In this document: positions 1 to 6,160 of the stretch, one piece after another
Position numbering within the stretch: the first letter of the stretch is position 1
How the letters are laid out: each line of letters starts with the position of its first letter
Source of the DNA: a virus
Taxonomy: Duplodnaviria; Heunggongvirae; Uroviricota; Caudoviricetes
Direction: 5' to 3' (one strand)
Virus record (IMG/VR): IMGVR_UViG_2648501392_000023
Coordinates: 1 to 6,160 of that record
DNA length: 6,160 nucleotides
Program-made: the position numbers and the translations under genes
Notes under the pieces: generated by a model
Seen by the model: the letters and a program-made list of their open reading frames with translations, nothing else
Database searches by the model: none
What the model was told of the DNA's origin: nothing

Positions 1-291
1 TTACCGCCGCAGTCGTTCCGGCTTCTTCCACTGGTAAGTATTTTTCGCGCTCTCCCTCCGTTGTTGAGAACGGCGACGGTATGCCAGCAACTCAAGGACT
101 CTGGTTCGTATGTTGCGCATATCCACGCCGTTAAGCTCAATACCGTCACGGCGCATCACCTCAGCCACCACACGCGCGTAATTTTCGGCTATCACGCTGT
201 CCGGCTGTGTAGCCTGTTCGTCAGGCTGCTGACTGATTCCGGTAATGCGGCGAATTATTTTTAGTAGATCAGTTTCAGTCATTCTCGTCAT
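1..291 (-). CDS. hypothetical small protein (96 aa) translationally coupled to the large terminase
   Basis: Complete ORF: ATG at 291..289 overlaps the terL TGA stop (290..288) in an ATGA arrangement; TAA stop at 3..1. No family motif recognised; arginine-rich C-terminus. Confidence 0.5.
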   Translation of the reverse strand: MTRMTETDLLKIIRRITGISQQPDEQATQPDSVIAENYARVVAEVMRRDGIELNGVDMRNIRTRVLELLAYRRRSQQRRESAKNTYQWKKPERLRR

Positions 292-1949
292 ACCCCATCA
301 AACGCCGCAAGTCGCTCTTTGTGGCTGTCGCTCATATCAAATGCAAATTCCTCATGCTCTGCCTGGAATGTGCCAAACGCCATCAGCGCCGCAACGCTCG
401 GGTCTATCTTGTTGGATGATTTTTTCTTGTTCGGCTTGATATTGGCGTTCGCGTCACTCTGCATCACAACATTACTCATTGACCAGGCCAGCACCGGATC
501 ACCACGATGCACAATCACCTTCCGGTTAACAAAAACTTCGAACGATTTCGCCGCCGGACTGAAACGAAGGTATGTTTGCGGGAACGGCTCCACCTCAAAT
601 CCTGCCCCCTGTAGCTGCGTCCTCAGGTGCGTGGCGTTCCATGTATCGAAGCCCACCAGCCTGATATTGAAATTCTCTGCATCCGCCATGATGTCATCAC
701 GGATACGGTCATAATCAATGCAGTCACCAGGTGTTGTGCGTATCCAGCCCGCCTTTACCCACTGGCGATAGATGGCGCGGTTTTTATTGGCGGGGTTCTG
801 TAGCTGAAATTCCGGCAGATAGTGACGGGAAATCAGCATAATCTTTTTACCGACCGGAAAGGCATAGCACACGCTGGAAATATCGCTGGTTGATGATAAG
901 TCCAGCCCCGCGTAGCACTCCTGCCCGTATAAATCCGCCTCCGCGAACGTTCCGGCGCACTCCGCCCATGCACCGTTACCCATCCACGGCGTAGCCCCCT
1001 GACACCAGATATTGAATCGCTTGGTGAGCATTTCCACCCACTGCGACGGAATACCCCGCGCTTTCTGGATGGTTGAGGCCAGTTTTTCACGATCGACGGA
1101 AACATCGATATTTGGATTCGCCTTTATCCACATCGCCGGATCGTCAACCTCGCTTTCATCATCCAGCTCGTAAATCAGAACGAACATGGATTCGTTCATC
1201 TCTTCACCATCCAGTATCTGACAGCAATAGTCATAGTGTTGTTTACAGGCTGAAACAACGTTGCTCCCCGATGTGGTGATGGCAAATAACAGCCCCTCCG
1301 GACGCGCCCCCATCCCCAGCTCAAGTGCGGAATAAACCCCGTTGTCTGGGTGCAGGTGATATTCATCCACAATGGCAAGACTCGGGTTTGTCCCCTCAAT
1401 GGTTGCCGCTTTTGCTGCCAGTGGCTTTAACAGGCTGTTGGTTTTCGGGTGTATCACCTTGTGCGCCTGAATATTTACCCGCTTTCGTAACGGTCGGGAT
1501 AAAAGGCACATCTGACGCGCATCATCAAACACGATCCGCGCCTGATCACGACTCACGGCGGCGGTGTAAATATCCTGCTGCCCGTTTTCCATAACCAGAA
1601 ACCAGTTAGCCAGGATAGCGGCGACCGTGGATTTGGCATTTTTTCGCGGTACTTCAATGAATGCGCTGGTGTATTTGCGCCGTCCGGTGGCCTTAACCTT
1701 AAAGCCCAGGATGCAGGCAAAGGCGAACTGCTGCCACGGCTCCAGTTCAATGGGACTACCGCGCATTGCGCCTTTTACGTGCGGACACACCCGGGAAAAG
1801 GCAATAAACCGCTCCACGACCTCCGGATCGAACGTGTAAAGGGAGTTTTCAAGGTCAGAAAAATACCGTTTAACGGCCTGTTTCAGTCGTTTACAGGCCG
1901 TAATTTTGCCGTTTTTTACGCCTTCTGCGTACTCATGCCAGGCGGTCAA
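288..1949 (-). CDS. terL: terminase large subunit (Terminase_1-like ATPase/nuclease), 553 aa
   Basis: Deviant Walker A (VPRKNAKST), Walker B (LAIVDEYH), C-terminal nuclease-like acidic motifs (GLDLSSTSD, VGFDTW). Most upstream in-frame start is TTG at 1949..1947, preceded by GAGGA; the first internal ATG is about 60 codons in, so a non-ATG start is likely. Overlaps the terS 3' end by 17 nt. Confidence 0.9.
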   Translation of the reverse strand: MTAWHEYAEGVKNGKITACKRLKQAVKRYFSDLENSLYTFDPEVVERFIAFSRVCPHVKGAMRGSPIELEPWQQFAFACILGFKVKATGRRKYTSAFIEVPRKNAKSTVAAILANWFLVMENGQQDIYTAAVSRDQARIVFDDARQMCLLSRPLRKRVNIQAHKVIHPKTNSLLKPLAAKAATIEGTNPSLAIVDEYHLHPDNGVYSALELGMGARPEGLLFAITTSGSNVVSACKQHYDYCCQILDGEEMNESMFVLIYELDDESEVDDPAMWIKANPNIDVSVDREKLASTIQKARGIPSQWVEMLTKRFNIWCQGATPWMGNGAWAECAGTFAEADLYGQECYAGLDLSSTSDISSVCYAFPVGKKIMLISRHYLPEFQLQNPANKNRAIYRQWVKAGWIRTTPGDCIDYDRIRDDIMADAENFNIRLVGFDTWNATHLRTQLQGAGFEVEPFPQTYLRFSPAAKSFEVFVNRKVIVHRGDPVLAWSMSNVVMQSDANANIKPNKKKSSNKIDPSVAALMAFGTFQAEHEEFAFDMSDSHKERLAAFDGV

Positions 1950-2289
1950 GTTCGTCCTCTTCCTCTGTTTCCGGTGGATTTCTGCGACGGCTTACCGGGT
2001 CAAAACCCAGCAAAGAAGCCATTTTGATCATTATTCTTTCTGCGTCAGCCTTTGCGCTCAGTGCGGGGTTTCTGCTCTCGCTGCCCTGACTGTTAACAAT
2101 GCTGAACCCGCGCGTCGCAAGGTCTTCGACGGCTTTGCGGTATATGGAGTAGTTAACACAATACAGTTCCAGATTGCTCCAGTCGGCGGGGGTAAGGTCT
2201 TCCCGCCCGGAAAGCTGGCGCGATTTTTCCTTCCACTGCCTGACCGCGATTTCATCCAGGTAAGCGGGGGCTTTTGGTGGTCTTGCCAT
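1933..2289 (-). CDS. terS: terminase small subunit, P27-family-like, 118 aa
   Basis: ATG at 2289..2287 gives MARPPKAPAYLDE...; the N-terminal RPPK motif and central LELYCVNYSIY segment resemble P27-type small terminases. TGA stop at 1935..1933. Sits immediately upstream of terL. The ORF-track extension to 2430 is not supported. Confidence 0.8.
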   Translation of the reverse strand: MARPPKAPAYLDEIAVRQWKEKSRQLSGREDLTPADWSNLELYCVNYSIYRKAVEDLATRGFSIVNSQGSESRNPALSAKADAERIMIKMASLLGFDPVSRRRNPPETEEEDELDRLA

Positions 2290-2340
2290 GTTCTTTTTTC
2301 GCCCAATTATTTTCAAAAAAATTACCGTGCACAAAAATTT

Positions 2341-2400
2341 GAGGGGGCGGTCGGTGTCCGGCAGGGACGGTTTCGTCCTGAAAACCACCCCCACCCCCTC
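2341..2400. other. GC-rich imperfect palindrome in the HNH-terS intergenic region; candidate cos (cosN-like) site or strong stem-loop
   Basis: GAGGGGG (2341..2347) and CCCCCTC (2394..2400) form an outer inverted repeat around an inner hairpin GGACG-GTTT-CGTCC (2365..2378). It lies about 50 to 100 bp upstream of terS and downstream of HNH, where HK97-type cos sites are found. Confidence 0.3.
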
Positions 2401-2408
2401 TGACGGCC

Positions 2409-2594
2409 TCACCAGCGATTGCGAAAACATTCCATGACCTCGCGGTCACGGTCGGTTAATCGCTTCGCTGTGGTGCGTTTTGTGCGCCCTGTCCTGTTGG
2501 CTTTGTGCTCTGTCTCCTGTGTCTTCCATGTGTCACGCTGCCTTATCAGTCCACGTATCAGCCTGGTTTGCTCCTGTTCAGTCATCATCGCCAT
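2409..2594 (-). CDS. possible small basic protein (58-61 aa) overlapping the HNH stop; may be non-coding
   Basis: Three in-frame ATGs (2594, 2588, 2585) give MAMMTEQEQTRLIRGLIRQRDTWKTQETEHKANRTGRTKRTTAKRLTDRDREVMECFRNRW; the start overlaps the HNH TGA. The region is strongly purine-rich on the coding strand and could instead be packaging-site DNA. Confidence 0.2.
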   Translation of the reverse strand: MAMMTEQEQTRLIRGLIRQRDTWKTQETEHKANRTGRTKRTTAKRLTDRDREVMECFRNRW

Positions 2595-3018
2595 ACATCC
2601 AGTCGTTACGGTGTGCCGCCCGTTCTTCCTGCTCGCGATACATGCCCGCTTTACGGTTTGCTTTCGTGGCTGGATCTTCCCGTGTCGTCTTACGGTTGTG
2701 GCACGTCTGGCACAATGCCTGGTGATTCCACTCAGGCCAGAAGAGAACATCACCGCCGCCATTGATGGGAATGATGTGATCCACCACAAGAGCTGGCGTA
2801 TAAATCCCCTTAGCCAGACAACGCACGCATAACGGGTTTTTGCTCAGGTACAGGGCGCGGTATTTGTCCCACTGTCGGGAATACCCGCGCGCGCGGCGGT
2901 GTCCCCGTCTGGCATCCTCTGCACGCCATGCAGCCCGCCTGTGCTCTTCACACTTGCCGGACTTCACGCGCTTATTACAGCCAGGCTCAGTGCATCGCCT
3001 TAATGGTTGCCACGGCAT
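2578..3018 (-). CDS. HNH endonuclease (terminase-associated), 146 aa
   Basis: N-terminal CxxC...C cysteine pairs plus DHIIPINGGG...NHQALCQTCHNRKT HNH signature. ATG at 3018..3016 overlaps the TGA of the upstream connector gene (ATGA). Directly precedes terS. Confidence 0.85.
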   Translation of the reverse strand: MPWQPLRRCTEPGCNKRVKSGKCEEHRRAAWRAEDARRGHRRARGYSRQWDKYRALYLSKNPLCVRCLAKGIYTPALVVDHIIPINGGGDVLFWPEWNHQALCQTCHNRKTTREDPATKANRKAGMYREQEERAAHRNDWMYGDDD

Positions 3019-3320
3019 CAGTACACCCCTACGTCACGATAAACTGACCAGAGCGCAGAAATAGCCATAGGCAGTTCCGAGTGCTCCACTGGTGAAACCG
3101 CTTCCCGGTTCTCGTACAGGAAAGCGATGTACATCAGGCAACCAACACGCATTGCCGGGGTAAATTCCAGCCCGTCTTCAAAACGTTTCCCGATATGCTT
3201 CTGGCAGGCTTCCAGCGCCGCATCGGTATACATTTTCAGAAGTTCGCCTTCACCGGATAAATCATCATCAAGTCGAAGATGTGCCCTGACTTCATCAGGT
3301 GTAATTCTGGCTTCACTCAT
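3018..3320 (-). CDS. gp6-like head-tail connector protein, about 100 aa
   Basis: ATG at 3320..3318 with upstream AGGGAGAAAAG RBS gives MSEARITPDEVRAHLRLDDD... and a later LYENREAV motif, matching the gp6-like connector family signature. The start overlaps the last codons of the portal gene by 8 nt. The ORF-track extension to 3407 is rejected. Confidence 0.75.
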   Translation of the reverse strand: MSEARITPDEVRAHLRLDDDLSGEGELLKMYTDAALEACQKHIGKRFEDGLEFTPAMRVGCLMYIAFLYENREAVSPVEHSELPMAISALWSVYRDVGVY

Positions 3321-4527
3321 CTTTTCTCCCTTTAATTTCCACAGTCTGTTTCCATGCCTGGCTGAACTCATCACCACCTTCACGCGGCGGCATACCCTCA
3401 CGCTCACGGGCTTCGTTCGGATTCATGATCCCGTTCTTAATCCCTTTCTCATACGTGGCATAACGTTCGGTGGGTGTGGCGCGTAATAAATCGGCTGAAT
3501 CAAACTCAACCAGATAACGGGTACCAGGTACGGGAGAAGCCACCAGCAAAGCGGCCTTGATTTGCTGTTCGAAGTTCGCCAGCCACGGGCGCATTGTCAT
3601 GGTCAGAAACGCGCGGCTTGCCTCGCTGAAATTGCTGTAGGTGCTGTTGCTGTATTCCTGCAGAAAAATAGGCGATACGTTGAACATGCGGGCGATGTCT
3701 TCAATGGAGAAGCGACGGGAGGCCAGCCATTCCGCATCCTGGTTACTCATTCCCAGTTGCCTGTAATCCATGCCCCCTTCAAGGATTGGCGTTTTTCCGG
3801 CATTTTTCGCCCCCTTGTAGCGTTCCAGAGCATCCAATGCCTGTTTACCTTTCACGCCGTCCAGCCATTCGCCTGACGTGATAATCCCTGCCGCCATCAT
3901 GCCATCTTTCATAATGCTGGCTCCGTGGCGCTGTTGAGCAAGGCCAAGCCCAAGTGCCTCACGGCAAATCGTGACGGGGGAGCGCCCCAGAAAGCCATCA
4001 TCCGAGGCATAGCGGAGATGCAGAACTTCTTCCTGTAAATACGTGCGCACCGTTCCTGTATAGGGTTCGGTGATGGTATAGCGGTATTTGTGTGCGCCTG
4101 TGCGTTCCGGTACAACACACCCCGGCGCATAAGGATGAAGTGATTTTGGCTGCCCGTCCTGCCCCCACTCAATAACCGCATAGGCGTTACCGTTCAGCAG
4201 GCAGTGACGCATCATTGTGCGTTTAAACTGGTAAGGTGTCTGGCACGAATTAGGCTGCTCATTCAGCAGAATATCTACCGGGTGACTGTCCAGCCATTCC
4301 CGCGCCTCCCTGCCCTTGTCATTACGTACCAGATACAGATAACACGGCATCGTGGCCACCGCCTCAGCGATGACAGAAACCGCATTCATCACTGCAGGCA
4401 ATGATTCAGCCGTCCCGGCAGAAACATATTCTCCGGATCCGGTATTCGGTACGCCGGACAGCGCCAGAAAATCATCAATGGACAGGTTACGCTGCTCGCT
4501 TTTTTTACGACTAAAAGGCCACCACAT
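3313..4527 (-). CDS. portal protein, HK97 family, 404 aa
   Basis: ATG at 4527..4525 (MWWPFSRKK...), one nt after the protease stop. Conserved portal core: ...NQDAEWLASRRFSIEDIARMFNVSPIFLQEYSNSTYSNFSEASRAFLTMTMRPWL. The ORF-track start at 4617 is a TTG extension overlapping the protease gene. Confidence 0.9.
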   Translation of the reverse strand: MWWPFSRKKSEQRNLSIDDFLALSGVPNTGSGEYVSAGTAESLPAVMNAVSVIAEAVATMPCYLYLVRNDKGREAREWLDSHPVDILLNEQPNSCQTPYQFKRTMMRHCLLNGNAYAVIEWGQDGQPKSLHPYAPGCVVPERTGAHKYRYTITEPYTGTVRTYLQEEVLHLRYASDDGFLGRSPVTICREALGLGLAQQRHGASIMKDGMMAAGIITSGEWLDGVKGKQALDALERYKGAKNAGKTPILEGGMDYRQLGMSNQDAEWLASRRFSIEDIARMFNVSPIFLQEYSNSTYSNFSEASRAFLTMTMRPWLANFEQQIKAALLVASPVPGTRYLVEFDSADLLRATPTERYATYEKGIKNGIMNPNEAREREGMPPREGGDEFSQAWKQTVEIKGRKDE

Positions 4528-4528
4528 A

Positions 4529-5089
4529 TCACAACCCCGCCAGCTCAGACCAGCGATGACGATTATTTCCTGTCGGGCATAATTCAGGGTGCTGTGCAAA
4601 CAACGAACGGTGGGCAATCTCCACGCCAGATTCTGGATAAGCAGGCATCGACGTTATTGTGATTTCACGGAGTTCAGCGGCGGTTACGGTACGCAAATAC
4701 GGTTTTTGCGCGATACTCCACTCCTCGCATAATGCGCGAAAACCAAAGCTCATTCCTGTAATGTCGCCACGCTCCACCAGCGTAAGCACATCTTTTCCAA
4801 GCTGGGTATCCGGCGGTGTCAGTTCAAAACGTAACCCGGTGTTATCCTCAGTCAGTACCAGAGTGCCGGATTTGGTGCGCCCCAGCAGTTGGGTATAGTC
4901 ATGCTCATACAGGCAGCGCACATCATTACCCGCCGCCAGATAGTCAGCAAAAGCCCCCGGCGTGAACTGTTCGCGGAATTCGTCCCAGATAATTTCTGAA
5001 AGGCTGTTCCAGCGAACGGCATACCCCACCAGCTTTTTATTGCTGGCGGTCAGTTCAGATGTGCGGATTTCAAAATCGGTGTTTTTCAT
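4529..5089 (-). CDS. prohead maturation protease, HK97 family (S78-like), 186 aa
   Basis: ATG at 5089..5087 with GGAG 7 nt upstream. VGYAVRWNS...PGAF, a His-containing LYEHD segment and the GMSFGF serine motif are typical of HK97 prohead proteases. Confidence 0.85.
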   Translation of the reverse strand: MKNTDFEIRTSELTASNKKLVGYAVRWNSLSEIIWDEFREQFTPGAFADYLAAGNDVRCLYEHDYTQLLGRTKSGTLVLTEDNTGLRFELTPPDTQLGKDVLTLVERGDITGMSFGFRALCEEWSIAQKPYLRTVTAAELREITITSMPAYPESGVEIAHRSLFAQHPELCPTGNNRHRWSELAGL

Positions 5090-5100
5090 CGGTGTACTCC

Positions 5101-5131
5101 ATAAAGCTGAAAAAGGAGGCCGCAGCCTCCT
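5101..5131 (-). terminator. candidate intrinsic terminator/attenuator between the capsid and protease genes
   Basis: On the minus-strand RNA: AGGAGGC-UGCG-GCCUCCU (7-bp GC-rich stem, 4-nt loop) followed by UUUUCAGCUUU, starting about 12 nt after the capsid TAG stop. Confidence 0.3.
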
Positions 5132-5143
5132 CCTTACTCATGA

Positions 5144-6061
5144 CTAGCCAGCTTTCATTTCCAGAATTTTGATGGCGTTTGAATCCACCACACCACCGCC
5201 CAGATATTTATCCGTGTGGACCTTGTAGAATCCGGGTTCAGTAATGTTGTCCGGTCGGGTGCGAATCCCTGTTACATGATCAACGATGAAATAACCACGA
5301 CTGAAATCGCCAACCGCTAGCGGTGCTTTTCCTGCGCCGATGTCCGGCATGGACTCCAGGCAGTAAACAGGACGACCAAGCAACATATCCGGCGCACCTT
5401 CTTTAAGGCTGTCGCGCCAGATATAATCGCCGTTCTCATTTTTCAGCTTCTGTAGTGTCCCTGCCGTGCCCGAGTTCATCACCCAGACGGCATTTTTGCG
5501 GTATTTCGCTTTCAGCTTGTAGAGAATGTCGATCAGTTCGTCCGCTGTAATGGCGGTTCCACTTGCCGCTACCATTTTTTCAATGGTGCCAAAAGCGCGG
5601 GTTTTGTCACTGGTCGCCGCACGGGTGTAAGCCATGAAGCCTTTCGGCTTGCCGTTACCGTTGCCATTAACAAAATCATCCTCTTCGGTGCTGGCGAACG
5701 TGTCGGCAATTTCGGAGGATAACCAGCCCAGAATATCCACCTCTGAAAAATCTAGGATTTCCTGCGTGGTTTTCGGGTAGGCGTAGATCGGGTTCAGCTT
5801 GATGGTTACGCGTTCAATTTTCGGGGTGTTGGTTTCACTGCGTGCGCTGCCTTCTGTGCCTCGTCCTACAGTTGCGCCGCCAGTGGAAACCAGTTTCTGA
5901 AACTCATTTGATTTTGCAGTCTTCACGGTCGCGATCACGCGCATAACACTGTCATCCTGTAGCTGGCGCATGACTTCGCGATCAAGCTCAGGAATTACGG
6001 TATATCCGCCATCCCTGCCGCTGTCAGTGCTGGTGGACAGAGATCGCACATCTCCGGTTAC
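5144..6061 (-). pseudogene. major capsid protein, HK97 fold; 5' end interrupted by an IS insertion (about 305 codons retained)
   Basis: Conserved capsid-domain segments: GGYTVIPELDREVMRQLQDDSVMRVIATVKT near the N-terminus of the retained part and LLGRPVY...GDFSRGYFIVDHVTGIRTRP...YLGGGVVDSNAIKIL at the C-terminus. TAG stop at 5146..5144. The frame runs without an ATG into the IS terminal repeat at 6062; the first 31 residues of ORF-track 5144..6154 are IS-derived. Confidence 0.75.
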
Positions 6062-6160
6062 TGAACCGCCCCGGGAATCCTGGAGACTAAACTTCCTGAG
6101 AAAGAGGTAAACAGGATGACTAAAAATACTCGTTTTTCCCCTGAAGTCCGTCAACGGGCA
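6062..6160 (+). mobile_element. IS3-family insertion sequence (IS629/IS1203-like), left terminal inverted repeat and start of orfA; continues beyond the window
   Basis: Terminus starts TGAACCGCCCCGGGAATCCTGGAGAC (typical IS3-family TG... end), followed by AAGAGG RBS and orfA ATG. Family assignment is from recalled IS629-type sequence, not a search. Confidence 0.75.
6116..6160 (+). CDS. IS3-family transposase OrfA, N-terminal 15 codons (partial, runs off the window)
   Basis: ATG at 6116 translates to MTKNTRFSPEVRQRA, matching the recalled N-terminus of IS629/IS1203-type OrfA; RBS AAGAGG 7 nt upstream. Confidence 0.75.
   Translation, partial: MTKNTRFSPEVRQRA

What the first reader, a model, noticed from the sequence alone, without database searches (positions are those of the whole stretch)
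1..6061. Non-canonical order of the head and packaging genes
Read 5' to 3' on the minus strand, the order is capsid, protease, portal, gp6-like connector, HNH, (cos-like region), terS, terL, 96-aa unknown. HK97-type phages and most tailed phages have HNH-cos-terS-terL-portal-protease-capsid-connector. Here the portal-protease-capsid block is reversed internally and sits upstream of HNH-terS-terL, yet the junctions are translationally coupled, so it is an evolved arrangement and not a recent scramble. No tail, lysis or scaffold gene is in the window. A self-contained capsid-plus-packaging module of this kind is what capsid-forming phage satellites (cf-PICI-like elements that borrow only helper-phage tails) carry; I cannot confirm from memory that their gene order matches this one.
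Basis: partly seen in the sequence, partly recalled or inferred. Interest (0 to 1): 0.7.

Follow-up and report, generated by a model that had tools for sequence, protein, structure and literature searches.

The report
Known capsid-forming phage satellite, IS-disrupted copy
The odd gene order is real, but it is the published, conserved layout of capsid-forming phage satellites (cf-PICIs) of E. coli, which build their own small heads and borrow only tails from helper phages; this copy has its capsid gene cut by an insertion sequence.

Summary
On the minus strand the window encodes capsid, S78 protease, portal, gp6-like connector, HNH, a small ORF, a non-coding gap, terS, terL and a 93/96-aa unknown.

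Window 1-6061 is 100% identical to an E. coli chromosome. There the block is the right half of a 15,152-bp island flanked by 80-nt att repeats at the 3' end of fis. The island carries int, alpA, an icd-like gene, DUF4222 and a primase, and no tail or lysis genes.

All nine proteins are 56-93% identical, in the same order, to EcCIEDL933, the prototype cf-PICI. The capsid matches its cryo-EM structure 9GYI. Alqurainy et al. state that this gene order is conserved in proteobacterial cf-PICIs. The finding is therefore already known.

Three points are new:
- Window 6062-6160 is the end of an IS3-family element inserted after capsid codon 84, so this copy is probably dead.
- This lineage lacks the head-completion gene that EcCIEDL933 needs, yet it is under purifying selection.
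- The 93-aa protein has no recognisable fold.

The parts
1..282 (-). Conserved 93-aa protein of unknown function, the last gene of the module. An alternative ATG at 291 gives 96 aa.
   Evidence: PHROG 1561, unknown function, E 1e-53. No Pfam or PDB sequence hit. It is 75% identical to the gene after terL in EcCIEDL933. All 120 listed homologues are 'hypothetical'. It is absent from bona fide phage records. The AF2 model is all-helical, pLDDT 76, and Foldseek against the PDB gives a best E of 0.55.
288..1949 (-). Large terminase TerL (553 aa, TTG start)
   Evidence: TerL_ATPase plus TerL_nuclease. PHROG 9, E 1.9e-180. 93% identical to EcCIEDL933 TerL. At most 37% identical to TerL of full-size phages.
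1933..2289 (-). Small terminase TerS, P27 family (118 aa). It overlaps the terL start by 17 nt.
   Evidence: Terminase_4, E 4.2e-23. PGAP start in the identical record. 88% identical to EcCIEDL933 TerS.
2290..2408 (-). Non-coding gap upstream of terS, the probable cos region. The motif GGGGTGGGGGNNGTTTTCAGGAC (2375-2397, minus strand) is invariant in five elements.
   Evidence: Alignment of five elements. The linear 16.5-kb record of the induced satellite-like 'phage' vB_KppS-Ant ends exactly after ...TTTTCAGGAC and restarts 22 nt before terS. cf-PICI DNA has cohesive ends. The assignment as cos is an inference.
2409..2594 (-). 61-aa ORF between HNH and terS. By gene count it is the orthologue of EcCIEDL933 'hypothetical gene 1792'.
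   Evidence: Annotated by PGAP. 75% identical to the EcCIEDL933 ORF. No Pfam hit. Mutating 1792 severely reduced transfer but did not abolish it. dN/dS is not below 1 on very few changes, so the constraint may be on the DNA rather than the protein.
2578..3018 (-). HNH endonuclease, the packaging cofactor of HK97-type terminases (146 aa)
   Evidence: PF01844, E 8.8e-10. PHROG 144, E 3.6e-45. 84% identical to the EcCIEDL933 HNH.
3018..3320 (-). gp6-like head-tail connector (100 aa). It is the only head-tail joining gene here.
   Evidence: PF05135. PHROG 40 'head-tail adaptor Ad1', E 5.8e-29. 56% identical to the EcCIEDL933 connector. EcCIEDL933 and other relatives have a Phage_HCP gene between portal and connector; it is absent here.
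3313..4527 (-). Portal protein (404 aa)
   Evidence: PF04860, E 1.9e-92. 81% identical to the EcCIEDL933 portal.
4529..5089 (-). HK97-family prohead serine protease (186 aa)
   Evidence: PF04586, E 7e-46. 60% identical to the EcCIEDL933 protease.
5110..5135 (-). Terminator-like hairpin with a U-run, in the 54-nt capsid-protease spacer
   Evidence: RNA fold -23.1 kcal/mol, z -2.4. Sequence. A role as an attenuator that sets the capsid:protease ratio is an inference.
5144..6061 (-). Major capsid protein, HK97 fold: codons 85-389 only (3' 918 nt). Truncated at 6061/6062.
   Evidence: PF05065, E 3.6e-71. The best solved-structure match is 9GYI, the EcCIEDL933 cf-PICI capsid: E 2.8e-116 for the fragment and 7.9e-155 for the intact copy. 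The intact gene in L001 is 389 aa, and the insertion lies after codon 84.
6062..6160 (+). Left end of an IS3-family insertion sequence (terminal repeat at 6062, orfA ATG at 6116), inserted in the capsid gene
   Evidence: 99/99 identical to the left end of a 1,310-bp IS3-family element in L001. Thousands of copies occur on E. coli chromosomes and plasmids, annotated 'IS3 family transposase'. The capsid/IS junction is absent from all 5,426 complete E. coli genomes and from two contig collections.

Best explanation
The window is the head-and-packaging module of a capsid-forming phage-inducible chromosomal island (cf-PICI), a close relative of the prototype EcCIEDL933.

How it works, by homology to what was shown experimentally for EcCIEDL933:
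1. A helper prophage induces the island through alpA. The island excises and replicates.
2. Its own HK97-fold capsid protein assembles small T=4 procapsids on its own portal. The N-terminal delta domain of the capsid protein acts as the scaffold.
3. The S78 protease removes the delta domain.
4. The island's TerS-TerL-HNH complex cuts island concatemers at a cos site between HNH and terS. It fills only the small heads.
5. The gp6-like connector caps the portal.
6. Helper-phage tails are then attached, giving an infective particle.

The 'non-canonical' order is the family's conserved layout. HNH-cos-terS-terL is arranged as in HK97. The morphogenesis block sits upstream of HNH, in the order capsid-protease-portal-connector.

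This copy has two particular features:
- An IS3-family element interrupts the capsid gene after codon 84. It separates the delta domain from the shell domain, so this copy most likely cannot build capsids or transfer on its own.
- Its lineage lacks the head-completion (Phage_HCP) gene that EcCIEDL933 has and requires.

Shown here: gene content, order, homology, island boundaries, the IS junction and the HCP absence. Inferred: every functional step, the cos position and the inactivation.
For: - Gene identities.
- Context: window 1-6061 is 100% identical to NZ_CP148357.1, where it lies in a 15,152-bp island between 80-nt direct repeats at the fis 3' end. The island has integrase, AlpA, an Icd-like protein, DUF4222 and a D5-type primase, and no tail or lysis genes.
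- Homology: collinear with EcCIEDL933 at 56-93% protein identity in all nine genes.
- Capsid: matches the cf-PICI capsid structure 9GYI at E 7.9e-155. That structure is T=4, 47.5 nm, with the delta domain cleaved at residue 93.
- Published gene order and definition.
- Published genetics: every packaging gene of EcCIEDL933 is needed for transfer, and helper tail genes are needed.
- Separation from phages: the nearest full-size-phage TerL is at most 37% identical.
- IS junction.
- cos lead.
Against: - The window itself contains none of the integrase, alpA or primase genes. Context is taken from a 100%-identical copy in another strain, and the source genome's own context is unknown.
- One of the eight packaging components listed for cf-PICIs, the adaptor or head-completion protein, is absent.
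- No experiment exists for this lineage.
- Only one IS end is in the window, so a rearrangement rather than a simple insertion cannot be excluded.
Confidence: 0.93

Rival explanations
1. It is a decayed HK97-like prophage remnant that lost its tail, lysis and lysogeny genes by deletion and scrambled the head genes. It is not a satellite.
For: All proteins belong to HK97-type phage families. PGAP annotates them as phage proteins. This copy does carry an IS insertion, a sign of decay.
Against: - The island has clean 80-nt att repeats and a PICI-type int-alpA-icd-DUF4222-primase left half.
- The same order recurs in hundreds of genomes, on different backbones and at different integration sites.
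- Genes are intact and under purifying selection, with dN/dS 0.06-0.15.
- The nearest full-size-phage TerL is at most 37% identical.
- The homologous EcCIEDL933 is experimentally a functional satellite.
Confidence: 0.03
2. It is an autonomous small phage, or a gene-transfer-agent-like particle producer, that does not depend on a helper.
For: Related 10.7-16.5 kb sequences are deposited as 'phages' (vB_KppS-Ant, Pasteurella Pmp7/Pmp8). The next-best solved capsid relatives are the two capsid entries 6TB9 and 6TBA; 6TB9 is the Rhodobacter capsulatus gene-transfer-agent (RcGTA) capsid Rcc01687.
Against: - There is no tail, tail-fibre, holin or endolysin gene anywhere in the 15.15-kb island.
- The 765-aa ORF that vB_KppS-Ant calls 'tape measure' has no Pfam support.
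- EcCIEDL933 transfer is abolished by helper tail mutations.
- The window's capsid fragment matches 6TB9 (Rcc01687) far more weakly (E 9.7e-55) than 9GYI (2.8e-116; 7.9e-155 for the intact copy).
Confidence: 0.02
3. The lineage is a functional cf-PICI variant that takes the head-completion protein as well as the tail from its helper, or does without one. The dependence on the helper would then be wider than 'tails only'.
For: - There is no Phage_HCP homologue in the whole island, and a clean indel of about 335 nt relative to EcCIEDL933.
- About 150 of 5,426 complete E. coli genomes share the portal-connector-HNH arrangement at 96-100% identity.
- It occurs on different backbones and att sites.
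- Its genes, including the connector, show dN/dS 0.06-0.15.
- A relative identical elsewhere (dS about 0.04-0.13) carries HCP plus a very different connector (dS about 1). This indicates cassette exchange at the tail interface.
- One copy is embedded in an HK97-like prophage that encodes its own head-closure protein.
Against: - In EcCIEDL933 every gene of the module, which by gene count includes the HCP gene, is required for transfer. The lineage could therefore simply be transfer-defective.
- Purifying selection over modest divergence does not prove present-day mobility.
- SatelliteFinder already reports many cfPICIs with 10 or 9 of 11 core components, so incomplete sets are known, if unexplained.
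Confidence: 0.3

Closest known systems
EcCIEDL933, the prototype capsid-forming PICI of E. coli O157:H7 EDL933 (Alqurainy et al., bioRxiv 10.1101/2022.09.08.507074; He et al., bioRxiv 10.1101/2025.02.11.637232; capsid structure PDB 9GYI)
   Same: - Same gene order: capsid-protease-portal-connector-HNH-small ORF-gap-terS-terL-93-aa ORF.
- Protein identities: capsid 63%, protease 60%, portal 81%, connector 56%, HNH 84%, small ORF 75%, terS 88%, terL 93%, 93-aa protein 75%.
- About 15 kb, with int-alpA-icd-DUF4222-primase, and no tail or lysis genes.
   Different: - No Phage_HCP (head closure, or 'adaptor') gene between portal and connector.
- Different integrase and att site: the fis 3' end rather than between roxA and phoQ.
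- Different primase type: D5_N/Pox_D5 versus DUF927.
- The capsid gene of this copy is cut by an IS.
HK97-like temperate siphophages and prophages (for example the prophage flanking the island in L006)
   Same: - Same protein families: HK97-fold capsid with delta domain, S78 protease, portal, gp6 connector, P27-family TerS, TerL and HNH packaging cofactor.
- HNH-cos-terS-terL adjacency is the same on the circular map.
   Different: - Phage order is terS-terL-portal-protease-capsid-connector-head closure-gp10-gp17-tail.
- Phages are about 40 kb with tail and lysis modules.
- TerL identity is at most 37%.
- The satellite capsid is T=4 rather than T=7 in the homologue.
Classical Gram-negative PICIs (EcCICFT073 type)
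   Same: The left half is shared (int, alpA, pri-rep), as is helper-dependent induction through alpA.
   Different: Classical PICIs use helper capsids and the helper TerL. They carry no portal, connector or terL genes, and SatelliteFinder treats portal and connector as forbidden for PICI.
Helper-embedded PICIs (PMC10111431)
   Same: A 96.6%-identical packaging module occurs in an island inserted inside a prophage late gene, terL, in L006.
   Different: The copy matching the window sits at fis, not in a prophage. The published HE-PICIs searched here are classical PICIs in lambda-type late genes.

Membership tests
cf-PICI (criteria of He et al. 2025 Methods; SatelliteFinder cfPICI model) | Island size of about 10-18 kb | tested here: met
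   15,152 bp between 80-nt perfect direct repeats in L001, the copy 100% identical to window 1-6061. Not testable in the window's own genome.
cf-PICI | Integrase plus regulation (alpA) plus replication (primase) modules | tested here: met
   L001 has Phage_integrase, Phage_AlpA, D5_N/Pox_D5 primase, an Icd-like protein and DUF4222. These lie outside the window.
cf-PICI | Own capsid, protease, portal, connector, HNH, terS and terL | tested here: met
   All seven are present with strong Pfam or PHROG hits, in the published order. The capsid gene of this copy is truncated by an IS.
cf-PICI | Head-tail adaptor (head completion or closure protein, Phage_HCP) | tested here: not met
   Present in EcCIEDL933, vB_KppS-Ant and CREC-2. 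Absent from the window and from the whole island (tblastn best E 0.8). SatelliteFinder accepts 9-11 of 11 core components (Types A-C; 459 of 969 elements have 10). By that operational definition this is a Type B cfPICI.
cf-PICI | No lysis genes and no tail module | tested here: met
   None in the window. None in the island, which lies between fis and yhdJ.
cf-PICI | Conserved proteobacterial order: capsid-protease-portal-head connectors, then hnh-terS-terL | tested here: met
cf-PICI | Capsid and TerL form a clade apart from phages | tested here: met
   The capsid's best solved relative is the cf-PICI capsid 9GYI. TerL reaches 70% or more only in satellite-like records and at most 37% in full-size phages. 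No tree was built.
cf-PICI | Helper-induced production of small island-encoded capsids that package only island DNA and need helper tails | not testable with these tools
   Shown for EcCIEDL933 and inferred here. The IS in the capsid gene predicts loss of function in this copy.
Autonomous HK97-like prophage | Contiguous tail and lysis modules, genome of about 40 kb, order terS-terL-portal-protease-capsid | tested here: not met
   A true prophage with the canonical order is seen in L006 for contrast.
Classical (non-capsid-forming) PICI | No portal, connector or terL; relies on helper capsid proteins | tested here: not met
   Portal, connector and terL are present. These are forbidden components of the PICI model.

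The most novel reading that the evidence does not exclude
The window's lineage is a widespread, selectively maintained cf-PICI subtype. Its tail-interface cassette is a connector alone, with no head-completion protein. It is found in about 150 of 5,426 complete E. coli genomes, at several att sites and on several backbones.

If it is mobile, it must do one of two things. Either it recruits the helper phage's head-completion protein in addition to the tail, or it seals and docks its capsids without one. Either case would modify the 'steals only tails' rule. It would also bear on how free tail-less capsids hold their DNA and choose tails.
Probability: 0.3. Interest if true: 0.45.

Novelty: already known. 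Interest (0 to 1): 0.2.

Why it matters
cf-PICIs are an important recently described route of gene transfer. They make their own capsids, release tail-less DNA-filled heads, and can combine with tails from phages of different species.

This window adds nothing to the gene-order question, because that order is the family's published signature. Two things have modest value. First, it shows that a reader working from raw sequence can recognise such a module. Second, it documents an IS-inactivated copy.

The one point that could matter is the lineage-wide absence of the head-completion gene. That gene is essential in the prototype and belongs to the cassette reported to set tail specificity. If these islands are mobile, the dependence on the helper is broader or different from the one described.

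Tried and rejected
- **Function of the 93-aa protein.** There is no Pfam or PDB sequence hit. 962 homologues were found, and the 120 listed are all 'hypothetical'. The AF2 model is helical with pLDDT 76. Foldseek against the PDB gives no significant match, best E 0.55. The function remains unknown. I rejected the idea that it replaces the missing head-completion protein, because EcCIEDL933 has both.
- **Source genome and the other side of the IS.** Exact-protein look-ups of three possible truncated-capsid products found nothing. The 39-nt capsid/IS junction is absent from 5,426 complete E. coli genomes, from genome contigs and from metagenome contigs.
- **Hidden HCP gene.** tblastn of two HCP proteins against the whole island gave no hit.
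- **Plus-strand ORFs, RNA families, tRNAs.** Nothing was found.
- **Defence genes.** PADLOC on the island's accessory ORFs in L001 gave nothing.
- **Origin of the connector.** A phage search found only satellite-like records above 45% identity, and SfI, SfII and phiP27 at 34-40%. This does not identify the tail type.
- **Promoter and terminator consensus scan.** No enrichment, and it missed the post-capsid hairpin.
- **First attempt to fetch EDL933.** It failed on a length limit.

Full report

Yes. The eight large ORFs all lie on the minus strand. Pfam and PHROGs assign them as follows:
- Phage_capsid, 5144-6061 within the ORF 5144-6154
- Peptidase_S78 prohead protease, 4529-5089
- Phage_portal, 3313-4527
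- gp6-like head-tail connector, 3018-3320
- HNH endonuclease, 2578-3018
- P27-family small terminase, 1933-2289
- large terminase with ATPase and nuclease domains, 288-1949
- a 93/96-aa protein that matches only a PHROG of unknown function, 1-282/291

PGAP annotation of an identical sequence adds a 61-aa ORF at 2409-2594 between HNH and terS. Plus-strand ORFs have no Pfam hit, and there is no Rfam family or tRNA. So the order capsid, protease, portal, connector, HNH, (gap), terS, terL, unknown is correct. No tail, lysis or separate scaffold gene is present.

The claim of translational coupling is only partly right. The following junctions are coupled or nearly so:
- protease to portal: 1-nt spacer
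- portal to connector: 8-nt overlap
- connector to HNH: 1-nt overlap (TGATG)
- HNH to small ORF: 17-nt overlap
- terS to terL: 17-nt overlap
- terL to unknown: 4-nt overlap or 5-nt spacer

Capsid and protease, however, are separated by 54 nt holding a GC-rich hairpin followed by a U-run. A 119-nt non-coding gap also precedes terS.

**2. What surrounds it?**

Window 1-6061 is 100% identical to the chromosome of E. coli Z1323HEC0393 and 99.5-100% identical to many other complete genomes. In that chromosome (locus L001) the block is the right half of an island bounded by a perfect 80-nt direct repeat that includes the 3' end of fis. The start-to-start spacing of the repeats is 15,152 bp.

The rest of the island encodes the following:
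- a tyrosine integrase
- an AlpA regulator
- an Icd-like protein
- a DUF4222 protein
- a D5-type primase
- a few unknown accessory ORFs

It has no tail, holin or endolysin gene. The flanking genes are ordinary chromosome (fis on one side, yhdJ on the other).

**3. What family?**

The intact capsid protein of L001 matches PDB 9GYI at E 7.9e-155. 9GYI is the cryo-EM capsid of the cf-PICI EcCIEDL933. I located EcCIEDL933 in the EDL933 chromosome and compared gene by gene. The order is the same, and the identities are:

| Protein | Identity |
|---|---|
| capsid | 63% |
| protease | 60% |
| portal | 81% |
| connector | 56% |
| HNH | 84% |
| small ORF | 75% |
| TerS | 88% |
| TerL | 93% |
| 93-aa protein | 75% |

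[quoted passage not shown] He et al. use the same list as their search criterion, with a size of 10-18 kb and absence of lysis and tail genes. The 'non-canonical order' is therefore the published signature of this family.

A true HK97-like prophage seen in passing (L006) shows the canonical order for contrast: terS-terL-portal-protease-capsid-connector-head closure-gp10-gp17-tail.

**4. Is the refutation condition met?**

No. In 50,697 phage records, DNA-level matches are limited to three records. TerL relatives above 60% identity are:
- vB_KppS-Ant, 16.5 kb, an 'induced prophage'
- Pasteurella Pmp7 and Pmp8, 10.7 and 15.3 kb
- one 106-kb Klebsiella record that carries satellite-like genes at one end

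Full-size phages reach at most 37%. vB_KppS-Ant has int, primase, capsid, protease, portal, HCP, connector and HNH in the cf-PICI order, so it is itself a satellite deposited as a phage.

**5. How does it work?**

The mechanism is taken from experiments on the homologue. In EcCIEDL933, mutating any gene of the module abolishes island transfer without affecting the helper. The exception is the small hypothetical gene 1792, whose mutation severely reduces transfer. Helper capsid mutants still transfer the island, whereas helper tail mutants do not. The capsid is T=4 and 47.5 nm, is made only of the island's HK97-fold protein after removal of its N-terminal about 92 residues, and fits 15.5 kb. 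Packaged DNA has cohesive ends, and tail-less filled capsids are released and can dock to tails from different phages.

By homology, the window's genes should do the same. The capsid delta domain scaffolds assembly on the portal, and the S78 protease matures the shell. TerS, TerL and HNH cut at cos and fill the head, the gp6-like connector caps the portal, and a helper tail is attached.

The cos site is probably in the 119-nt gap at 2290-2408. A 23-nt motif, GGGGTGGGGGNNGTTTTCAGGAC (2375-2397), is invariant in five elements. The linear vB_KppS-Ant record ends exactly after it and restarts 22 nt before terS. This is a lead, not a mapped end.

On the packaged linear map the genome would read terS-terL-...-int-...-capsid-protease-portal-connector-HNH. 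The HNH/cos/terS/terL arrangement is thus as in HK97, and only the position and internal order of the morphogenesis block differ.

**6. What is particular to this copy?**

(a) Bases 6062-6160 are not capsid. They are 99/99 identical to the left end of a 1,310-bp IS3-family element present elsewhere in L001 and in thousands of E. coli loci. From memory, the size and end sequence fit IS629/IS1203, but I did not verify this. The insertion lies after capsid codon 84 of 389, inside the delta domain. The junction is not found in any of 5,426 complete E. coli genomes or in two contig collections. The delta domain is needed for HK97-type assembly (established knowledge), so this copy most likely cannot form capsids. 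That conclusion is an inference.

(b) The lineage lacks the Phage_HCP head-completion gene. That gene sits between portal and connector in EcCIEDL933, vB_KppS-Ant and the close relative in strain CREC-2. The difference is a clean indel of about 335 nt, and no HCP homologue exists anywhere in the island.

About 150 complete E. coli genomes share the HCP-less arrangement at 96-100% identity, against about 380 with the two-gene arrangement. It occurs with different integrases, replication modules and sites, including one island embedded in the terL gene of an HK97-like prophage.

Between two HCP-less copies, all seven structural and packaging genes are intact. For the five with non-synonymous changes, dN/dS is 0.06-0.15 (connector 0.15); HNH and terS show none.

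Against the HCP-containing CREC-2 island, every gene is nearly identical (dS 0.04-0.14) except the connector (dS about 1, 56% protein identity). The tail-interface cassette has therefore been exchanged as a unit, as He et al. describe for adaptor and connector genes. SatelliteFinder already records that 459 of 969 cfPICIs have 10 of 11 core components. Such 'Type B' elements are thus known, although I found no published discussion of a missing adaptor.

(c) The 93-aa protein is conserved in cf-PICIs and is absent from genuine phage records. It is predicted to be helical and has no structural relative. Its function stays unknown.

**7. Verdict**

The thing is already known: the head-and-packaging module of an E. 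coli cf-PICI, here in a copy whose capsid gene is broken by an IS.

Interest is low (0.2). The most novel reading still open is that the HCP-less sublineage is functional. In that case it would take more than the tail from its helper, or it would dock without a head-completion protein (probability about 0.3, moderate interest if true).

Noticed in passing
window 6062-6160 (+): The end of an IS3-family insertion sequence (terminal repeat at 6062, orfA ATG at 6116) is inserted after codon 84 of the capsid gene. It is 99/99 identical to a 1,310-bp IS in L001 31068-32377 that splits acrS. This junction is absent from all complete E. coli genomes searched.
   Followed up: yes
window 3313-3320 (portal/connector junction), compared with L005 15103-15441: The Phage_HCP head-completion gene present in EcCIEDL933 and other cf-PICIs is missing from this lineage. 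The difference is a clean indel of about 335 nt. About 150 complete genomes share this state, and the genes are under purifying selection.
   Followed up: partly
L006 8336-25074 (NZ_AP042630.1): A 96.6%-identical HCP-less packaging module sits in a cf-PICI integrated inside the terL gene of an HK97-like prophage (terL fragments at 8336-9079 and 24046-25074). This looks like a helper-embedded capsid-forming satellite. No 93-aa ORF is annotated after its terL.
   Followed up: partly
window 2409-2594 (-): The 61-aa ORF between HNH and terS corresponds, by gene count, to EcCIEDL933 gene 1792, whose mutation reduces but does not abolish transfer. Between close relatives it shows 6 non-synonymous changes against 1 synonymous, so the constraint may be on the DNA (cos) rather than on a protein.
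   Followed up: partly
window 5110-5135 (-): A terminator-like hairpin with a U-run lies in the 54-nt spacer after the capsid gene (-23.1 kcal/mol, z -2.4). It may be an attenuator that keeps capsid expression above that of the downstream genes.
   Followed up: partly
L002 (LR881103.1), H37/H38 (OR544138.1, OR544139.1), L003 (PQ569648.1): Records deposited as phages (vB_KppS-Ant 16.5 kb, Pasteurella Pmp7 and Pmp8 at 10.7 and 15.3 kb) look like cf-PICI-type satellites. The 106.5-kb 'Klebsiella phage P12620-1' carries cf-PICI-like genes in its last 16 kb, possibly from a chimeric assembly. The 765-aa 'tape measure' of vB_KppS-Ant has no Pfam support.
   Followed up: partly
L001 14283-15000 and 14657-14700 / 14961-15004: About 720 bp of island DNA between the att repeat and the 93-aa gene has no annotated gene. 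It contains a 44-nt imperfect direct repeat (82% identity) whose second copy ends at window base 4.
   Followed up: no
L001 23364-23552: A cluster of GGTGAACAGT-containing repeats lies just downstream of the primase gene. It is probably the island's replication origin (iterons).
   Followed up: no
L001 21573-23171 and 27222-27959: Four accessory ORFs of the island (254, 169, 86 and 245 aa) have no Pfam or PADLOC match. They occupy positions where cf-PICIs are said to carry immunity genes.
   Followed up: partly

What the first reader, a model, noticed from the sequence alone, without database searches (positions are those of the whole stretch)
2341..2400. GC-rich two-fold symmetric element between HNH and terS: candidate cos site
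The outer GAGGGGG/CCCCCTC inverted repeat and inner GGACG-GTTT-CGTCC hairpin sit in the only sizeable non-coding stretch of the operon, about 50 to 100 bp upstream of terS. In HK97-type systems the HNH protein cooperates with terminase to cut cos, and cos lies between the HNH gene and terS. The G-run GGGGGCGGTCGG is loosely reminiscent of lambda cosN (GGGCGGCGACCT). On the coding strand the element is followed by AAATTTTT, so it could instead be a transcription terminator.
Basis: partly seen in the sequence, partly recalled or inferred. Interest (0 to 1): 0.5.

Follow-up and report, generated by a model that had tools for sequence, protein, structure and literature searches.

The report
Cohesive-end (cos) site of a phage satellite
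The GC-rich element lies in the DNA-packaging start/stop signal (cos site) of a capsid-forming phage satellite; the likely cut sits in one arm of the repeat, so this is an expected kind of signal now located to about 100 bp.

Summary
The window is the packaging module of a capsid-forming PICI (cf-PICI), with all genes on the minus strand.

- **Observation.** The repeats exist as described. They are no better than chance in this one sequence, and the inner hairpin is specific to this clade.
- **Conservation.** About 95 bp (2307-2400) is conserved upstream of terS in 47 of 48 species. It comprises a G-block (GGGGTGGGGG), a variable spacer, ACC-N7-CC, CTCAAATTTTT, GCACGG and ATTTTTTTGAAAATAA.
- **Physical ends.** Four linear assemblies from particles or metagenomes break here. 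One 15.5-kb contig lacks exactly 10 nt, which is what blunting of a 10-nt 3' overhang produces.
- **Predicted cohesive end.** In the window this is CGACCGCCCC, minus strand, 2353..2344.
- **Match to mapped cos sites.** With that cut, the G-block, the AC^CG nick context, the T7 tract and the terS start fall within about 1-5 nt of their positions at HK97 cos. The G-block and nick context also match mycobacteriophage Murphy.
- **Rivals.** No terminator and no conserved RNA fold is supported.

Verdict: this is an HK97-type, HNH-associated 3'-cos site. The functional unit is larger than flagged, asymmetric, and does not depend on the hairpin.

The parts
2385..2400 (-). G-block GAGGGGGTGGGGGTGG, at -57..-42 from the predicted coding-strand nick. 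Core GGGGTGGGGG is 2388-2397. It is the upstream cos subsite and stays on the last-packaged (HNH-side) end.
   Evidence: The core is invariant or nearly so in 132 unique relatives. A G-block occupies the same position at mapped cos ends: HK97 -51..-43, Murphy -54..-41, Boomer -47..-34. The 22-mer at 2404..2383 is identical in 152 cluster-E mycobacteriophages.
2375..2384 (-). Conserved tail of the G-block, TTTTCAGGAC.
   Evidence: T2381-2384 are 92-99% conserved and A2376 is 99% conserved. The particle-derived record LR881103.1 ends exactly here.
2356..2374 (-). Variable spacer. Together with 2375-2378 it forms the clade-specific hairpin GGACG/CGTCC (2365-2378).
   Evidence: Information content is low. 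The hairpin is absent or shifted in other clades.
2344..2353 (-). Predicted 10-nt 3' cohesive end: CGACCGCCCC on the minus strand, GGGGCGGTCG on the plus strand. Predicted nicks lie between 2344|2343 on the minus strand and between 2353|2354 on the plus strand.
   Evidence: The linear 15,518-nt contig L549 ends ...AAGGCAC and starts CTCAAATTTTT.... In 150 unbroken loci with the same flanks, the segment between is always exactly 10 nt. The nick context AC^CG is shared with HK97 and Murphy.
2333..2343 (-). CTCAAATTTTT, at +1..+11. It is nearly invariant and is the first duplex DNA of the left (terS-side) end.
   Evidence: Conservation is 88-100% across Enterobacterales, Aeromonas and Pasteurellaceae. 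It is the first sequence of contig L549.
2325..2330 (-). GCACGG, at +14..+19. A conserved block.
   Evidence: G2330 is 100% conserved, C2329 98% and G2325 97%.
2307..2322 (-). ATTTTTTTGAAAATAA, at +22..+37. The T7 tract is at +23..+29. This is the predicted TerS binding or bending site.
   Evidence: It is nearly invariant. HK97 TerS binds +15..+29, which includes an A-tract (10.1101/2023.07.17.549218), and the HK97 T7 tract is at +24..+30. The block travels with the rest of cos when 100-130 nt are inserted before terS (L124, L129, L131).
2290..2306 (-). Variable leader and ribosome-binding region of terS.
   Evidence: It is not conserved between clades.
1933..2289 (-). terS, small terminase of the P27 family. 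The ATG is at +55 from the predicted nick.
   Evidence: PF05119, E=1.6e-23; phrog_83.
288..1949 (-). terL, large terminase.
   Evidence: PF03354 and PF20441. It is 27-28% identical over its full length to HK97 and Murphy TerL.
2578..3018 (-). HNH endonuclease.
   Evidence: PF01844. It is 36% identical to HK97 gp74 at E=8e-16.
2409..2588 (-). Small ORF of 59 aa. Its start overlaps the HNH stop codon and its stop codon lies 8 nt before the G-block. Function unknown.
   Evidence: phrog_3173, E=5.6e-27. PGAP annotates it as a hypothetical protein. The C-terminal motif RDRE..ECFRNR is kept in diverged relatives.

Best explanation
Window 2307-2400 is the cos site of a capsid-forming PICI, of the HK97 (HNH-dependent, 3'-overhang) type. 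It reads on the minus (coding) strand.

**Proposed mechanism**
- TerS (P27 family) binds the A/T-tract block at about +14..+37 (2307-2330).
- TerL, helped by the HNH protein, makes staggered nicks in the C-rich arm. One nick falls after ...CGACCGCCCC^CTCAAA on the minus strand (2344|2343). The other falls at AC^CG, that is between 2353|2354 on the plus strand. The result is a 10-nt 3' overhang, CGACCGCCCC.
- Packaging proceeds from the terS side round the excised, concatemeric element and ends at the next cos.
- The G-block (GGGGTGGGGG, -55..-42) arrives last. It probably acts as an upstream, cosQ-like termination or positioning subsite.

**Shown here**
- The conserved blocks and their order.
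- The breaks of particle-derived assemblies at this site.
- The 10-nt gap in one linear contig.
- The positional agreement with mapped cos sites.

**Inferred**
- Which protein binds which block.
- The exact nick positions.
- The role of the G-block.
For: **1. Context**
- The gene order is capsid, protease, portal, connector, HNH, small ORF, gap, terS, terL.
- The identical region in E. coli KSC9 lies in a 14-kb island that also carries an integrase, an HTH regulator, a DUF927 primase-type protein and SSB. That island has no tail or lysis genes. This is the published cf-PICI layout (10.1101/2022.09.08.507074).
- cf-PICI DNA shows cohesive-end concatemers on gels (10.1101/2025.02.11.637232).

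**2. Footprint**
- 47 of 48 loci retrieved by TerS protein from different species carry the same blocks upstream of terS. They come from Enterobacterales, Aeromonas and Pasteurellaceae.
- In 132 unique sequences the blocks are nearly invariant, while the spacer and the leader vary.

**3. Physical ends**
- LR881103.1 (vB_KppS-Ant) was assembled from particle DNA with Nextera XT and SPAdes (PMC8006926). It lacks 69 nt that are present in the integrated copy of K. pneumoniae ATCC 13883. The missing stretch runs from -31 to +38.
- PQ569648.1 is a chimeric record. Its cf-PICI part runs from terS codon 1 to the end of the small ORF.
- IMG/VR contig 3300022664_000095 is 15,518 nt and in full packaging order. 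It starts at CTCAAATTTTT and ends at ...AAGGCAC, with no terminal repeat. It lacks exactly the 10 nt found in all 150 unbroken relatives.
- End-repair removes 3' overhangs, and assemblers place cos ends at contig limits (PMC5557969).

**4. Agreement with mapped sites**
- G-block: -55..-42 here, -51..-43 in HK97, -54..-41 in Murphy.
- Recessed nick: AC^CG in all three.
- T7 tract: +23..+29 here, +24..+30 in HK97, inside or beside the HK97 TerS site at +15..+29.
- terS ATG: +55 here, +50 in HK97.

**5. Proteins**
- TerL and HNH are homologous to those of HK97 and Murphy.
Against: - No ends were mapped for this element itself.
- The window copy has its capsid gene cut by an IS element. It may therefore no longer package itself.
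- The library type of the metagenome behind L549 is unknown, and the 10-nt gap rests on a single contig.
- A second contig, 3300011242_000019 (L532), runs 12 nt past the predicted nick to ...CTCAAATTTTTA. It restarts inside terS, so its break is ragged or includes read-through.
- Local alignment to the HK97 cos junction is not significant: score 17 against a shuffle mean of 17.5. The HK97 resemblance is positional, not sequence homology.
- HK97 TerS is not detectably similar to this TerS.
- Part of the 132-sequence set was collected with DNA patterns, which inflates the invariance of some columns.
Confidence: 0.82

Rival explanations
1. The site is cos, but the nicks lie 12 nt further towards terS. 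The cohesive end would then be the 12-nt CTCAAATTTTTG (2332-2343). Contig L549 would start at the recessed nick, and contig L532 would end at the protruding nick.
For: - L532 ends exactly at ...CTCAAATTTTTA and L549 starts exactly at CTCAAATTTTT.
- One paper gives 12 nt for the HK97 overhang (PMC9410871).
- CTCAAATTTTT is the most conserved block.
Against: - The exact 10-nt shortfall at the other end of L549 would be left unexplained.
- The G-block would move to about -67..-54 and the T7 tract to +11..+17. That loses the agreement with HK97 and Murphy.
- The shared AC^CG nick context would be lost.
- End-repair removes 3' overhangs rather than keeping them.
- L532 is a poor assembly near its end. 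Its G-block is garbled and about 245 nt are missing.
Confidence: 0.12
2. The GC-rich inverted repeat is a transcription terminator or attenuator, or another RNA structure, between the HNH/small-ORF genes and terS.
For: - The RNA of 2325-2410 folds to -40 kcal/mol with z = -2.0.
- AAATTTTT follows the stem.
- C-to-T changes in the C-run would keep G.U pairs.
Against: - AAA separates the stem from the T run, and the terminator scan does not report it.
- RNAalifold on 30 diverged sequences keeps only 5 G-C pairs, at -2.86 kcal/mol with a covariation term of -0.09.
- Pair 2398/2343 is unpaired in 76% of sequences, with no compensating change.
- There is no Rfam match.
- This reading does not explain the conserved A/T block, the assembly breaks, or the same G-block at virion DNA ends in other phages.
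Confidence: 0.04
3. The conserved A/T-rich block is only a promoter or regulator-binding site for terS-terL, and the packaging site lies elsewhere.
For: - The block lies directly upstream of terS.
- It contains TTGAAA and a near-consensus IHF-like CTCAAatttTTG. The IHF resemblance is recalled from memory and was not tested.
Against: - No sigma-70-like site was called on the coding strand.
- In L124, L129 and L131 the whole block sits 100-130 nt further from terS, yet stays attached to the G/C blocks.
- Four linear assemblies break here and nowhere else.
Confidence: 0.04

Closest known systems
Bacteriophage HK97 cos site, served by terminase gp1/gp2 with HNH protein gp74
   Same: - It lies between the HNH gene and terS on the circular map.
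- The TerL and HNH proteins are homologous.
- It has a 3' overhang of about 10 nt.
- A G-run lies about 43-51 bp before the cut.
- The recessed nick falls at AC^CG.
- A T7/A-tract lies at about +24..+30, within or next to the mapped TerS site.
- terS starts about 50 bp after the cut.
   Different: - There is no significant sequence alignment.
- TerS belongs to a different, P27-type family with no detectable similarity to gp1.
- The overhang sequence differs: CGACCGCCCC here, against the last 10 nt CGCCGCCAAA in HK97.
- HK97 has a plain G9 run rather than GGGGTGGGGG.
- This host element is a 14-16 kb satellite that makes its own small capsids.
cos ends of cluster E (Murphy, Kostya) and cluster F (Boomer) mycobacteriophages
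   Same: - The G-block is identical: GTCAGAGGGGGTGGGGG, or a 22-mer in cluster E. It lies 34-41 nt before the right genome end.
- The overhang is 3' and 9-10 nt long.
- Murphy has the AC^CG nick context.
- An HNH gene lies next to cos.
   Different: - The hosts are Actinobacteria.
- TerL is only 28% identical.
- No A/T block follows the cut.
- In Boomer the HNH gene lies after cos, not before it.
Lambda cos (cosQ-cosN-cosB)
   Same: The logic is tripartite: an upstream subsite that stays on the last-packaged end, a nicking site, and a downstream small-terminase site towards the terminase genes. This comparison rests on established knowledge.
   Different: - Lambda has 12-nt 5' overhangs, and its cosN has two-fold symmetry centred on the cut. 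It has no HNH protein and uses a different terminase family.
- Here the overhang is 3', since the contig ends show no terminal duplication.
- Here the cut lies in one arm of the repeat, not at its centre.
cf-PICIs (EcCIEDL933, KpCIDSM30104)
   Same: - The window is one of these elements.
- The EDL933-type O157:H7 copy has the same blocks, with predicted overhang CGAACGCCTC.
- KpCIDSM30104 is the element behind LR881103.1.
   Different: The papers held in the library say these elements package by cos and show cohesive ends. I found no statement of the position or sequence of the site.

Membership tests
HK97-type (HNH-associated) 3'-cos site | Lies next to the terminase genes, with an HNH gene adjacent on the circular map | tested here: met
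   The order is HNH 2578-3018, small ORF, gap, terS 1933-2289, terL 288-1949.
HK97-type (HNH-associated) 3'-cos site | Served by an HK97-like TerL plus an HNH protein homologous to gp74 | tested here: met
   TerL matches PF03354 and PF20441 and is 27% identical to HK97 gp2 (E=1e-48). HNH is 36% identical to gp74 (E=8e-16).
HK97-type (HNH-associated) 3'-cos site | Packaged DNA has fixed ends at the site | tested here: inconclusive
   Four linear assemblies from particles or metagenomes break within or around the site. All are from relatives, not from this copy, and no read-level mapping was possible.
HK97-type (HNH-associated) 3'-cos site | 3' overhang of about 9-12 nt | tested here: inconclusive
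   One complete linear contig lacks exactly 10 nt and has no terminal repeat. That is the expected signature of a 3' overhang (PMC5557969). It is a single contig and the library type is unknown.
HK97-type (HNH-associated) 3'-cos site | Small-terminase binding site just downstream of the cut | not testable with these tools
   Only position could be compared. The T7 tract is at +23..+29 here, against the HK97 site at +15..+29 and the HK97 T7 tract at +24..+30.
HK97-type (HNH-associated) 3'-cos site | Cleavage needs TerL together with HNH | not testable with these tools
   This is a biochemical test.
Lambda-type cosN | 12-nt 5' overhang, which is filled in during library preparation and so duplicated at both contig ends | tested here: not met
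   L549 has no terminal repeat of 8-59 nt, and 10 nt are missing rather than duplicated.
Lambda-type cosN | Lambda-like terminase (gpA/Nu1 families) and the GGGCGGCGACCT core | tested here: not met
   TerL and TerS match PF03354/PF20441 and PF05119. The core sequence is absent from 2290-2410.
Intrinsic (rho-independent) terminator | G+C-rich stem followed immediately by a U run, with the stem kept by compensatory changes | tested here: not met
   AAA precedes the T run and the scan does not call it. The covariation term is -0.09, with uncompensated mismatches.
Capsid-forming PICI (cf-PICI) | Island of 10-18 kb with an integrase, regulation and replication genes, and the order capsid-protease-portal-connector-HNH-terS-terL, with no tail or lysis genes | tested here: met
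   The window shows the packaging-module order. The full island in E. coli KSC9, with a 100% identical cos region, has the integrase, the HTH regulator, the DUF927 primase-type protein and SSB, between hpt and gcd. Criteria are from 10.1101/2025.02.11.637232.

The most novel reading that the evidence does not exclude
The G-block (GGGGTGGGGG, about 42-55 bp before the cut), together with the AC^CG nick context, may be a general and so far undescribed subsite of HNH-dependent 3'-cos sites.

- It occurs in enterobacterial and Pasteurellaceae satellites, in HK97 (as a plain G9 run), and in mycobacteriophage clusters E and F.
- A similar G-block lies about 95 nt upstream of terS in Brucella phage BiPBO1, whose ends were not mapped here.
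- It could be read by a conserved part of the packaging machine, such as HNH, the TerL nuclease or the portal, at termination.
- A 22-nt identity across phyla would then reflect very strong constraint, or transfer of the cos module.
Probability: 0.35. Interest if true: 0.6.

Novelty: new member of a known kind. Interest (0 to 1): 0.42.

Why it matters
cf-PICIs spread across species by packaging themselves into their own small capsids and borrowing tails. The cos site is the only cis-acting signal that decides what gets packaged.

A defined site of about 100 bp, with predicted nicks, would be useful in several ways.
- It gives a direct test: a cosmid-type plasmid carrying 2300-2410 should be mobilised.
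- It allows cf-PICI-based delivery vectors to be built.
- It gives a motif for finding such sites in genomes and viromes.
- Its subsites can be mutated to ask what HNH, TerL and TerS each recognise.

The last question is still open even for HK97. The element itself is of an expected kind.

Tried and rejected
- **Terminator or RNA structure.** Tested by the terminator scan, a single-sequence fold, Rfam, RNAalifold on 30 diverged sequences and per-pair counts. There is no support.
- **Inner hairpin as a conserved feature.** Rejected.
- **Symmetry as a statistical signal in the single sequence.** Rejected.
- **Sequence homology to HK97 cos.** Local alignment is not significant. Only positions agree.
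- **Promoter.** Nothing was called on the coding strand.
- **IMG/VR pattern scans for contigs ending in cos.** Many apparent ends were storage-chunk boundaries; L264 and L147 abut. Only ends confirmed by contig_range were used.
- **TerS-based retrieval of the two contigs' far ends.** This failed. They were reached by hopping through mid-element genes instead.
- **Literature.** No paper in the library gives the cf-PICI cos sequence or mentions the G-block. The BiPBO1 paper is not held.

Full report
**What the window is**

All genes run on the minus strand. In order they are:
- major capsid, 5144 to about 6061. Its 5' part is replaced by an insertion sequence from 6062 onwards.
- prohead protease, 4529-5089
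- portal, 3313-4530
- gp6-like connector, 3018-3320
- HNH endonuclease, 2578-3018
- a 59-aa ORF, 2409-2588
- a 119-nt gap, 2290-2408
- terS of the P27 family, 1933-2289
- terL, 288-1949
- a 96-aa ORF, 1-291

The 411 bp around the finding occur in 491 of 5,426 complete E. coli genomes. In E. coli KSC9 the region is 100% identical. There it lies in an island between hpt and gcd that also carries an integrase, an HTH regulator, a DUF927 primase-type protein and SSB, with no tail or lysis genes. This is the layout published for capsid-forming PICIs (cf-PICIs), including the unusual order capsid...HNH-terS-terL (10.1101/2022.09.08.507074). Those papers say cf-PICIs package by cos and show cohesive-end concatemers (10.1101/2025.02.11.637232). 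I found no statement of where the site is.

**The observation**

The outer arms are present: GAGGGGG at 2341-2347 and CCCCCTC at 2394-2400. So is the inner hairpin GGACG-GTTT-CGTCC at 2365-2378. In this single sequence they are not remarkable.
- 27% of dinucleotide shuffles of the gap contain a 9/10 inverted repeat.
- 55% contain a perfect 7-mer repeat.
- The RNA fold has z = -2.0.

The small ORF is real: it matches phrog_3173, is annotated by PGAP, and has a conserved C-terminus.

**Conservation**

I collected the region upstream of terS from several sources:
- 80 IMG/VR loci found by TerS protein
- 48 loci from different bacterial species, found with a TerS alignment
- two Pasteurella records
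- pattern scans

Of the 48 species loci, 47 carry the same arrangement. The exception is a truncated terS in Erwinia tracheiphila. On the coding strand, 132 unique sequences align as follows:
- GGGGTGGGGG (2397-2388)
- GTTTT.A..AC
- a variable spacer (2374-2356)
- ACC (2355-2353)
- N7-CC
- CTCAAATTTTT (2343-2333)
- GCACGG (2330-2325)
- ATTTTTTTGAAAATAA (2322-2307)
- a variable leader, then the terS start

Other points from the alignment:
- Some of the invariance comes from how sequences were selected. The subset of 79 retrieved by protein shows the same pattern.
- In three Pasteurellaceae the whole block sits 100-130 nt further from terS but stays intact. It is therefore a unit in its own right, not just the terS leader.
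- The inner hairpin exists only in the window's clade.
- The G-run/C-run complementarity persists because both runs are conserved. Where they vary, the change is not compensated.
- RNAalifold finds no conserved structure, Rfam finds nothing and the terminator scan does not call the element.

**Physical ends**

Four independent linear assemblies break here.

(a) LR881103.1, 'vB_KppS-Ant'. This is a 16.5-kb cf-PICI assembled from particle DNA of K. pneumoniae DSM 30104 using Nextera XT and SPAdes (PMC8006926).
- The record starts 22 nt before terS and ends at ...TTTTCAGGAC.
- In the integrated copy of the same strain (ATCC 13883) these two points are 69 nt apart.

(b) PQ569648.1. This is a chimeric record. 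Its cf-PICI part runs from terS codon 1 to the last codons of the small ORF, where the record ends.

(c) IMG/VR contig 3300022664_000095. It is 15,518 nt and is a complete element in packaging order, terS first and HNH last.
- It starts CTCAAATTTTTACGCACGG... and ends ...AAGGCAC.
- It has no terminal repeat.
- In all 150 unbroken loci with the same flanks, exactly 10 nt lie between these two points: CGCCTGCCCC, CACCCGCCCC, CGCCCGCCCC, CGACCGCCCC and similar.
- End-repair enzymes remove 3' overhangs, and assemblers put cos ends at contig limits (PMC5557969). A clean 10-nt gap is therefore what a 10-nt 3' cohesive end should leave.

(d) Contig 3300011242_000019, 16,257 nt. It also ends in the site, but 12 nt further on at ...CTCAAATTTTTA.
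- It restarts inside terS, and its G-block is garbled.
- I treat this as a ragged break.
- It is the basis of a rival placement of the nicks.

**Placement in the window**

The predicted cohesive end is CGACCGCCCC on the minus strand, 2353..2344. The predicted nicks lie between 2344|2343 on the minus strand and between 2353|2354 on the plus strand.

**Comparison with mapped cos sites**

TerL is 27-28% identical over its full length to the TerL proteins of HK97 and of mycobacteriophage Murphy. The HNH protein is 36% identical to that of HK97 and 31% to that of Murphy.

A BLAST of the gap against phage records gave an unexpected hit.
- The 22-mer GTCAGAGGGGGTGGGGGTGGTT (2404..2383) is identical in 152 cluster-E mycobacteriophages.
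- There it lies 38 nt from the right genome end.
- It sits downstream of their HNH gene and 29 nt before the 9-nt overhang CGCTTGTCA.

Cluster F phages share 17 nt of it at the same place. Brucella phage BiPBO1 has GGGGCGGGGGCGGTT about 95 nt upstream of terS. HK97 has a G9 run.

The table sets the predicted nick as -1|+1.

| Feature | This window | HK97 | Murphy |
|---|---|---|---|
| G-block | -55..-42 | -51..-43 | -54..-41 |
| Recessed nick context | AC^CG | AC^CG | AC^CG |
| T7 tract | +23..+29 | +24..+30 | none |
| terS ATG | +55 | +50 | not compared |

In Boomer the G-block is at -47..-34. In HK97 the TerS footprint is +15..+29 and depends on an A-tract (10.1101/2023.07.17.549218). These agreements were not used to place the cut, so they are independent support for it.

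A plain local alignment to the HK97 junction is not significant. The resemblance is one of architecture, not of sequence.

**Mechanism proposed**

- TerS binds the A/T block.
- TerL, helped by HNH, nicks the C-rich arm and leaves a 10-nt 3' overhang.
- Packaging runs from terS round the concatemer.
- At the next cos the G-block is the last conserved DNA to enter. It may help to position or trigger the final cut. In HK97 the motor stalls against TerS bound downstream, and GP74 (the HNH protein) promotes cleavage (PMC9410871; PMC10359639).

The protein assignments and the role of the G-block are inference.

**Verdict**

The terminator alternative does not.
- The element is a new, fairly precisely delimited example of a known kind of site.
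- The symmetry is probably two G-rich motifs in opposite orientation. One overlaps the nick and the other lies upstream. It is not a centred cosN.
- I put about 0.8 on this being the cos site.
- I put about 0.6 on the nicks being exactly where predicted.

Noticed in passing
window 6062-6160: Capsid-gene homology stops at 6061. The rest matches a sequence present at up to 50 places per genome in 3,578 of 5,426 E. coli genomes, so it is an insertion sequence. Its reading frame starts MTKNTRFSPEVRQRA, which I recall as IS3-family, IS629/IS1203-like; that identification was not tested. This cf-PICI copy therefore lacks roughly the first 84 codons of its capsid gene. No complete E. coli genome in the collection has this junction.
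   Followed up: partly
window 2383-2404; L006 (Murphy) 2121-2142: An exact 22-mer is shared between this E. coli satellite and 152 cluster-E mycobacteriophages. A 17-mer is shared with cluster F. In every case it lies at the same distance from a 3'-cos end. TerL is only 28% identical, so the DNA identity is unexplained: it could reflect constraint, transfer or chance.
   Followed up: partly
window 2409-2588 (minus strand): A 59-aa basic ORF whose start overlaps the HNH stop codon (ATGA) and whose stop codon lies 8 nt before the cos G-block. It matches phrog_3173, of unknown function. It is present in most enterobacterial relatives and absent in Pasteurellaceae. It could be a cos accessory protein.
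   Followed up: partly
L002 (LR881103.1): 'Escherichia phage vB_KppS-Ant' was described in its paper as a filamentous ssDNA prophage. By gene content, and by identity to K. pneumoniae ATCC 13883, it is a cf-PICI. It is evidently the element later studied as KpCIDSM30104.
   Followed up: yes
L259 (PQ569648.1, 89500-106503): 'Klebsiella phage P12620-1' (106.5 kb) is a chimeric record. Its last 15.4 kb or so is a cf-PICI joined at terS codon 1 to unrelated sequence.
   Followed up: partly
L116-L123, L138 (Pasteurellaceae bacterium Macca): One genome carries at least nine terS loci of this family on several contigs. Some have 100-190 nt of other sequence between the cos block and terS.
   Followed up: no
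window 1-291 (minus strand): A 96-aa ORF directly after terL matches phrog_1561 (E=1e-53), of unknown function. It is conserved in the KSC9 island.
   Followed up: no
window 2333-2344: CTCAAATTTTTG, and AATCAAATTTTTA in Pasteurella, resembles the IHF consensus WATCAANNNNTTR as I recall it. If that is real, a host bending protein could act next to the nick, as at lambda cos. Not tested.
   Followed up: no
window 2344-2353 and relatives: The predicted overhang varies between elements at positions 2, 3, 5 and 9: CGACCGCCCC, CACCCGCCCC, CGCCTGCCCC, CGAACGCCTC. The flanks are fixed. Different cf-PICIs may therefore have non-interchangeable cohesive ends.
   Followed up: no

What the first reader, a model, noticed from the sequence alone, without database searches (positions are those of the whole stretch)
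5144..6160. IS3-family element inserted into the major capsid gene near the expected delta-domain boundary
The capsid reading frame has no ATG in its native part and runs straight into the IS terminal repeat (TGAACCGCCCCGGG... from 6062). The ORF-track protein 5144..6154 is therefore a chimera whose first 31 residues are reverse-translated IS DNA. The break falls just upstream of an SLSTSTDSG segment that resembles the mature N-terminus of HK97 capsid (inference from recalled HK97 sequence). If the N-terminal scaffold-like domain lies beyond the IS, the element cannot make its own capsid and is probably defective, or dependent on a helper.
Basis: partly seen in the sequence, partly recalled or inferred. 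Interest (0 to 1): 0.55.

Follow-up and report, generated by a model that had tools for sequence, protein, structure and literature searches.

The report
IS629 insertion splitting a satellite's capsid gene
A common E. coli jumping gene (IS629) has landed in the capsid gene of a phage satellite that normally builds its own small capsids, cutting off the scaffold part of the protein; this almost certainly disables the satellite and is an ordinary kind of gene decay.

Summary
Window 1-6061 matches intact E. coli loci at up to 99.95% identity without gaps. Similarity stops exactly at 6061/6062. Bases 6062-6160 are identical to the first 99 nt of a 1310-bp IS3-family element that is 99.9% identical to annotated IS629.

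Intact homologues encode a 389-aa HK97-fold capsid protein. The window keeps codons 85-389 and lacks the first 84. In the closest solved relative, the EcCIEDL933 capsid (PDB 9GYI, 65% identity), the mature protein starts at residue 93. The break therefore lies 8 codons upstream of the aligned maturation site.

The host element is not a phage. It is a capsid-forming phage-inducible chromosomal island (cf-PICI) next to fis, with no tail genes. It therefore always needs a helper phage for tails.

The source is an E. coli draft contig (JHRX01000018.1) that ends 100 nt into the IS, so the far junction cannot be read there. A 3-bp target duplication followed by the IS's terminal TGA predicts an 85-aa N-terminal product. 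That exact protein is on record, on one NCBI contig.

In EcCIEDL933, capsid mutants replicate but do not transfer, so this copy is probably transfer-dead. This is known biology and of low interest.

The parts
5144..6061 (-). 3' portion of the cf-PICI major capsid gene: codons 85-389 plus the stop at 5144-5146. It lacks its promoter, start codon and first 84 codons.
   Evidence: Pfam PF05065 E 2.5e-71. Identical to residues 85-389 of the intact 389-aa protein of L001. 100% DNA identity to many E. coli genomes up to 6061. PDB 9GYI (EcCIEDL933 capsid) E 7.9e-155.
6035..6040 (-). Codons L92 and S93, the predicted prohead-protease maturation site. The mature N-terminus would be STSTDSGRDGGY.
   Evidence: Aligned with S93 of the EcCIEDL933 capsid. 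That residue is the reported first residue of its mature protein (paper 10.1101/2025.02.11.637232). Inferred by homology; not tested for this protein.
6047..6049 (-). In-frame GTG, which is Val89 of the intact protein. It is not the natural start.
   Evidence: All intact homologues start 88 codons upstream at ATG. No gene product starting here is on record.
6059..6061 (.). TAC, the copy of the inferred 3-bp target-site duplication that lies next to the left IS end. On the capsid strand it is GTA, Val85.
   Evidence: The intact sequence reads ccggttac|gatgtag. The predicted far junction ...ATC GTA|TGA gives an 85-aa product ending in V, and that exact protein exists (P0043). A reference IS629 copy has a 3-bp repeat, CTG/CTG.
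6062..6160 (+). First 99 nt of IS629 (IS3 family). The left terminal inverted repeat region is about 6062-6102. The transposase orfA begins at ATG 6116 and runs in the opposite direction to the capsid gene.
   Evidence: 99/99 identity to full 1310-bp copies annotated as IS3 family transposase with programmed frameshift, CDS starting 54 nt in. Inverted repeat arms. 99.9% identity to annotated IS629.
4529..5089 (-). HK97-family prohead serine protease, the next gene in the operon. It is intact.
   Evidence: Pfam PF04586 E 7e-46. The exact protein occurs in thousands of contig blocks.
288..4617 (-). The rest of the cf-PICI packaging module, all open: portal (3313-4617), head-tail connector (3018-3407), HNH (2578-3018), small terminase (1933-2430), large terminase (288-1949).
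   Evidence: Pfam hits. The gene order is the same as in intact loci L001-L011. No gaps against L001.

Best explanation
A copy of IS629 (1310 bp, IS3 family) transposed into the major capsid gene of a capsid-forming phage-inducible chromosomal island (cf-PICI) integrated next to fis in an E. coli strain.

The insertion lies between codons 84 and 85 and duplicates the 3-bp target TAC. It separates the N-terminal scaffold ('delta'-like) domain from the HK97-fold shell domain, 8 codons before the predicted protease cleavage site.

The 5' fragment ends at Val85 because the IS terminus supplies a TGA stop. The 3' fragment has no promoter or natural start. The IS also sits in antisense orientation at the head of the capsid-protease-portal-connector-HNH-TerS-TerL operon.

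The island should still be inducible and able to replicate. It should not build its own small capsids and so should not transfer, unless an intact capsid gene is supplied in trans or the IS excises precisely.

What is shown: the IS identity, the exact break point, the intactness of the remaining window genes, and the nature of the element.

What is inferred: the full IS and the second junction, the cleavage site, and the loss of function.
For: - Break point: identity to intact loci ends exactly at 6061/6062.
- IS identity: 6062-6160 equals the IS629 left end.
- Intact gene: 389 aa, of which 84 codons are missing here. The 90%-identity cluster of this protein has 541 members, and 12 of the 15 members listed are 389 aa.
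- Element type: intact loci show int-alpA-primase followed by capsid-protease-portal-connector-HNH-TerS-TerL, about 14 kb, with no tail genes. On the source contig fis follows directly. This matches the published cf-PICI description.
- Closest solved structure: the EcCIEDL933 cf-PICI capsid, at 65% identity. Its mature protein starts at residue 93.
- Second junction: the 85-aa product predicted from a 3-bp duplication plus the IS terminal TGA exists exactly, on one NCBI contig of 20,432 bp.
- Function: each EcCIEDL933 packaging-module mutant, capsid included, replicates, and transfer was abolished in all but the gene-1792 mutant. Complementation restores transfer.
[quoted passage not shown] The paper read here cites Oh et al. 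2014, whose title states that the delta domain is essential for assembly (that paper itself was not read).
Against: - The source contig ends 100 nt into the IS. The complete IS and the second junction were therefore not read directly.
- I could not fetch the contig carrying the 85-aa product. Its assignment to the same genome is an inference.
- No other genome with this insertion was found, so there is no independent copy.
- Loss of transfer is extrapolated from a 65%-identical homologue.
- Polarity on downstream genes is not tested.
Confidence: 0.88

Rival explanations
1. IS629 abuts the capsid 3' part, but the structure is not a simple insertion. An IS-mediated adjacent deletion, or an inversion or recombination between two IS629 copies, has moved or removed the 5' part of the gene and the left half of the island.
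For: The contig ends inside the IS, so only one junction is seen. The IS629 left-end query matched up to 50 places per genome. IS629-associated deletions are documented. A related island carries a 4.67-kb deletion ending at this very site.
Against: The exact 85-aa product expected from the 5' fragment joined to the IS629 right end through a 3-bp duplication is on record. So the 5' fragment exists next to a sequence that supplies an immediate stop. A later inversion between IS copies would keep both junctions and cannot be excluded.
Confidence: 0.08
2. The junction is an assembly artefact: a chimeric contig end in a short-read draft. The capsid gene would then be intact in the real genome.
For: Only one draft assembly carries the junction.
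Against: The break is base-exact at an IS terminus. Contigs that stop about 100 nt inside a repeat are the normal result of short-read assembly. The complementary 85-aa product was found independently.
Confidence: 0.02
3. The capsid gene naturally lacks a scaffold domain and starts at GTG 6049. The IS would then lie upstream of a functional gene.
For: An in-frame GTG exists 4 codons before the predicted mature N-terminus.
Against: Every near-identical locus continues for 84 more codons, to an ATG that gives a 389-aa protein. The EcCIEDL933 homologue is made as a precursor and cleaved at residue 93. No product starting at the GTG is on record.
Confidence: 0.01

Closest known systems
EcCIEDL933, the prototype capsid-forming PICI (cf-PICI) of E. 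coli O157:H7 EDL933 (Alqurainy et al., bioRxiv 10.1101/2022.09.08.507074; capsid structure PDB 9GYI)
   Same: The packaging-module content and order are the same: capsid-protease-portal-connector-HNH-TerS-TerL. Intact relatives have the same int/alpA/replication left module and no tail genes. The capsid protein is 65% identical over 379 aligned residues and has a conserved N-terminal domain.
   Different: This is a different island variant, integrated next to fis. It has a two-residue insertion at the mature N-terminus, so the SxGxxAD motif is not literally kept (STSTDSG). This copy is split by IS629.
IS629 (IS3 family) insertions in prophages and prophage-like elements of enterohaemorrhagic E. 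coli
   Same: The element is the same: 99/99 nt here, and the matching full copy is 99.9% identical to annotated IS629 in Stx phages. The outcome, insertional gene inactivation, is reported as typical for IS629 (PMC9943667).
   Different: This insertion site was not found in any of 5,426 complete E. coli genomes, nor in the viral, metagenome or species-representative collections.
HK97 gp5 major capsid protein with its N-terminal delta (scaffolding) domain
   Same: It has the HK97 fold family (Pfam PF05065), a fused N-terminal scaffold-like domain, an adjacent S78 prohead protease, and a Ser-rich mature N-terminus.
   Different: Sequence similarity to HK97 gp5 itself is too low for phmmer to detect at E 1e-3. 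The N-terminal domain is predicted to be 92 residues here, against 103 in HK97. The capsid gene comes before the protease and portal genes.

Membership tests
cf-PICI (capsid-forming phage-inducible chromosomal island) | Encodes its own major capsid protein, head maturation protease, portal and head-tail connector | tested here: met
   Pfam PF05065, PF04586, PF04860 and PF05135 on consecutive minus-strand ORFs. The capsid gene is present but disrupted.
cf-PICI (capsid-forming phage-inducible chromosomal island) | Encodes HNH, small terminase and large terminase, in the proteobacterial order with morphogenesis genes first and then hnh-terS-terL | tested here: met
   PF01844, PF05119 and PF03354+PF20441 in that order. 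The order is as described in the paper.
cf-PICI (capsid-forming phage-inducible chromosomal island) | No tail or lysis genes; island size about 15 kb | tested here: met
   On the source contig, fis follows the last island ORF directly. Near-identical intact loci span about 14 kb from int to ORF96 with no tail genes.
cf-PICI (capsid-forming phage-inducible chromosomal island) | PICI-type left module (int, alpA, replication/primase) | tested here: inconclusive
   It is present in loci that are 99.8-99.95% identical over the window (L001, L002, L004, L006). In the source genome that part lies on another contig, which could not be fetched.
cf-PICI (capsid-forming phage-inducible chromosomal island) | Helper-phage induction, and packaging into island-made small capsids joined to phage tails | not testable with these tools
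   This is experimental. It has been shown only for EcCIEDL933.
IS629 (IS3 family) | Terminal sequence TGAACCGCCCCGGG... with an imperfect terminal inverted repeat | tested here: met
   6062-6160 is identical to the left end of a 1310-bp copy with inverted arms.
IS629 (IS3 family) | orfA/orfB transposase made by programmed frameshift; full length about 1.3 kb | tested here: inconclusive
   Only the first 15 codons of orfA lie in the window (6116-6160). The matching full copy has these features. The contig ends 100 nt into the IS.
IS629 (IS3 family) | 3-bp target-site duplication | tested here: inconclusive
   The evidence is indirect. The 85-aa product predicted from a TAC duplication plus the IS terminal TGA exists. 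A reference copy shows a 3-bp repeat. The second junction was not read.
HK97-type capsid protein with fused delta domain | N-terminal domain removed by the prohead protease at a defined site | not testable with these tools
   Inferred from mass-spectrometry and cryo-EM data on the EcCIEDL933 homologue.

The most novel reading that the evidence does not exclude
The Ile84/Val85 site may be a recurrent IS629 target. IEE-assisted excision there may generate stripped-down islands. A related fis-site island (L014-L018) has lost capsid codon 87 through the middle of TerL by a 4.67-kb deletion with a 4-nt microhomology, and the capsid-side end of that deletion abuts this exact IS629 target. In one assembly this deleted form appears as a circular contig. 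If such deletion derivatives still excise and spread by using capsids made by intact cf-PICIs, they would be satellites of a satellite.
Probability: 0.08. Interest if true: 0.55.

Novelty: already known. Interest (0 to 1): 0.15.

Why it matters
This mainly matters for annotation. The 336/338-aa 'capsid' ORF is a chimera (it is in NCBI as a partial protein, WP_432756419.1), and the locus is a decayed cf-PICI rather than a defective prophage.

It is also a natural knock-out of a cf-PICI capsid gene in which every other packaging gene in the window is intact. That could serve as a ready-made control for studies of satellite transfer, or as a reporter of IS629 excision. It does not change what is known about either the IS or the satellite family.

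Tried and rejected
- Exact-match scans for the 36-nt junction found nothing in species-representative genomes, IMG/VR viral contigs or JGI metagenome contigs.
- Neither junction occurs in complete RefSeq E. coli genomes.
- Look-ups of the capsid fragment as a 301-aa product (GTG start) or a 336-aa product (TTG start) found nothing. Only the 338-aa product, read from the contig edge, was on record. That look-up identified the source contig.
- A literature search for the WGS accession JHRX00000000 found nothing.
- phmmer against PDB sequences did not reach HK97 gp5 itself. The link to HK97 therefore rests on the published EcCIEDL933 comparison.
- The simple terminator scan did not flag the hairpin between the capsid and protease genes, although it does appear on folding.
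- I considered and rejected the idea that the element is a complete or defective tailed prophage. No tail genes are present in any near-identical locus, and the left module is int/alpA/primase.

Full report
**What is in the window.** All sizeable coding ORFs are on the minus strand and form one head and packaging module.

| Window coordinates | Gene | Pfam |
|---|---|---|
| 5144-6061 | major capsid protein | PF05065, E 2.5e-71 |
| 4529-5089 | S78 prohead protease | PF04586 |
| 3313-4617 | portal | PF04860 |
| 3018-3407 | head-tail connector | PF05135 |
| 2578-3018 | HNH endonuclease | PF01844 |
| 1933-2430 | P27-type small terminase | PF05119 |
| 288-1949 | large terminase | PF03354 + PF20441 |
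| 1-291 | 96-aa ORF | none |

**The observation.** The sequence TGAACCGCCCCGGG starts at 6062. Megablast of 4900-6160 against 5,426 complete E. coli genomes gives many 100% matches, and all of them stop at 6061. None covers the junction. Window 1-6061 aligns to intact loci L001 and L006 at 99.95%, with 3 mismatches and no gaps. The IS is therefore the only structural lesion in the window. In intact DNA the sequence runs ...ccggttac|gatgtagttacgc....

**Identity of the inserted DNA.** Bases 6062-6160 hit thousands of loci annotated 'IS3 family transposase'.
- One full copy (L012 2501-3810) is 1310 bp long.
- It has the termini TGAACCGCCCCGGG.../...CCCGGGGCGGTTCA, inverted arms, a flanking 3-bp repeat (CTG) and a frameshifted transposase CDS starting 54 nt in.
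- Its first 99 nt equal the window's last 99 nt.
- It is 99.9% identical to elements annotated 'insertion sequence: IS3 family IS629' in Stx phages.

The window therefore ends with the left end of IS629. The orfA ATG is at 6116 on the plus strand, opposite in direction to the capsid gene.

**What is missing.** The intact gene (L001 6245-7414) encodes 389 aa. The window holds residues 85-389, and the break lies between Ile84 and Val85. Two points of detail need correcting:
- The native part does contain ATG codons, the first at 5971-5969.
- The ORF is not closed upstream within the window.

**Position relative to the maturation site.**
- The best PDB match is 9GYI (E 7.9e-155, 65% identity). 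The depositors' paper identifies this as the capsid of the cf-PICI EcCIEDL933.
- That paper reports N-terminal cleavage to a mature protein starting at residue 93, with an SxGxxAD motif shared with HK97.
- In the alignment that Ser93 matches Ser93 here (RSL|STSTDSG). The IS therefore lies 8 codons upstream of the predicted site.
[quoted passage not shown] The paper read here cites a study whose title says this delta domain is essential for assembly.
It is now backed by data on a much closer homologue, although the site in this protein is still inferred.

**What the host element is.**
- Intact near-identical loci show integrase, AlpA, DUF4222, a D5-type primase, a few small ORFs and then the module above. 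They total about 14 kb, sit between a methylase gene and fis, and have no tail or lysis genes.
- This is the architecture published for capsid-forming PICIs: int, alpA, rep plus capsid, protease, portal, connectors, HNH, TerS and TerL, with no tail genes and the proteobacterial gene order.
- The element is therefore a phage satellite that makes its own small capsids and takes only tails from a helper phage. It is not a defective prophage.

**Source and the far junction.**
- Look-ups of 301-aa and 336-aa versions of the fragment failed.
- The 338-aa product read from the window edge is on record on one contig, JHRX01000018.1 of GCA_001265685.1 (106,514 bp, E. coli). That contig ends 100 nt into IS629, and fis lies just beyond the island's last ORF. 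The draft assembly broke in the repeat, so the rest of the IS is not on this contig.
- A 3-bp duplication of TAC would make the other junction read ...ATC GTA|TGA on the capsid strand. This predicts an 85-aa product ending in Val85.
- That exact sequence is in the protein collection (P0043; NCBI and Logan; one contig of 20,432 bp). Four variant sequences are not.
- This supports a simple insertion with a 3-bp duplication. I could not fetch the contig to prove that it belongs to the same genome.

**Likely consequence.**
- In EcCIEDL933, mutants of each packaging-module gene, including the capsid gene, replicate normally. Their transfer was abolished in all but the gene-1792 mutant, where it was severely reduced. 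They give no PICI-sized particles, and complementation restores transfer.
- By analogy this copy should be inducible but non-transmissible, unless an intact capsid gene acts in trans or IS629 excises.
- Because the capsid gene heads the operon and the IS lies in antisense orientation, reduced expression of the downstream genes is also possible. This is inference only.

**Rivals.**
- A rearrangement rather than a simple insertion cannot be fully excluded, because only one junction was read.
- An assembly artefact is unlikely given the base-exact IS boundary and the matching 85-aa fragment.
- A naturally short capsid gene starting at GTG 6049 is refuted by the intact homologues.

**Novelty.** IS629 is reported as a frequent cause of gene inactivation in enterohaemorrhagic E. 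coli. cf-PICIs have been described since 2022. This particular insertion was not found elsewhere, but it is an ordinary event of a known kind.

**Side observations.**
- A related fis-site island (L014-L018) has a 4.67-kb deletion joining capsid codon 86 to the interior of terL. The junction shows a 4-nt microhomology (AACC), and the capsid-side breakpoint abuts the TAC targeted here.
- IEE-dependent IS629 excision is reported to leave adjacent deletions, and IEE performs microhomology-mediated end joining. A past IS629 insertion at the same site is therefore a possible origin of the deletion.
- That island's N-terminal region is only 94% identical to L001, so it is not a descendant of this insertion.
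- One assembly holds the deleted island as a circular contig with an attP-like junction and an extra reverse-transcriptase insert.

Noticed in passing
L014 10001-10447 (also L015-L018); window equivalents 6056-6059 and about 1382-1385: A related cf-PICI at the fis site carries a 4.67-kb deletion that fuses capsid codon 86 out of frame to the interior of terL. It removes the rest of the capsid gene, the protease, portal, connector, HNH and TerS genes, and half of TerL. The junction is CATCGTAACC|CGAGTC with a 4-nt microhomology (AACC). The capsid-side breakpoint abuts the TAC that IS629 targeted in the window. This could be an IEE/IS629 excision scar or a coincidence. The same junction is present in 5 loci, from NCBI isolates, gut metagenomes and Logan.
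   Followed up: partly
L016 1-12317: The contig has a 141-nt terminal overlap, so it is a circular assembly. It holds the deleted island with an attP-like junction; the 82-nt repeat equals L014 2094-2175 and 12361-12442. It also has an extra 1.9-kb insert encoding a 494-aa reverse transcriptase (PF00078), placed within the coordinates of the DUF3775-like gene of L014. This suggests that the stripped island still excises and has picked up a retroelement.
   Followed up: partly
window 5100-5135, minus strand: There is a strong hairpin, AAGGAGGAGGC-UGCG-GCCUCCUUUUU, between the capsid stop codon and the protease start codon (MFE -23.1 kcal/mol, z -2.0). It resembles a terminator or attenuator and could set the capsid-to-protease expression ratio. 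The simple terminator scan did not flag it.
   Followed up: partly
proteins P0007, P0008, P0012, P0021, P0031, P0035: The protein collection holds many other N-terminal fragments of this capsid family that switch to unrelated sequence after residue 43-68. Independent frameshift decay of cf-PICI capsid genes may be common. Alternatively, some of these may be assembly errors in the Logan data.
   Followed up: no
L011 6345-8652: In another otherwise intact island, an IS21-family element (transposase plus IstB) sits just upstream of the capsid gene. This is a second example of an IS landing at the head of the packaging operon.
   Followed up: no
L003, L005, L007, L008, L010 versus L001: The same protease and packaging module is combined with different left modules (D5-type primase or DUF927 replicase; with or without SSB and ORF6N) and is found at different chromosomal sites. 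This indicates modular exchange among these islands.
   Followed up: no
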